Source: an uncultured delta proteobacterium (GTDB lineage Bacteria; Myxococcota; UBA727; VGSZ01). Taken from it: a stretch of DNA of 64,000 nucleotides. The translations under genes and the position numbers were made by a program. Below are positions 1 through 64,000 of this stretch, piece after piece (position 1 is the stretch's first letter; the number at the start of each line of letters is the position of its first letter). The notes under the pieces are model-generated. The model searched no databases, had not been told where the DNA came from, and was given only the letters and a program-made list of their open reading frames with translations. The stretch lies in NCBI GenBank assembly GCA_963775425.1, contig CAVZJB010000014.1, positions 64,001-128,000 on the forward strand, given 5' to 3'.

Positions 1-442
1 TCACCTGAGCGCGCTCGACCTGCATCAGGCCGCCGGCGGTGTCCGGCGCGAACTGCAGCAGCTCCTCGACCTGCGCGCGCTCCTCCGGCTGGAGGCTCTG
101 CAACGCCTCGCGCTGCTCTTGCGGCTCGAGCTCCTCGATGACGTCGGCGGCGTCGTCGGTCTCGAGGTTCTGGACGAGCTTGGCGATCTCGCTCTTGTCG
201 AGCAGGCCGAGCAGCGCGGCGCGCTCGCTCTCCTCGAAGAGCGCGACGGCCTCCGCGCGGTTGGCGTCGTCGGGGACCAGGCGCAACAGGCGCGGCCACT
301 CCTTCACCTCGACGACGCGCAGGCTCTCCACGATGTCCGCGGGGTGTGGCAGCAGGCGCAGGAACGTCGAGGCGGTGGCGTCGTCGCCACGCAAGACGGC
401 CTCGAGGTCGTCGTTGTGTTCCAGGTCCGGACTCGTACCCAC
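1..442 (-). CDS. mgtE: Magnesium transporter MgtE, N-terminal part (runs off window start)
   Basis: Not in ORF track. Manual translation from GTG at 442 gives ...HPADIVESL...LETDDAADVIEEL...LLQFAPDTAGGLMQ, matching the MgtE N-domain and the start of the CBS region. Confidence 0.8.
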   Translation of the reverse strand, partial: MGTSPDLEHNDDLEAVLRGDDATASTFLRLLPHPADIVESLRVVEVKEWPRLLRLVPDDANRAEAVALFEESERAALLGLLDKSEIAKLVQNLETDDAADVIEELEPQEQREALQSLQPEERAQVEELLQFAPDTAGGLMQVERAQV

Positions 443-578
443 GACGGATCGACATTACGCCTCCACCTCGCCCGGGCAAGGCATAAGCGCCGGCCGTCCC
501 TCTGCGAGACGACCCTCCGCGCGCGGCGCGGTGAGCGGCGGCGTTGGCACCCGCGTCTTCGCCGGCTACACATCCGGC

Positions 579-3017
579 ATGAGGCGCGTCGCCGATCCGC
601 ACCCCGCCGTGGCGAGCCCATGTCTACGCACGGCCTTGCCCGGGCGCGCGCTCTTCGCTCTCGCCGTCGCCCTCACGCTCGGTGGGGCTTGCACGCCACG
701 GACCGTGGCGCAGTCCATGGGCGGCGTGGACGTCTCCGTCGACGCCGACGCCGGCCGCATCGTGCTGTCGCGCGGGGGCCGCACGCTCCTCGACGTCGGT
801 GCGAGCGACGTGGGCGGCCGGCGGGTGGACGCCACCTTCGAGATGCAATTCGGCATGTTCGACATCGAAGAGTCCGGGGCTCCCTTCGCGTTCGCAGACA
901 AGATGCGCATCGACGCCGTCACCGACAGCCGCGTCGACCTCACCTTCGAGGACGCCGGCGGCGCCGCGTTCGCGCAGGGCACCCTCACGCCCCTGACCGG
1001 CGGCGTGCAGCTCGCGGTGACCCTCGCGGGGGGCCTCGACGACGCCGTCGTCGCGAGCACCTGCGCGTTCCACCACGCCATCGGGCTCGGCGCCCAGACC
1101 CACGACGTGGACCACGTCGGCCAGCGCGTGCCGCTGTGGGTGAGCGAGCAGGGCATCGGCACCACCGACACCGACGAGCTCCCCGCCGTGTGGCAGGTGG
1201 TCGGCCGCCGCCACACGAGCTACGCGCCCATGCCCGCGTTCGTCGCCGACAACGCCGCCGCCTACGTCGTCGACACGCCGGCGTTTTCGCGCCTCGATCT
1301 GTGCGCCACCGATCCCGGCAAGGCCTCGTTCGAGGCGTGGCAGCCGCGCCTCGCCCTCGACGTCTACGCCGGCGATACGCCGCGGCAGGCACAGGCGTCG
1401 ATGGTCGACGCCCTGGGACGTCCGCCGCTGCCGCCGCCGTGGACCTTCGCGCCGTGGAACGACGCCATCTTCGGCTCCGACAACGTGCGCGCCGTCGCTC
1501 GCCGCATCCGCGCGCTCGGGCTGCCCTCGAGCGTCATCTGGACCGAGGACTGGCGCGGCGGCGCCGACGTCGGCGGCGGCGCGTACCGCCTCGACGAGGA
1601 CTGGGGGCCGGACCCCGTCCTGTACCCCGACTTCGCGGACATGGTGCGCGACGTGAACGGGCTCGGCTTTCAACAGATGGTCTACTTCAACAGCTTCGTC
1701 GTCCAGGGCGCCGACGTGTTCGACGAAGTGACGTCACGCGGCCTCGGCATCGGCGCGCCTTTGTTTTCGGGGCCGGACAAGGACTTCTCGCCCACCACGC
1801 TCGTCGACCTCACCAACCCCGACGCCCGCGCCTTCGTGAAGCAGCACTTCGCCGACGCCTTCGCGCTCGGCGTGCGCGGCTGGATGGCCGACTACGGCGA
1901 GTGGCTCCCGGTCGACGACGACACGCTCTTCGACGGCGAAGACCCGCACCTCGTGCACAACCGCTTCCCGGTGCTGTGGCAGCAGGTGAACCGCGAAGCG
2001 CAGCAGGAGGCGGGGCTGCTCGACGACAGCGTGGTGTTCGTCCGCTCCGCGCACCTCGGATCGCAGCCGCTGGTGCAGGTGATCTGGGCGGGCGACCAGC
2101 GCACGAGCTTCGACGCCGACGACGGCCTGCCCACGGTCCTGCCCATCGGCATCGGCCTGTCCACGGTGGGCTTCCCGTTCTTCGCCCACGACGTCGCCGG
2201 CTACCAGAGCGCCACCAACCCGCCCGGCGACAAGGAGCTGTTCCTGCGCTGGACCGAGCTCGGCGCGCTCTCGCCCGTCATGCGCACCCACCACGGGACC
2301 AACGTCACGCAGAACGTCAACATCTTCACCGACGACGACACCGTCGCCCACTGGAGGCGCTACGCGTCTTTGCACGTCCGCCTCTACCCGTACCTGCGCG
2401 CGTTGGCCCGGGCGGCCTGTGGCAAGGGGGGCGCGCCCCTGTGGACGCCGCTGCCGCTCGCGTATCCCGCCGACGACGCCGTGTGGGGCCTGAAGGACGA
2501 GGTGATGCTCGGGCCCGCGCTGCTGGTCGCGCCCGTGCTCACCGAGGGCGCCGTGTCGCGGCCCGTGGTGTTCCCGAGCGCGCGCTTCGCCCCCGTCGCC
2601 GTCGCCGTCGACGGCGCGCTCACCGCGCCCGCGGGTGACGGCGCCGCCGTGGTGGGACCGGCCACCGTCGACGTGGACGCGCCCGTCGCGGACATCCCGC
2701 TGTTCGTCGCCGCCGGCGGCATCGTCCCGATGACCGCCAACGTCGCGGACACGTTGTTGCCCGGCGGCCGCGGGCTCGCGGGCCTCGAGACCACGGAGGG
2801 CGATCGCGTCGTCGTCGTCGGCCTCGGCGCCGACGGCACGTTCACCGAGGACAGCGGCGCGTCGTACGCGCTCAGCGGTACCGGGACAGACGCTTCGTCG
2901 GCCGGCCCCGGCGGCGTCGTCGATGTCACCGGCGACGGCGTCGTCGACGGCGACGGCTTCACGCTCACGCTGTCGGGGCAGCCGGCGGCGCGCGTGACGC
3001 ACGTCGTATTCAGGTGA
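579..3017 (+). CDS. Glycoside hydrolase family 31 (YihQ-like subgroup), probable lipoprotein
   Basis: Motifs LWVSEQGIG, WTEDW, GWMADYGEW (nucleophile Asp), WAGDQ (acid/base Asp), HDVAGY, MRTH; lipobox-like LGGAC. Start set at ATG 579; the upstream part of the track ORF overlaps mgtE antisense. Confidence 0.85.
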   Translation: MRRVADPHPAVASPCLRTALPGRALFALAVALTLGGACTPRTVAQSMGGVDVSVDADAGRIVLSRGGRTLLDVGASDVGGRRVDATFEMQFGMFDIEESGAPFAFADKMRIDAVTDSRVDLTFEDAGGAAFAQGTLTPLTGGVQLAVTLAGGLDDAVVASTCAFHHAIGLGAQTHDVDHVGQRVPLWVSEQGIGTTDTDELPAVWQVVGRRHTSYAPMPAFVADNAAAYVVDTPAFSRLDLCATDPGKASFEAWQPRLALDVYAGDTPRQAQASMVDALGRPPLPPPWTFAPWNDAIFGSDNVRAVARRIRALGLPSSVIWTEDWRGGADVGGGAYRLDEDWGPDPVLYPDFADMVRDVNGLGFQQMVYFNSFVVQGADVFDEVTSRGLGIGAPLFSGPDKDFSPTTLVDLTNPDARAFVKQHFADAFALGVRGWMADYGEWLPVDDDTLFDGEDPHLVHNRFPVLWQQVNREAQQEAGLLDDSVVFVRSAHLGSQPLVQVIWAGDQRTSFDADDGLPTVLPIGIGLSTVGFPFFAHDVAGYQSATNPPGDKELFLRWTELGALSPVMRTHHGTNVTQNVNIFTDDDTVAHWRRYASLHVRLYPYLRALARAACGKGGAPLWTPLPLAYPADDAVWGLKDEVMLGPALLVAPVLTEGAVSRPVVFPSARFAPVAVAVDGALTAPAGDGAAVVGPATVDVDAPVADIPLFVAAGGIVPMTANVADTLLPGGRGLAGLETTEGDRVVVVGLGADGTFTEDSGASYALSGTGTDASSAGPGGVVDVTGDGVVDGDGFTLTLSGQPAARVTHVVFR

Positions 3018-3036
3018 GCCGCGCGACGAGCGCCCC

Positions 3037-3924
3037 GTGAGCGGCGCTCCGTTCGCGGGCGAGCACGTCGGGCACCTCGCGGCGCTGGCGTGCGCCTCGA
3101 TGTGGGCGCTGTCGACGGTGCTGTTCGGCGCGGCCGCGCGCACCGTCGACCCGCGCGCGCTGAACCTCTTGAAGTGCGCGCTGGCGGCCCCGCTCCTCGG
3201 CGTCACCGCGCTGCTCCTCGGAGACCTGCCGGCGTTTTCGGCGCGGGACTCGGCGGCGCTGGCGGTGTCGGCGCTGTTCGGCATCGTCGTGGCCGACACC
3301 GCGTACTTCGTGGCGCTCAAGGAGCTCGGCGCGGCCCGCGGCGTTCTCTTCGTGGCGCTCATCCCCGTATGCACGTCGCTGTTGGCGCTGCCCGTGCTCG
3401 GCGAAGCGCTCGAGCCGCGGATGGTGGCGGGGATGATCGTGACGCTCTCGGGCGTGGTGGTGGTGGTGCGCGGCCGCGCGCGGGGCGCCGGCAGGGGGCG
3501 CATCGGGGTGGGCGTCGTCGCCGGCGTCGTCTACTGCACGGCGCAGGCGGCGGCGAACGTCCTGCAGAAGGGTGTGGACCCGGCGCTGTCGCCGCTGTCG
3601 CTGTCGTTCTTCCGCTTGAGCATCGGCGCGGCGGTCATCGCGCTCTCGCTCGTCGTCACCGTGCGCGGCCGCAGGGACATCGCGGCGCTGCGGCCCGTGC
3701 TCGCGCGCGGCTCCCTCGGGACCCTCGCGGGCGCGTACGCGGGGCTCTTGCTCGGGACCTACGCCATCCGCACGGTGCCGACGGGCGTGGCGACCACGCT
3801 CATCGCGACCACGCCCCTGTTCGCCCTGGTCGCCGCGCGCGTCGTCGACAAGGAGACCCCGAGCGCCCGCACGCTCGCCGGCGCGCTCCTGGCCCTCGCC
3901 GGCGTCGCGCTCTTGATGCTCTGA
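3037..3924 (+). CDS. DMT/EamA family transporter
   Basis: About 10 hydrophobic segments in two repeats; LPVLGE and VVDKE EamA-type ends. Confidence 0.8.
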   Translation: MSGAPFAGEHVGHLAALACASMWALSTVLFGAAARTVDPRALNLLKCALAAPLLGVTALLLGDLPAFSARDSAALAVSALFGIVVADTAYFVALKELGAARGVLFVALIPVCTSLLALPVLGEALEPRMVAGMIVTLSGVVVVVRGRARGAGRGRIGVGVVAGVVYCTAQAAANVLQKGVDPALSPLSLSFFRLSIGAAVIALSLVVTVRGRRDIAALRPVLARGSLGTLAGAYAGLLLGTYAIRTVPTGVATTLIATTPLFALVAARVVDKETPSARTLAGALLALAGVALLML

Positions 3925-3944
3925 CGGGCTTCAATCGAGGGGGA

Positions 3945-3989
3945 CGGAGGGAGCGGCCGCGCTGATGAGCGACCGGAGGGAGCGGCCGC
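3945..3989 (+). repeat. Two copies of a REP-like intergenic repeat (GCGACCGGAGGGAGCGGCCGC core)
   Basis: The same core occurs at 7116-7137 and, inverted, twice at 34502-34560. Confidence 0.7.
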
Positions 3990-4104
3990 CCGGCGTGTAG
4001 GCGGATGTCGGCGAGGCCGTCATGCCATTCGCCGTCATGAACCCGGCCGCCCGGGAACGCGAGTAGTGCAGGAACGCGCGCTTCGTTAGAGCATCGGACA
4101 TCCG

Positions 4105-5892
<1,788 letters not shown>

Positions 5893-5929
5893 CGACGGTC
5901 GCCGACGCGGGCGGCGAGCGCCTTGCGGC

Positions 5930-6673
5930 TCACACGACGAGGCCGCCGTCCACGTTGATGACGGCGCCGGTGATGTAGCTCGCGTCGTCGCTGGCGAGGA
6001 ACGCGTACACCGCCGCGATCTCTTCAGGCTTCGCCAGGCGCTGCAGCGGTGTGCGCTCGCTCATCGCCGCGAGCACGCTCTGCGGCACGGGCGCGGTCAT
6101 GGGCGTCTCGACGAAGCCGGGGGCCACGGCGTTCACGCGCACGTTGCTCCGTCCGAGCTCGCGCGCGAGGGTCTTGGTGAGGCCGATGACGCCCGCCTTG
6201 GACGCCACGTAGTTCGACTGGCCGAAGTTGCCCGTGTGCGCCACCACCGAGGCGGCGTTCAGGATGACGCCGTGCTTTTGCACCTTCATCTTGGCCGCGG
6301 CGGCCTGAGAGAGGCGGAACACGGCGGTGAGGTTGACGGCGATGACCTTGTCCCAGTCGTCGACGCTCAGCTTGCCGACGGACGCGTCACGCGTGATGCC
6401 GGCGTTGTTCACGAGGACGTCGACGCCGCCCTCCATGGCTTCCGCGACCGCGGTGAGGCCTTGCGCACTTGCAACATCGGCGGCGACGTAGCGCACGCGC
6501 GCGCCGGGGGCGTCTTCGGCGCCGAGCGCTGCCGCCAGCCCCGTCTCCGAGAGCGGCCGCAGGTCGACGGCGATCACGCGCGCGCCCTCGTCGAGAAATC
6601 GCCGCGCCGTCGCGAGCCCGATGCCGCTCGCCGCGCCCGTCACCACCGCCGTCTTGTCTTTGAGTCCACGCAT
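5930..6673 (-). CDS. phaB: Acetoacetyl-CoA reductase PhaB / FabG-like SDR
   Basis: TGAASGIG, NNAGITRD, GNFGQSNYVASKAG (YxxxK), NAVAPGF; lies next to phaR and phaC. Confidence 0.78.
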   Translation of the reverse strand: MRGLKDKTAVVTGAASGIGLATARRFLDEGARVIAVDLRPLSETGLAAALGAEDAPGARVRYVAADVASAQGLTAVAEAMEGGVDVLVNNAGITRDASVGKLSVDDWDKVIAVNLTAVFRLSQAAAAKMKVQKHGVILNAASVVAHTGNFGQSNYVASKAGVIGLTKTLARELGRSNVRVNAVAPGFVETPMTAPVPQSVLAAMSERTPLQRLAKPEEIAAVYAFLASDDASYITGAVINVDGGLVV

Positions 6674-6733
6674 GATCGCTCCTGGGAGAGAAAGGGTGCG
6701 CGGCCAACGTGCGCGCCTGCGGGCTGCGCACGT

Positions 6734-6745
6734 TGCGCCGCACAA
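6734..6745. promoter_or_regulatory. Putative PhaR operator upstream of phaB
   Basis: TGCGCCGCACAA; same TGC-N3-GCACAA core as the sites at 7077 and 8185. Confidence 0.5.
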
Positions 6746-6755
6746 ATCGAGGTGC

Positions 6756-7016
6756 TTAGGCGAGCATCGCGCGGGCGCCGTTGACGAAGGCGCGGCCGGC
6801 CTCATGCATCGCGTGCGCCTGGGCGGCGGAGTAGCGGCTCGACTCCTGCACGGTGCGCTCCCACTCGGCGAAGCCCTTCTCCATGGCGGCCGCGCTCTCG
6901 TCGAGCATCCGCTGGGCCTCGCCCCGCCAGAACTGGGTGAGCGTGTAAAACGGCGCGGCCGCGTCGGCTGGGGGGGTGCGGGGGGCGGTCTTCTGCTCGG
7001 TCTTGTTGTCGCTCAC
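6756..7016 (-). CDS. Small helical protein, probable phasin/granule-associated protein
   Basis: GTG start with strong SD (AAGGAGGA, 7021-7028); 86 aa, amphipathic; between phaR and phaB with a PhaR-like box upstream. Function inferred from context. Confidence 0.6.
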   Translation of the reverse strand: MSDNKTEQKTAPRTPPADAAAPFYTLTQFWRGEAQRMLDESAAAMEKGFAEWERTVQESSRYSAAQAHAMHEAGRAFVNGARAMLA

Positions 7017-7043
7017 GGTGTCCTCCTTGGTGTGAGTGACCGC

Positions 7044-7072
7044 AAGCTAGGCAGCGCTCGCAACTGCGTCAA
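7044..7072 (-). promoter_or_regulatory. Sigma70-type promoter for the phasin-like gene and phaB
   Basis: TTGACG (7072-7067), 17-nt spacer, TAGCTT (7049-7044). Confidence 0.6.
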
Positions 7073-7076
7073 GGAT

Positions 7077-7095
7077 TTTTGTGCAACGCACAAAA
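7077..7095. promoter_or_regulatory. Palindromic PhaR-box-like operator
   Basis: TTTTGTGC-AAC-GCACAAAA: perfect 8-bp arms, AT-rich, immediately upstream of the -35 hexamer. Confidence 0.7.
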
Positions 7096-7115
7096 CCACC
7101 GGATCCGCCCGATCA

Positions 7116-7137
7116 GCGACCGGAGGGAGCGGCCGCG
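7116..7137 (+). repeat. REP-like intergenic repeat copy
   Basis: GCGACCGGAGGGAGCGGCCGCG, matching the copies at 3969 and 34502. Confidence 0.65.
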
Positions 7138-7216
7138 CTTGATCAGGGTCGCCGTCCGCGCGACGCGGGGGACGAGCCCCCGCCCTGCGGGGCGCCGGAG
7201 CGGCCGAGGACCGGGT

Positions 7217-7795
<579 letters not shown>

Positions 7796-7859
7796 GTCCC
7801 GTACGTAGGAGACCGGTGCGCATCCGTCAATCGGACGATTCCGATCCGGCGCGCCCGGA

Positions 7860-7910
7860 TGTGCGAATGCACAAAACCCCCTTGACAAATCCGCGCCCGC
7901 CCGGCTGAAT
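7860..7910 (+). promoter_or_regulatory. PhaR-box-like site plus promoter of the nine-gene operon
   Basis: TGTGC-GAAT-GCACAAAA (7860-7876), then TTGACA (7882-7887); weak -10 (CTGAAT) 17 nt later and 7 nt before ATG 7918. Confidence 0.55.
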
Positions 7911-7917
7911 CCGCGCC

Positions 7918-8892
7918 ATGACGGGATCCGATCGCATGCTGCTTCGCAACATCGAGCCCGGTTCGAGCGCGGCCCTCCGCCCCGAGGACGTGCCCGCCGT
8001 CGTCGACGACGCCACCCTCGCCGCGGTCCTGCGCGCCGGCCGCCCCGACGAGCTCGTCTCCGGCGCACAGCGCGGCCTCCTCACCGTGCGCGGCCTCGCT
8101 TGCCCCACCATCGCCGCCGGCAGCGGCCGCCCCGTCCTCTGCGTGCACGGCCTCGGGCACGACGCGTGGGACTTCGGCCCGCTCTTTGTGCGATGCACAA
8201 AAGCCGCGTCGCTCCTCGCGTTCGACCTCCCCGGCTTCGGCCTCGCGGACAAGGTCCCGCCCGCCTCCGCGCCCGCACAGACGTTCGACATGGAGCTGTA
8301 TGTCGAGGCGCTGCTCGCGGCGGCGGCGCTCGCGCCGGAGCCGCCGGTGGTGGTCGCGTCTTCCCTCGGTGGCCACATCGCGCTGATCGCCGCCATGCGC
8401 GCGCCCCGGGCGTTCGCCCGCCTGGTGCTGGCGGCCCCTGGTGGCCTCGTCGGCGCGCCCGGCCCGCTGCAGGCCCTGCTCCGCGCCTACTACGCCGTGG
8501 ACTCCATCTGCGCCCGCAGCGAGCAGGAGCTCACGAGCAACAGCCACAAGATCTTCGCGCGCCGCGGCCTCGCCGCCGCCGACGCGCTCGCGGCGCGCAA
8601 GCTGGCGGTGCACCGCTCCGCGCGCAAGCGCGAGTTCGCCGTGCCGTTCGCCGGCATCGTCGACGACGTGTTTCGTCACGTCATCATGGACCGCGTCGCC
8701 GACGTGCGCGTGCCCACGCTGATCCTGTCGGGCGAGCGCGACGTCGTCGTCCCCCCCGACGCCTGCGCCACGGCCGCCCGCCGCATGGGCGCCCGCTTCG
8801 TGTCCTTCCCCGGCGTCGGGCACTGCCCGCACCTCGAGATCCCCGACGTCTTCGCCGACGCCGTCGTCACCTTCATCCACGGAGAAGCATGA
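7918..8892 (+). CDS. Alpha/beta hydrolase (esterase/depolymerase-like), cytoplasmic
   Basis: VHGLG, DLPGFG, nucleophile elbow ASSLGG, GERDVVVP, GHCPHLE. Confidence 0.8.
   Translation: MTGSDRMLLRNIEPGSSAALRPEDVPAVVDDATLAAVLRAGRPDELVSGAQRGLLTVRGLACPTIAAGSGRPVLCVHGLGHDAWDFGPLFVRCTKAASLLAFDLPGFGLADKVPPASAPAQTFDMELYVEALLAAAALAPEPPVVVASSLGGHIALIAAMRAPRAFARLVLAAPGGLVGAPGPLQALLRAYYAVDSICARSEQELTSNSHKIFARRGLAAADALAARKLAVHRSARKREFAVPFAGIVDDVFRHVIMDRVADVRVPTLILSGERDVVVPPDACATAARRMGARFVSFPGVGHCPHLEIPDVFADAVVTFIHGEA
8185..8201. promoter_or_regulatory. Intragenic PhaR-box-like palindrome
   Basis: TTTGTGC-GAT-GCACAAA inside the CDS, using codons unusual for this GC-rich gene (TTT, CGA, ACA, AAA). Confidence 0.55.
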
Positions 8893-10612
8893 TGTTGCCC
8901 GGAGACTGGACCGAAGGCCTCGCGCGCCTGTTCTCGGAGAGCATCGCCGTCGTCGACGAGCGCACCGGTGAGCGCGTCAGCTACCGGGCCCTCTTCGCCC
9001 GCACCAGCGCCACCGCCGCCGCGCTCCAGGCGCTCGGCGTCGAAAAGGGCGATCGCGTCGCCGTGCTCGCCAAGAACCGGCTGGAGCACCTCGAGCTCAT
9101 GTTCGCCTGCGCTCGCCTCGGCGCGCTGTTCCTCCCGATGAACTGGCGCCTCGCGGAGCCCGAGCTCGGCTACATCCTCGACGACGCCGAGCCGTCCGTC
9201 CTCTTCTTCGAGCCGTCCTTCGCAGACGCCGCAAACCGCTTGTGCGCGGCACGCAACGTGCGGGCGCTCGGGCTCGACGGCGAAGAGGGCCTCGAGAAGC
9301 TCGCGCGCGCCGGCGCCAAGCAGGCGCCGGTGAAGCAGGCGCCGCTCGGCGAGGACGATCCGTGGCTCATCCTGTACACCTCGGGGACCACCGGCCACCC
9401 CAAGGGCGCGCTCCTGCCGCACCGGCAGGTCGCGTACAACGCGCTCAACACCATCGTCGCCCTGGACCTCGCCGCGGCCGACAAGACCGTCACCTACACG
9501 CCGCTGTTCCACACGGGCGGCCTGCACGTCCTCACCACGCCGCTGCTCATGAAGGGCGGCACCGTGGTGCTCGCCGACGGCTTCGAGCCCGAGCGCTTCC
9601 TGCAGCTCAACGCGCGCGAGCGCTGCACGCTCCTGTTCGGCGTGCCCACCACGTTCGAAATGATGGCGCAGGCGCAGGCGTTCACCGACGTCGATCTGTC
9701 GTCGCTGCGCGTGGCCCTGTGCGGCGGCGCCCCGTGCCCGCTGTCGCTGATCGAGCGCTACACCAGGCGGGGCATCGTCTTCAAACAGGGCTACGGCCTC
9801 ACCGAGGTGGGGCCCAACGTGCTCAACCTCAACGCCGAGGACGTCGTCAAGAAGGCGGGGAGCGCCGGCCGCCCCAACCTCTTCATCACCGCCCGCATCG
9901 ACGGCGACACCGCGCACACGGGCAAGGGCCGCGGCGAGCTGCTCCTCGGCGGGCCGTGCGTGTGCCTGGGCTACTGGCGCAAGCCGGAGGCCACCCGCGC
10001 CGCGTTCACGGCGGACGGCTTGTTCCGCACCGGCGACGTCGTCGAGGTGGACGCCGACGGCTTCATGACCATCGTCGACCGCGCCAAGGACATGTTCATC
10101 TCCGGCGGCGAGAACGTGTACCCGGCGGAGGTCGAGAAGGTCCTCGCGGATCATCCCGCGGTGCGCGCGGCGGCCGTGGTCGGCATCGCGGACGCGCGCT
10201 GGGGCGAGGTCGGCCGGGCGTACGTCGAGGCGCGCGAGGCCGTGGAGCCTGCGGCGCTCGTGCAGTTCGCGCGGGCGCGCCTCGCCGCCTACAAGGTGCC
10301 GAAGGACGTCGTCGTCGTCGACGAGCTCCCGCGCAACCCGAGCGGCAAGGTGCAAAAGCACCTGCTGTCCCGCGCCCCCACCGCGGCCGCGGCGCCGTCG
10401 TCGTCGACACAGGCGTCGTCGACACGGGCGTCCTCGACACGGGCGTCGTCGACACAGGCGTCGTCGACACAGGCGTCCTCGACACAGGCGTCCTCGACAC
10501 AGGCGTCCTCGACACAGGCGTCGTCGACACAGGCGTCCTCGACGCAGGCGTCGTCGTCCGGCTCTGCGGCGCAGGCGCCCGGCGCCGCGCCGCGCCGCAA
10601 GGAGGCGCGCGC

Positions 10613-10616
<4 letters not shown>
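8889..10616 (+). CDS. Acyl-CoA synthetase (long-chain fatty acid--CoA ligase-like) with repetitive tail
   Basis: YTSGTTGHPKG, GYGLTE, FRTGD, DRAKDMFISGGENVYPAEVE, LPRNPSGK; ATGA overlap with the upstream gene. Confidence 0.9.
10401..10550 (+). repeat. 10 x 15-bp tandem repeat encoding (SST[Q/R]A)10
   Basis: Unit TC[G/C]TCGACAC[A/G]GGCG, counted directly. Confidence 0.9.
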
Positions 10617-11631
<1,015 letters not shown>

Positions 11632-11632
<1 letters not shown>

Positions 11633-12690
11633 TGGCCGAGCGCGCGGTGATGCTCGCTTCGTGCGCGGCGCTCGTCGTCGCGTCGTCGTGCGTGACGCCG
11701 GGTCTTCACACCACCGCCGCGCCGGCCACCGCCGGCGACGGCACGCGCATGGTGCAGGTGCGCGGCGCGTGGCTCCGCGTGCTCGCGCTCGGGCCGCCGC
11801 GAGGGCCGAGCCCCGGCCCGTCGGCCGCCGACGCTGACGCTGACGCCGACGCCAACGCCGTCGCCGGCGCCGGCGACGCAGCCGGGGGCGCCGGCGCGCC
11901 GGTGGTGTTCGTGCACGGCTTCGGCTCTCGCCTCGAGGCGTGGAAGCTCGTGCAGCCCGAGGTGGCCAAGACGCGGCGGACGCTGAGCTTCGATCAGCGC
12001 GGCTTCGGGCTGTCCGAGCGCGCAGAGGGCGCGTACGGGCCCGAGTCGCACGCCGCCGACCTGCTCGCGCTCCTCGACGAGGAGCACATCGATCGCGCGG
12101 TGCTGGTCGGCCACAGCTACGGCGCCGGCGTCGTGCTCCGGCTCGCCCTGCGTCACCCCGAGCGCGTCGCGGGGATCGTGCTCGTGTCGCCGTTCGCGCT
12201 CGACGAGCAGGTGGGCTCGTACTTCCACTGGGCGATGGTCCCCGGCCTCGGCGAGGCGATGTTCAGCGCGCAGTTCCGCGACTTCCCCGGCGAGAAGTAC
12301 CTGCTCGCGTTCGGCCCCGAGGCCAGGAAGAAGTACGTCTCCGTCGCCGCGCTCGACGAGGTGCAGCGGCTGCAGGCGAAGGACGGCTCCACCTACGCCG
12401 CCCTCGCCACCATCCGCGGCATGGACTACGCGTCCGTCGAGGACGCGTACGCGAAGATCGCGGTCTCCGTCACGGTGGTGTGGGGCGAGAAGGATCGTGT
12501 GGCGCCCATCAAGCGCCTCGAGACGTTCGCCGCCAAGCTCCCTCACGCGCGCTTCGTGCGCGTCCCGGGCGTCGGCCACATGCCGCCGTGGGAGAAGCCC
12601 GACGTCGTCGTCGACGCGGTGCTCGGCGCGCGCGACGCGCCGACGCGCCAGGCCGACACCGACGCGGGCGCCGCGGGAGGTGCGCGGTGA
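11632..12690 (+). CDS. Alpha/beta hydrolase lipoprotein (exported esterase)
   Basis: TGATG coupling; lipobox-like VASSC; VHGFG, DQRGFG, GHSYG, WGEKD, GHMPPWE. Confidence 0.82.
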
Positions 12691-14195
12691 GCGCGTTGGC
12701 TTTCGCCTTCGTCGCCGCGCTCGCGGCGCGCACCGGCACCGGCGACCCCGCCGAGATCTTCCGTGACAAGGATCCGCAGAGCGACCTCGTGCTCCACGGC
12801 CAGCTTCGCCTGCGCTCGGCGCTGTACAACAACCTCGAGCTCGACCGCCGCCTCTTCAAGCCCGACGCGCTCTTCCCGCAGGGGCTCGTCCTCGGCAACG
12901 ACGCGCGCGTGCGCCTCACGCCCTCGTTCTTCATCGGGGACGACCTGCGCGCGTTCCTCGACGTCGACCTCGTCACCGCGTCGCTCGGTGAGCCGGCGAG
13001 CGGCGGGCCCTACACGGTCCACGACCCGTTCCAGTCGTCGTTCCTCGACGTGCGCGCCGCCGGCGTCGACTGGCTCCTGCCCGTGGGCGTGCTCTCCATC
13101 GGCCGCATGCCCTCGCACTTCGCGCTCGGCATCGCCGCCAACGACGGCGCCGACCTCGACGACGACAACGGCGATCACGCCGACCGCGTCGCCCTCGTCC
13201 TGCCGCTGTACGGCCACCTGCTCGCCGCCGCCTTCGACGTCCTCGACCCGAACGCCCACACGCCGGGCTCGGCGCCCGCGGTGGGCGAGCAGGCGGTCAC
13301 CCTCGGCGTCATGAAGTGGCGCGCGCCCTGGGAGATCGCGCTGTACCGGGACGCCGGCCGCGCCGTCTTCGACTACGGCCTCGCGCTCAGCGCGGAGTGG
13401 TCGCTGAAGGACGCGCCCGGTCCGTGGGCGCTCATCGATCAACAGCTCGAGCCCGACGTCACCGTCGTCCGTCACGACACGCACCTCTTCGTCGCCGACG
13501 CGTGGACGCGCCTGGTGTTCGGCGCCGTGCGGCTCGAGGCCGAGGGCTTCGTCAGCGACCTCGGCATCGACAACCCCTCCGCCATCCCCGGCGTCGACGT
13601 GCGCGAGCCCATCACGGGCAACCCCGCGGCCGCCGCGCTCGTCGCCGACGTACGCGCCTTCGACGACGCGAGCGCCGACGGCGCGCACGCGCTCCTCGAG
13701 CTCGGCGCCGCGTCGGCGGATCCGGCGCCGGGCTTCCCCGCCGCCGACCCGACCACCGCCGCGGGCGCGCGCCCCGGCGACGTCTTCGGTCCGCAGGTCG
13801 TGTTCGTGCGCGACATGCGCTTCGACGCCGCGCGCATGCACCCGCTGCACCGCGTCGACCTCATCCTGTGGCGCACGCTGCTCGGCGGCGTCTCCGAGGC
13901 GGGCTACGTGCGGCTCAACGTCGCGGGCTCGCCGCTGCCGTGGCTGCGCCTCGAGGGCAACGCCATCTATTCGCAGGCGTTCGCCCCGGGCAGCGCCCCC
14001 GGGGGCGTCGGCCCCCTCGGCGTCGAGGTCGACGGCGCCGCCGTCGTCAGCGCGCCCTTCGCCCCCGGCGTCTCCCTGCGCGTCGACGCCGGCAACCTCT
14101 TTCCCCTCGGCGGGCTCGCCGACCTCGGCGGTTCGCCGACGTCGGTGTCGTCGTGGGCGCAGATGGTCATCGTGAGGCTCGGCTATGCGCTTTGA
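12687..14195 (+). CDS. Outer-membrane beta-barrel, TIGR04551-like
   Basis: GTGA overlap; GRMPSHFALGIAANDG..DDDNGDHADR motif; alternating beta strands; C-terminal VRLGYAL. Confidence 0.65.
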   Translation: MSALAFAFVAALAARTGTGDPAEIFRDKDPQSDLVLHGQLRLRSALYNNLELDRRLFKPDALFPQGLVLGNDARVRLTPSFFIGDDLRAFLDVDLVTASLGEPASGGPYTVHDPFQSSFLDVRAAGVDWLLPVGVLSIGRMPSHFALGIAANDGADLDDDNGDHADRVALVLPLYGHLLAAAFDVLDPNAHTPGSAPAVGEQAVTLGVMKWRAPWEIALYRDAGRAVFDYGLALSAEWSLKDAPGPWALIDQQLEPDVTVVRHDTHLFVADAWTRLVFGAVRLEAEGFVSDLGIDNPSAIPGVDVREPITGNPAAAALVADVRAFDDASADGAHALLELGAASADPAPGFPAADPTTAAGARPGDVFGPQVVFVRDMRFDAARMHPLHRVDLILWRTLLGGVSEAGYVRLNVAGSPLPWLRLEGNAIYSQAFAPGSAPGGVGPLGVEVDGAAVVSAPFAPGVSLRVDAGNLFPLGGLADLGGSPTSVSSWAQMVIVRLGYAL

Positions 14196-14226
14196 ACGCC
14201 CCCGGCGGGGGACAAGCCCCCGCGCC

Positions 14227-15072
14227 ATGACGGTGCTCGTCGTCGTCGCCGCCGTCGTCGCGGCCGGGGCATGCGCGCCCGCGCCCGCGCCGGAGGACAC
14301 GCTGTTCACGCCGGTGGTGCTCCCCGCGTGCAACGCCAACGCCGACGGCATCATCGAGCACGACGAGATGCCGTTCGTCGTCGGCGCCACCGCGCGGGTG
14401 CGCGTCGGCGAGAACGTCCCCGTCGACGTCGCCGGCGCGCCCGCCAGCTCCGTCGGCGGCGGGGGCAGCGCGCGGGTGTGGGACCTCTCGCGCCCCGACC
14501 CCGACAGCGAGCCGGTGGGCCTCCTCACGCTGCAGTCGATGGACGGCCAGTGGTTCGCCGGCGACTTCCCGGACGCCGACTACGCCGGCCCCCTCGCGCC
14601 GGGCGGCGGTCTGCTCGGCCCGCTCGTCGTCGACGCCGACGGCGTCAAGCTCCTCGGCTCCGTCAGCGCCGACGAGAGCCCGCCGGAGGGACGCACCGAG
14701 CTCGCCTATCAGGACCCGGTGATGCTCTATCCGTTCCCGCTCCAGGTCGGCACCCACGCGGTCACAGAGACCCAGGCCGTCGACGGGGTGGCCCAGGGCA
14801 TCCCCGTCGCCGTCGACGACACCTACACCATCGACGTCACCGCCCACGGCAAGGTCATCCTCAAAGACCTCGTCCTCGAGGACGCCCTGCGCGTCACCGT
14901 GCGCCTCGAGCGCGTCCCCGTCGCCGGCATCGCCGTGCAGCAGGTGACGCAGGTGTTCGTCAACGAGTGCGTCGGCGAGGTCGCCCGCTTCGTGTCTCCG
15001 TTCGTCCCCCTCGACCAGGAGCTGCCCGACGACTTCGACGTCGCCGAGCAGGTCTGGCGCCTCTCCCTGTAA
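14227..15072 (+). CDS. Lipoprotein, paralogous to the C-terminal domain of 10613-11632
   Basis: MTVLVVVAAVVAAGAC lipobox (alternative start 14185). Shared motifs: WD[LF], DGQWFA.[DT]F.D, Y..P....FP, D.Y...ID..G, LR, C[VL]G.[VI]A. Confidence 0.72.
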   Translation: MTVLVVVAAVVAAGACAPAPAPEDTLFTPVVLPACNANADGIIEHDEMPFVVGATARVRVGENVPVDVAGAPASSVGGGGSARVWDLSRPDPDSEPVGLLTLQSMDGQWFAGDFPDADYAGPLAPGGGLLGPLVVDADGVKLLGSVSADESPPEGRTELAYQDPVMLYPFPLQVGTHAVTETQAVDGVAQGIPVAVDDTYTIDVTAHGKVILKDLVLEDALRVTVRLERVPVAGIAVQQVTQVFVNECVGEVARFVSPFVPLDQELPDDFDVAEQVWRLSL

Positions 15073-15108
15073 CCCCTTGCCCGCACCCCCATCGACCCAG
15101 GAGAAACC

Positions 15109-15327
15109 GTGTCGACCGACAAGAAGCAACAGCCGCTGCCCGAAGAAGCGCTCGACAAGATGATCAGCCTCATCGAGGGCCCCATGAACACCGCCGGCGA
15201 GAAGATCCTGTCGTCGACGATCGTCCTCGCCCCCCTCTCCCTCGGCATGGACCTCTCCATGCGCGCGCTCGCCCGACTGCGCGGCGCCGTCGACAACGAT
15301 CGCTTCGGAAAGAAGGCCCGCCGATGA
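15109..15327 (+). CDS. 72-aa protein coupled to phaC
   Basis: SD AGGAG before GTG; GC3-rich codons; ATGA overlap with phaC. Confidence 0.6.
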   Translation: MSTDKKQQPLPEEALDKMISLIEGPMNTAGEKILSSTIVLAPLSLGMDLSMRALARLRGAVDNDRFGKKARR

Positions 15328-16430
15328 TGACCGAGATCCTTTCGCGCAGCGGCTTGTTCAGCGCCGTCCCCACCGCGCTCGCCCGCATGAACGGCGCCAT
15401 GATGCTCGCGCGCGTCTCCCTCGATCGCACGCCGGCCCCGGTGGCGCCGTCGCCCGCCGTGGTCATCGCCACCGAGGGCGCCGCGCAGCTCATGCGCTAC
15501 GAGGCCGTGCCCGGCGTCGCCAAGAAGGACCCGATCCTCTTGTGCCCGAGCCTCATCAACCGGCTCTACGTGCTCGACCTCAAGGAGGGCATCTCCGTCG
15601 TCGAGGTGCTCAGAAAGGCCGGCCACACCGTCTACGGCATCGACTGGGGCGAGCCCGGCGAGGCCGAGCGCGGCGTGCGGTTCGAGGGCTTCGTGCGCCG
15701 CCTGCAGCGCTTCCTCGAGGTCGGCTGCGCCGACGCCGGCGTCGAGCGCATGCACCTGCTCGGGCACTGCCTCGGCGGCACCATGGCCACCGCGCTCGCC
15801 GCCACCGACGACAGCCGCATCCAGAGCCTCATCAACCTCACCGCCCCCGTCGCCTTCCACGACGCCGGGCTGTTGTCCAAGTGGACGCGCGCGCCGTTCT
15901 TCCACGCCGAAAACGTCGTGCGCGCCGTGGGCCACGTCCCGCCCTGGCTCACGCAGCCGGCGTTTCAAATCTTGAAGCCCATGGGGCAGCCGTCGAAGGC
16001 GCTGCGCCTGTTCCAGTCGCTCGACAAGCCGCAGTTCCTCGAGTTCTTCCGCTGCCTCGAGACCTGGATCAACGACAACGTCTCCATCCCCGACGCCTTC
16101 TTCGTCGACCTCGTCGAGGTGCTCTACAAGAAAGACGGCCTCGTCACCGGCAAGCTGCACTTCGCCGAGGGCCCGGTGGTGCTCGAGGAGGTCACGGTGC
16201 CGCTGCTCACGGTGGCGGCCGCCGAGGACCACATCGTGCCCAAGGACTCCGCGCTCGCCGGCGTCGCGCGCTTCTCCTCGAAGAAGAAGCGCACCGAGGT
16301 GCTCCCCGGCGGCCACATCGGCGTCGTCGTCGGCGGCCTCGCCCGCCGCCGCTTGTGGCCGCTGCTCCTCGAGTGGCTCGAGGAGACCGCGCTGCCTCCT
16401 CCCGCCATGAAGCTCGAGGTGCTCCAGTGA
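15324..16430 (+). CDS. phaC: PHA synthase PhaC, class III/IV-type (about 368 aa)
   Basis: PILLCPSLINRLYVLDL, IDWGEP, lipase-box-like GHCLGG (catalytic Cys), EDHIVP (Asp), GGHIG (His). Confidence 0.88.
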   Translation: MMTEILSRSGLFSAVPTALARMNGAMMLARVSLDRTPAPVAPSPAVVIATEGAAQLMRYEAVPGVAKKDPILLCPSLINRLYVLDLKEGISVVEVLRKAGHTVYGIDWGEPGEAERGVRFEGFVRRLQRFLEVGCADAGVERMHLLGHCLGGTMATALAATDDSRIQSLINLTAPVAFHDAGLLSKWTRAPFFHAENVVRAVGHVPPWLTQPAFQILKPMGQPSKALRLFQSLDKPQFLEFFRCLETWINDNVSIPDAFFVDLVEVLYKKDGLVTGKLHFAEGPVVLEEVTVPLLTVAAAEDHIVPKDSALAGVARFSSKKKRTEVLPGGHIGVVVGGLARRRLWPLLLEWLEETALPPPAMKLEVLQ

Positions 16431-17632
16431 CCGCCATCGCCGCCGCCGCGCGCGGCGCCGGCGTCGCCGTCGACGGCCGCGCCCGCCAGCTCGCCATCGG
16501 GGCGTTGATGCCGATGGTCTACATGCTCTTCGGCGTCACCTGGCTCGCCTACGTGCCGCTGCTCCCCGAGGTGGCCAAGAGCGTCGACAAGCCCATCCCC
16601 GAGGCGGCGTTCCTCATCGTCGTCATCTCGTGGGCCAAGAGCTTCGTGCCCATCCTCGCCGGCATCGTCGCCGCGCGCATCGGGCTCACCAACGCACTGC
16701 GCGTGGGCGGCGTCCTCGTGCTGGTCGGCGCCGCCGCCCCGTGGATGCACAGCTACGGCGTGGCCGTGGCCGTGCGCTTCCTCTTCGGCATGGGCGGCGC
16801 CGTGTGGGTGACGCTTATGGGGCCGGTGGTGCTGGCGTCCCTGTCGCCGTCGCAGCGCCCGGTCGCCAACGCCGTCAACGGCGTCGCCGTCAACGCGGGC
16901 ATCGTCATCGCCTACGCGGTGACGTTGCCGCTCGCGAAGCTCATCGGTCCGCAGTGGGCGCTGACGCTCGCGAGCGTGCTCACGGGCGCGTGCCTGATGG
17001 CGCTCGGCTTCTGCGGCAAGCTCGGCGACGTCGCGCCCGTCTCGGTCTTCGGCACGCTCAAGGCCTACGCGCGCACGCTCAAGCTCCCGGCCACGTGGAT
17101 CCTGGCGGTGGCCTTCTGCGGCCCGCTCGCCTTGTACCTGATGCTGAACACGTACCTGTCGCAGCACCTGATCGCGGCGTACCACCTGGACCGCAGCGCG
17201 GCGTCGCACTGGATGATCTGGCTGAACATCTGGGCGCTCCCCGCGTCGCTGTTGTCGGGCGTGCTCCTGCGCCGCTTCAAGACCCCGGTGCCCATGCTGC
17301 TCGCCGTCGTCATCGCGCCCGTCGGCCTCTACGTGGCGCTGTCCGGCGAGGGCGACGTCGCGCGCGCCGTCGGCTTCGTCCTCGTCGCCGTCGGGATGTT
17401 CCTCCCGGTGTCGCCGCTGGTGACGACCGTCCAGAAGATCCCCGGGATGTCGCCGCAGGACTTCGGGATGATCGTCGGGACCATGTTCGCCGTGAGCTAC
17501 GTGGTCTCCTCCGCGATCCCCACCGCCGTCGCCCCCCTGGTGGCGCACGGCGTCGCGCTCGGGACCCTCCTGTCCGCCGCCGGCCTGCTGGGCCTCACAC
17601 CGCTGGTGGGCCTTCTGCTCAAACGCTCGTAA
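16427..17632 (+). CDS. MFS transporter
   Basis: About 12 TM segments; G..AARIG motif A-like; VRFLFGMG; GTGA overlap with phaC. Confidence 0.8.
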   Translation: MTAIAAAARGAGVAVDGRARQLAIGALMPMVYMLFGVTWLAYVPLLPEVAKSVDKPIPEAAFLIVVISWAKSFVPILAGIVAARIGLTNALRVGGVLVLVGAAAPWMHSYGVAVAVRFLFGMGGAVWVTLMGPVVLASLSPSQRPVANAVNGVAVNAGIVIAYAVTLPLAKLIGPQWALTLASVLTGACLMALGFCGKLGDVAPVSVFGTLKAYARTLKLPATWILAVAFCGPLALYLMLNTYLSQHLIAAYHLDRSAASHWMIWLNIWALPASLLSGVLLRRFKTPVPMLLAVVIAPVGLYVALSGEGDVARAVGFVLVAVGMFLPVSPLVTTVQKIPGMSPQDFGMIVGTMFAVSYVVSSAIPTAVAPLVAHGVALGTLLSAAGLLGLTPLVGLLLKRS

Positions 17633-17747
17633 AGCCAAATGAATTCGGGCTGTCCGGCGTTCGCCCTACATCCCGATCCACGGTCGCAACGGGCCCTCCG
17701 GGCGGGCGATAATGGGGAGAGACCTTTTCTCTTTCCAGGAGTTTCCC

Positions 17748-18260
17748 ATGTCTGACCCCGTCTCCGGAGGCATCGGCAAAGCCAGCCAACAGATGATGCA
17801 AGAGCTCCAAAAGCAGATGGAGCAGAACCAGGGCGTCGCCAAGAACGGCGGCGCCGGCCAGTTCAACGACGTCATGGCGCAGCAGGGGGTGCAGAACCCC
17901 GCGCAGGTGAACCCGGCCATGGACCCTTCGAAGGTCAACGAGACCCAGAAGGCCGCCGAGGTGCTGCGGACGGCGCAGGCGCAGCAGGTGCACGGCGTCG
18001 ACAAGTCGCTGCAGGTGAAGCCCGTCGAGGGCGCCGAGAAGACCCACGGCCTCAAGCAGGTGCTCAACCAGGTCGTCGACGGCCAGAACAAGCTCGACCA
18101 GATCATCAAGATGGCCACGAGCGGCAAGGTCTACGGCAACCAGCAGCTGCTCGCGGTGCAGGCCGCGGTCTACAAGTTCTCGCAGGAGCTCGAGCTCACC
18201 TCGAAGGTCGTGGAGAAGGCGACGTCGGGCGTGAAGCAGACCATGCAGACGCAGGTCTGA
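17748..18260 (+). CDS. T3SS inner-rod-like protein (SctI/YscI/HrpB2 family, myxobacterial type)
   Basis: SD AGGAG; C-terminus QQLLAVQAAVYKFSQELELTSKVVEKATSGVKQTMQTQV is typical of the rod family. Confidence 0.7.
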   Translation: MSDPVSGGIGKASQQMMQELQKQMEQNQGVAKNGGAGQFNDVMAQQGVQNPAQVNPAMDPSKVNETQKAAEVLRTAQAQQVHGVDKSLQVKPVEGAEKTHGLKQVLNQVVDGQNKLDQIIKMATSGKVYGNQQLLAVQAAVYKFSQELELTSKVVEKATSGVKQTMQTQV

Positions 18261-18355
18261 AAGGCTGACGAAAAAAAAGGAGCGGAGAGCTCGGCGCCCC
18301 GGCGCTCAACTCGGCGCGAGTCTTCGTCGCCGAGCTCGGAGCTCCTTTCCGCTCC
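18257..18355. other. Structured intergenic element starting with a 24-nt motif shared with 60850-60873
   Basis: GGAGCGGA (18279-86) pairs with TCCGCTCC (18348-55), with internal stems; adjacent A8 reads as U8 on the minus strand. Confidence 0.5.
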
Positions 18356-18450
18356 GCCGTGTGGCCGTAGGTGTCCGAAGGCGGGTGCCGGATTGCGGCG
18401 GGAGGCCGGCCAAACTATGACCGGCCTCCGCGCTTTTTGGGGAGGTCCCG

Positions 18451-19572
18451 ATGTCCCGCCGGCTTCGAGGGGAGCACGCCCGCCGCGTCGGCGGCGTCGC
18501 TGGCGCCTGCGTCGCCGTCGCGCTCGTCTCCGGCTGCGGCGACGTCGCGCCGCTCGGGAGCGCGGGCCCCGTGGCCGGCGTCGACGACGACAGCGGCGTG
18601 CCCGTGCAGCTCACGGGCACCGGCGTCGCCGAGCGCGAGGGCTTCGTCCCCCTCGGGCCGCCCTACCCGATCATCCTCGTGCACGGCTTCTCGGGTTGGG
18701 ACGACATCGGGCCCGTCGGCTACTTCTTCCAGGTGAAGCAGGCCCTCGAAGACGACGGCGACGACGTCACCACCCCGGCGCTGCCGCCGTACACGAGCTC
18801 CGACGAGCGCGCGCGCGTGCTCGCGAACGTCATCGACGACGTCCTCGCGCGCACGGGCAAGCGCGAGGTGCACCTCATCGGCCACAGCCAGGGAGGCATG
18901 GACATCCGCCGCGTGGTCGGCGGCATGGGCTACGGCGCCGCCGGCAAGATCGCCTCGGTGACGACGATCTCCACGCCGCACCAGGGCACCGCCGTCGCCG
19001 ACCTCGCCGCTTCCGCCCCCGACGGCGTCTTGAACCCGGCGGGCCAGCTCTTGCAGTGGCTCCTCGGCGCCGGCGGCGCGCCCCCCGACCAGGCGAGCTG
19101 GGCCAGCGACGACACCAGCGACGCCTGGACGCCCGACCTCGCCGACTCCATCCGCAGCCTCACGCCCGCGGCCGCGCGTGAGCTCGCGGCGCACAACCGC
19201 ATCCCCGCGGACATCCCGTTCTTCACCGTCGCGGGCGTCTCCAACCTGCGCTCGCTCGACAACCCGCAGTGCGCGGCGTCTCTGTGGGGCCGCGGCGACG
19301 CCGTCGACGACACCGACCCCCTGCTCGTCGCCTCGGGGACGTACCTGTCGTTCACCGACGGCGGCGACGTCGGCCAGCCCACGCCCAACGACGGCCTCGT
19401 GACGGTGGCCTCGGCGCGGGCGCCGGAGAGCACGTTCCTCGGCTGCGTCCCCGCCGACCACTTCGACGAGATCGGCCAGGTCGCCGACGTCATCCCCGAC
19501 ATCATCTCGGGCTGGGACCACGTGGCGTTCTACCGCCGGCTGGTCGCGCAGATTCGTACGACGGAGCAATGA
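18451..19572 (+). CDS. Triacylglycerol lipase (family I-like), lipoprotein
   Basis: YPIILVHGFSG, GHSQGG, STPHQGT, NDGLV, DHFDEIGQ; lipobox VSGC; SD GGGAGG. Confidence 0.88.
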   Translation: MSRRLRGEHARRVGGVAGACVAVALVSGCGDVAPLGSAGPVAGVDDDSGVPVQLTGTGVAEREGFVPLGPPYPIILVHGFSGWDDIGPVGYFFQVKQALEDDGDDVTTPALPPYTSSDERARVLANVIDDVLARTGKREVHLIGHSQGGMDIRRVVGGMGYGAAGKIASVTTISTPHQGTAVADLAASAPDGVLNPAGQLLQWLLGAGGAPPDQASWASDDTSDAWTPDLADSIRSLTPAAARELAAHNRIPADIPFFTVAGVSNLRSLDNPQCAASLWGRGDAVDDTDPLLVASGTYLSFTDGGDVGQPTPNDGLVTVASARAPESTFLGCVPADHFDEIGQVADVIPDIISGWDHVAFYRRLVAQIRTTEQ

Positions 19573-19627
19573 CCCGTCGACGACGGCGAAGCGCGCGAGC
19601 CCCGGCCCCACGGCGTCGAGCGTCGCC

Positions 19628-20503
19628 GTGAGCGCGCTCGACGCGCACGAGCTGCTGGCGCCGCTGTTGCGCTCGCCGGCGGGGACGCTGTGGGTCGCGC
19701 GGCGGCCCGACGGCGCGGTCGTCGAGCTCCTGACCCTCGAGCCGCTTCGCGACGACATCGACGAGGCGTTCTTTCGCGGCGACGTCGTCCCCGCGTGGGA
19801 GCGCGTGACGGCGCTCGGCGACGCGCGCCTGCCGCAGCTCGTCGACGCGCCGTTCCGCGCCGACGGCCGGAACGTGCTGCCCTTCGCGCACACGCCGTGC
19901 ATCTCCCTCGACGACGTCGTCGCGCGCGCGATCGCCGACGGCGGGCTCGCGTTGCCTTTCGTCGTCGCCGTCGGTCGCGAGCTTCTCGGCGCGCTCGCGC
20001 GCCTGCACGGCGCGGGCATCATCCACGGCGATCTCCACCCGCGCGTGCTCGCCGCAACGCTGGACGGACGCGCCCGCATCCTCGGCGCGTTCCTCGATCG
20101 CATCCCGTACTACCGCGACGTGCTCGGCATGCCGCCGCAGCTCGGCTACGCGTCGCCGGAGTCGATGCGCGGCCGCGCGCTCACGCCCGCCGCCGACGTC
20201 TACATGCTGGGCGTCGTCCTCCTCGAGCTGGCGGCGGGCAGGCGCGCCGTCGACGAGCCGAGCCTGAGCGGCGCGCTCGCCCAGTCGCTCGCCGGACCCG
20301 CGCGCGCCGTCGACGCCGCGCGCGCGGATCTCCCCGACGCGTTCCGCGAGATCGTCCGGCGCATGGTCCTCGTGGAGCCCACCCGCCGCGCCACGCTGGC
20401 GCAGATCGCGGCCGTGCTCGACGGCGAGCTCGCGTGGGCGGCGTGGACGCCGGAGCAGGTGCAGGCGGAGCTGCGCGCCCTCTTCCCCGAGAGGTTTCCC
20501 TGA
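19628..20503 (+). CDS. Degenerate Ser/Thr kinase-like protein
   Basis: IHGDLHP, GYASPE and ADVYMLG are present; no Gly-rich loop, VAIK or DFG. Confidence 0.6.
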   Translation: MSALDAHELLAPLLRSPAGTLWVARRPDGAVVELLTLEPLRDDIDEAFFRGDVVPAWERVTALGDARLPQLVDAPFRADGRNVLPFAHTPCISLDDVVARAIADGGLALPFVVAVGRELLGALARLHGAGIIHGDLHPRVLAATLDGRARILGAFLDRIPYYRDVLGMPPQLGYASPESMRGRALTPAADVYMLGVVLLELAAGRRAVDEPSLSGALAQSLAGPARAVDAARADLPDAFREIVRRMVLVEPTRRATLAQIAAVLDGELAWAAWTPEQVQAELRALFPERFP

Positions 20504-20552
20504 TCGCGCGAGCGCGCGTGCAACGGCGGGGGCGCGATGCCATGTTGCCCCG

Positions 20553-21182
20553 GTGACCGCCCGCCGCTCCCGCAAAGCCCCCTCGCCGCGCGCGACGAAG
20601 CCGTCGTCGCCGGCCGCCCCGCAGGTGCGCGTGCGCGACGGATCGGTGCGCGAGGATCCGCTCATCGAGCACAAGGCGGCGCTCGCGAAGATCGACGGCG
20701 CCGTGGCGCTCGCGTCATCCAAGGCGGGTGACGCGCTCGTGTGCAAGCGCGGCTGCGCCTCGTGCTGCGTGGACGGCTTGAGCGTCCTCCCCGTCGAAGC
20801 CGCGCTCATCGAGGAGAGCGGACTCATGCCACCGCCGGTGAGCGCCGCGGGCGCGTGCGCGTTCCTCGACGAGGACGGCGCCTGCTCCATCTACCCGGTG
20901 CGCCCCGTGTTGTGCCGCACCCACGGGCTGGCGCTGCGCACGTCCGCCGGCGGCGACGACGTCAACGAGGGCGCGCCGCGGGCGGGCCTCCGCGTGCTCG
21001 GCGAGGTGAGCGCGTGCGGCCTCAACTACACCGCGCGCGCGCCCCGGGCCGACGAGGTCCTCGACGCGGGCGCGGTGCTCGCGCTGCTCGTCACGGTCGA
21101 CCGCCGCTACCGCAAGCGCGTCGGCCTCCCCGACGACACCTCGCGCGTCCCGCTCCGGGTGCTCGCGGCGCGCTCGCGCTGA
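20553..21182 (+). CDS. YkgJ-family cysteine cluster protein
   Basis: CKRGCASCC...CAFL...CSIYPVRPVLCRTHG. Confidence 0.82.
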   Translation: MTARRSRKAPSPRATKPSSPAAPQVRVRDGSVREDPLIEHKAALAKIDGAVALASSKAGDALVCKRGCASCCVDGLSVLPVEAALIEESGLMPPPVSAAGACAFLDEDGACSIYPVRPVLCRTHGLALRTSAGGDDVNEGAPRAGLRVLGEVSACGLNYTARAPRADEVLDAGAVLALLVTVDRRYRKRVGLPDDTSRVPLRVLAARSR

Positions 21183-21196
21183 CGCGGCCGCGAAGC

Positions 21197-22984
21197 TCAA
21201 TCCATCTTGACGCGCAGCTCGGCGGTCTTGCCCTTGTCGATGGTGACCTTCTGCACCTTGGTGTGGCCCTCCCAGACGAGCTTCACCGTGTAGGTGCCGA
21301 CGGGCAGCGTGATCGGCCTGGGCGGCGGCGTCTGCCCGACGGCCTCGCCGCCGAGAAAGACCTGGGCGTAGGGCACGGCGCTCACCCGCAGCGTCCCGGT
21401 CGGCAGCGCGTTGAAGTCGGCGACGTCGTCGACGATGGGGACCACGTGCACCGAGCCGCGGCGGCCGTCGACGGCGACGACGGTGCGCGCGCCGCTGCGC
21501 ACGCGGCCGCTGCCCGGACCGCGCCGCGGGGCGCCGGCCGCGCGGAACGCCACCGACGGTGGACCCTTGAGCGCCACCGTGCGCAACGACGACGCGTGAC
21601 CCGCCCGGTGGACACGCTTGTCGTCGGGGCGCTTGTCTCCCGCGCTCTTGTCGCCGCCCGCGTCGCCGCCCGCGCTCGTGTCGCCGGCCGCGCTCTTGTC
21701 GCCGCCCGCGTCGTCGCTCGCGCTCTTGTCGCCGGCCGCGCTCTTGTCGCCGTCGCTCGCATCGGCGGCCTTGTCGTTCGCGGCGCCGTCCTTCGCGCCG
21801 TCGTTCCCGTGGGACGCCGCCTCGGCGATCGCACGCGCCGGGGGCTCCGACGACGACGTGTTCAACAACAGGAGCCCGAGGGCGCCGCAGAAGCCGACGA
21901 CGGCCGCGGCGGTGACGCCGAGGAGCGCGCCCCGTCGAGGGCCGACCTCGGTGGAGCGCGTGACGGTGGTGGGCGCGAACGTCCCCGAGATGGGCATGGA
22001 CGCGGGGCCGCTCTTGACGAGGGCGGTGGTCTCGGGGTCGTCGTCCTCCGGCTCGGGCGCCGCCATGATCTCCGCCACGAGCTCCTGCGCCGGGACGCGC
22101 GACGCGCCCTCGCCCCCGAGGACGCGCACGAGCCGTTCGTGCAGGGCGAGGCCGTTGTCGTAGCGCTTGTTCGGGTCCTTCTCGAGCATGCGCATGACGA
22201 TGCGGTCGAGCACCGCGGGCACGGACTTGTTCACCGACGACGGCGGCGACGCGCGCTGCTCGAGGACGCGCTTGAGCGTGATGACCTCGGTGGCGCCGTC
22301 GAACGGACGCCGCCCGCACAGGAGCCAATAGAAGGTGACGCCGAGCGAGAAGAGGTCGCTGCGGCCGTCGAGCGGGCGCCCCTCGATCTGTTCGGGGGAC
22401 ATGTACGGGATCTTGCCCTTGAGCTCGCCGGTCCTCGTCACCGCGCCCTTTTGCTGCTGCGCGCGCGCGATGCCGAAGTCGAGGACCTTGGTGACGCCGT
22501 CGCGCGTGATCATCAGGTTGTCGGGCGAGATGTCCCGGTGCACGAGGCCCGACGGGCGGCCCACCTCGTCGACGAGGGTGTGCGCGTGGTGGAGCCCCAG
22601 GGCGGCGTCGGCGACGGCGCGGACGATCACCTCGGTGGGCAGCGCGCGCTTGCGGGCCCACGCGCGGCGCGCGAGGCGATGGAGCGTGATGCCGTCGATG
22701 AACTCCATGGCCAGGAAGTAGGTGCCCTGGTCCTGGCCGAGCTCGAAGATCTGCACGACGTTCGGGTGGTTGAGGCGCGCGGCGACGCGCGCTTCGCGCA
22801 GGAACATCTCGACGAACTTCTTGTTCTCCGTGAGGTGCGCGAGCATGCGCTTGACGACGACGGTCTTTTGGAAGTCGCTCGGCCCCTCCTGCCGCGCGAG
22901 GAAGACCTCGGCCATGCCTCCCTGGCCGATGCGCTGCGCGAGCATGTAGCGCCCGACGCGTTGCACCCCGGAGGGGATCGGCAT
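21197..22984 (-). CDS. Membrane Ser/Thr protein kinase with PEGA-like C-terminal domain
   Basis: IGQGGMAEVF, VVKR, HRDISPDN, DFGIA, GKIPYMSPEQ; one TM; GDKSA-type repeats; start uncertain (22984-23080). Confidence 0.9.
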   Translation of the reverse strand: MPIPSGVQRVGRYMLAQRIGQGGMAEVFLARQEGPSDFQKTVVVKRMLAHLTENKKFVEMFLREARVAARLNHPNVVQIFELGQDQGTYFLAMEFIDGITLHRLARRAWARKRALPTEVIVRAVADAALGLHHAHTLVDEVGRPSGLVHRDISPDNLMITRDGVTKVLDFGIARAQQQKGAVTRTGELKGKIPYMSPEQIEGRPLDGRSDLFSLGVTFYWLLCGRRPFDGATEVITLKRVLEQRASPPSSVNKSVPAVLDRIVMRMLEKDPNKRYDNGLALHERLVRVLGGEGASRVPAQELVAEIMAAPEPEDDDPETTALVKSGPASMPISGTFAPTTVTRSTEVGPRRGALLGVTAAAVVGFCGALGLLLLNTSSSEPPARAIAEAASHGNDGAKDGAANDKAADASDGDKSAAGDKSASDDAGGDKSAAGDTSAGGDAGGDKSAGDKRPDDKRVHRAGHASSLRTVALKGPPSVAFRAAGAPRRGPGSGRVRSGARTVVAVDGRRGSVHVVPIVDDVADFNALPTGTLRVSAVPYAQVFLGGEAVGQTPPPRPITLPVGTYTVKLVWEGHTKVQKVTIDKGKTAELRVKMD

Positions 22985-23030
22985 CGTGGGGTCGTCGGGG
23001 ATCTCGGGCAGGCCCACGTCGACGATCAGC

Positions 23031-23993
23031 CTACATGGGCAGAAAGAACTTGAGCGAGCACGCGAACACGCGGTGATCAAACCGGACCACGCTCTGCTGG
23101 TAAGCCACGTCGAGCCCGAAGTACGGGACGATGAAGCCGGCGCCCACCGTGACGAGCTGGTCGTCGGTGGCCTCGTCCCACAGGTAGCCCGCGCGCAGCG
23201 GGACGGAGTCGAACGCGAGGTACTCGAGGCCCCCCGACACGCGGCTCTTGGGCCCGTACAGGGTGAAGAAGTTGATGTTCCAGTCCACCTCGAGCGTGAG
23301 GCCGGAGAGCGGGCCGACGAGCTGCCCCAACGTCGACGGGGCCGAGAGGCCGGCGGCGGTGGGCGTGGGGCCGAGCGCGGGCCCGCCGCCGAAGATGAGC
23401 GCCGACAGCGGGCCGAGGTCGAGGTTGGCGCCGAAGCCGGCGGCGAGGGGCGCCCGCTGCGATTGGATGGGGATCAGGTTGTAGCCGACGGCGGCCAGCG
23501 ACAGCCCGAACGGCAGCCGCGACAGCACGCCGACGTCGGCGGAGAGCGCGTTCAGGTAGTTGCCGAGGACGGCGTCGGAGACGTTGACGTACTTGAGACC
23601 GGCGCCGACGGCGAGGAGCTGGTCGAAGACGGGCACCGCCAGCGCCAGCGTGGCCTTGTGCTGGAGCGAGGCCCGCTTGGTGAGCTCGCGGCCGTCAAAG
23701 GTGTAGCCGAGGCCGGCGGCGACCTTGGAGGTCTTGCTGTCGACGACGCTGACGTCGACGGTGTGCTCCTCCTTGTCGAGGTCGAGCGCGTAGTGCAGCT
23801 CCGGCGAATACCGCGGAATCACGACGAGGCCGGCGGGGTTGAAGTAGATGGCGTCGTTGCCCGTGGCGTTGGCGCGGTACGCCTCGGCCAGCGACAGGGC
23901 CCGGGTGCCCACGAAGTCCTGCGCGTGCGCCGCCGCCGGGGCGAGCGCGCATGCGACGAGCACGAAGGCGAACCGGGTCACAGCGGACAGCAT
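23031..23993 (-). CDS. Outer-membrane beta-barrel (FadL/PorV-like N-terminus)
   Basis: Signal peptide ending AHA-Q; GTRALSLAEAYRA...AIYFNPAGL; LRAGY; terminal beta strand. Confidence 0.65.
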   Translation of the reverse strand: MLSAVTRFAFVLVACALAPAAAHAQDFVGTRALSLAEAYRANATGNDAIYFNPAGLVVIPRYSPELHYALDLDKEEHTVDVSVVDSKTSKVAAGLGYTFDGRELTKRASLQHKATLALAVPVFDQLLAVGAGLKYVNVSDAVLGNYLNALSADVGVLSRLPFGLSLAAVGYNLIPIQSQRAPLAAGFGANLDLGPLSALIFGGGPALGPTPTAAGLSAPSTLGQLVGPLSGLTLEVDWNINFFTLYGPKSRVSGGLEYLAFDSVPLRAGYLWDEATDDQLVTVGAGFIVPYFGLDVAYQQSVVRFDHRVFACSLKFFLPM

Positions 23994-24057
23994 AGGCACG
24001 GCCGTTGAAACGCGCGAACCTTTGGCCAAAGCTTCTTGTTCCACAAAGGCGGTGCGG

Positions 24058-24615
24058 ATGGGCGAGAGAGACGAGGCACGTTGGGTCTGGCTCGACCTCG
24101 AGATGACGGGGCTCGATGACAAGACCTGCGTCATCATCCAGATGGCGGTGATCATCACCGACGGGTCGCTGAACGAGCTGGCCATGCTCGAGCAGACCAT
24201 CTGGCAGCCGGAGAGCGCGCTCGAGACCATGACGCCCTTCGTGCGCAAGATGCACACGGACAACGGGCTGCTCGCGCGCGTGCGCGCCTCCGACGTGGGG
24301 CAGGCGGAGGCGGAGCAGCGCACGGTGGAGCTGGTGCTCGCCCACGCGCCGTACAAAAAGGGCATCCTCGCCGGCAACAGCATCTGGCAGGACCGCAGGT
24401 TCCTCTTGCGCCACATGCCGCACTTCGAGCAGGTGCTGCACTACCGACAGATCGACGTATCGACCATCAAGGTGCTCTCCCGCCAGTGGTACGGCGCCAA
24501 GGGCGAGAGCCCGGGCAAACCGTCCACGCACACGGCGCTCGACGACATCCGCGCGTCCATCGCCGAGCTCAAGTGGTACCGCGACCATTGCTTCGTCATG
24601 GTGCCCTCGCCGTGA
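24058..24615 (+). CDS. orn: Oligoribonuclease
   Basis: WLDLEMTGLD, MHTDNGL, LAGNSI..DRRFL, HYRQIDVSTIK, HTALDDIRASIAELKWYR. Confidence 0.95.
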   Translation: MGERDEARWVWLDLEMTGLDDKTCVIIQMAVIITDGSLNELAMLEQTIWQPESALETMTPFVRKMHTDNGLLARVRASDVGQAEAEQRTVELVLAHAPYKKGILAGNSIWQDRRFLLRHMPHFEQVLHYRQIDVSTIKVLSRQWYGAKGESPGKPSTHTALDDIRASIAELKWYRDHCFVMVPSP

Positions 24616-24667
24616 CGGGCGGCGCGCGACGGTGACCGTCGGCGGCAAGGCGGGCTAGATTGCGCGC

Positions 24668-26269
24668 ATGTCGGAGCTGAAGAAGATCGTCGCGCTCCTC
24701 GCCGGCGGCGACGTCGAGCGGCGCGTGGCCGCCGCCGTCGTCCTCGGGGCCATCGGGGCCAAGGACAAAGAGACCACGGCGGCGCTGGAGAAGCTCCTCG
24801 CGGGCTCGCCCGAAGAGCAGCGAGCGGCGCTCGACGCGTTCGCGGCGCTCGGCCCCAAGCGCGTCCTGGCCAAGGTCTTCGAGCTGCTCGCGAACGGGAC
24901 GCCCCACGTGCGCGACGCCGCGTTCCGCGCGCTCAAGGCCGCCGGCGCCGACGTCGTCGACGACATCCGCGCCCGCCGCGAGAAGGCCGGCGAGGCCGAG
25001 AAACAGCGGCTCGACCGCGTGCTCGCCGAGCTCGGCGGCGCCGACGCGTTCAAGGCGCTCCTCGAGGGGCTCGCCTCCGCCGACGAGCAGACCGCCCGCG
25101 CCGCCGCGCTCTCGGTGCGCGAGCGCGTCGCCGCCGCCGACGCCCGCACGCGCCGGTCCTACGGCAGCGCCGTGCTCAAGGCCCTCACCGCCAAGCGCGA
25201 GCGCACCGCCCAGCAGGAAACGGCGCTGTTGAAGATCCTCGGCTGGTGCGAGGACGAGGTCGCCGTGCCGCTGCTCCTCGAGGTCGCCGCCGACGCCGGC
25301 AAGGCCGCCGCCGTCCGCTCCGAGGCCATCATCGCGCTGCGCTTCGCCCTCGCCGCCGGCGCCGCCGACAAGAGCGTCGTCGGCGCGCTCCTCGACGTCG
25401 CCGCCGGGGCCGACTCCGGCCTCGCCCGCACCGCCATCGACACCCTCGCCGGCCTCAACCTCGACGACAAGGCCGCGCCCAAGCTGGTGGTGCTGGCGCA
25501 ACACCGGGACCCGGTGCGCGCGCGCTTCGCCGTGGACAAGCTGAAGGCGCAGGGGGGCCAGAAGGCGGCGGCGGCCCTCGTCGACGTCGTCTTGGCAGGG
25601 GACAAGAACGTGTCGGAGGCGGCGGCGGAGGCGCTGTCGTCGTTGCCGGAGGCCACGGCGCCGGCGCTCGAGGCGCTGTTGACGTCGAAGGGCGACGCCG
25701 TGCGCCTCCTGGTCGACGTCCTCAAGCCGCGCGCGGGCAAGCTCCCGAAGGGCGCGGCCAAGAAGCTCCTCGACGTCGTGACCGCGCGCCTGGTGGAAGA
25801 CGGCAGGAACTACGAGTCGTGCCTCGCCGTGGCGCGCGCCGCCGACGCCGACGGCACGGCGGCGGCGCTGCGCGAGCTCGCGGCCAGGCTCAAGAAACAG
25901 AAGAAGGACGAGCGCGCCGAGCACGTGCTGCGGCTGTTGACCAACAGCGGCGGCGCCACCGTCGATGACCGCGTGCGCCTCGCGCTCCTCGCGCTGCAGA
26001 AGTCGCGGCTCGACGCGCGCCCCGACGCGCGCGCCCGCGACGAGGCGCTCAAGGCGTTCTCGGGCATCCTCGGCAGCGTCGACGTCATGAAGGTCCTGAA
26101 GAAGGACAAGCACGTCACCGCCGAGCAGCTCTTCTTCCTCGGGTTCCACTTCGCCGAGGAGGGCGAGCCCATCGGAGAGCAACTGCTGCGCGAGGTGATC
26201 GCGCGCGGCCCGCGCACCAAGCTCGCCAAGGCGGCGAAGAACAAGCTGGCGCTCGAGGCCGCGACGTAG
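24668..26269 (+). CDS. HEAT-repeat protein
   Basis: Repeated helical units such as ERRVAAAVVLG, VRDAAFRAL, VRSEAIIAL. Confidence 0.7.
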   Translation: MSELKKIVALLAGGDVERRVAAAVVLGAIGAKDKETTAALEKLLAGSPEEQRAALDAFAALGPKRVLAKVFELLANGTPHVRDAAFRALKAAGADVVDDIRARREKAGEAEKQRLDRVLAELGGADAFKALLEGLASADEQTARAAALSVRERVAAADARTRRSYGSAVLKALTAKRERTAQQETALLKILGWCEDEVAVPLLLEVAADAGKAAAVRSEAIIALRFALAAGAADKSVVGALLDVAAGADSGLARTAIDTLAGLNLDDKAAPKLVVLAQHRDPVRARFAVDKLKAQGGQKAAAALVDVVLAGDKNVSEAAAEALSSLPEATAPALEALLTSKGDAVRLLVDVLKPRAGKLPKGAAKKLLDVVTARLVEDGRNYESCLAVARAADADGTAAALRELAARLKKQKKDERAEHVLRLLTNSGGATVDDRVRLALLALQKSRLDARPDARARDEALKAFSGILGSVDVMKVLKKDKHVTAEQLFFLGFHFAEEGEPIGEQLLREVIARGPRTKLAKAAKNKLALEAAT

Positions 26270-26304
26270 GGCGGACGCGGGACAGGCGCGTATGAGGTGA
26301 AGCC

Positions 26305-26583
26305 GTGTGCAGGAACATCAAGACGCTGTTCAACTTCGATCCGCCCGCCAGCGACGAGGAGATCCGCGCGGCGGCGCTTCAGTTCGTGCGCAAGATCGCG
26401 GGAACGCGCGCGCCGGCCAAGAAGAACGCGGGCGCGTTCGACGACGCCGTCGACGAGGTCTTCGTCGCCGCGCGCCGCTTGATCGACAGCATGGAGCCCT
26501 TCGGTCCGCCCAAGAACCGCGAGGTCGAGGCGTTGAAGGCCAAGGAGCGCGGCAAGCTCCGCTTTCGAAAGGCGTCCGCGTGA
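26305..26583 (+). CDS. DUF2277 family protein
   Basis: MCRNIKTLFNFDPPASDEEIRAAALQFVRKI signature. Confidence 0.85.
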   Translation: MCRNIKTLFNFDPPASDEEIRAAALQFVRKIAGTRAPAKKNAGAFDDAVDEVFVAARRLIDSMEPFGPPKNREVEALKAKERGKLRFRKASA

Positions 26584-27617
26584 CGAGCGGCGCGGGGACC
26601 GAAACGGCGGGCGCGGAGAGCACCGCGTCGCCGGCGCGGGTTCGCATCGGGGTCCTCGGCGCTGCGCGCATCTCGCCGTACGCGCTCTATGCGCCGGCGC
26701 GCAAGGTCGACGGCGTCGACGTCGTCGCCATCGCCGCGCGGGATCGCGCGCGCGCCGAAAAGTCGGCCGCAAAGCACGGCATCGCGCGCGTGCACGACTC
26801 GTACGACGCGCTGCTCGCGGACCCCGACGTCGACGCCGTCTACTGCCCGCTGCCGAACGGCCTGCACGCGCGCTGGAGCATCGCGGCGCTCGACGCCGGC
26901 AAGCACGTCTTGTGCGAGAAGCCCTTCGCCTCCAACGAGGACGAGGCGCGCGCGATGGCCGCCGCCGCCAAAAAGAGCGGGCGCGTGCTGATGGAGGCGT
27001 TCCATTGGCGCTTCCACCCGATGGCGCGGCGCATGGTCGACATCGTTCGGAGCGGAGAGCTCGGCAAGCTCGTGCGCGTGGAGACCTTCATGTGCGTCCC
27101 GCTGCCGTTCCCGGGGGACATCCGCTACCGCTACGAGCTCGGCGGCGGCGCGCTCATGGACACCGGCGCGTACGCGGTCCACATGCTGCGAACGCTCTCC
27201 GGCCGCGAGCCCGAGGTGAAGGCGGCGCGCGTGAAGCTCGCGCGCGAAAAGGTCGATCGCTGGGCGCAGGCCGACGTCGACCTCGGCGACGGCGCGACGG
27301 GGACGCTCACGTGCGCGCTGTGGTCCTCGACGCTGTTGAAGGTGCAGGCGCGGGTGGTGGGCGAGGACGGCGAGATGGTCGCGCACAACCCCGTGTTGCC
27401 GCAGATCTGGCACCGCCTCTCGGTGAAGGCCGGCGGCGACAAGCGCGTGGAGCACTTCTCGCGCGAGGCCACCTACACGAGCCAGATGCGCGCCTTCGCG
27501 GAGGCCGTGCGCGCGGGGGAGCCGAGCTTGTGCGGCCCCGACGACAGCATCCAGAACATGCGCGTCATCGACGCCGTCTACCGCGCCGCCGGCTTGCCCT
27601 TGCGCGGCGCCGCCTGA
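26580..27617 (+). CDS. Gfo/Idh/MocA oxidoreductase
   Basis: RIGVLGAARI, AGKHVLCEKP, GGGALMDTGAY; GTGA overlap. Confidence 0.9.
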   Translation: MTSGAGTETAGAESTASPARVRIGVLGAARISPYALYAPARKVDGVDVVAIAARDRARAEKSAAKHGIARVHDSYDALLADPDVDAVYCPLPNGLHARWSIAALDAGKHVLCEKPFASNEDEARAMAAAAKKSGRVLMEAFHWRFHPMARRMVDIVRSGELGKLVRVETFMCVPLPFPGDIRYRYELGGGALMDTGAYAVHMLRTLSGREPEVKAARVKLAREKVDRWAQADVDLGDGATGTLTCALWSSTLLKVQARVVGEDGEMVAHNPVLPQIWHRLSVKAGGDKRVEHFSREATYTSQMRAFAEAVRAGEPSLCGPDDSIQNMRVIDAVYRAAGLPLRGAA

Positions 27618-27857
27618 CGCGAGCACACCTCGGAGCACAACGGCGCCTGACCAAACGGCGTCAAACGACCCGGGGATCCGCACCCCGCCCGGCCCGCGCG
27701 CGTTGAACAAAGCGCAGGCCGCGCGCGTCTGCGATCGCCAAGGGGTCGCGCGATGTCCGAGCGCCGCAGCGAAACAAGGGAAGCCGCGTTCTTCTCCGCG
27801 CGTCATCGCGAGGGGCGCAATTTCGCGGCGGCGGGGATCGCGGGCTACGCTGCCCGC

Positions 27858-28520
27858 GTGCGTGCTCTCCCCTTCGCCGTCGTCGTCCTGCTCGCGACGT
27901 CGTCGTGCCTCCAGATCCCCAACGTGCTCGCGCCCGGCTCGCCGGTGGACTTTTGTATCGAGCAGGCGAAGGTCTACTGCCAACTGCAGTTCGACTGCTG
28001 CACCGCCACGGAGCGCACCGAAGATCCGCTCGGCATCTTCAGCGGGCCCGCGGTGTCGCGCTGGGCGCCGTCCACCATCGACGAGTGCGTCGGCATCGTG
28101 AGCGACATCTGCCGCGGGGAGGTCGAGCAACAAAACGAGTCGCTCGCCGACGAGCGCGTCAAGTACGACTCCGACGAGGCCGCGAGCTGCCTGGACGACC
28201 TGCACAAGGCGGCCGACGACTGCAGCCTCAAGGACTTCCTCAAGGCCGACGGCAGCTACCTCACGAGCCTCGTCCAGAACGGGCAGCCGGGCATCTTCGG
28301 CGCCGCCTGCGAAGACACCATCAAGGGCGAGGTCGACGACGGCGACACCTGCTTCGCACAGTACGAGTGCAAGCGCGGCTTCTGCTCTCCCCGGCAAAAC
28401 GGCGACGTCACTCTCAAGGGGGAGTGCAGCGGCGACACCCACCCCGAAAACCCCTTCGCCACCTTCGGCAACATCACGCTCGAGGTCTGTAACGGCCTCG
28501 ACGACGAGGCCAACCCATGA
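27858..28520 (+). CDS. Cys-rich lipoprotein (short paralog)
   Basis: GTG start; LATSSC lipobox; FCIEQAKVYCQLQFDCCTATER. Confidence 0.72.
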   Translation: MRALPFAVVVLLATSSCLQIPNVLAPGSPVDFCIEQAKVYCQLQFDCCTATERTEDPLGIFSGPAVSRWAPSTIDECVGIVSDICRGEVEQQNESLADERVKYDSDEAASCLDDLHKAADDCSLKDFLKADGSYLTSLVQNGQPGIFGAACEDTIKGEVDDGDTCFAQYECKRGFCSPRQNGDVTLKGECSGDTHPENPFATFGNITLEVCNGLDDEANP

Positions 28521-30643
28521 AGCGCATCGCTCTCGCTCTCGCGGCCGCGGCCGCGGCGGCCTCGATGGGCTGCGGCTCCGACGCCCTCACCTTCTGCATC
28601 GAGTCCGCCAAGGCGTCGTGCCAGGTGCAGTTCCAGTGCTGCACGGCCACCGAGCGCGCCGCCGTCTTCGGCAGCACCAACGTCTCCATCGGGCCGTACT
28701 ACGACGAGGGCGGCTGCATCGACGCCTTCACCCGCCAATGCGAGGTCGCGGCGCAGGTGCAGGACGAGGCCATCGCGGCCAAGCGCCTGGCGTTCGACAA
28801 GGACAAGGGCGACAAGTGTCTCGACGACGCGCGCAAGGCCGCCGCCGACTGCGACGCCGACGCCATCTTCAACCGCGACGCCAACTGCGCGCAGCTCTTC
28901 ACCGGCCTCGTCGAGGACGGCGGCACTTGTACGGCCACGCAACAGTGCAAGGAGCTCGGCTCGCAGTGCGAGATCGACAACACGCCGGACGCCGACGGCA
29001 AGCTCACCGTGACCATCGAGGGCACGTGCAAGGGCCAGGGCGACGAGGGTGAGCCGTGCTTCCCCGGCGGCACCTGCAAGAGCGGCCTGCGCTGCGTGTT
29101 CGACAACACCACCGGCGCGCAGAGCTGTGAGCCGCCGGCCGGCGCAGGCGGAGTTTGCACGCAAGACGCCGACTGCGTCACCGGCCTGCGCTGCACACAG
29201 GACGCGAGCTTCCAGTTGCGCTGCACCGAGCCCGGCGACGTCGGCGCGCCGTGCAACAGCGATCAGGACTGCGGCCTCTCGCTGCGCTGCCTCGTCAACG
29301 ACGCGCAGCAGCAGGTGTGCACCGTCCCCGGCGTCGCAGGCTCGCAGTGCAACAGCGACGGCGACTGCGGCTCGGGCCTCCTGTGCGCGGTGGGCACGGA
29401 CGGCTTCACGCGCACGTGCTCCGCGCCGGCGGCGGCCGGCGATCCCTGCCAGGTCACGGACCAATGCGTGCCCGGCCTCGACTGTCGCTTCGACGGCACC
29501 GCCAACCGCTGCTACGCCGGCGACGCCGGCGACCCGTGCGACAGCTTCAGCGAGCGCTGCTCCGCCGGCCTGCTGTGCCGCAACGATCCCATCGCCGGGC
29601 GCGAGAAGTGCCAGGCGCCGCTCGCGGCCAACCAGGGCTGCGAGGAATTCACGCCGGGGCAGTGCGCGTCGCCGCTCGTGTGCCGGCAGAACGCATCGCT
29701 GACCTTCGTGTGCCTGCAGCCGCTCGCGGCCAACGCGACCTGTACGCCGGTGAGCGGCGGCGACGACCCCTGCGACGCCACCCACGCCTGCCAGTTCGAC
29801 GATGTCGCGCTCGACGACATCTGCGTCGCCCGCCTCGTCGCCGGGACCTCGTGCACGCAGGACGACGACTGCACCGCCGGCTTGTTCTGCGACACGCGGT
29901 CGACCGGGACGTGCATCGGGCTGCGCGCAAACGGCGCGTCGTGCATCGAGACCCGCGAGTGCGCCGCCAACCTCACCTGCCGCAACAACGACGCCGGCTC
30001 GCAGAGCATCTGCCGCGCGCTCTCCGCCGAGGGGGGCGGCTGCCAGCAGCTCTCCGATTGCGCGGCCGGGCTCGACTGCCGCCCCAACGACGACGGCTCC
30101 CTGAACGTCTGCCGCGGGCCGTCGGCGGCGGGGCAGCGCTGCGAGTCCATCGCGGATTGCGCGTCCGGCCTCGACTGCCGCTTGAACGACGCCGGCACCG
30201 GCAACGTGTGCCGAGGCCCGTCGGCGGAGAGCGGGCGCTGCGACAACGACCTCGACTGCGGCGTCGGGCTGCAGTGCCGCTTCAACAACAACACCGGACA
30301 GCAGGTCTGCCTGGGCAAGGGCAACGCCGGCGACCCCTGCAGCAGCGACACCGACTGCAGCGACAGCCTGGTGTGCCGGAGCAACCCGAACACCGGCGCC
30401 TTCGAGTGCCGCGCCCTCGGTGGCGCGGGCGACACCTGCACGCAGGATCAGGACTGCGAGGGCGGCCTGCGCTGCCGCGACCTCGGCGAGGCCGACGGCG
30501 TGGTGGTGTGCACCGACAAGCAGGACGACGGGGGCCCTTGCGCCAGCGACGGCGACTGCGTCTCCGGGAGCTGCGACGTCGCCGACGGCTTCTGCGGCGA
30601 GGCCCCGCCCGAGCAGAGCTTCGCCATCTGCGACGGCCTGTAG
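28517..30643 (+). CDS. Cys-rich repeat lipoprotein with about 17 four-Cys modules
   Basis: SMGC lipobox; N-domain paralogous to the upstream gene; repeats of G..C.....C..GL.C.........C. Confidence 0.8.
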   Translation: MKRIALALAAAAAAASMGCGSDALTFCIESAKASCQVQFQCCTATERAAVFGSTNVSIGPYYDEGGCIDAFTRQCEVAAQVQDEAIAAKRLAFDKDKGDKCLDDARKAAADCDADAIFNRDANCAQLFTGLVEDGGTCTATQQCKELGSQCEIDNTPDADGKLTVTIEGTCKGQGDEGEPCFPGGTCKSGLRCVFDNTTGAQSCEPPAGAGGVCTQDADCVTGLRCTQDASFQLRCTEPGDVGAPCNSDQDCGLSLRCLVNDAQQQVCTVPGVAGSQCNSDGDCGSGLLCAVGTDGFTRTCSAPAAAGDPCQVTDQCVPGLDCRFDGTANRCYAGDAGDPCDSFSERCSAGLLCRNDPIAGREKCQAPLAANQGCEEFTPGQCASPLVCRQNASLTFVCLQPLAANATCTPVSGGDDPCDATHACQFDDVALDDICVARLVAGTSCTQDDDCTAGLFCDTRSTGTCIGLRANGASCIETRECAANLTCRNNDAGSQSICRALSAEGGGCQQLSDCAAGLDCRPNDDGSLNVCRGPSAAGQRCESIADCASGLDCRLNDAGTGNVCRGPSAESGRCDNDLDCGVGLQCRFNNNTGQQVCLGKGNAGDPCSSDTDCSDSLVCRSNPNTGAFECRALGGAGDTCTQDQDCEGGLRCRDLGEADGVVVCTDKQDDGGPCASDGDCVSGSCDVADGFCGEAPPEQSFAICDGL

Positions 30644-30679
30644 CTCACGACGTGGCGCGGGGCGCGTCCCCCGCCGGCG

Positions 30680-31810
30680 TCAATTCTGCGCGAGAGCGGC
30701 GTCGAGGTTCTCGACGTCGGTGCCGCTCAGGTACGCGTCGAGCGCGCCGAGCGTCCAGGCAGTGGCGGTGAGGCCGGCGAGCACGCCGGAGGCGACGAGG
30801 GCGGCCTCGCCGTTTTGCCGCGCGGACACGACGTCCTGCTGGAGCTTGGCGATGTCCTTGCGGTCCGCCGGGTCCTTGCCGAGGTTGTCGTACACGACGA
30901 AGCGCACGTAGCTTCCGATGCCCGCGGTGGTGAGCGTGGCGAGGGCGAGGCCGCCGGTGGTGGCCCCGAAGACGCCGGCCTTGATGGGCTCGTCGTTGTA
31001 GGCCTGGCCCCAGCCCGGGAGCACGACGCTGCGGAACAGCGCGGCGCCCTTGGAACGCAACACGACGGCGTTGGCCGAAAACGCGATGAGCTCGTCCTTG
31101 GGCAGGTTCACCTCGCGGGCGGTGCCGTCGATGACGCTGCCGGTCTCGGCGTCGACGGCGCGGACGCTCACGCGGAACGCGTCCTGGCCGTCGCTCACCT
31201 GGCCGATGATGAGCGCGCGGGCGCCGGCGATCTTGCCCACCTGCGCGGCCTGGCCGTCGGCGAGCGCGCCGGTCTGCCCGAGCGCCTGCTCGTCGAGGAT
31301 CTTGGCGAGCGCCGAGCGCTCGACGAGCGGCAGCCGGTGGTCACGGGCGAGGTTGGTGACGACGAGATCGCTCACGACGGCGCCGAGCTTCTTCTGCTTG
31401 GCCTGGTCGCCCGCCTCCTCGAAGGGGAGCACGGCGAAGCGCTGGCTGCGGTAGTCGCCGGGGAGCCGCTTGAGGGGGATGGCGATCTGATCGCACAGGG
31501 CCCGCATCCGCGCGTCCATGCCCCGCGCGTTGAGGGCCGCCTGCTCCGCGCGCTTCTGGTCCTCGGCGGCGCGCTTGGCGGCGAGCTCCTCGTCGGCCTT
31601 CTTCTTGTGGGCCTCTTCCTCGGCGGCGGCCTTCTTCTGCGCCTCTTCTTCGGCCGCTTTGTTCTGGGCTTCTTCCTCGGCGGCCTTCTTGGCCTCCTCT
31701 TCGGCGGCCTTCTTCTGCGCCCGGGTCAGGTGCTTGGTGGGCGCCGGCTTGGCGGGGGCGTCCGCGGTGATGGGGCCCGAGAAGAGGAGGACGGCGGCGA
31801 GGATCAGCAT
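30680..31810 (-). CDS. Exported protein with EAK-rich coil, CsgG/FlgO-like domain and DUF5683-like membrane tail
   Basis: AEEEAKK repeats; AVLPF, LVERSALAKILDEQALGQTG, VRAVDAETG; RSVVLPGWGQAYN. Confidence 0.7.
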   Translation of the reverse strand: MLILAAVLLFSGPITADAPAKPAPTKHLTRAQKKAAEEEAKKAAEEEAQNKAAEEEAQKKAAAEEEAHKKKADEELAAKRAAEDQKRAEQAALNARGMDARMRALCDQIAIPLKRLPGDYRSQRFAVLPFEEAGDQAKQKKLGAVVSDLVVTNLARDHRLPLVERSALAKILDEQALGQTGALADGQAAQVGKIAGARALIIGQVSDGQDAFRVSVRAVDAETGSVIDGTAREVNLPKDELIAFSANAVVLRSKGAALFRSVVLPGWGQAYNDEPIKAGVFGATTGGLALATLTTAGIGSYVRFVVYDNLGKDPADRKDIAKLQQDVVSARQNGEAALVASGVLAGLTATAWTLGALDAYLSGTDVENLDAALAQN

Positions 31811-31957
31811 GGCCGCTGTTTAGCGGCACGGCCGCCCGCTGCCAACGGCCGCCCGACCGTCGACAGCCCTGTCGTGCCCGCTTGACGTGACGGCGGTCGC
31901 GGCGCGAGGGTGAATGCGGGCGGTGGCGTCCCCGTCCGACCCCGCCGGAGGTCAAAG

Positions 31958-32167
31958 ATGCGCTCGCTGCTCACCGCTCTCCTCGTCGCCTGCGCGCTCT
32001 GCGGATGTGGGATGAAGCTCGGGCGGGTCCGGACGGCGGGCGCCTCCTCCGCGGCCAAGAAGGACTGCGCGGCCTGCGAAAAGATGTGCAGCGTGGCCGC
32101 CGACGCCGAGAAGAACCCCGACGCCGTGGCGTCGTGCAAGGCCGACTGCAAAAAGACCTGCCAGTGA
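31958..32167 (+). CDS. Small Cys-rich lipoprotein
   Basis: SD GGAGG; LCGC lipobox; CxxCxxxC...CxxxCxxxC. Confidence 0.6.
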   Translation: MRSLLTALLVACALCGCGMKLGRVRTAGASSAAKKDCAACEKMCSVAADAEKNPDAVASCKADCKKTCQ

Positions 32168-32216
32168 GCCGCGCGTGAGGCGCACCGTGAGCCGTCAGTG
32201 AGCCGTCAGTGACGCG

Positions 32217-32762
32217 TCACAGGCTCGGTTTGCATCGGCTCACGTCGTCGCACGTGGTGGCTTCGATGACGCAGCGGCTCAAGCGGTAGTCGGGCTTCTC
32301 CTTGCAGGCCGCGACGCAGCGCGCCTGATCCACCGCGGCCGCCGTCTCGCTGCACGTCGCCCGGCGGGCGCAGGCGTCGGCGCACGGGGCGGCGGCGGCG
32401 GCGGCGCAGTCGTCGGCGCGGGCGAAGACGGTGTCGCTCGGCACCGCGATGCGCAGCGCGCCGTCGCAGCTCGTGCGCAGGCAGTCGTCGACGCTGCGCA
32501 GGCTGCAGTAGGCCTCGAGCCGGCAGGCGGGCTCGCAGGCGACGCGGTCACCGACGAACATCTCCTTGAGGCTCGGCGCCTTGTCCGGCGGCGCGTCGGG
32601 GGTGTCGGTGGGGCCCGCGTCGGCGCCGAGGACGATGGGCGCGCCGTTGGCGTGGGCGTCGTCCTGGACGTACAGCACCGTCCAGATCACGGCGCCGGCG
32701 AGGACGACGCCGACGACGGTGTAGCGCTTCAAGACGCTCACGAGCTCGGGATCGAGAGCCAC
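32217..32762 (-). CDS. Membrane-anchored Cys-rich protein
   Basis: One N-terminal TM; two CxxAC...C...C...C helical repeats. Confidence 0.6.
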   Translation of the reverse strand: MALDPELVSVLKRYTVVGVVLAGAVIWTVLYVQDDAHANGAPIVLGADAGPTDTPDAPPDKAPSLKEMFVGDRVACEPACRLEAYCSLRSVDDCLRTSCDGALRIAVPSDTVFARADDCAAAAAAPCADACARRATCSETAAAVDQARCVAACKEKPDYRLSRCVIEATTCDDVSRCKPSL

Positions 32763-32840
32763 GGGAGCACCCTATGCACTTCGCTCGCGCGGGACCAGGG
32801 CTTCCGTCGTGAGTCCGAAAGTGCGAGAAGCGTCCTCCGG

Positions 32841-34496
32841 ATGGCGGCCAAAGACGGGACCAGCGACGGCAAGCGAGGGCTGCTCGGCTGGCTGCGCAGC
32901 AGCAAGCAGGCCGAGGAGACCGGGCGCGTGCCCGTGGTGCAGGTGGCGCCGCAGGACTCGGGCCCCGCGCCGGTGGCGGTCGGCAACAGCGACAGCGCCC
33001 TGCAGAAGGAGGTCTCCCTCCGCCACGTCGACAAGGGCGAGATCGCCCGCGGCGGCATGGGCAGCATCCGCAAGGTGTTCGACACCAACCTGCAGCGCAC
33101 GGTGGCCATGAAGGTGCTGTTCCCCGAGCACCGGAGCGACGCCAAGGTCAGGGTCCGCTTCGCCGAGGAGGCGCAGATCCTCGGCCAGCTCGAGCACCCG
33201 AACATCGTCCCCGTGCACGACTTCGGCGAGGACGCCGAGGGCACGCGCTACTTCACGATGTACTACGTGCGCGGCAAGACGCTCACGGACATCCTGCAGT
33301 CCGACACCGTCGCCGACGGCTCGCGCGAGGCGTACTTCAAGCTGCTCAACATCTTCCTCAGGGTCTGCGACGCCGTCGCCTTCGCCCACTCGCGTGGCGT
33401 CGTGCACAGAGACCTCAAGCCCGACAACATCATGGTGGGCGCCTTCGGCGAGGTCTACTTGATGGACTGGGGCATCGCGCGCCTGCTCGGGCGCACGTCG
33501 GGGATGCCGAGCTCCGTCGACGGCGAGATCTACGAGCCCGTGCGCGTGCGCCGCCAGGGCGGGACCGGCGGCCAGGACGACGAGACCGGCCAGATCATCG
33601 GCACCTTCTTCTACATGTCGCCGGAGCAGGCCAACGCGCAGATCGAAGCGGTCAACGAAAAGACCGACATCTTCCTCCTCGGCGGCGTGCTCTACGAGCT
33701 GTTGACGGGGCAGCCGCCCTACATGGGCAGCACCGTCGTCGACGTCGTGCGCCAGGCGCAGAAGGCCAACATCCCTGCGCCCGAGCTGATCGCGCCCGAG
33801 CGCAACATCCCGCCGCCGCTGTCGCGCATCGCGATGAAGTGCCTGCAGAAGGATCAAGCCCAGCGCTACGAGACGGTGCAGGCGCTCAAGACCGACGTCG
33901 AGAACTTCCTCAAGGGCGGCGCGTCGTTCCCCATCATCACCTTCAAGGCGGGCGAGCTGTTGATGGAGGAGGGCGCCAAGGGCGATCAGGTCTTCATCGT
34001 GAACAAGGGGCTGGTGCAGGTCTACAAGACCTTCGCCGACGGCCGCCGCCAGGGCCTGGCCACGCTCGGTCCGGGCGCCGTCGTCGGCGAGGCCGCGGTG
34101 CTGTCCGACAGCGAGCGCACCGCCAGCGTCGTCGCCGTCGAGGACACCACCGCCACGGCGGTGACCCGCGCGCAGCTCGAGAAGGAGCTCGGGCTCAACA
34201 ACTGGATGGGCCCGCTGGTGAAGGCCCTCGCCGATCGCTTCATCGGCGTCGACCAGAAGCTCGACGAGTTCCGCACGCAGGCCAACGCGCGCCGCATCGA
34301 GGCGTGGATCCTCGACTACCTCCTCACGCACGGCGTCGTGCGCGACACCGGCGCCAAGGAGGTCGTGCTCTCGGCCATGCTCAGGCAGGCCAAGTACGCC
34401 CTGAAGAAGCCCGAGCCCCAGATTCGCAACGTCGTCGAGTCGATGGAAAAGCTGAAGATCGACAAAGAGCGCGACGTCGTCGCCTTCGTCCCGTAA
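32841..34496 (+). CDS. Ser/Thr protein kinase with C-terminal cNMP-binding domain
   Basis: IARGGMG, VAMK, HRDLKPDN, DWGIA, GTFFYMSPEQ; GPGAVVGEAAVL...RTASV phosphate-binding cassette. Confidence 0.9.
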   Translation: MAAKDGTSDGKRGLLGWLRSSKQAEETGRVPVVQVAPQDSGPAPVAVGNSDSALQKEVSLRHVDKGEIARGGMGSIRKVFDTNLQRTVAMKVLFPEHRSDAKVRVRFAEEAQILGQLEHPNIVPVHDFGEDAEGTRYFTMYYVRGKTLTDILQSDTVADGSREAYFKLLNIFLRVCDAVAFAHSRGVVHRDLKPDNIMVGAFGEVYLMDWGIARLLGRTSGMPSSVDGEIYEPVRVRRQGGTGGQDDETGQIIGTFFYMSPEQANAQIEAVNEKTDIFLLGGVLYELLTGQPPYMGSTVVDVVRQAQKANIPAPELIAPERNIPPPLSRIAMKCLQKDQAQRYETVQALKTDVENFLKGGASFPIITFKAGELLMEEGAKGDQVFIVNKGLVQVYKTFADGRRQGLATLGPGAVVGEAAVLSDSERTASVVAVEDTTATAVTRAQLEKELGLNNWMGPLVKALADRFIGVDQKLDEFRTQANARRIEAWILDYLLTHGVVRDTGAKEVVLSAMLRQAKYALKKPEPQIRNVVESMEKLKIDKERDVVAFVP

Positions 34497-34501
34497 TTGC
34501 A

Positions 34502-34560
34502 CGCGGCCGCTCCCTCCGGTCGCAACTGTTCGCGGCCGCTCCCTCCGCGTCGCAACTGTT
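34502..34560 (-). repeat. Tandem 29/30-bp REP-like repeats between convergent genes
   Basis: CGCGGCCGCTCCCTCCG(G/CG)TCGCAACTGTT twice; contains the reverse complement of the 3969 and 7116 core. Confidence 0.75.
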
Positions 34561-34607
34561 CGCGCGCCTGTCGGCGCGCTCACTTGCGCGCGGCGCCGAG
34601 AGGCGGG

Positions 34608-37600
34608 TCAGGGGGCGAGGGGCGCGGTGAGGTCGGGGTCGCAGGCGTAGCTGGCGTCGAACGCCGCCTGGTCGTACGGGTCCACGAGCGGGGAGCCCGC
34701 GGCGATGGTGACGGCGACGTCGTCGACGGTGATGTCGCCCTGGATGGAGTTCTGCCCGCCGGCGCCGGCGACGTCGAAGGCCCCGTTGAACGCGTCGAGC
34801 GCCGCGCTGCCGACGGTGACGTGGAAGGTCTTGGCGCCCTGCACGATGACCATGTCCACGCCCGTGGCCGTGAGCCCCGTGAACCCCGCCACCGGCGTCG
34901 GCCGCGAGAACACGTCGGTGACCTGGCCGCCTGTGTTGGTGGCGGCGGCGGCGCTGTCGGCCTCGCTGCGGCCCGTCTTGGGCGACACGACGCCGTCGAC
35001 GTCGCCGGTGAGCGTGGCCTGCACCGCGATCGAGCCGTCGGCGCCGCTTTGGTCGAAGAAGCTGAAGCCGTCGAAGTGGACGCCGCCGAGATCCAGCGTG
35101 CCGGCGCCCGGGTCGAGGGGCAAGACGGGGTTGGCGACGTCGCCGGTCAGGAAGCCCGCGACGTCGAACGTGGCCGCCGTCGACGTGAAGTCCCCGCTCA
35201 CGTGCGTCACCGTGTCGGGGTTGGTGTCGCCGTCGACGTCGCAGCTCTGGGCGACGGCGGTGTCGGCGGCGAACGTGTTGGCGCAGTCGGCCGTGGCCGA
35301 CAACGTCACCGAGCCCGCGCCGGGCGGAATGCCGTCGACGGTGGCGCCGCCCACGACGGCGGCGGCGGAGAAGCCGCAGGTGTCGTTGGCCTCGAGCAGG
35401 CTCGCTGAGATGCCCGCGGCCTTGACCAGCAGGCGCGCGGCGGCGTTTCCGAGGACCGTCCGGAAGGAGCAGCCGGCGTCGTCGGTGAGCACCGGGTCGC
35501 CGTTTCCGGCGCACTGGAAGGTGGAGTTGAAGGTGTCGTGGTCGTAGCCCGGGTCGAGCGGGCCGCCGACGGTGACGGCGGCGCCGTCGACGTCGACGGT
35601 GCCGCTGAGCGTGTTCTCGTCGGCGCCGACCTGGCCGTTGATCGCGGAGAAGGTGTCGCCGCTCGCGGCGAGGTCGAGGTTGAAGCGGCTGCCGTCGGAG
35701 ATCAGCGTGACGTCGCCGGACGACCAGGCGAGGTCCGTGAACGCCGCGTGGGGCGTGACGACGGAGCAGGCGCCGCTCGCGGGATCGAGCGCCACCACCG
35801 GACGCACGGTGCCCGCGAGGGTGCCGCTGTGCACGTCGAGGGCGGCGGGGCCGGCGGGGGACGTGGTCACCTGGAAGTGCTCGAGGTCGACGCTGAGATC
35901 GAACACCGCGGGCTGCGTGGACGTGGGCACGACGGGCTCGAGGGGGTCGCCCGTGCGAAAGCCCGTGACGGCCTTGGTGCCGCGAACGGTGATGGTGCCC
36001 GCCACCGACGTCGTGCGGCCGAGGCAGTCGGTGGAGACCACGATGGCCTGAGGGATGTCGAGCACGCAGCCGTCCGCGGGCAGGGTGAACGTGGCGGTGA
36101 CACCGTCGTCACCGACCTCTCCGCCGGCGAACGCGGGGGTGCCGGCGACGGCGGCGCTCGTGAAGCCGCACGTGGTGTCCGCGTCGACGAGGCCGGCGAC
36201 GGTCCCCAGGGCCTGGACGCTCAACGCGGCGGCGCCGACGGCGAGCGGCGCGACGAACTTGCATTGCGCGCCGCCGGCGTCGAAGGGGTCGGTGGTGTCG
36301 GCGATGTCGGGATTGCACTGCCAGGTGGCGTCGAAGGCGGCCTGGTCGAAGGCGGGGTCGAGGCCGGCGTTGTCGGACGGCACCGACAGGACGTTGCCGG
36401 CGACGGTCACGGTGCCGCTCAGGTTGTTGGTGCTCGCGTCGAAGTTGCCGTTCACGGCGTTCAGGGAGGCGCTCGAGACGACGAGGCCGAAGCTCCCCGA
36501 CGCCGACGACACCTGCAGGTCGGCGTCGCTCCAGGTGACCGTGGAGAAGTGCGCGTCGGGCGTGAGCACCGAGCACGATCCCGCGCCGGCGCTGTCTGCG
36601 GTGGAGCGCGCGGTGCGCGGCGTGACGCTGCCGGTGAGCGTACCGCTCCTCGCGAGGAGCGCGTTTTCGTTCGCCGTGCTCGCGACCTTGAAGCCGTCCA
36701 CGGTGATCGCCGAGAACACGAAGGTCGCCGGCTGGTCGTCGTCGGGGACCACGGGTGTGTCGGCGTTGCCCGTGAGGCGGCCGGAGACGGTCTTGGTGGC
36801 GGTGACGGTCACCGAGCCCGACACCAACGCGTGGTTGCCGGTGCAGTCGTCGGCGCCGGCGGTGTCGTCGGGGAAGGTGAGCGTGCAGGCGGTGACGGTG
36901 GTGGTGATGGCGCCGCTGTCGCCGGCGTCGCCGTCGACGACGGCGGTGCCCTGCGCCGCCGCCGACGAGAAGCCGCAGTCGGTGTCGGCGTCGGCGAGGC
37001 CGGCGATGGTGCCGAGCATCTGGATGCTCAGGCGGGCGGCGCCGTCGGCCACCTGCTGCGTGACGTCGCCGCAGTCGAAGCTCTCGGGCGACGCGAAGTC
37101 GTCGGTACAGGCGTAGCTCGCCGTGAACCTGGCGGCGTCGTAGTCGGGGTCGAGCGCGCCGTCGCCGGTGGCGTCGACGGAGCTGCCGAAGACCGTGATG
37201 GTGCCGGAGATGGTGTTTTCGCCGCCGGCGCCGACGCCGTTTTGCGCTTCGAGGCTGCTGGCGTCCACGTCGGCGTCGAACTGGTTGTCGGGCGTGTCGA
37301 CGAAGACCTTGGAGCCCGAGGCGTAGATGACGTCGCTGAAGGACGTGTTGGCCGTGGGGATCGCGCAGGCGCCGTTCGACGCCGCCACCGCCAGCCGCGG
37401 GCTCACGGCTGCGCTGATGGAGCCGCTCACCATGGTGAGCTTGTCCGTGCTGGTGGACTTGGAGACCTTGAAGTTGTCGAACTTTGCCGACGTGATGGTG
37501 ATGACGAGGCTGTCGGCGCTGGCGGGGACGATGGGGTTTTGCGGATCGCCCGTGACGACGCCCGAGACCGTGCGCGTGGCGGAGAGGGTGACCTTGCCCG

Positions 37601-37943
37601 ACGCGGTGGTCTTGTCGCCGTTGCAGTCGGTGCTCACGTCCGTGCTCTTGCCGGCGTCGATGGCGCAGTCCGTCACCGTGAGCGTCAAGGTGCCGAGCGC
37701 GCCCGGGCTCCCCTGGATGGTGGCGGCCTGCTGGACCGCGTCGCTGGCGAAGCCGCAGGTGGTGTCGTCGTTGACGAGCGTGGCCATGGCGCCGACGTTG
37801 CGGATGGTGAGCCGCGCGACGCCCTCGCCCACCTGCTGCCCGGCGCACTGGGGACATCCGGCGGCGGCCGCGACGAGGGCGGTGGCGGCGGCGAAGCGCG
37901 CGACGGAACGACGAATCGGCGACGGGAGGGCGGGGGTGCGCAT
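34608..37943 (-). CDS. Large lipoprotein built of four ~270-aa repeats
   Basis: AAAGC lipobox; four units starting like GAARL...D..CGF and ending like LDP.YD...F...Y.C. Confidence 0.78.
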   Translation of the reverse strand: MRTPALPSPIRRSVARFAAATALVAAAAGCPQCAGQQVGEGVARLTIRNVGAMATLVNDDTTCGFASDAVQQAATIQGSPGALGTLTLTVTDCAIDAGKSTDVSTDCNGDKTTASGKVTLSATRTVSGVVTGDPQNPIVPASADSLVITITSAKFDNFKVSKSTSTDKLTMVSGSISAAVSPRLAVAASNGACAIPTANTSFSDVIYASGSKVFVDTPDNQFDADVDASSLEAQNGVGAGGENTISGTITVFGSSVDATGDGALDPDYDAARFTASYACTDDFASPESFDCGDVTQQVADGAARLSIQMLGTIAGLADADTDCGFSSAAAQGTAVVDGDAGDSGAITTTVTACTLTFPDDTAGADDCTGNHALVSGSVTVTATKTVSGRLTGNADTPVVPDDDQPATFVFSAITVDGFKVASTANENALLARSGTLTGSVTPRTARSTADSAGAGSCSVLTPDAHFSTVTWSDADLQVSSASGSFGLVVSSASLNAVNGNFDASTNNLSGTVTVAGNVLSVPSDNAGLDPAFDQAAFDATWQCNPDIADTTDPFDAGGAQCKFVAPLAVGAAALSVQALGTVAGLVDADTTCGFTSAAVAGTPAFAGGEVGDDGVTATFTLPADGCVLDIPQAIVVSTDCLGRTTSVAGTITVRGTKAVTGFRTGDPLEPVVPTSTQPAVFDLSVDLEHFQVTTSPAGPAALDVHSGTLAGTVRPVVALDPASGACSVVTPHAAFTDLAWSSGDVTLISDGSRFNLDLAASGDTFSAINGQVGADENTLSGTVDVDGAAVTVGGPLDPGYDHDTFNSTFQCAGNGDPVLTDDAGCSFRTVLGNAAARLLVKAAGISASLLEANDTCGFSAAAVVGGATVDGIPPGAGSVTLSATADCANTFAADTAVAQSCDVDGDTNPDTVTHVSGDFTSTAATFDVAGFLTGDVANPVLPLDPGAGTLDLGGVHFDGFSFFDQSGADGSIAVQATLTGDVDGVVSPKTGRSEADSAAAATNTGGQVTDVFSRPTPVAGFTGLTATGVDMVIVQGAKTFHVTVGSAALDAFNGAFDVAGAGGQNSIQGDITVDDVAVTIAAGSPLVDPYDQAAFDASYACDPDLTAPLAP

Positions 37944-37999
37944 GGGCGGCGATGTACCACGGGGCCCCGAGGACCGCAGCGCGGTCTCGCGCACATTCT

Positions 38000-38629
38000 T
38001 CAGCGCAGCACGCGCGCACGCTCGATGCGGTCGAGCCGGAATTGGCGGCGCTCGCCCTTGTCGAGATCTTGCGCATTGATGAGCGTCAACGATCGCTCCA
38101 TCACCACGCTCTCGACGACGATGGTGCGCTCGCTGGTCCCGCTGAAGCCGTGGTAGCGGATGTGCAGCGGCCGGTGCTCGAACCATGCGCGCTCGAGCGC
38201 GCGCCGGACGGGCGGCGGCGCGGGCACGGCGGGGATGCCGGTGAAGTGGAGCTGCCTCATGTGATCGAGCAGGTCCCGTTGCGCCGACGCCGACAGTGCG
38301 CTGCGCACCTTGTCGAGCGCGGTGCCGAGGGTGTCGGTGAACGGCACGAGCCGCGTCTCGGCCGCGTGCTCCCCGAGGCGCACCAGGAGCGCCGCCTCCC
38401 GCGCGGACAGCGCCACCGGCGGCAGCGCGTAGGACTTGTCGAGGGCGTAGCCGCCGCCGCGGCCGCGGTCGGCGCGCACGGGCAGCGACGCGTCGCGCAG
38501 CGTGTCGAGGTCCCGGTAGATGGTGCGGAGGCTGACGCCGTAGCGCTCGGCGAGCACCTCGGCGGTGACGCCCGTGCGGCGGCCGCGCAAGTGCTCCGCG
38601 AGCGCAAACAGCCGCGCCTGCCGGTTCAT
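38000..38629 (-). CDS. YafY-family HTH-WYL transcriptional regulator
   Basis: LAERYGVSLRTIYRDLDTL, GRGGGY, RRQFRLDRI. Confidence 0.88.
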   Translation of the reverse strand: MNRQARLFALAEHLRGRRTGVTAEVLAERYGVSLRTIYRDLDTLRDASLPVRADRGRGGGYALDKSYALPPVALSAREAALLVRLGEHAAETRLVPFTDTLGTALDKVRSALSASAQRDLLDHMRQLHFTGIPAVPAPPPVRRALERAWFEHRPLHIRYHGFSGTSERTIVVESVVMERSLTLINAQDLDKGERRQFRLDRIERARVLR

Positions 38630-38648
38630 GGCCGGCAGCAAACAAAAC

Positions 38649-38664
38649 TGACATACACCTGTCA
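38649..38664. promoter_or_regulatory. Palindromic operator TGACA-N6-TGTCA
   Basis: Seen in the 71-bp divergent gap between the WYL regulator and the VOC gene. Confidence 0.6.
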
Positions 38665-38700
38665 ATCGCCTCCGCTACTCATAGTCGCAGGAGGTCAGTC

Positions 38701-39072
38701 ATGAAGAACGCATTGAGCTGGTTCGAGATCCCGGTGACCGACATGAAGCGCGCGGTCACCTTCTACGAGTCCGTCCTGGGCGCCAAGCTGAAGCAGGAGG
38801 TCTTCGGCGGCATCGACAACGCCCTGCTCCCGTACGAGCCGGGCGCGGGCGTCGGCGGCGCGCTGGTGAAGGACGACAAGCACAAGCCGAGCACCACCGG
38901 CGCCCTGATCTATCTGCCGGCGAAGGACGGCGTGGAGGCGGGCGCGGCGCGCGCGGAGGAGGCCGGCGGCCGCGTGCTCGCGAACAAGATCGACATCGGC
39001 GAGCACGGCTTCGTCGCGCTGGTGGTCGACACCGAGGGCAACCGCATCGGCCTGCACGCGCCTCGCGCTTGA
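38701..39072 (+). CDS. VOC/glyoxalase family protein
   Basis: WFEIPVTDMKRAVTFYESVLG...DTEGNRIGLH; SD GGAGG. Confidence 0.9.
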   Translation: MKNALSWFEIPVTDMKRAVTFYESVLGAKLKQEVFGGIDNALLPYEPGAGVGGALVKDDKHKPSTTGALIYLPAKDGVEAGAARAEEAGGRVLANKIDIGEHGFVALVVDTEGNRIGLHAPRA

Positions 39073-39080
39073 GGGAGGCC

Positions 39081-39115
39081 ACGGAGCGCGCCCTCGTCCC
39101 GGGGGCGCGCTCCGT
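39081..39115. terminator. 13-bp stem-loop between convergent genes
   Basis: ACGGAGCGCGCCC...GGGCGCGCTCCGT. Confidence 0.55.
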
Positions 39116-39173
39116 AAACATCTACGTCAGCGCGCCCTCGTCGACGACGAGCGTCGTCGCGCGGTGAGCGCCG

Positions 39174-40286
39174 TCAGTCCGCTCGGCTCGAAAAGATCGC
39201 GGCGAGCTCCTGGGGCGGCGTCACCTCGAGCTGATCGTAGCGGCAGTCCTCGGGCTTCTTGTCCGGGCGCCAACGCAGGAAGTGCGTGGCGTGGCGGAAG
39301 CGATCGCCTTGCAGGTGGTCGTACTTCACCTCGCACACGCGCTCGAGCCGCACGAGCTCGAAGCCGAGGCTCTTGCCCGGGTTCCAGCGGCTGGTGACGC
39401 CCGGGGCGCGCCTGGCCGTCCCGTCGTCGGGGGCGCGCGACCAGCGGGCCCACGGGTGGCTCTCCTTCGCGCCCTCGCGCAGGGGCGTCAGGAGCGCCGC
39501 GAGCTCCTTGCGCTTGTCCCTGGTGAACGCGGAGGTCACGCCGGCGTGGTGCAGGACGCCGTCGTCGTCGTACAGGCCGAGGAGCAGCGAGCCCACGAGC
39601 TCGCCCGCGCCGCCCTTGAACCAGCGAAAGCCGGCGACGACGCAGTCCGCGCTGCGCACGTGCTTGGTCTTCACCATCACGCGCTTGCCTTCGACGTAGG
39701 GCCCGTCGAGGCGCTTGGACACCACGCCGTCGAGGCCGGCGCCCTCGAAGCGCGAGAACCAATCGCGCGCCGTCTCGATGTCCCGCGACGACGGCGCCAC
39801 GTACACAGGCGGCGCCGCGTGCCCGAGCGCCCGCTCGAGCTTCTCCCGGCGCTCGACCAACGGGCGGCCGCGCAGATCGTCGTCGTCGAGCGCGAGCAGG
39901 TCCCAGCTCACGTACGACGCCGGCGTCTCCTCCGACAACAGCGCGACGCGCGACGCCGCGGGGTGGATGCGCAGCAGCAGCGCCTCGAAGTCGAGCGCGC
40001 CGCCGCGGGCGATGACGATCTCCCCGTCGAGCACGCAGCGGGCCGGCACCTGCGGCCGGAGGGTGCCGCCGTCGAGCCGGCCGCGGAGCGCCGCGACCAC
40101 CTCGGGGAAGTAGCGCGCGAGCGGCTTCTTGTCCCGGCTCCACAATTCGACGTCGTCACCGTCCTTGAAGACGAGCGCGCGAAAGCCGTCCCACTTGGGC
40201 TCGTACAGCCAGCCGTCGCCCTCGGGCAGGGCGTCGGACAGCTTGGCCAGCATGGGCTCGAGGGGCGGCGCGAACGGCAGCGTCAC
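39174..40286 (-). CDS. ligC: ATP-dependent DNA ligase, LigC-type
   Basis: EPMLA, YEPKWDGFR, LDGEIV, EGAGLDGVVSK, VGSLLLGLY, RFRH...RWRPDK. Confidence 0.88.
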   Translation of the reverse strand: MTLPFAPPLEPMLAKLSDALPEGDGWLYEPKWDGFRALVFKDGDDVELWSRDKKPLARYFPEVVAALRGRLDGGTLRPQVPARCVLDGEIVIARGGALDFEALLLRIHPAASRVALLSEETPASYVSWDLLALDDDDLRGRPLVERREKLERALGHAAPPVYVAPSSRDIETARDWFSRFEGAGLDGVVSKRLDGPYVEGKRVMVKTKHVRSADCVVAGFRWFKGGAGELVGSLLLGLYDDDGVLHHAGVTSAFTRDKRKELAALLTPLREGAKESHPWARWSRAPDDGTARRAPGVTSRWNPGKSLGFELVRLERVCEVKYDHLQGDRFRHATHFLRWRPDKKPEDCRYDQLEVTPPQELAAIFSSRAD

Positions 40287-41290
40287 GCGCGCCTCCCCGC
40301 CTGCGCGCGACCCGCGCGGAAGGCGTCGGGGCTCTCGCCGGTCCAGCGGCGGAAGGCGCGGTGGAAGGTGCTCGGCTCGCTGTAGCCGAGGAGGAACGCC
40401 ACCTCGTAGACGGCGAGGGCGTCATCGTCGAGGAGCTCGAGCGCCATCTCGCGGCGCGTGTCGTCGAGGACGGCGGCGTAGCGGGTGCCGCCGCCCTCGA
40501 GGCGGCGGCCGAGGGTGCGGGTGCTCATGCCGAGGGCGCGCGCCACCGCGGGCTTGTCGGCCTCGCCGCGCGGCAGCCGGCGGCGCAGCTCGGCGCGCAG
40601 CGCGGCGACGACGTCGGGGTCGGCGGCGCGCGGGCTCAAGCGTGCGTCGAGCAGCCGCAACAGCGGCGAGCGCAAAGCGGGCTCGGCGCCGCGCACGGGC
40701 AACGCCAGCGTCGCCGCGTCGAGGACGAGCGCGTTGCGCGCGGCGCCAAAGCGCGGCGCGACGCCGAAGAAGGCGGCGTGCTCGGCGGGGTCGCCGGCGG
40801 GCTCGTGCGCGAAGCTCACCGCGCGCGGGGCCCACGGGACGCCCGCGAGGCGGCGGCCGAGCGCGACCCACAGGCCCACGGCGGCCTCGACGGGGTGGCC
40901 GAGCGCGGCCAGGGAGCGGTCGGCCTCGAGGCTCAGCGTGACGGGGTCGGGGCGCCGCCAGCGCACGCCGTCGGTGAGGCACGCCTGGTAGCGCAGGAAC
41001 GTCGACAGCGCCTGCGCGAGCGTCTGGCAGCTCGACAGCGCGTAGCCGAGCGCGCCGAGCGCCCCGGGCTGGAGGCGCCGCAGCATCTCGAGGGCGACGT
41101 TGGTGTGCGGCCGGGCCGTCACGATGGCGGCGCCGACGGCGACGTGGGCCGACAGCGGCAGGGACGCGTCGCGGTCGAGCAGGGGGGCCTCGTCGAGGCC
41201 GGCGGCGGCGAGCAGCGCGCCGCGCTCGAGCCCGAGGGCGGCCCCGGTCTGCAACAGGCTCTCGACGACGCCGCTGAGCACGAAGGCCAT
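40283..41290 (-). CDS. AraC-family regulator (OruR/VqsM-like)
   Basis: LGALGYALSSCQTL, VARALGMSTRTLGRRL, EVAFLLGYSEPSTFHRAFRRWTG; start ATG 41290. Confidence 0.9.
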   Translation of the reverse strand: MAFVLSGVVESLLQTGAALGLERGALLAAAGLDEAPLLDRDASLPLSAHVAVGAAIVTARPHTNVALEMLRRLQPGALGALGYALSSCQTLAQALSTFLRYQACLTDGVRWRRPDPVTLSLEADRSLAALGHPVEAAVGLWVALGRRLAGVPWAPRAVSFAHEPAGDPAEHAAFFGVAPRFGAARNALVLDAATLALPVRGAEPALRSPLLRLLDARLSPRAADPDVVAALRAELRRRLPRGEADKPAVARALGMSTRTLGRRLEGGGTRYAAVLDDTRREMALELLDDDALAVYEVAFLLGYSEPSTFHRAFRRWTGESPDAFRAGRAQAGRRA

Positions 41291-41407
41291 CGGCGGCGAC
41301 CTTACAGCGGCGGGGTCGGCGGTTGACCCGATTTCCCACGACGATGGCCGGCGCGGCCACTGAGCGGCCGGCGCCGTGGCCGTACGGTCCGTCTCGAGGA
41401 GGCTCGA

Positions 41408-42352
41408 ATGCAGCTTGTCACCCCCACACCGGATCAGGGCGCCCTCGGCCTGCGCGCGCTCTACACGGTCGCAGCCGTCGACGGCCCGCTCAAGCCCGAG
41501 GAGCGCAGCGTGCTGGAGGCGGCGCGCCGCTTCTCCCACGCCACGAGCGAGCTCGAGGCGCTCGAGCCCATCGAGCCCGACGCGCTCGCAGCCGCGCTGC
41601 CCGCCGATCCGCACCTGCGCTGGCAGTTGTGCTGCGCGCTGGCGCTCATGAGCATGGCCGACCGCGAGCCCACCGCGGAGGAGTCGGCGCGCGTGGACGC
41701 GTTCGCGCGCGCGCTCGGCGTCGACAACGACATGGTCGCCACGCTGAAGAAGCTCACGGGGGAGCACCTGTGGCTCGCGCGCATCGACATCTACCGGCGC
41801 TTCTGGGCGCGCGAGCACATCATAAAGAAGATCGAGCGCGAGGGCTTCAGCGGCATCGCCGAGACCGTGCGCGCGCTGCGGCGCAAGGAGGAAAACCCCG
41901 CGCTCACCGCCCGCTATCGCGCGCTCGCCCGGCTGCCCGAGGGGACGCTCGGGCGCTCGTATTTCGAGTTCATCGAGGCGTGCCACTTCTCGTTCCCCGG
42001 CGAGCTCGGCCACGGCCCCGAGATCATCGCGCAGCACGACATGGCCCACGTCCTCGGCGGCTACGGCGCGGACTCGCGCGAGGAGATGTGCGTGGGCTTC
42101 TTCTCCGCGGGCTTTCGCAAGAAGGACCCGATGACCTTCGTGTTGCTCGCGCTCTTCCAGCTCCACCTCGGCATCGCCACGATGCCGGGCCAGCCGGTGG
42201 ACACCGGCGCGCTCGACATGGGGATGTGCTTCGAGGCGCTGAAGCGCGGCGCGGCGATGAGCGTGGATCTGTCGGGGCCGTGGGACTACTGGGCGGTCAT
42301 CGATCGCCCCGTGGAGGCGCTGCGCGCCGAATACGGGATCCCCCCGCGGTGA
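41408..42352 (+). CDS. TerB-like domain fused to Coq4-like metal-binding domain
   Basis: AAVDGPLKPEE and MADREPTAEE TerB-like units; LPEGTLGRSY; HDMAHVLGGYG...E (HDxxH). Confidence 0.6.
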   Translation: MQLVTPTPDQGALGLRALYTVAAVDGPLKPEERSVLEAARRFSHATSELEALEPIEPDALAAALPADPHLRWQLCCALALMSMADREPTAEESARVDAFARALGVDNDMVATLKKLTGEHLWLARIDIYRRFWAREHIIKKIEREGFSGIAETVRALRRKEENPALTARYRALARLPEGTLGRSYFEFIEACHFSFPGELGHGPEIIAQHDMAHVLGGYGADSREEMCVGFFSAGFRKKDPMTFVLLALFQLHLGIATMPGQPVDTGALDMGMCFEALKRGAAMSVDLSGPWDYWAVIDRPVEALRAEYGIPPR

Positions 42353-42585
42353 TCCCAGCTCGCCCCCTTGGAGGCGAGCGCGGCCACCACGATCTTCTCC
42401 ACGTCCGCCGGCGGCAGCGCGCTGCCGCGCGCCGGTGGCGAGCCGCCGACGTCGTCGGCGCCGCCCCACCCCGTCGGGTCCACCGGCGCTCTTCGCGCGC
42501 GTTCTGGTGCGCGTCGACGTCTCGGCGCCGCCGTCGACACCATTCTGGTACCCTGCGCCGAGCTCGCGCATCCGGAGGCTCTTTC

Positions 42586-43140
42586 ATGACGGAATCCGCC
42601 AAGCTGCCGCCCGCCACCATCGCCTCAGGCGGCGTCGCCCGCGCTGGTGCAGCGGACGGCGCCGCGCAAGCGACCCAGGTCGTCTCGTCGTTCTACGAGT
42701 CGCTCGCGAAGCACGACGTCGGCGCGATGGAGGCCGCCTACGACCCCGCGGCCCACTTTCATGATCCGTTGTTCGGCTCGCTCGACGGCCGGCATGAAGT
42801 GATGGAGATGTGGAAGACCATCCTGCCGGGCATCGATCCGAAGAAGTTCCAGAGCGACCATGAGATCAAGGGCGTGACCCCGCGCGGCGACGGCAGCTAC
42901 GAGGTGAAGCTGCACTGGGACGCGCACTACGAGCTGCGCGGGCGCCACATCGACAACGCGAGCGACACCACCATGATCGTCAAGGGCGGCAAGATCGTGG
43001 ACCACCGCGACGACTGGGATCTGTCGGCGTGGACGAAGCAAGCGTTGCCGGCGGGGCTCGGCGGAAATGTGCTCACGAACGCGCTGACCGCGTTCGCCGC
43101 GCATGCCTTCGTCGAGGTGAAGGACGTCTTCGACCGCTGA
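42586..43140 (+). CDS. NTF2/SnoaL-like protein
   Basis: FYESL..HDVGAMEAAY...FHDPLFG, GKIVDHRDDWD; SD GGAGG. Confidence 0.8.
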   Translation: MTESAKLPPATIASGGVARAGAADGAAQATQVVSSFYESLAKHDVGAMEAAYDPAAHFHDPLFGSLDGRHEVMEMWKTILPGIDPKKFQSDHEIKGVTPRGDGSYEVKLHWDAHYELRGRHIDNASDTTMIVKGGKIVDHRDDWDLSAWTKQALPAGLGGNVLTNALTAFAAHAFVEVKDVFDR

Positions 43141-43156
43141 CCGCGCGCGCCGCAGG

Positions 43157-44182
<1,026 letters not shown>

Positions 44183-44266
44183 AGCCAGGATGTTAGCGCC
44201 ATGCGCGCGCGCGGCGAAGGGCGCTTCGGCGGGAGCCTCGCCGGCGTTTCGAGGCGGAACACCGCC

Positions 44267-44623
44267 TCAGTCCCTCTTCGCGAACGCGCCGCGCGCCTCG
44301 GCCATCGCCGCGCGATTCTCCACGATCCAGTCGAGCAGCGTCTTGAGCGGCTCGCGAAGCGCGCGCCCGAGCGGCGTGAGCTCGTAGTCCACGCGCGGCG
44401 GCACCGTGGCAAACGTGGTTCGCTTGACCAGGCCGTTTTCTTCGAGCCGCCTGAGCGTCAGCGTGAGCATGCGCTGCGAGATCCCGGTGACGCCGCGCTC
44501 GATCTCGCTGTAGCGCAGCGTCCCGCTCTTCGCGAGCACGCCGAGCACGAGCAGCGTCCACTTGTCACCGAGCAGCGCGACCGTGGCGTCGACGGCGGCG
44601 CACTGCACGTCCTCGGTGCGCAT
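44267..44623 (-). CDS. HxlR-family winged-helix regulator
   Basis: LGDKWTLLVL, ISQRMLTLTLRRLEENGLV.R, VPPRVDYELTPLG. Confidence 0.9.
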   Translation of the reverse strand: MRTEDVQCAAVDATVALLGDKWTLLVLGVLAKSGTLRYSEIERGVTGISQRMLTLTLRRLEENGLVKRTTFATVPPRVDYELTPLGRALREPLKTLLDWIVENRAAMAEARGAFAKRD

Positions 44624-44691
44624 CAATTGTTCGTGGCGCTCATCGATGTGCCTCCTCGTGCGCGATCGCGTCGCCTGGGACGTTCACGAGC

Positions 44692-44961
44692 ATGACCGAA
44701 CCTCTACGCATTGGCATCGTCCTCGGCAGCACCCGCGCCGGCAGCTTCGCCGACAAGCCCGCCGACTGGCTCATGGGCATCGCCGAGAAGCGCGGCGACG
44801 CGACGTTCGAGATCGTCGACCTGCGCGACTACCCGATGCCGTTCTTCGACGAGCCGAAGTCGCCCTTCCGCGAGCCTCCGAAGAACGAGGTCGCGCGCCG
44901 CTTCACCAGGAAGGTGGCCGAGCTCGACGGGTTCATCTTCGTATCGAGCAGTTGCGCCTGA
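44692..44961 (+). pseudogene. Truncated NADPH-dependent FMN reductase
   Basis: RIGIVLGSTRAGS...VDLRDYPMPFFDE...LDGFIFV, then a stop where the PEYN motif and C-terminal half should follow. Confidence 0.75.
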
Positions 44962-45055
44962 TGCTCGTCGAACGCAACCGGCGCGCCCCCGGACGGTCAG
45001 CCGCGCGTGCCCGCGGCGGATTGCGCGATCCGTCCGCATTGTCGACCGTGGCCCC

Positions 45056-45730
45056 GTGCACGCCACGGGGTCCCGCAACCGCCTCACGCCACATCAACTG
45101 GGCTTGTACCCGGGCACCAGCCTCTTTCACCGCATCGCGCGCACGGTGTGCGGCGTCGGCGTCCTGCCACGCAAGGAGCTGCACGAGGCATGGGAGGTCG
45201 CGCGGCGCGTGCGCCGCCGCTTCCACGGCGGCCGCGTGGTGGACCTCTGCTGCGGCCACGGCCTGCTCGCGCACGTGATGCTGCTGCTGGACGCGGCGGC
45301 GGACGCGGGGCAAGTGGCGCTGGCCGTGGACACGCGCTTGCCGCCGAGCCAGGCCAAGCTGCACGCGGCGATGGTGGACACCTGGCCGAAGCTGCGCGAT
45401 CGCATCGAGTTCGTGTCGGGGCGGCTGCAGGACGTCACGCTGTCGCCCGACGACATCGTCGTCTCCACCCACGCGTGCGGGAGCCTCACCGACGACGTCC
45501 TCGCGCAGGCGGTGCGGGCGGGGGCGCGGGTGGCGGTGCTGCCCTGCTGTCACGCGCTCCGCACACGCGGCGAGCTCGAGGGCTGGCTCGACGGCGCGCT
45601 CGCCATGGACGTGGAGCGCGCCACTTCGCTCCGCGCGGCGGGCTACGCGGTGTGGACACACACGATCCCCGAGGAGGTCACGCCGAAAAACCGCGTCCTC
45701 CTCGGCGAGCGGCGCCGCCGCGCCGGGTAG
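45056..45730 (+). CDS. SAM-dependent methyltransferase-like protein
   Basis: VVDLCCGHGLL, HACGSLTD, AVLPCCH, TPKNRVL; start approximate. Confidence 0.75.
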   Translation: MHATGSRNRLTPHQLGLYPGTSLFHRIARTVCGVGVLPRKELHEAWEVARRVRRRFHGGRVVDLCCGHGLLAHVMLLLDAAADAGQVALAVDTRLPPSQAKLHAAMVDTWPKLRDRIEFVSGRLQDVTLSPDDIVVSTHACGSLTDDVLAQAVRAGARVAVLPCCHALRTRGELEGWLDGALAMDVERATSLRAAGYAVWTHTIPEEVTPKNRVLLGERRRRAG

Positions 45731-45801
45731 GGTGGTGTGCGACACGCGCCGGCCAGCGGCGGGCCTTCAGATCGGCGGGGGTCGTGACGATGGGGGTTCG
45801 T

Positions 45802-46917
45802 ATGACCGTCGCCGACCTCCGCCCCGGCCACCTCCTCTCGATCCTCAGGCGCAGCGCGGGAACGACGCTGCGGACCAACCAGCCGGCGCGCGCGCCGGTG
45901 GTGGAGTCGCTCCTGGGCCGGCTCGAGCGGGTCCCCGGCAGCGCCGCCGGCATCTCGTTCCTCCCCGTCGACCACGACCTCGTGCTCGCCGGCGACGGCG
46001 ACCCGCGCGCCCTCGCCGCGTCGGCGCAGCTCTTGCGCGAGCTCGTCGACGGCCGCGCGCTGGGTGGGCGACGCGACGCCCCCGGCGCACTCGCGTCGCT
46101 GCTGTCGATCAGCGAGCTGCTGCTCAACGACCCCGGCACCGAGGACGACAGCGCCGGCCTGCGCGAGGCCGCGGAGGCGGCGGCGATGCTCACCCGCGCC
46201 GTGCTCGACACCCCCGCAGAAAACGAGACCGCGTTGAACGCGCAGGTGTCGGCGCTCGCGCCCCTGTTGCGCAGCCTCGCCGGCCGCCGCGTCGAGTGCG
46301 TCTTCGACCTCGATCCGCGCGCGGGCGCGGTGCGCGTCGACCCCACCGTCCTGCGGAACATCCTGTCGAACCTCGTGAGCAGCGCGCGTGACGCGATGCC
46401 CGACGGCGGCAGCGTCGTCGTGCGCACCTTCGCCGCCGCCGGCTGCGCCTGCCTCGTCGTCGAGGACGACGGCGCGCCCCGCGCCGGCGCCGCACGCACG
46501 CGGCGCACCGGCTTCGGCCTCGCCCACGTGCGCGCCCTCGTCGAGCGCGTCGGCGGCCGCATGCACATCGAGTGCGCCGGGGGCCTCGGCACCGTGGTCT
46601 TCCTCGAGCTGCCGGCCGCGCCCCCGCCCATGGTGCTCGTCGCCGAGGACGACGACGCCACCCGCGACCTGATCCGCGCCCTCCTCGAGCGCTCGGGCTT
46701 CGACGTCCTGTGCGCGCGCGACGGCAAGGAGGCGCTCGAGATGCTCTCGGTGGCGCCCGTGTCGCTGGCGCTCCTCGACGTGCGCACTCGGTTGTACTCG
46801 GGGCCCGAGGTCGCCGAGCGCATCCAGGCGCGCCGCCCCGACCTGCGCGTCCTGTTCCTCTCGATGCACGCCACCGCGGCGCGCCCCCCCGCCTCGTTCG
46901 CTGCCGCGTTGCTCTGA
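45802..46917 (+). CDS. Degenerate hybrid histidine kinase/receiver protein
   Basis: NLVSSARDAMPDGG, VEDDG, TGFGLA, GLGT and receiver VLVAEDD...LLD are present; H-box His absent. Start 45790 or 45802. Confidence 0.65.
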   Translation: MTVADLRPGHLLSILRRSAGTTLRTNQPARAPVVESLLGRLERVPGSAAGISFLPVDHDLVLAGDGDPRALAASAQLLRELVDGRALGGRRDAPGALASLLSISELLLNDPGTEDDSAGLREAAEAAAMLTRAVLDTPAENETALNAQVSALAPLLRSLAGRRVECVFDLDPRAGAVRVDPTVLRNILSNLVSSARDAMPDGGSVVVRTFAAAGCACLVVEDDGAPRAGAARTRRTGFGLAHVRALVERVGGRMHIECAGGLGTVVFLELPAAPPPMVLVAEDDDATRDLIRALLERSGFDVLCARDGKEALEMLSVAPVSLALLDVRTRLYSGPEVAERIQARRPDLRVLFLSMHATAARPPASFAAALL

Positions 46918-46987
46918 GCGACGCGACGACACGTCGCGGCGGAACGCGCGCGCCAAAAGGGGCGGCCCGGGGCTATACAACCGAGCC

Positions 46988-48331
46988 ATGCCCGTCGCCG
47001 CCTTGCGCTCCCACGCCGACATCGCCGCCGCGCTCAGGACGCTCGGGGTCTCCCTCGATGACGCCCGCGCGCTCGACCCCAAGAAGGCCAGCGACCCCGC
47101 CCTCGCCCGCGCGCTCGTCGACGTCCTCGCCGAGGTCTCCCCCGCGGAGATGAAGCGCCTCGCCGCTGCCGTCGGCGCCGGCGGTGCGCCGTCGTCCACC
47201 GCGGCGCGCGCCACGTCGGGCACCTCGCGTGCGCACGTCGTCGCGCGCCTGCCGGTCAAGCACGGCGAGGAGCCGCGGGTCGACGTGAACACGCCGGCGG
47301 TGGCGGTGCTCCTGCAACGCTACGGCGTCGCCGACGTCGCGCCCCGTCCCCTCGAGCGCGTGCTCGCGCAGTGCGCGCGCATCGACGAGATCCTGCGGCA
47401 ATCGGACGACCCCGACGTGCTCCTCGAGAAGATCATGGCGGGGGACCTGCGCCGCTACGTGTTCCTGCTCGAGGGCGTCGCCAAGCTCTACGGCCGCCGC
47501 TACGACGAGGCCGACGACACGTACGTGGCCGCCAAGGCCCTCGAAGATCTCCTCGGCGACGTCTCCGCCACGCGCACCAACCTGGCGTACGCGCGCCAGG
47601 TCAAGGCGCCCGCCGACGTCGTCGCCCACCTGGAAAAGAAGGCCGAAAAGACGCGCCGCGCGCTGCGTGAGCTGCTCAAGGACAAGTGGATGCCCGACAA
47701 GCACGGGCACGGCTCGCTGCGGTCGCAGGTGCCGGCCATCAGGGAGATCCTGCGCGGCTGGGGGCGGGCGGACTGGGACGGCTACGTCGACGACAAGAAG
47801 GTGATCCGCAAGGAGCTCGTGCGCCGCCTCGTCAAGCTCAGCGACGCCAAGTACTCGATGACCGACCTGCCAAACGGCATCCACGAGCTGCGCCGGCAAC
47901 TGCGCTGGTTCCCGATCTACGCCGAAGCGGTCAACGGGCTCATCCAGCTCGACGTCGACAAGAACCCCGTGGCTGCCTACCAGCCGCTCCTCGACGTGCA
48001 GCTCGCCACCTCCAAGTACGTGGACCTCCCCGACGACAGCCGCGAAGTCGACGCCATCCACATCTCCAAGTCGCTCTACCTCGGCGTCATCCAGCTCACG
48101 CTCGACCTCGGCGGCATCAAGGACGCCGGCGAGCCGCTCGAAGAGCTCTATGCCGCGTACGTGGAGACCGGCCACGCCGAAGACCTCTCCGCCGCCCGCG
48201 ATCAGGTCCTCGCCCTCATCGGCGGCGACAGGCTCGAGCGCGACCTCCACGCCGCCGCCGAAGAGCTCTACGCGGGCATGCGCAACAACAAGCTCGTCGA
48301 AAAGCTCGCCGAGCAGGTGAAGAAGGGCTGA
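46988..48331 (+). CDS. Helical CHAD-like domain protein
   Basis: IHELRRQLRWFPIY, KALEDLLG and LDLGGIKD resemble CHAD motifs. Confidence 0.5.
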   Translation: MPVAALRSHADIAAALRTLGVSLDDARALDPKKASDPALARALVDVLAEVSPAEMKRLAAAVGAGGAPSSTAARATSGTSRAHVVARLPVKHGEEPRVDVNTPAVAVLLQRYGVADVAPRPLERVLAQCARIDEILRQSDDPDVLLEKIMAGDLRRYVFLLEGVAKLYGRRYDEADDTYVAAKALEDLLGDVSATRTNLAYARQVKAPADVVAHLEKKAEKTRRALRELLKDKWMPDKHGHGSLRSQVPAIREILRGWGRADWDGYVDDKKVIRKELVRRLVKLSDAKYSMTDLPNGIHELRRQLRWFPIYAEAVNGLIQLDVDKNPVAAYQPLLDVQLATSKYVDLPDDSREVDAIHISKSLYLGVIQLTLDLGGIKDAGEPLEELYAAYVETGHAEDLSAARDQVLALIGGDRLERDLHAAAEELYAGMRNNKLVEKLAEQVKKG

Positions 48332-48340
48332 AGCCCGCCG

Positions 48341-51325
48341 TCAGCGGAACAAGAGCCAGCTCGCGAGCACCGAGACGGCGGCGGTCGACGCCATGAGCGC
48401 CACGACCACTCCCGGTGACACCCCGGTCCGCACGACGCGAGGGGGCGGCGCCTGGCCGGGGGACGCGGGCGAGGCCACCGTGGCGTCGGAGGTCTCGCGC
48501 GGCGCCTCGACGACGTCGTCGGCGTTGGCCTCCGGCAGCGACCCGCCGTCGTCGCTCACCGCGGCGTGCTCGGGCGCGGTGTCCCGGCCCGGCATGACGG
48601 CGGAGACGTCGAGGCCGCCGAAGAACGAGGCTTCGGCGTCGCCGAGATCGTCGTCGACGGCGCCGGATGTGTGGGCGGCGGTGAAGCTCTCCGCGAGCGC
48701 CTCGAGGCGCCCCTTCACCTCGCGCATGGTCTGCGGGCGCTTGGCGGCGTCGTTCTCGAGGCACTGCATCACCAGCTCGCTCAACGCTTCCGGCACCGCG
48801 TGCACCAGGCCATCGACGCGCCCGGGAGCCGCGGGCTTTTCGAGCTGCGCGAACAGCATCCCGCGGTCGGTGTCGCTCTTGAACGGCAGCCCGCCTGCGA
48901 GCATCTCGTAGAGCACCACGCCGAGGGAGAAGATGTCGGCGCGGTGGTCGACGCCGGTGCCCACGAGCTGCTCGGACGACATGTAGTTGCGCGTCCCCAC
49001 GGTGGCGCCGATGCCGGTGTCGTGCAGCGACTTGCCGTCGTCGTCGACGAGCTTGGCCACGCCGAAGTCGAGGAGCTTCACGAAGTCGTCGCGGCCGCCG
49101 CGCGAGGTGAGGAAGACGTTCTCGGGCTTGATGTCGCGATGGATGATGTGCGCGTCGTGCACGGCCACCATGGCGCTCGCCACCTGGTACCCGATGCGCA
49201 CGGCGCGCTCGGGCCGCACGGTCTTCACCGAGCGCAACAGGCCCGCCAGCGAGCGCCCCTCGAGGAGCTCCATGATGGTGCAGAGCTGCCCGTCGTCGGT
49301 CTCGAACAGGTCGGTGACCTCGATGATGTTCTCGTGGCGGATCTGGTTCACCGCGCGCGCCTCGGAGAGGAAGCGCTCGACGGCGGTGCGGTTCTTCACC
49401 ATGCGCCGCCGCAGCATCTTCATGGCCACGCGGCGGCCGAGCTTCTTGTGCTCCGCGAGGTACACGCGGCCCATGCCGCCGCGCCCGATGACGTCGAGGA
49501 GCAGGTACCCGCCGACGACGTCGCCGGCGGTGGGCGCCCCCTGCATCTCGGGGGCGTGGCTCTCCTCGCCGCCGGTGCTCTGGTCGTCGTGGCGATCGTC
49601 GTGGACCTTGAATTTCTTCACGGCCACTGCGTCTTCGACCTTCTTCTTGAGCTCCTTCTTCGGCGGCTTCTTCGGGGCGACGGGCGGCGCCACGTCGTCG
49701 ACGTCGGACTCAGGCGGCGACACGGGCGCTTCGGCGGTGACGCTGCTGTCGGTGGCGTTGACGTCGGTGGAGGCGGGCTTCTCGATGCCGATGGAGCGGA
49801 AGCCCGGGTGGTTGAGCTTGGGATCGGTCTTGGCGGGCGCCGCCGGTTGAAACAGCTCGAGGGACAGCTTGGTGCCGTTGGCGTCGACGAGGAACAACGA
49901 GACCTCGAGGTCGGCGCCCAGGAACGCTTCGAGGTTGATCGAGCCCGGGTGCGCCTTCAGCCACTCCGCGGGCACGCGCACGGTGCCGAGCACACCGCGC
50001 TCGAGGCTGACGGCGTCGACGGCCTCGTAGACGCCGATGACGAGCGGTTGCCCCTCGGGCGGGCGCTCGAGCGCGATGCGCTGCACCGACGGCACCGGCG
50101 TGTTGGCGGGCACCAGCTCCTTGGACACGCCGCCGGGCAGCGTGACGCCGACGGACATGCTGCTCACGTCGATGAGCGTGCGATCGCCCTGGGTCAACAG
50201 CGCGGTGCCGACGACGACGCCGAGGTCGGGGTGCACCGCCTGCGCGCGGTTGGCCACGAAGATGTCGTTCAGGCGCTTCCGGATGAGGGGCATGCGCGTC
50301 ATGCCGCCGACGAACACCACCTCGTCCACCTCGAGGGGCTGCACCTCCGCGCGCTTGAGGATGTCCTCGCACACGCCGAGCGCCTTCTCGATGAGCGGCG
50401 CGGTGAGCTCCTCGAGCTCCTTGCGCGTCAGCCGCGTGTCGAGGTCGATGAAGCGCTCGCCCTTCACCGCGACGCATGGGACGCGCAGCCGCACCTCCTC
50501 CTGCGTGGACAGATCGATCTTGGCCGCCTCCGCCGCCACAAGCACGCGCTGCGTGGCCACGGTGTTGCCGCGGATGTCGATGCCGCGCTGATCCTCGAGC
50601 TGCTTGGAGAGGTGGTCGAGCAGCTTGCCGTCGAAGTCGGCGCCGCCGAGGAACGCGTCGCCGCCGGTGGCGAGCACCTTCACCACGCCCGAGACGATGG
50701 CCATGAGCGTGGCGTCGAAGGTGCCGCCACCGAGGTCGAAGATGAGCACGGTCCCGTCGCGCCCCTTCTGGCGCGCGTAATACATGGCGGCGGCCGTGGG
50801 CTCGTTGACCATGCCGCGGACCTTGAGGCCCGCGCGGCGCGCCGCGCGCCGGATGACCGCGCGCTGGCCGAAACCGAAGTGCGCGGGCACCGCGACCATG
50901 CACTCCTCGAAGGGCGCCCCGTGCGACACCGCCGCGAGCTCCGCGAGGCGCTTGAGCACGTCGACGGCGACGTCCTCGAGCGGCTTTGTCTGATCGCCGA
51001 TCTTCACGGCGCACAGCCCGTCCGGGCCCTCGACGAGCTCGAACGCGAAGCGGTCCTTGTGCCGGTGGACGAAGGGCGAGTTGTAGCGGAGCCCGAGGAA
51101 GCGCTTGAAGCCGAAGATGGTGCTCTGCGGGTCGTCGATGAGCTGCTGCCGCGCGGGCTGGCCGACGAGGACGTGTTGGCCCTTCTGCGCGTACCACACG
51201 ACGCTCGGCAGCAGGTATGCATCCTGCCGCACGGCGGCCACGCGGACGCGACCCTTGTCGTCGACCCACGCCGCCGCCGAGTTGCTCGTCCCGAGGTCGA
51301 TCCCGAGGACCGGTTTCGTCGCCAT
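48341..51325 (-). CDS. Hsp70 (DnaK-like)-Ser/Thr kinase fusion with C-terminal TM
   Basis: GIDLGTSNS, NEPTAAA, DLGGGTFD, VGGMTRMP; then IGRGGMGRVY, VAMK, HRDIKPEN, DFGVAK; hydrophobic tail. One uninterrupted frame. Confidence 0.88.
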   Translation of the reverse strand: MATKPVLGIDLGTSNSAAAWVDDKGRVRVAAVRQDAYLLPSVVWYAQKGQHVLVGQPARQQLIDDPQSTIFGFKRFLGLRYNSPFVHRHKDRFAFELVEGPDGLCAVKIGDQTKPLEDVAVDVLKRLAELAAVSHGAPFEECMVAVPAHFGFGQRAVIRRAARRAGLKVRGMVNEPTAAAMYYARQKGRDGTVLIFDLGGGTFDATLMAIVSGVVKVLATGGDAFLGGADFDGKLLDHLSKQLEDQRGIDIRGNTVATQRVLVAAEAAKIDLSTQEEVRLRVPCVAVKGERFIDLDTRLTRKELEELTAPLIEKALGVCEDILKRAEVQPLEVDEVVFVGGMTRMPLIRKRLNDIFVANRAQAVHPDLGVVVGTALLTQGDRTLIDVSSMSVGVTLPGGVSKELVPANTPVPSVQRIALERPPEGQPLVIGVYEAVDAVSLERGVLGTVRVPAEWLKAHPGSINLEAFLGADLEVSLFLVDANGTKLSLELFQPAAPAKTDPKLNHPGFRSIGIEKPASTDVNATDSSVTAEAPVSPPESDVDDVAPPVAPKKPPKKELKKKVEDAVAVKKFKVHDDRHDDQSTGGEESHAPEMQGAPTAGDVVGGYLLLDVIGRGGMGRVYLAEHKKLGRRVAMKMLRRRMVKNRTAVERFLSEARAVNQIRHENIIEVTDLFETDDGQLCTIMELLEGRSLAGLLRSVKTVRPERAVRIGYQVASAMVAVHDAHIIHRDIKPENVFLTSRGGRDDFVKLLDFGVAKLVDDDGKSLHDTGIGATVGTRNYMSSEQLVGTGVDHRADIFSLGVVLYEMLAGGLPFKSDTDRGMLFAQLEKPAAPGRVDGLVHAVPEALSELVMQCLENDAAKRPQTMREVKGRLEALAESFTAAHTSGAVDDDLGDAEASFFGGLDVSAVMPGRDTAPEHAAVSDDGGSLPEANADDVVEAPRETSDATVASPASPGQAPPPRVVRTGVSPGVVVALMASTAAVSVLASWLLFR

Positions 51326-51420
51326 CGGCCCGGCCATCCTAGCGAGGGCGCCGCGGCGCCACCAAAAAGAGCCGTAGGTGTCCCAAATGCCGGTCCGGCC
51401 GGACGCCAGGGGGCTCGCGG

Positions 51421-52629
51421 TCAGCGCGCGGAGATCGGCGCGAAGGCGCGCGAGGGGGCGCCCACCCCCTTGAGCTCGAACGCGCCCAGGTCTTCGAGGG
51501 GCGCCTCGGTGAGCCCGGCGACCTCCTCGCTGAGGACGACGTCCCTGCCGAGCTTGCCCGTGAGCGTCTCGAGCCGCGCGGCGAGGTTCACCGCGGGACC
51601 GATGCAGGTGAAGTCGAGCCGCCCGGAGCCGCCGATGTTGCCGTAGGCGATCTCGCCGACGTGGAGCGCGACCCCGAAGCGGACCGGCGGCTGCCCCTTG
51701 TGCGCCCGCCGCTCGTTCAACGCCGCCAGCGCGGCGAACGCCTCGCGGGTGGCGGCGACGGCGTCGTCGACCCGGGCGGCGCGCTGCGCCCGATCGGGCC
51801 CGGCGGCTCCCTCCGGTCGCCCAAGGGCGCCGTCGACGGGGAAGATGGCGAGCATGCCGTCGCCCATGTACTTGAGCACCTCGCCGCCGCGCTTCTCGAT
51901 GGCGGGGACCTGGCAGTCGAAGACGTCGTTGAGGGTGGCGATGATCTCCCCGGGCGTGAGCGCGCTCGACATCGACGTGAAGCCGCGCAGGTCCGAGAAC
52001 CAGATGACGGCGCGGATGCTGTTGGTGTCGCCGCGCTGGATCTGCCCGGCGAGGATGCGCTCGCCGGCGTCGTGGCCCACGTAGGTGTTCAAGAGGTTGG
52101 TGGCCGTGCGCGACAGCGCGAGGATCTCCCCGATGCGCGTGAGCGGCGGCATCACGCGCATGACGGCGCGGCGGTCGTCGTCCGTGAAGCCGCCCGGCCG
52201 CCGGGTGGCGAAGGTGATGGCGTGCACCTGGCCGTTCAAAAACGGCATGGGCGCGGTGGCGAAGTCGGTGAACCCCTGGCCCTTCAAGGTCTCGAGCTCC
52301 GGGTGCCCACCGGTCTCGCCGGCCTCGAGGTGGTGGCGCATCATCTGGCCCGAGCGAAACACCTCGGCCACCGCGCTCCGCTCGAACTCCGGCGAGGCGA
52401 GCGCGGAGAAGCTGCGCTCGATGACCTCCACCGGCCCTGGCGGCGTCCACAGGAAGCTCCGTCCCGCGATGTGCGGGTGGAGCGTGCGCACGAAGGCCTC
52501 GAGGCGATCGAGCGGCAGCCCCGCCTCCCGCAGCTCCGGGCACATACGCCCGAGCACGCCCATCGGTGTCCTGGCGCCGGGGGCGCCGTTCACCAGCCAC
52601 TCGAAGGTCTTCTCGACGTCAACCGCCAT
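51421..52629 (-). CDS. Class III adenylate cyclase
   Basis: FSDLRGFT, KYMGDG, LDFTCIGPAVNLAARLE (Lys/Asp pair typical of ATP specificity). Confidence 0.9.
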   Translation of the reverse strand: MAVDVEKTFEWLVNGAPGARTPMGVLGRMCPELREAGLPLDRLEAFVRTLHPHIAGRSFLWTPPGPVEVIERSFSALASPEFERSAVAEVFRSGQMMRHHLEAGETGGHPELETLKGQGFTDFATAPMPFLNGQVHAITFATRRPGGFTDDDRRAVMRVMPPLTRIGEILALSRTATNLLNTYVGHDAGERILAGQIQRGDTNSIRAVIWFSDLRGFTSMSSALTPGEIIATLNDVFDCQVPAIEKRGGEVLKYMGDGMLAIFPVDGALGRPEGAAGPDRAQRAARVDDAVAATREAFAALAALNERRAHKGQPPVRFGVALHVGEIAYGNIGGSGRLDFTCIGPAVNLAARLETLTGKLGRDVVLSEEVAGLTEAPLEDLGAFELKGVGAPSRAFAPISAR

Positions 52630-52687
52630 GACGCAAGCGTACAGCGAACCTCGCCCTCGCCGCCCGCGCGTGCCATCGTAGGGGGCG

Positions 52688-53530
52688 ATGCGTCGCCTCG
52701 CGCTCCCGCTCGCCGTCCCCGTGGCCGTGCTCGCCGCGGGGCTGCCGCTCGGCCTCGGCTGCCCGCCCGCCGCCGCCGCCGACGCCGGCCCGGCCGACGC
52801 CGGCGCGGTCGTAGACGCCGGCCCCGACGACGCGGGCGACGCCGACGCCGGCGGCGGCGATGAGGGCGAGGGCGAAGGCGAGGGAGAGGGCGAGGGCGAC
52901 GTCGTCGACGCCGGGCACCCCGCGCCCGGCTTCGGCGCCATCAGCGGCGACTGCGACGTCCTCGACGACGCGCTCCTGTCCGCGGATCCGTCGACGTACA
53001 CCGACGCCATCGACTTCGGCGCCGACCCGTACGACGACGCCGACTACGACCTGCTCACCGCGGGCGGCGAGCGGATGATCGACACGGGCAACGCCGGTGG
53101 CAACTCGCTGTTGTCCGAGGTGTTCGCCTACGAGGTGCTCGCGCGCTGCGTGGACGCGGTGCTCCTGAAGACGGAGACCGAGATCCAGTATGACGATCCG
53201 TCGAGCAAGATCACGGACCTCGAGGTGGAGATCGACGGCGAGAAGATCGGCGTGAGCGTCACCCGCGCCGTGAAGTTCCCCTTCGACGCCGTCTACACCG
53301 AGGCCGACGCGCAGCCGCTCATCCAGCGCAAGCTCTCGGACATCCTCGAATCGAGCGCGCACGTCGTCGAGGCCGATCGCTGGCGCAAGCAGATCCTCGC
53401 GGTCATCGCGTACTCCCCCGAGCACAAGGACGTGGTCGAGTCCGTCCTCGCGGGCATCGACCCCGCCGTCCGCGCCGACACCATCGTCATCGTCACCGTG
53501 AGCGACGGCGACGACGCCTTCCTGTACTGA
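52688..53530 (+). CDS. Lipoprotein with (GE)n linker and AAC4-like domain
   Basis: LGLGC lipobox; NAGGNSLLSEVFAYEVL...LLKTETEIQY...ITDL...IGVSVTRA; GE tract at 52862-52897. Confidence 0.68.
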   Translation: MRRLALPLAVPVAVLAAGLPLGLGCPPAAAADAGPADAGAVVDAGPDDAGDADAGGGDEGEGEGEGEGEGDVVDAGHPAPGFGAISGDCDVLDDALLSADPSTYTDAIDFGADPYDDADYDLLTAGGERMIDTGNAGGNSLLSEVFAYEVLARCVDAVLLKTETEIQYDDPSSKITDLEVEIDGEKIGVSVTRAVKFPFDAVYTEADAQPLIQRKLSDILESSAHVVEADRWRKQILAVIAYSPEHKDVVESVLAGIDPAVRADTIVIVTVSDGDDAFLY

Positions 53531-53579
53531 CGCCCGCCCGCTCGGCGCCGCCCCCGCCGCGCACCACGCGGGCGCGCGC

Positions 53580-54806
53580 TCACCCCTTGACGCACACCAC
53601 CTGCTTGAGCGTGTGCACGACGTCGACGAGGTCGGCCTGGGCGGCCATGACGGCGTCGATGTCCTTATAGGCGCGCGGGGTCTCGTCGATGACGCCGCTG
53701 TCCTTGCGGCACTCGACGCCGGCGGTGTCGCGCTCGTGGTCCTTCACCGAGAAGCGGCGCCTGGCCTCGGTGCGCGACATCTTGCGGCCGGCGCCGTGGC
53801 TGCACGAGCAGAAGCTCTCGGCGTTTCCCTTGCCGCGCACGATGAAGCTCCTGGCGCCCATGCTGCCCGGGATGATGCCGAGGTCGCCGGCGCCGGCCCG
53901 CACGGCGCCCTTGCGCGTGACGAGGACGTCCTCGCCGAAGTGGCTCTCCCTGGCGACGTAGTTGTGGTGGCAGTTCACCGCGACGTCTCCCGCCGTGAAG
54001 CGCGGCACGCCGCGCACCTCGGCGAGCGCGGCCAGCGTGTGCGCCATCATCAGGTCGCGGTTTTTGCGCGCGAAGTCCTGCGCCCAGGACACCGCGAAGA
54101 CGTAGTCGTCGAAGTGCGGCGAGCCCTCGCTGAAGTAGGCGAGGTTGTGGTCGGGGAGGTTGGCGATGTGCGCGCGCATGTCGTCTTTGGCGAGGGCGAT
54201 GAACGTGGAGCCGATGGCGTTGCCCACGCCGCGCGAGCCGGAGTGCAGCATCACCCACACGCGCTGCTCCTCGTCGAGGCACACCTCGACGAAGTGGTTT
54301 CCGGTGCCGAGCGTGCCGAGGTGGTTGCGGTTGTTGGTCTTTTCGAGCCGCGGGTGTTTCTCGAGGATCTGCTGGAAGCGCGGCCACAGGATCGCCCACG
54401 TCTCGTCGACGTCGCTCGGCACGTCGCGCCAGGCGCCGCGGTCGTTGCGGCCGCCGTCGTTGGTTCGACCGACCGGCACGGCGCGCTCGATCTTGTTGCG
54501 GAGCGGGCGCAGGTCGTCGGGCAGATCGTTCGCCGTGAGCGACGTCCGCACGGCCATCATGCCGCAGCCGATATCGACGCCGACCGCCGCGGGGATCACC
54601 GCGCCGCGCGTGGCGACGACGGTGCCGACGGTGGCGCCGATACCGATGTGCACGTCGGGCATGGCCGCGACGTGCTTGAACACGAACGGCATCTGCGCGG
54701 TGCGCTCGAGCTGCGCGAGCGCGCCCTCCTCGACGGGGACGCCGCGGGTCCAGCGCTTGATGGGCACGCCCGCGGTGGGCGTGGTCTGGTAAGCGTCTTC
54801 GGTCAT
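53580..54806 (-). CDS. rtcB: RNA ligase RtcB
   Basis: MPDVHIG, VGVDIGCG, GTLGTGNHF, LHSGSRG, HHNY, RKGA, PGSMG, SHGAGR, DETPRAYK. Confidence 0.96.
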   Translation of the reverse strand: MTEDAYQTTPTAGVPIKRWTRGVPVEEGALAQLERTAQMPFVFKHVAAMPDVHIGIGATVGTVVATRGAVIPAAVGVDIGCGMMAVRTSLTANDLPDDLRPLRNKIERAVPVGRTNDGGRNDRGAWRDVPSDVDETWAILWPRFQQILEKHPRLEKTNNRNHLGTLGTGNHFVEVCLDEEQRVWVMLHSGSRGVGNAIGSTFIALAKDDMRAHIANLPDHNLAYFSEGSPHFDDYVFAVSWAQDFARKNRDLMMAHTLAALAEVRGVPRFTAGDVAVNCHHNYVARESHFGEDVLVTRKGAVRAGAGDLGIIPGSMGARSFIVRGKGNAESFCSCSHGAGRKMSRTEARRRFSVKDHERDTAGVECRKDSGVIDETPRAYKDIDAVMAAQADLVDVVHTLKQVVCVKG

Positions 54807-54855
54807 GAGCTCACCTCGTCGTGGAGCCTAACGACGACGCCCTCGCGGGCTTCAT

Positions 54856-56871
54856 TCACCCGGCCCCACCCTTGTCGACGCCACCCTCGGCGGCGGCGCC
54901 CTTGTCGGCGCCACCCTCGACGACGCCACCCTCCACCACGCCACCCTTGGCGACGCCACCCTCGGCGACGCCACCCTCGGCGACGGCGGCCTCGGCGGCG
55001 GCGGGCGGCTCGGGCGGCTCGGGTGGCGGCGCCGCAGGGGGCGCGGGGGGCGTCGGGGGCAGGCGGCCGGCGCGGTGGCGGGCGATGTCCTGCTCGAAGG
55101 TCTGCTCGAGCTCCGCGCGGATCTGGATGGAGGTCTGGATGAGCTGCTTTTGATCGGCGGCGCTGACGGCGTGCTGGCGGCTGAGGATCTCCTCGTCCAT
55201 CCTGGCGAACGACTCACACAGGTCGGCGGCGTCCTCCTTGTCGTGGCCGAGCCCGACGAGCACCTCCTCGGCCATCTTCAACGACGAGAAGAAGGTCTCG
55301 CGGTTGAACACGGTGACGCCGAGGTCCATGAGCTTGTAGGCGTGCTGGCGGTTGCGCGCCCGCGCATAGATGGGGAGCGTGGGGAAGTTCTTCTTCACCA
55401 CCTGCGCCGTGCGCACCGAGGCCTCGACGTCGTCGATGGCGAGCACGAAGGCCTGCGCCTCCTCCGCGCGCGCCGCCCGCAGCAGGTCGAGGCGCGAGGC
55501 GTCGCCGTAGAACGACTTGTTTCCCCACTTACGCAGGAAGTCGACCTGCTCCGGCGAAATCTCGAGCGCGGTGAACTTGTGCCCGGTGAGCGCGAGCACG
55601 CGCGCGATGACCTGCCCGTAGCGGCCGAAGCCCGCGATGATCACCGGGTGGGTCTCGTCGTCGAGCGCGTCGAACTCGCGCTTGGGCGCAGCCTTACGCA
55701 GCCGGGCGACGTAGCGGTCGGCGCCGATCATGAGCAGCGGCGCCGCCGCCATCGACGTCGACACCACGATCACGAGCGTATCCACGAGCTCCTGTGACAT
55801 CACCCTGGCCTGCGCCGCGACGCCGAGCAGGACGAAGGCGAACGCGCCGCCGGTGGACATCGCCGCGGAGACCAGGACGCGGCTCTGGCGCTCCCAGCCG
55901 ACGATGCGCCCGACGCCGTACACCACGCCCACCTTCAACGCGATGAGCGCCGCCACGCCCGCGAAGATCACGAGCGGCTTGTCGATGAAGAGCGTGATGT
56001 TCGCGGTCATGCCGATGGCCATGAAGAACAGGCCGAGCAACAGACCCTTGAAGGGCTCCACGTTCGCCTCGAGCTCGTGGCGGTACTCGGAGTCCGCGAG
56101 GAGCACGCCGGCGAGGAACGCGCCCAGCGCCATCGACATCCCCACGCCCACCATCAGCGCGCCCGCGCCGACGACGACGAGCAGCGCCACCGCCACGCTC
56201 ACCTCGTGGGCGCGCGACGAGGCGATGATCCGAAAGACCGGGCGGGTGACGAGGCGGCCGCCGAACACGATGACGGCGACGGCGGCGAGCACCTTGAGCG
56301 CGCCGAGGAGGACCGCGCCCACGGAGAGCGCCGCGCCGGGGGCGGCGTCGCCGGCGTCGCCCGCGAGCAGCGGGATGAGGGCGAGCACCGGGATGACGGC
56401 GACGTCCTGGTACAGCAGGATGGCGAAGCCGTCGCGGCCCGCGGGGGTCTGGATCTCGCCGCGCTCGGCGAGGAGCTGAAGCGAGATCACCGACGACGAC
56501 AGCGCCAGGCCGATGCCGCCGACGACGGCGGCGCGGAGGGGAACACCGAGGACGGCGAGGGCGCCGCCGATGACGGCGGCGGTGACGACCACCTGCGCCG
56601 TGCCGAGGCCGAACACCGCGCGGCGCAACTGCCACAGGCGCCGCGGCTCGAGCTCGATGCCGATGAGGAACAGGAAGAACACCACGCCGAGCTCGGAGAA
56701 GCCCAGGATGTCCTCGCCCTCGGTGACGAGGCCAAGCACGTGCGGACCGATGAGCACGCCGGCGGCGAGGTAGCCGAGGATGGCGCCGAGCTTCAAGCGC
56801 TTGAAGAGCGGCACCGCGATGCACATGGCGGCGAGCACCACCAGCGCCTCGTGCAAGAGGTCGTGGCTCAT
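54856..56871 (-). CDS. kefC: KefB/KefC-like CPA2 potassium efflux protein with KTN domain
   Basis: GAILGYLAAGVLIGP, SEYRHELEANVEPFKGLLLGLFF, IIAGFGRYGQ, YGDASRLDLL, RARNR, RETF. Confidence 0.85.
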   Translation of the reverse strand: MSHDLLHEALVVLAAMCIAVPLFKRLKLGAILGYLAAGVLIGPHVLGLVTEGEDILGFSELGVVFFLFLIGIELEPRRLWQLRRAVFGLGTAQVVVTAAVIGGALAVLGVPLRAAVVGGIGLALSSSVISLQLLAERGEIQTPAGRDGFAILLYQDVAVIPVLALIPLLAGDAGDAAPGAALSVGAVLLGALKVLAAVAVIVFGGRLVTRPVFRIIASSRAHEVSVAVALLVVVGAGALMVGVGMSMALGAFLAGVLLADSEYRHELEANVEPFKGLLLGLFFMAIGMTANITLFIDKPLVIFAGVAALIALKVGVVYGVGRIVGWERQSRVLVSAAMSTGGAFAFVLLGVAAQARVMSQELVDTLVIVVSTSMAAAPLLMIGADRYVARLRKAAPKREFDALDDETHPVIIAGFGRYGQVIARVLALTGHKFTALEISPEQVDFLRKWGNKSFYGDASRLDLLRAARAEEAQAFVLAIDDVEASVRTAQVVKKNFPTLPIYARARNRQHAYKLMDLGVTVFNRETFFSSLKMAEEVLVGLGHDKEDAADLCESFARMDEEILSRQHAVSAADQKQLIQTSIQIRAELEQTFEQDIARHRAGRLPPTPPAPPAAPPPEPPEPPAAAEAAVAEGGVAEGGVAKGGVVEGGVVEGGADKGAAAEGGVDKGGAG
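54866..54990 (-). repeat. Degenerate 15-bp repeats encoding an EGGV[A/V/D]-type tail
   Basis: Recurring CGCCACCCT units at 15-bp spacing. Confidence 0.7.
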
Positions 56872-57779
56872 GCCTCCACCCGCGCCTGCGGCTCGACGTC
56901 GTGGAACTTGCCGAGGTCGAGCTGGAAGCGCCCGTCGGGCAGGGGGCTTATCACGTCGCGGTAGCGGGCGCCGAAGACGACGTCGGTGGGGCTGTAGAAG
57001 TGGCTGGCGTAGATGGTCTGCGCCACGGTGCCGTCGTGCCCGGTGAGGTTGGCGTTGACGCGCCACCCCCCGCGCACGAACTCTTCGGGGGTGACTCCCC
57101 ACAACGGCGAGCTCTCGTCGATCTCGTGCATCAGGGTCCAACTGATGACGAACACCGGCTGCACCGTGCGCGCGAGCTTGAGGTCGTAGAGCCGGCGCAT
57201 GCGCTCGCCTTCCCTGGACATCTCGTCGCGCAGCACCGTGAGCCGCGCGCTCGCCTCGACGATGTCGTTGCCGCGCTCGTTGGCCACGCGCACCATGAGC
57301 ACCTGCTTGCCGTCGCGCTGCGTCACCACCGCCCGGCGGGCAAACAGCACGCGGGCATGCGGCCGCGCGAACTTGGCGAACACCAGCCCCGTGGTGACGG
57401 CGGTCATGAGCATGCTCACGATGGACTCCGCCGCCACCAGCATGTTGGCGTACGTGGTGGTGGGCGTCATCCCGCCGTAGCCGATGGTCGCCCACGTCTG
57501 GACGGAGAAGTAGAACTTGTCGAGCATCCCGGGCGCGTTGATGACGCAGTCGCCGCCGGCGGCGTACAGCAGGCCGAAGGCCACGTTGGCCACCACCTGC
57601 GACAGGATGATGGCGACGAGGAACCAGCTCCACCGCATCACCAGGATGGAGTGGAACAGGTCGCCGAAGCCCCACGGGGCGGCGCCCACGCGGACCACGT
57701 TGCGCGCGGGGTTGGAGCCGTCGGCCGGCGGCCTTGGCCTGGCGCCGCTCAGGGTGGCGGGCGTCGAGGTGCTCGTCAT
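56868..57779 (-). CDS. Inward-rectifier potassium channel (KirBac family)
   Basis: FYFSVQTWATIGYG filter, GLVFAKFARP, RVANERGN, WTLMHEIDESSPL; ATGA overlap with kefC. Confidence 0.93.
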   Translation of the reverse strand: MTSTSTPATLSGARPRPPADGSNPARNVVRVGAAPWGFGDLFHSILVMRWSWFLVAIILSQVVANVAFGLLYAAGGDCVINAPGMLDKFYFSVQTWATIGYGGMTPTTTYANMLVAAESIVSMLMTAVTTGLVFAKFARPHARVLFARRAVVTQRDGKQVLMVRVANERGNDIVEASARLTVLRDEMSREGERMRRLYDLKLARTVQPVFVISWTLMHEIDESSPLWGVTPEEFVRGGWRVNANLTGHDGTVAQTIYASHFYSPTDVVFGARYRDVISPLPDGRFQLDLGKFHDVEPQARVEA

Positions 57780-57839
57780 CGCGCTTTCCCCGTTCCGAAT
57801 CGGTGGAATCTCCGGCAGCCTCCCTTGCCCGAAGCCCGC

Positions 57840-60435
57840 ATGTCTACCGCACCGCCCTCTGACGGCCCGGGCCAGAACCCGATCCTCGACACCCTCGAGC
57901 AGGTCCTCGAGCACAGGCTCACCAAGGCCCTCCTCGTCGGGCTCGTCATCATCTCGTTGTTGCCCTTGGACGCGCCGGTGGAGCGTTCGTTGCGGCCGGT
58001 CTTCCTCGGCGTGTTCGGCGTCGAGCTCGTCGTCCGCTTCCTGATCTACCGGCTGCGGCGACGAGGCGAGAGCGTGGTGGCGGCGGTGTTCGCCTTCACC
58101 GACGTGCTTGCGTTCGTGAGCTTCCTGCCGGTCGAGCACGTGATCGGGGAGGACAAGGTGTTCGCGCTGCGCGTGCTCCGGCTCACGCGCCTGCTGATGC
58201 TCTTGCGCTTCGCCAAGGAGCTGGCGCTCGACATCTACACCATCATGACGCGGCGCGAGCAGCTCCAGCAGTTCGCCCTCGTCACCGCCGCCGTCGCCGT
58301 CCTCGCCTTCGTCGCGGCCGTGATCATCGCCACCCTCGACATCCCGTACGACAACGTCCAGAACCCACACTTCCTCGATGACCTGTGGTGGTCGTTCCGG
58401 CAGCTCGAGGACACCGGCAACATCGTCACCACCGTCCGCGCCGACCCCATCATCTTCGTGATCTCGTTGGTGCTCACCATCACCGGCGTCTTCATCATCT
58501 CGTTCATCATCGGCATCGGCTCCAACGTCGTCGATCAAGTGGTCGCGTCGGAGCGCCGCCGGCCGCTGACCTATCACGGGCACACCGTGGTGACGGGGCC
58601 GGTGCACCAAAACGAGGTGCTCATCGGCGAGTTCGTGCGCATCTACGCCAAGAACCGGCAGATCCCCTCGCCGGAGAAGCTGCTCACCTGGGTGCGCCAC
58701 ATGTCGCCGGTGCAGACGGCCAAGCCGTTTCCGCGCGTGGCGCTGTTGAGCCACAAGGACAGCTCGCCGGCCTACCTGTGGGAGCCGCTGATGAGGTGGG
58801 TGGTGTACCGCCAGGGCGACGCCGCCGAGCCCTCGTCGCTCGACCTCGTGGGGGCCCACCGCGCCAAGCGCGCCATCCTCCTCGCGCGCAACGAGCTGCG
58901 CCACGAGGCCGACGCCGTCTCCATCGCCACCCTCGCGGCCTTCCGCGCCAAGAACACCGACGCGCAGGCGTTCGTCGAGGTCACCGAGAGCGCCACGGTG
59001 CCCATCGTCCACCAGGTGGGCGGCGCCGGCACCTTCGCGCTCGACATGCCCCGGCTGCTCGGCATGTTCCTGTGCCAGCACATCATCACGCCCGGCGTCG
59101 AGCGGCTGTACCGCAACCTGCTCACGTCGGCGGGCAGCGAGATCTACACCCACGTCTTCGTCGACGAAGCCGAGAAGCGCGCGCTGCGCGACGTGGCCGC
59201 CGCCGGCACCGTGCGCTTCGAAGACCTCGCGCGCGCCGCGCTGTCGCGGCACGGCGTGTACCTCATCGGCGTCATCCTCGGCGACGAGGAGGTGAGCCGC
59301 CGCCGCTACGACAACGTCCCCGTGGACAACCTCGCCACGTGGCTCAACCCGTACGTGGTCCCCGCCGACGAGCCCGAGCTCGCCCGCTTCGATTCTGAAG
59401 CCGGGCCTGGTGCCGCTCGCAAAGTTCCGCGGCCTCATCGGCATCTGCGAGAGCTATATGCCGCTCGCCGCGGTCGCCCGCGACGTCACCATCGGTACCG
59501 GCGTGGCCATCCCGCGCGAGGCGCCCATCGCCGACCACGAGCTCGAGATGATCGCGGGTGCGTCGACGCCGCCGCGGGCGGGGCCGCCGCGGGTGGCGCT
59601 CGTCGGCGGCTCGGACGCGCTCGCCGCGCTCGTGCGCGAGCTGGCGCGCTACGTCCCCGGCGTCGAGACCATGCTGTTTCTGTCGGCGCGCGACGACCAG
59701 CGGGTGCCGCTGGCGCGCCGCCTCGGGGACCTCGGCCTGAGCTTCGACCCGCACGACGAGCTGCCCGGGCGCGAGGGGCGCGCCTTTCCCCTCGAGCGCG
59801 GCGGGAGCATCACGGTCTTCACCCATGACGCGCCCGATCTCGCGCGCTTCGCCGCCGGCGTGATGTCCAGCCACCCGCCGGTGTCGGCCGTCGTGTTCCT
59901 CTCGGAGCCCGAAGGCGACGAACGCGACGCCCGCACCGCCCTGCGCATCCTGCGCTACGTCCGCCTGCTCGAGGAGGGCAAGCTCCCCCACGGTGAGCAG
60001 CTCCACGTGCTCGCCGAGTTCATCTCCGTCGAGAAGGGCGCGTACATCCAGCAGCACGTCGACGTCCGCAAGTGCGGCTTCCACCACGAAAACGATCTGC
60101 GCCTCACCCTCGTCTCCACCGACACCATCAAGAACTTCTTCATGGTGCACAGCGCCTTCGTCCCCGGCGTCACGGGTATCTTCGAGTCCTTGCTGCAGGA
60201 GCGTGGTCAGGAATTCGTGCGCATGCGCTTCGACCCGCCCGCAGGTCTCCAGACCACGACGATGCGCGCCATCAAGCGCGCGCTCAGGCCCCTCGGCTGC
60301 ATCGCGTTCGCCGTCGAGATGGACAACCGCGATGTCTTGTTGGCGCCCCCCGGGGACGCCCCGCTCGCGGCCGCCGACATCCGCGGCATCTACGTCATCG
60401 CCGATCAGCCGCGGCTCGAGAAACGCGAGCCCTGA
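57840..60435 (+). CDS. 6-TM cation channel with S4-like helix, CASTOR/POLLUX-like pore and two RCK-like domains; +1 frameshift near 59393
   Basis: LRVLRLTRLL, LWWSFRQLEDTGN, GHTVVTG, YRQGD, GSEIY, DARTALRIL, HVLAE. Coding signal switches frame at TTC GAT T CTG AAG. Confidence 0.72.
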
Positions 60436-60472
60436 GCCCGCATCGGATGTTAGACCCCCAAGAGGAGGGCCC

Positions 60473-60853
60473 ATGGCCACGGTTCATGCCACCAAGGACA
60501 ACTTCAACTCGCTCATCGAAAAGGGCGGGATCGTGCTGTTCGACTTCTGGGCCGAGTGGTGCGGTCCGTGCCGTCGCTTCGCCCCCATCTTCGAGACCGC
60601 GAGCGACAAGCACACCGACGTCACCTTCGCCAAGGTCGACACCGAGGAGCAGCCCGAGCTGGCCGGCGGCTTCGGCATCCGCTCCATCCCGACGCTGATG
60701 GTGTTCCGCGACCAGGTGCTCTTGTTCCAGCAGGCGGGCGCACTCCCCGGCGAGGCGCTCGAGGAGCTCCTGACGCAGATCCGCGCCCTCGACATGGACA
60801 AGATCAAGGCCGAGATCGCCGCCGAGGAAGCCAAGGAAAAGGCCGCGACCTGA
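60473..60853 (+). CDS. trxA: Thioredoxin
   Basis: DFWAEWCGPCR, FGIRSIPTL; SD AGGAGG. Confidence 0.93.
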   Translation: MATVHATKDNFNSLIEKGGIVLFDFWAEWCGPCRRFAPIFETASDKHTDVTFAKVDTEEQPELAGGFGIRSIPTLMVFRDQVLLFQQAGALPGEALEELLTQIRALDMDKIKAEIAAEEAKEKAAT

Positions 60854-60980
60854 AAGGCTGACGAAAGACAAGGCTCGTAGCAGCACTCGGCGAAGCCTCA
60901 ACGGTCCATCGGGCCAGCCCTCGTGGCCACTCGCGGCGGTCTCGATGACGCGGATCAGCCTCTGAGCTCAGCGGCGTTGC

Positions 60981-61047
60981 GACATTCACGGCGGGACGGG
61001 GTTTGTCGCTGACGACGACGACGACGTCTTGCCCCGCCGTGAATGTC
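60981..61047. terminator. 15-bp perfect inverted repeat between convergent genes
   Basis: GACATTCACGGCGGG (60981-95) and CCCGCCGTGAATGTC (61033-47). Confidence 0.5.
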
Positions 61048-61062
61048 TACGCGGTCGCGTGG

Positions 61063-63153
61063 CTAGGCCACGAAGCCGACCTTCGCGCCGCCCTTGATGA
61101 AGCGCTGCTCCTCCTCGAGGCCGCCGGCGAGGTCGGCGCAGCGCGGGGCGTCGAGCAGCAGCCACGCCCGGCGGGCGACGGCGGCGAAGTGGCCGGCGCA
61201 CAGCCCGTTGAGCCGATCCAGGCGGTGCGCCGTGACGTCGTCGAGCGCGCCGTCGCCGGGGGCGCCGTCGCCGGGGGCGTCTGCGGCGCCCACGGCGCGG
61301 GCGAGCGTGGCGAAGAGGGAGCGGCGCTGGACCGGCGACAGCGGGTCGAAGCGCACCTTCACGTCGAACCGGCGAAACGCCGCGGCGTCGAGGGCGCCCA
61401 CGAGGTTGGTGGCGCAGGCGAAGACGCCGTCGAACGCCTCCATCTGCACCAGCAGCTCGTTGGTCTGCGTGAGCTCCCAGGAGCGCTCGGCGGCCGCGCG
61501 CTCGCGCAGGATGCCGTCGGCCTCGTCGACGAACAGCACCGCGTCCTCGTCACGCGCCTCGTCGAACATGGCGGCGATGTTCTGCTCGGTCTGCCCCACC
61601 CAGGGCGACAGCAGGTCGCTCATGCGCTTGATGATGATGCGCTTGTGCGCCCGTTCGGCCGCGTGCTTGATGAACGCGGTCTTGCCCGAGCCCGGCGGGC
61701 CGTACAGGCACACGCGCACCCCGCGGCCGCCGGCGATGGTGCGCGCGAGCTTGTCGAGGTCGACGCTGGCGTTGGCGTACGCCAGGTCATAGGGGAACGG
61801 CAGCGCAGGCGCCTGGGTGCGCTTGGGCCCCGCCACGATCTTGAGCGTGTTGTCGACGATGCGGTGCACGGTGCCCTCGACGTCGTCGATGCCGCCGAGC
61901 GACACCACCCGCGCCGCCCGCTCCACCACCGCCGGCGCCAGCCGCTCGTCCGCCGCCAGGAGCGCGCGCGCCCGCTCGCTCACGGGGAGGCCCTCGAGGT
62001 GTTGGTCCACGGCGCGCCGCCGGATGCGCTCCGGGGGCACGCGCATGGACAGCACGAGGTCGAAGCGGCGCAAGAGCGCGGGGTCGATGTGGTCGACATG
62101 GTTGGTGGTCCACAGCGCCGGCACCGGGTTCTCCTCGAGGGTGCGGACGAAGAACCCCTTGTCCTCGCGCGATTCGGCCACGCCCCACAGCGCGGCGAAG
62201 GCGTTGCGCGGCAGCACGTCCTCGATCTCGTCGAAGAGCACCGCGCCCCGCTCGCTGCTCGCGAGCAGGCGCTGGCAGAAGGCGTAGCTGCCGAGGCGGG
62301 CGAAGCCGATCTTTTCGTGATCGTCGGTGGCCACCGGCACCTCGCCGAGCGACGCCCCCGCGCCCTGCGCGATGAGCCGCGCGGTCTCGGTCTTCCCGGT
62401 GCCCGGCGGGCCGTACAACAGGATGTTCACGCCCGGCGTCTTCTTCTCGATGGCGCCGCGCATGAGGGCCACGGCGATGTCGACGTCGCGGCGCACGTGC
62501 TCCACGTCGTCGAGGGACAGCGCGCTGGGCTTCCCGTGCGTCACGAACGCGCGCATGGCGTCGTCCGCGGTCTTGGGCGGCCGCCGCAGCAGCGACTTGA
62601 GGCCCGTGTGCAGCATGAGCGCGCCTTCGCCGCGGAAGCCGTCGGTCTTGACGAGGTGGCAGCGCGCGAGCGTGCCCTTGCCGTCGAGGGCGAGGAGGAG
62701 CGTGTCGCCGGAGACGCCGATGATGGGGCCGGCGACGCGGGCGAAGCGCGCGAGGGTGCGCACGTGCTCCTGGAGGAGGTCGTTGAACACCGCTTCGTGC
62801 CAGTGCAGCAGCGCGAGCGCGAGCGTGTCGCGCTCGACGAGGGAGAGGTCGAGGGGGCCCCCGATGAGGTCGGCGATGCGGAAGGCGGCGCCGTCGCGCG
62901 GCGGCCGGTTCTTCTCGATCCGGCGGATCAGCCGCTCGATGTCCTTGAAGCGTGCGTCGAACCGCGTGCTGTCGTAGCTGGCCAGGCCGAGCTCGTCGCA
63001 GGCGTCGTCGTCGAGCCAGAAGCCGTTCCGGCCGCGGGCGGAGCGGCGCGCGACGCGCATCACCTCGCGCGCGGCGCGGGCGAGCCACAGCCGCGCGAGC
63101 GGGTCGAGGACCCCGCCGGCTTTCCGGGTCGGCTGTGTGCGCGTCGTCGTCAT
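61063..63153 (-). CDS. AAA+ ATPase with two AAA modules
   Basis: YGPPGTGKT/FDEIED/LLRRFD and YGPPGSGKT/FVDEAD/AFRRFD; C-terminal KVGF. Confidence 0.9.
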   Translation of the reverse strand: MTTTRTQPTRKAGGVLDPLARLWLARAAREVMRVARRSARGRNGFWLDDDACDELGLASYDSTRFDARFKDIERLIRRIEKNRPPRDGAAFRIADLIGGPLDLSLVERDTLALALLHWHEAVFNDLLQEHVRTLARFARVAGPIIGVSGDTLLLALDGKGTLARCHLVKTDGFRGEGALMLHTGLKSLLRRPPKTADDAMRAFVTHGKPSALSLDDVEHVRRDVDIAVALMRGAIEKKTPGVNILLYGPPGTGKTETARLIAQGAGASLGEVPVATDDHEKIGFARLGSYAFCQRLLASSERGAVLFDEIEDVLPRNAFAALWGVAESREDKGFFVRTLEENPVPALWTTNHVDHIDPALLRRFDLVLSMRVPPERIRRRAVDQHLEGLPVSERARALLAADERLAPAVVERAARVVSLGGIDDVEGTVHRIVDNTLKIVAGPKRTQAPALPFPYDLAYANASVDLDKLARTIAGGRGVRVCLYGPPGSGKTAFIKHAAERAHKRIIIKRMSDLLSPWVGQTEQNIAAMFDEARDEDAVLFVDEADGILRERAAAERSWELTQTNELLVQMEAFDGVFACATNLVGALDAAAFRRFDVKVRFDPLSPVQRRSLFATLARAVGAADAPGDGAPGDGALDDVTAHRLDRLNGLCAGHFAAVARRAWLLLDAPRCADLAGGLEEEQRFIKGGAKVGFVA

Positions 63154-63340
63154 GGCGTGCAGGACGCTAACGATCGGGCGGGCATTCAGCACGGCCGTGA
63201 TCGTGGATCGGCGGTGGGACGCGGGGATCGGCCGAGCGCGCGCTCGTGCGATCCGGTTGCTAAGCTCACGGTTCGATGCCGCTCCGCACGCCTTCCCTCG
63301 CTGCGCTCGGTCAGAGTGCGCGCCTCCCGCCGGTCGGCAG

Positions 63341-64000
63341 ATGACGCGCGTCAACGGCTCCGGCGTCTCCACGCGCAACCCCTTCGGGCCCACCTGGGCC
63401 AAGGGGACCGAGAAGGCCGAGGGCCTCGGCCGCCAGGTGCAAAACGAGCTCTTCGGCAAGAAGAAGCCGCGGGAGCTCGACCCCGACGACGCCGACACCG
63501 CCGCGCTCATGGCGCGCTTGCACGCGTTTCGAAAGAAGCTCGCGCGCCTGGCCGGCGACGAGGAGGACGACTACTCGCTCACGCTCGCCGAGGGCACCAT
63601 CGCGATGATCGACGCCCAGGGGAAGATCTACGTGGGCAAGCGCTTCCTGTTGACGTCGTCGTTGGAGCTGCAGGTCGGCGTCATCGCCCACGAGATCGGG
63701 CACCGCCCGCGGCGCTGGGACGAGTACCGTCAGACCCAGCCGCGCACCAGGGACGAGCTGCACGAGCTGCTGCGCCTCGAGGAGACCTACGCCGACTTCT
63801 TCGCCGGCCGCGCGCTCGCGGAGCTCGGCATCCCCTGCGACCCCGTCTGCGATTTCCTGACGGCGCTCGACAACGCCGACGGCGAGCGCCCGCACCCCGA
63901 GTACTTCCCCGCCAAGCTGCGCTGCGAGGTCATCCGCGAGGGCTTCACCGACGGCAAGCGCAAGGCCGAGACGCGCAAGAAGATGTTCCCCGAGCTCGCC
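63341..64000 (+). CDS. HExxH zinc metalloprotease-like protein (M48-like), truncated by window end
   Basis: Not in ORF track. Manual translation gives MTRVNGSG...GVIAHEIGH...EETYADFFAG. Confidence 0.7.
   Translation, partial: MTRVNGSGVSTRNPFGPTWAKGTEKAEGLGRQVQNELFGKKKPRELDPDDADTAALMARLHAFRKKLARLAGDEEDDYSLTLAEGTIAMIDAQGKIYVGKRFLLTSSLELQVGVIAHEIGHRPRRWDEYRQTQPRTRDELHELLRLEETYADFFAGRALAELGIPCDPVCDFLTALDNADGERPHPEYFPAKLRCEVIREGFTDGKRKAETRKKMFPELA

Follow-up and report, generated by a model that had tools for sequence, protein, structure and literature searches.

The twelve open reading frames (ORFs) at positions 5930-17632 of a 64,000-nucleotide stretch of DNA from an uncultured delta proteobacterium (the window) may represent the one locus for PHA (polyester storage) in this organism, forming one PhaR regulon in which a route made up of an acyl-CoA ligase, an envelope module, and an inner-membrane carrier is embedded. 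We read this route as salvage of external esters into PHA, and we assign the explanation as a whole a probability of about 0.42. According to this explanation, an envelope-tethered hydrolase (lipest) would cut an ester substrate, and two lipoproteins (lip1 and lip2) with a YmcC/LolA-like fold would hold the hydrophobic substrate or product. A large barrel resembling solved 18-strand channels would carry substrate or product across the outer membrane, and an inner-membrane symporter would take in the freed carboxylic acid, which would most likely be a 3-hydroxyalkanoate or a short oligomer. The acyl-CoA ligase would make the CoA thioester and PhaC would polymerize it directly, so that a thiolase would not be needed. 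The ligase and PhaC, whose pairing is conserved, would constitute the minimal route from free 3-hydroxyacid to polymer. As a point against this explanation, the presence of the SDR also suggests de novo synthesis. The cytoplasmic set would consist of a class-III-like PhaC with its s72 partner, phasin-like s86, the SDR, and the repressor PhaR, and nascent polymer would titrate PhaR off its boxes, lifting repression of the whole set.

All twelve ORFs are present in this 72% G+C DNA, and a GC3-based caller chose the same ones. Translations and profile searches bear out the gene layout and the families named in the original prediction, together with its count of stop/start overlaps at six of the eight junctions in the nine-gene operon. 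The overlapping sequence is ATGA at 8889 and 15324, GTGA at 10613, 12687, and 16427, and TGATG, with a one-base overlap, at 11632. The barrel and lip2 genes overlap by 11 nt if lip2 starts at 14185, which is the start that fits its orthologues, and a 36-bp gap separates lip2 from s72. A scan for terminator-like sites returned six, compared to 4.0 ± 1.8 in shuffled sequences, and all are intragenic; therefore, these sites provide no argument for operon breaks. The locus was also said to lack a thiolase gene (phaA), and family and profile searches of the genes between positions 705 and 23981 indeed find none.

Features of the locus, with coordinates in the window. Bit scores are for the profile named; PhaR boxes are predicted sites.
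Feature	Coordinates	Strand	Basis or remark
SDR reductase (PhaB/FabG-like), 247 aa	5930..6673	-	PF13561, 210 bits
s86, small helical protein, candidate phasin	6756..7016	-	between phaR and SDR
PhaR box 1, upstream of s86	7078..7094	.	fits both published PhaR consensus patterns exactly
PhaR regulator, 192 aa, poly-Q tail	7217..7795	-	PF07879, 91 bits (cut-off 25); start at 7795
PhaR-box-like palindrome TGTGC-N4-GCACA, nine-gene operon promoter	7860..7873	.	adjoins TTGACA (7883-7888)
est, cytoplasmic alpha/beta hydrolase, 324 aa	7918..8892	+	Abhydrolase_6, 84 bits
PhaR box 3, inside est	8185..8201	.	fits both published patterns exactly, as box 1 does
Acyl-CoA ligase, 575 aa, SSTQA-repeat tail	8889..10616	+	AMP-binding, 283 bits
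lip1, lipoprotein, lip2 paralogue	10613..11632	+	lipoprotein signals with a final Cys in orthologues
lipest, lipoprotein serine hydrolase, 352 aa	11632..12690	+	Abhydrolase_1, 113 bits
Outer-membrane beta-barrel, TIGR04551-like, 502 aa	12687..14195	+	TIGR04551, 164 bits (cut-off 300)
lip2, lipoprotein, open beta-barrel (YmcC/LolA-like) fold	14185..15072	+	AF2 pLDDT 90.9
s72, small protein, candidate synthase partner	15109..15327	+	overlaps phaC start
PhaC-like PHA synthase, class-III-like, 368 aa	15324..16430	+	TIGR01836, 206 bits (cut-off 365)
MFS carrier, 401 aa	16427..17632	+	MFS_1, 71 bits

The PhaC encoded at this locus is the only one found in the genome. C. necator PhaC (5hz2) aligns to it with an E value of 1e-22, and the Cys, Asp, and His motifs are kept. 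The SDR scores 266 bits against the FabG model TIGR01830 (cut-off 298) and 230 bits against the acetoacetyl-CoA reductase model TIGR01829 (cut-off 302). Thus, the names phaB and phaC in the original prediction are apt as to family type, but both proteins score below the curated cut-offs for the named families. Orthologues of the SDR in syntenic loci are 60-74% identical to it, and their alignments begin at 6673, which is most likely the start of the gene rather than 6805. The s72 gene stays directly upstream of phaC even in split clusters (L023, L027), and its product, which belongs to a family with 41 representatives among 1.84 billion proteins, may be a synthase subunit. PhaE is matched by 0 of 9 and 0 of 39 s72 family members (hhalign E 0.019), and no PhaE profile match was obtained in the genome. 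The s86 gene is kept between phaR and the SDR gene in four other loci (L021, L022, L024, L032), and the L032 orthologue has a weak Phasin_2 match (E 0.005). Profile searches assign no family to lip1, lip2, s72, or s86.

These genes resemble class III (PhaEC) and class IV (PhaRC) loci in having a short PhaC of ~360 aa with Cys-Asp-His and a coupled small gene, and the gene at the s72 position in G227 matches the C-terminal region of PhaE (PF09712, 37.7 bits). They differ in that the PhaCs of these clusters score 27-278 bits against TIGR01836, whose cut-off is 365, and in that s72 itself shows no PhaE homology. To our knowledge, the known phaEC and phaRBC loci carry no envelope genes, and no description of a PHA locus with an envelope module was found in the literature searched. 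The PhaC-like domains of these clusters also match the N-terminal third of NF005898 (994 residues, acyl-CoA synthetase) with 25-85 bits. This sequence match suggests that PhaC-like and ligase activities are fused elsewhere and that the two may act together, although PhaC and ligase are separate genes in the clusters described here. We take the NF005898 proteins to be mycobacterial proteins tied to lipid droplets.

The enzymes speak in part against salvage into PHA. Neither est nor lipest matches PF10503, the extracellular PHB depolymerase family, and no curated PHA depolymerase model scores above its cut-off for either; among solved structures, both come closest to generic esterases. All six PF10503 matches of the genome fall outside the locus, so its depolymerase candidates lie elsewhere. 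The est protein has the nucleophile motif ASSLG and no signal sequence by eye, and its gene is present in family f1, G013, and L042 and missing from G141 and G227. In contrast to this cytoplasmic hydrolase, lipest combines a GHSYG motif with the lipobox VASSC and a low-complexity tether, and its orthologues have lipoprotein signals. The ligase is of the generic fatty-acyl-CoA-ligase type (445 bits against the long-chain-fatty-acid-CoA ligase model NF004837, cut-off 476), with a fatty-acyl/feruloyl-CoA synthetase and FadD13 as its closest solved relatives, which likewise counts against the salvage reading, under which it would accept 3-hydroxyacids.

The remaining envelope genes encode two paralogous lipoproteins (lip1 and lip2, 28% identity, E 2e-9) and the barrel, and the products of this block are probably localized to the envelope. 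The AlphaFold (AF2) model of the barrel is all-beta with a pLDDT of 76.7. Its top Foldseek match is the alginate exporter AlgE (E 4e-14), and structure comparison over 320-370 residues gives VIA Z scores of 24.8 for AlgE, 24.6 for MOMP, and 24.5 for OccK, which would place the modelled fold in the class of solved 18-strand barrels. Barrel orthologues carry a signal-peptidase-I type signal, and many Arg, Asp, and Glu positions are invariant. The lip2 model resembles lipid- or acyl-binding open barrels, with VIA Z scores of 9.4 to 4fvs, 7.3 to YmcC, and 4-5 to LolA entries, and its Atlas neighbour cluster carries the automatic name 'outer membrane lipoprotein-sorting protein family'.

The same pipeline could serve another cargo, such as prey or environmental lipids, fatty acyl esters, or the ester-linked (R)-3-hydroxy fatty acids of lipid A, with the ligase activating fatty or hydroxy-fatty acids and carbon reaching PhaC partly via the SDR. 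We consider this unlikely, yet it is the strongest of the alternatives. The ligases, including FadD11-like ones in G227 and G130, come closest to models of long-chain fatty-acid-CoA ligases; the lip2 fold is like LolA, LmcA, and lipovitellin-type lipid binders; and in L042 genes for a penicillin-amidase-family protein and a phosphatidylserine decarboxylase come after the block. The coupling of an acyl-CoA ligase to an outer-membrane channel that would pass a hydrophobic carboxylic acid also recalls the FadL-FadD system. However, the barrel does not resemble FadL, its closest matches being barrels known as 18-stranded, and the locus adds lipoproteins and a hydrolase to the channel. Furthermore, we saw no beta-oxidation, enoyl-CoA hydratase, or acyl-CoA dehydrogenase genes in the clusters, and the conserved partners of the block are PhaC and PhaR rather than fad genes.

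Salvage into PHA draws much of its support from conservation across the phylum. Homologues of the envelope block (lip1, lipest, barrel, and lip2) occur in 70 of 401 sampled genomes, where lip2 homologues are usually paired, ~3.2 kb apart. By a hand tally of the listed lip2 and PhaC places, 54 of these 70 genomes have a PhaC match that shares the contig with lip2, in most cases no more than 4 kb and never more than ~14 kb away; 11 of the other 16 are without a same-contig PhaC, and 5 have no PhaC place listed. Because so many genomes carry PhaC on the contig of the block, the linkage of the envelope block with PHA genes is well supported at the sequence level. In five families (f1, f4, f8, f14, f32), PhaR, SDR, PhaC, ligase, and the lip1-hydrolase-barrel-lip2 series recur in rearranged order. 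Family f24 was counted as having no PhaC, and in the one locus of it that we examined (L031, G130), lip2 and the barrel lie beside an SDR, an AMP-dependent ligase, and a very divergent PhaC-like protein (TIGR01836 E 2e-6) whose Cys aligns with the PhaC Cys. Thus, the co-conservation of the block with phaC and phaR in relatives, whose absence had been named beforehand as evidence against the original prediction, extends far beyond the genus. This pairing across the phylum suggests that outside material feeds storage granules. As a point against it, lineages of family f10 have paired PhaCs and yet no lip2 match.

The regulator and its predicted sites link the two gene sets further. PhaR scores 100.1 bits against TIGR01848 (cut-off 109.45). 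The motif YTKNTGCRNYGCANMAR, deduced for R. eutropha PhaR (PMC12849132), has exactly two matches in the window, at 7078 and 8185, with 0.01 expected. A motif for S. meliloti PhaR, taken from bioRxiv 10.1101/2025.02.17.638283, has three matches, namely the same two and one inside phaR, a count near chance (0.85 expected; at least three in 6 of 100 shuffles). On the minus strand, box 1 lies 6 nt 5' of a TTGAC upstream of s86, and it is conserved in L021, L022, L024, and L028. Box 3 has no counterpart in L021 or L022; intragenic PhaR sites are reported for R. eutropha phasin genes (PMC12849132). The palindrome at 7860 is the sole exact match of its form in the window (0.09 expected), and it has one more base at its centre than the consensus, while its orthologues in L021 and L022 show consensus spacing. 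With a spacer of three or four bases, this palindrome is found at 7 places in the 8.26-Mb genome, 3 of them within 1.1 kb at the locus; the window and 26 loci, 412 kb in all, contain 23 copies, where ~1.2 would be expected by chance, by extrapolation. In genus g4, whose cluster is split, it lies upstream of lipest-barrel-lip2 (L030) and of s72-phaC (L023, L027). Since the separated block and phaC share a palindrome that fits the PhaR-box consensus, control of the locus by PhaR through these putative boxes is well supported by sequence, and PhaR would be expected to bind them.

This arrangement is like the PhaR-phasin circuit of Cupriavidus necator, Paracoccus, and Sinorhizobium: PhaR has a PHB_acc_N domain, and sites fitting the published consensus adjoin the -35 elements of a phasin-like gene and a divergent operon, with one further site intragenic. 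It is unlike that circuit in that putative boxes also precede outer-membrane and lipoprotein genes, even when these are unlinked from phaC. The S. meliloti PhaR regulon, as described in bioRxiv 10.1101/2025.02.17.638283, extends far beyond PHB genes, with membrane transport making up ~30% of the PhaR-activated genes in complex medium. PhaR regulons of this breadth mean that co-regulation alone does not prove shared carbon flux, and the envelope module could instead serve envelope maintenance or transport that is switched on with storage while standing outside PHA carbon flux. Consistent with this, four loci with usable flanks (L038, L041, L044, L047) carry the block without PHA genes, and the palindrome is missing from L044 and L047. 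We regard this alternative as slightly less probable than a lipid cargo, since the block stays linked to PhaC, ligase, and SDR in at least five families and despite rearrangements, since it is packed between the ligase gene and phaC with stop/start overlaps, and since even the f24 locus retains its PhaC-like gene beside lip2 and the barrel.

If the module does belong to carbon flux into PHA, the direction of transport can be judged in part from the carriers. The MFS carrier of the window has no subfamily assignment and no solved relative by sequence, and its Atlas neighbours are generic; its orthologues occur in L021, L022, and L026, with other carrier types elsewhere. A Na+/solute symporter gene overlaps the phaC stop in G141, and another comes after phaC in G013. 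The MFS gene that follows lip2 in L039 and L044 is nearest to TIGR00893 (D-galactonate transporter; 152-163 bits, cut-off 395), a subfamily that we take to be anion:cation symporters. Na+/solute and anion:cation symporters are uptake carriers. Uptake is favoured because such symporters are the neighbouring carriers in other lineages and because the ligase and PhaC suffice to polymerize an imported 3-hydroxyacid. It is weakened by the modelled barrel fold, which ties the OccK/OprD uptake porins with the exporter AlgE. The direction of transport and the identity of the substrate are both inferred.

The locus product, such as 3-hydroxyacids or oligomers that est would release from granules, or a hydrophobic ester, could conversely be exported or displayed at the surface. 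AlgE is the top structural match of the barrel, the lip2 fold matches YmcC, which is part of a capsule-export operon, and the adjacent MFS carrier in G227 comes closest to models of antiporter/exporter type (TIGR00900, EntS), though it stays below the cut-off of each. We consider export improbable, because AlgE is tied with the OccK uptake porins, the four loci named above have a symporter in the carrier's place, export needs no activating ligase, and no polymer-scale inner-membrane exporter is present. That the envelope genes are merely chance neighbours inside a PHA locus in this lineage is very improbable: insertion alone can give operon-like packing, but it leaves unexplained the linkage in 54 of 70 genomes, the persistence of the palindrome with both the block and phaC after their separation, and its 23 occurrences against ~1.2 by extrapolation.

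Salvage of external esters invites comparison with the uptake of polysaccharides, and the original prediction had likened the locus to a polysaccharide utilization locus. The likeness holds for the logic, in that a surface or periplasmic hydrolase, binding lipoproteins, and an outer-membrane channel are co-regulated with cytoplasmic use of the product, as in SusCD systems. It fails for the components: unlike the Bacteroidota systems, the locus has no TonB-dependent 22-strand SusC, no SusD-type lipoprotein, and no hybrid sensor, its channel is porin-like, and its regulator is PhaR. The barrel shares with OprD/OccK porins and AlgE a large monomeric fold and conserved charged strand positions. 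Unlike them, it matches neither by sequence family, and two lipoproteins and a hydrolase always accompany it as neighbours. It falls instead in the TIGR04551-like group, in which the homologues that carry names are proteins from myxobacterial MAGs.

The twelve genes of the original prediction are those that a codon-position G+C caller chooses in the window, where mechanical ORFs are plentiful because the G+C content is high (68-76%). Their proposed layout was confirmed overall, with two start corrections: the gene for the SDR begins at 6673 and that for PhaR at 7795, since orthologues begin aligning there. These two genes and one for a small protein, s86, lie on the strand opposite to nine genes that encode a hydrolase (est), a ligase, a lipoprotein (lip1), a lipoprotein hydrolase (lipest), an outer-membrane barrel, another lipoprotein (lip2), the small protein s72, PhaC and an MFS carrier. 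We refer to lip1, lipest, the barrel and lip2 as the envelope block. Six of the eight junctions between the nine genes are stop/start overlaps and no thiolase gene is found among the genes at 705-23981, both as originally stated. Terminator-like sites (6, against 4.0 ± 1.8 in shuffles) are all intragenic, and a strict sigma-70 scan found no promoter.

Positions of the cluster genes and of the junctions between the nine co-oriented genes
Feature	Position	Strand	Arrangement
SDR	5930-6673	-	
s86 (86 residues)	6756-7016	-	
PhaR	7217-7795	-	
Nine co-oriented genes	7918-17632	+	
Junction	8889		ATGA
Junction	10613		GTGA
Junction	11632		TGATG, one-base overlap
Junction	12687		GTGA
Junction	14185		11-nt overlap
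Junction	before 15109		36-bp gap
Junction	15324		ATGA
Junction	16427		GTGA

On one flank, a gene for an MsbA-related ABC exporter (4105-5892; TIGR02204, 686 bits, cut-off 780) is convergent with the SDR gene and ends 38 bp away; it lies outside the conserved cluster in the related loci L021 and L022. On the other, an alpha/beta-hydrolase-like gene with a weak match to a lipase model (18451-19572) lies on the same strand as the MFS gene and about 800 bp downstream of it, and a further gene (23031-23981) weakly resembles the PorV/PorQ family of outer-membrane proteins (42 bits, cut-off 90).

The full twelve-gene order is repeated in genus g3 of the same family, in genomes G002 and G006, with G004 on a short contig. 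A genome of another family in the same order of bacteria (G013) keeps the gene order without the MFS gene, one of family f32 in the same phylum (G141) keeps it without the MFS and est genes, and G039 and G227 have these parts in a different arrangement, together with a second PhaC paralogue. Of the 401 genomes sampled from the phylum, 70 have lip2 homologues, in most cases two matches about 3.2 kb apart, and 183 have PhaC-like matches (E ≤ 1e-10). The expectation that the envelope block would be co-conserved with phaC held for most of the lip2 genomes, related genomes in the sample being non-independent: PhaC is on the same contig in 54 of the 70 by a hand tally of the places listed (101 PhaC matches are outside the listing), but 11 of the 70 lack it, and for five the PhaC places are outside the listing. 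The named sources of lip2 and barrel homologues are only myxobacterial or 'deltaproteobacterial' metagenome genomes, and where a source names these proteins it calls them hypothetical or TIGR04551.

Those 11 genomes comprise five of genus g4, in which the cluster is split, three of family f24, and three fragmented assemblies. At the one f24 locus examined (L031, from G130), lip2 and the barrel gene lie beside the gene for a 474-residue, very distant PhaC relative (TIGR01836, E 2e-6) with a Cys that aligns with that of PhaC, and the locus also holds a FadD11-like ligase and an SDR. This very divergent protein (L031:7534-8958), which has EGYCGHG with Cys at the nucleophile position, was missed by the PhaC search at E ≤ 1e-10. 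When 20 loci were found via lip2 alone, phaC was present at 10, other cluster genes were present at two, four with usable flanks had no cluster genes, and four were too short. The envelope block is a discrete module, usually but not always situated in a PHA locus.

PhaR carries the PHB_acc_N domain (PF07879, 91.1 bits, cut-off 25) and scores 100.1 bits on TIGR01848, just short of the cut-off of 109.45. A perfect GCT repeat of 12.7 copies at 7252-7289 gives it a run of 12 glutamines near the C terminus. The window's only exact TGTGC-N3/4-GCACA palindromes are at 7080, 7860 and 8187 (expected 0.10 + 0.09), and genome-wide there are seven, three of these at the cluster. The other four were considered as PhaR boxes and set aside as probably due to chance, three being intragenic and one lacking AT-rich arms. 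A search with one mismatch found three palindromes against 2.36 expected, which is chance level. As given in the available portions of the two sources, the PhaR motif is YTKNTGCRNYGCANMAR in R. eutropha (PMC12849132) and W2N2YGCRNYGCRN2W2 in S. meliloti (bioRxiv 10.1101/2025.02.17.638283). In these forms, the R. eutropha motif has two exact matches in the window, 7078-7094 and 8185-8201, against 0.01 expected, and the S. meliloti motif matches the sites at 7078 and 8185 and one inside phaR, where 0.85 are expected and three are reached by 6 of 100 shuffles.

Site 7078 lies upstream of s86 with a TTGAC, identified by eye, 6 nt away, an arrangement that would be as expected for a phasin promoter. 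The s86 protein, with this PhaR box upstream of its gene, has no match to Phasin (PF09361), and its orthologue in locus L032 has a weak one, under the cut-off (E 0.005). The box-like site 7860 is 9 nt 5' of a TTGACA (also identified by eye) and ahead of the nine-gene operon. This site has one more base at its centre than the consensus, and consensus spacing is found at its orthologous positions in L021 and L022. The perfect match at 8185-8201 is inside est, about 270 nt past the start codon, and is absent there in L021 and L022; for R. eutropha, the available part of PMC12849132 reports PhaR sites within genes. From these motif matches we infer that PhaR binds at the boxes. The 412 kb made up of the window and 26 loci contain 23 copies of the palindrome, mostly adjoining cluster genes, where extrapolation gives about 1.2 by chance. 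Genus g4 offers the most telling case: L030 has the palindrome upstream of lipest-barrel-lip2, and L023 and L027 have it upstream of s72-phaC. It seems that block and synthase here retained a common operator after their linkage was lost.

The PhaC motifs GHCLGG, AEDHIVP and GGHIGVV contain what we take to be the catalytic residues, namely the Cys of the lipase-like box, an Asp and a His. All three align with the matching motifs of C. necator PhaC (5hz2). Against the class III model TIGR01836, PhaC scores 206.3 bits, short of the cut-off of 365.3, and the PhaCs of the cluster's relatives score 27-278 bits; in the PhaC tree the deep branches are without resolution. The sequence points to a class-III-like synthase, a candidate polymerase of 3-hydroxyacyl-CoA, and it is the single PhaC found in the 8.26-Mb assembly (94.5% complete). 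In addition, PhaC-like domains match NF005898, a 994-residue model named acyl-CoA synthetase, in its N-terminal part, which suggests that PhaC-like and ligase activities may be fused elsewhere.

The s72 family is real: a set of 1.84 billion proteins contains 41 representatives of it, and almost all are 47-116 residues long. The s72 gene is directly upstream of phaC, also in the split-cluster genomes, and by position only its product is a candidate synthase partner. The idea that s72 is a truncated PhaE finds no support in the sequence: PF09712 (PhaE) matched 0 of 9 and 0 of 39 family members, and hhalign returned E 0.019 and a probability of 2.5%, leaving a common position and a short common motif. 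A search of the genome (94.5% complete) with PF09712 gave no match, which is weak evidence because control genomes also gave none. At the s72 position in G227 is a 98-residue protein that matches C-terminal PhaE (37.7 bits, cut-off 25.7) and is labelled PhaE by one source.

No family match was found for lip1, lip2, s72 or s86; lip1 and lip2 are paralogues. The orthologues of lip1, lipest and lip2 begin with lipoprotein signals ending in Cys, and those of the barrel with a signal-peptidase-I type signal. The lip2 model is an open all-beta barrel (pLDDT 90.9). Foldseek returned nothing for it at E ≤ 0.001; a wide structural search gave Z 9.4 to 4fvs, a putative Parabacteroides lipoprotein (172 aligned residues, rmsd 3.9), Z 7.3 to YmcC, and Z 4-7 to DUF1849, LmcA, lipovitellin and LolA entries (LolA 4-5). 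An Atlas cluster that neighbours it bears the automatic name 'outer membrane lipoprotein-sorting protein family'. The barrel scores 164 bits on TIGR04551, below the cut-off of 300, and a partial gene call in G227 scores 244.8; TIGR04551 is the name given by one source to many of the barrel homologues, and no literature was found under it. A second TIGR04551 copy in the genome (C16) scores 455 bits, and a BLAST gene map of its surroundings shows neither lip1 nor lip2, just a weak lipest-like hydrolase some 4 kb off. In two related MAGs, the hydrolase and barrel occupy one stop-free ORF (L046:6522-9473, 983 aa; L049:6981-9764, 927 aa) with a signal-like segment between the two parts, which may reflect a genuine fusion or the loss of a stop codon.

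The reading that we prefer, with a probability of about 0.42, is that esters hydrolysed in the envelope supply an acid for storage by PhaC. In the envelope, the tethered hydrolase would split an ester to release a carboxylic acid. At the outer membrane, this acid would be handled by the two lipoproteins together with the barrel; the carrier would import it, the ligase would activate it, PhaC would store the activated acid, and PhaR would open the system upon polymer formation. On the cytoplasmic side, the conserved partners are the ligase and PhaC, which together would suffice to convert a free 3-hydroxyacid to polymer.

The enzymes leave the cargo of such a route broad. Both est and lipest are alpha/beta hydrolases bearing serine nucleophile motifs, and their closest solved relatives are generic esterases. 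Neither matches the extracellular PHB depolymerase family PF10503 at E ≤ 0.01, and on NF050089 (intracellular scl-PHA depolymerase, cut-off 300) they score 47-63 bits. By type, the ligase is a fatty-acyl-CoA ligase (NF004837, 445 bits, cut-off 476). The same route might instead carry lipids or fatty acids, a cargo that we regard as unlikely. The SDR is FabG/PhaB-like and falls under every curated cut-off, with 230.5 bits on the acetoacetyl-CoA reductase PhaB model TIGR01829 (cut-off 302.1) and higher scores, still below cut-off, on FabG models (266-268 bits). At the end of the ligase gene, a 15-bp tandem repeat (10383-10577; 10.5 copies, 93% matches) codes for SSTQA-like repeats; the ligase has 575 aa and its orthologues are shorter (492-517 aa), so this tail is specific to the window's lineage.

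The envelope block may instead serve a co-regulated function that has no part in PHA carbon flux. This reading is made plausible by the breadth of the S. meliloti PhaR regulon, as described in the available part of bioRxiv 10.1101/2025.02.17.638283, and we consider it rather unlikely.

The barrel has no Pfam match at E ≤ 0.01, and so no OprD/OccK or AlgE sequence-family membership. Its model (pLDDT 76.7) gives Z 24.8 to AlgE, 24.6 to MOMP and 24.5 to OccK/OprD (OccK1/2, OpdL), with an rmsd of 3.2-4.2 Å over 323-370 residues for the AlgE and OccK structures. The predicted fold is thus a tie among large monomeric barrels, all presumably 18-stranded, and many Arg, Asp and Glu positions are invariant in the barrel alignment. 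This fold is that of a substrate channel and is compatible with either direction. As for carriers, the window's MFS protein could be assigned to no class, a Na+/solute symporter gene comes after phaC in both G013 and G141, in the latter overlapping the phaC stop, an MFS protein most like the D-galactonate transporter subfamily is encoded directly past lip2 in loci L039 and L044, and the MFS protein of G227 is closest to antiporter/exporter-type models. Three of the four carrier types are thus uptake classes or unclassed, the best hint of an inward direction, and export by the module appears improbable. Finally, the tie between synthase and envelope rests on gene linkage and the PhaR operator, and chance adjacency is very improbable.

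PHA metabolism is usually treated as cytoplasmic, consisting of synthase, phasins, regulator and depolymerase. The cytoplasmic half of the cluster is a variant of class III/IV synthase loci, under PhaR control; for the envelope half, a literature search of titles and abstract openings found no described counterpart in PHA loci. The likeness to a PUL that was originally proposed stands in logic but not in components, as there is no TonB-receptor/SusD family match, the barrel is porin-class and lip2 is all-beta; without SusC and SusD, the cluster is not a member of the SusCD-type PULs. It is likewise similar in logic to FadL-FadD but not a member, its barrel not being FadL-like.

In a phylum of mostly uncultured soil and water bacteria, to which the window's uncultured organism belongs, a PHA synthase is tied to a four-protein outer-envelope module. 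If this module feeds the synthase, stored polyester could be built from scavenged monomers, which would bear on carbon turnover, the physiology of predatory bacteria and enzymes for bioplastics recycling. We tentatively propose, while holding it to be somewhat doubtful, a 'polyester utilisation and re-storage locus', which would form a dedicated path linking envelope and granule. Along it, an esterase on a tether, a pair of LolA-like carrier lipoproteins, a channel of the porin class, a symporter and a CoA ligase would bring external (R)-3-hydroxyacids directly to the PHA synthase. The source could be the PHA of other cells, or else hydroxy fatty acids that are ester-linked in the lipid A of prey, and PhaR would sense new polymer and open the whole route. 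If so, scavenging would feed PHA storage alongside central metabolism. The cluster also offers testable roles for orphan families (TIGR04551-like barrels, the lip1/lip2 family and s72), predicts a PhaR regulon extending to the outer membrane, and points to a clade of class-III-like synthases whose partner is unusually small.

Two other families in the sample differ in their gene content. In family f10, genomes G073, G096, G108, G112 and G134 have two PhaC-like genes 3-4 kb apart and no lip2 at E ≤ 1e-5, which makes theirs a paired-PhaC locus that lacks the envelope block. Family f6, of the same order as the window's genome, is represented by 21 sampled genomes (G015-G037) with lip2 matches in 0 of 21 and a PhaC match, weak and partial (E 8e-4), in 1 of 21. 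The f6 genomes are of 0.3-3.4 Mb, in striking contrast to the window's 8.3-Mb genome.
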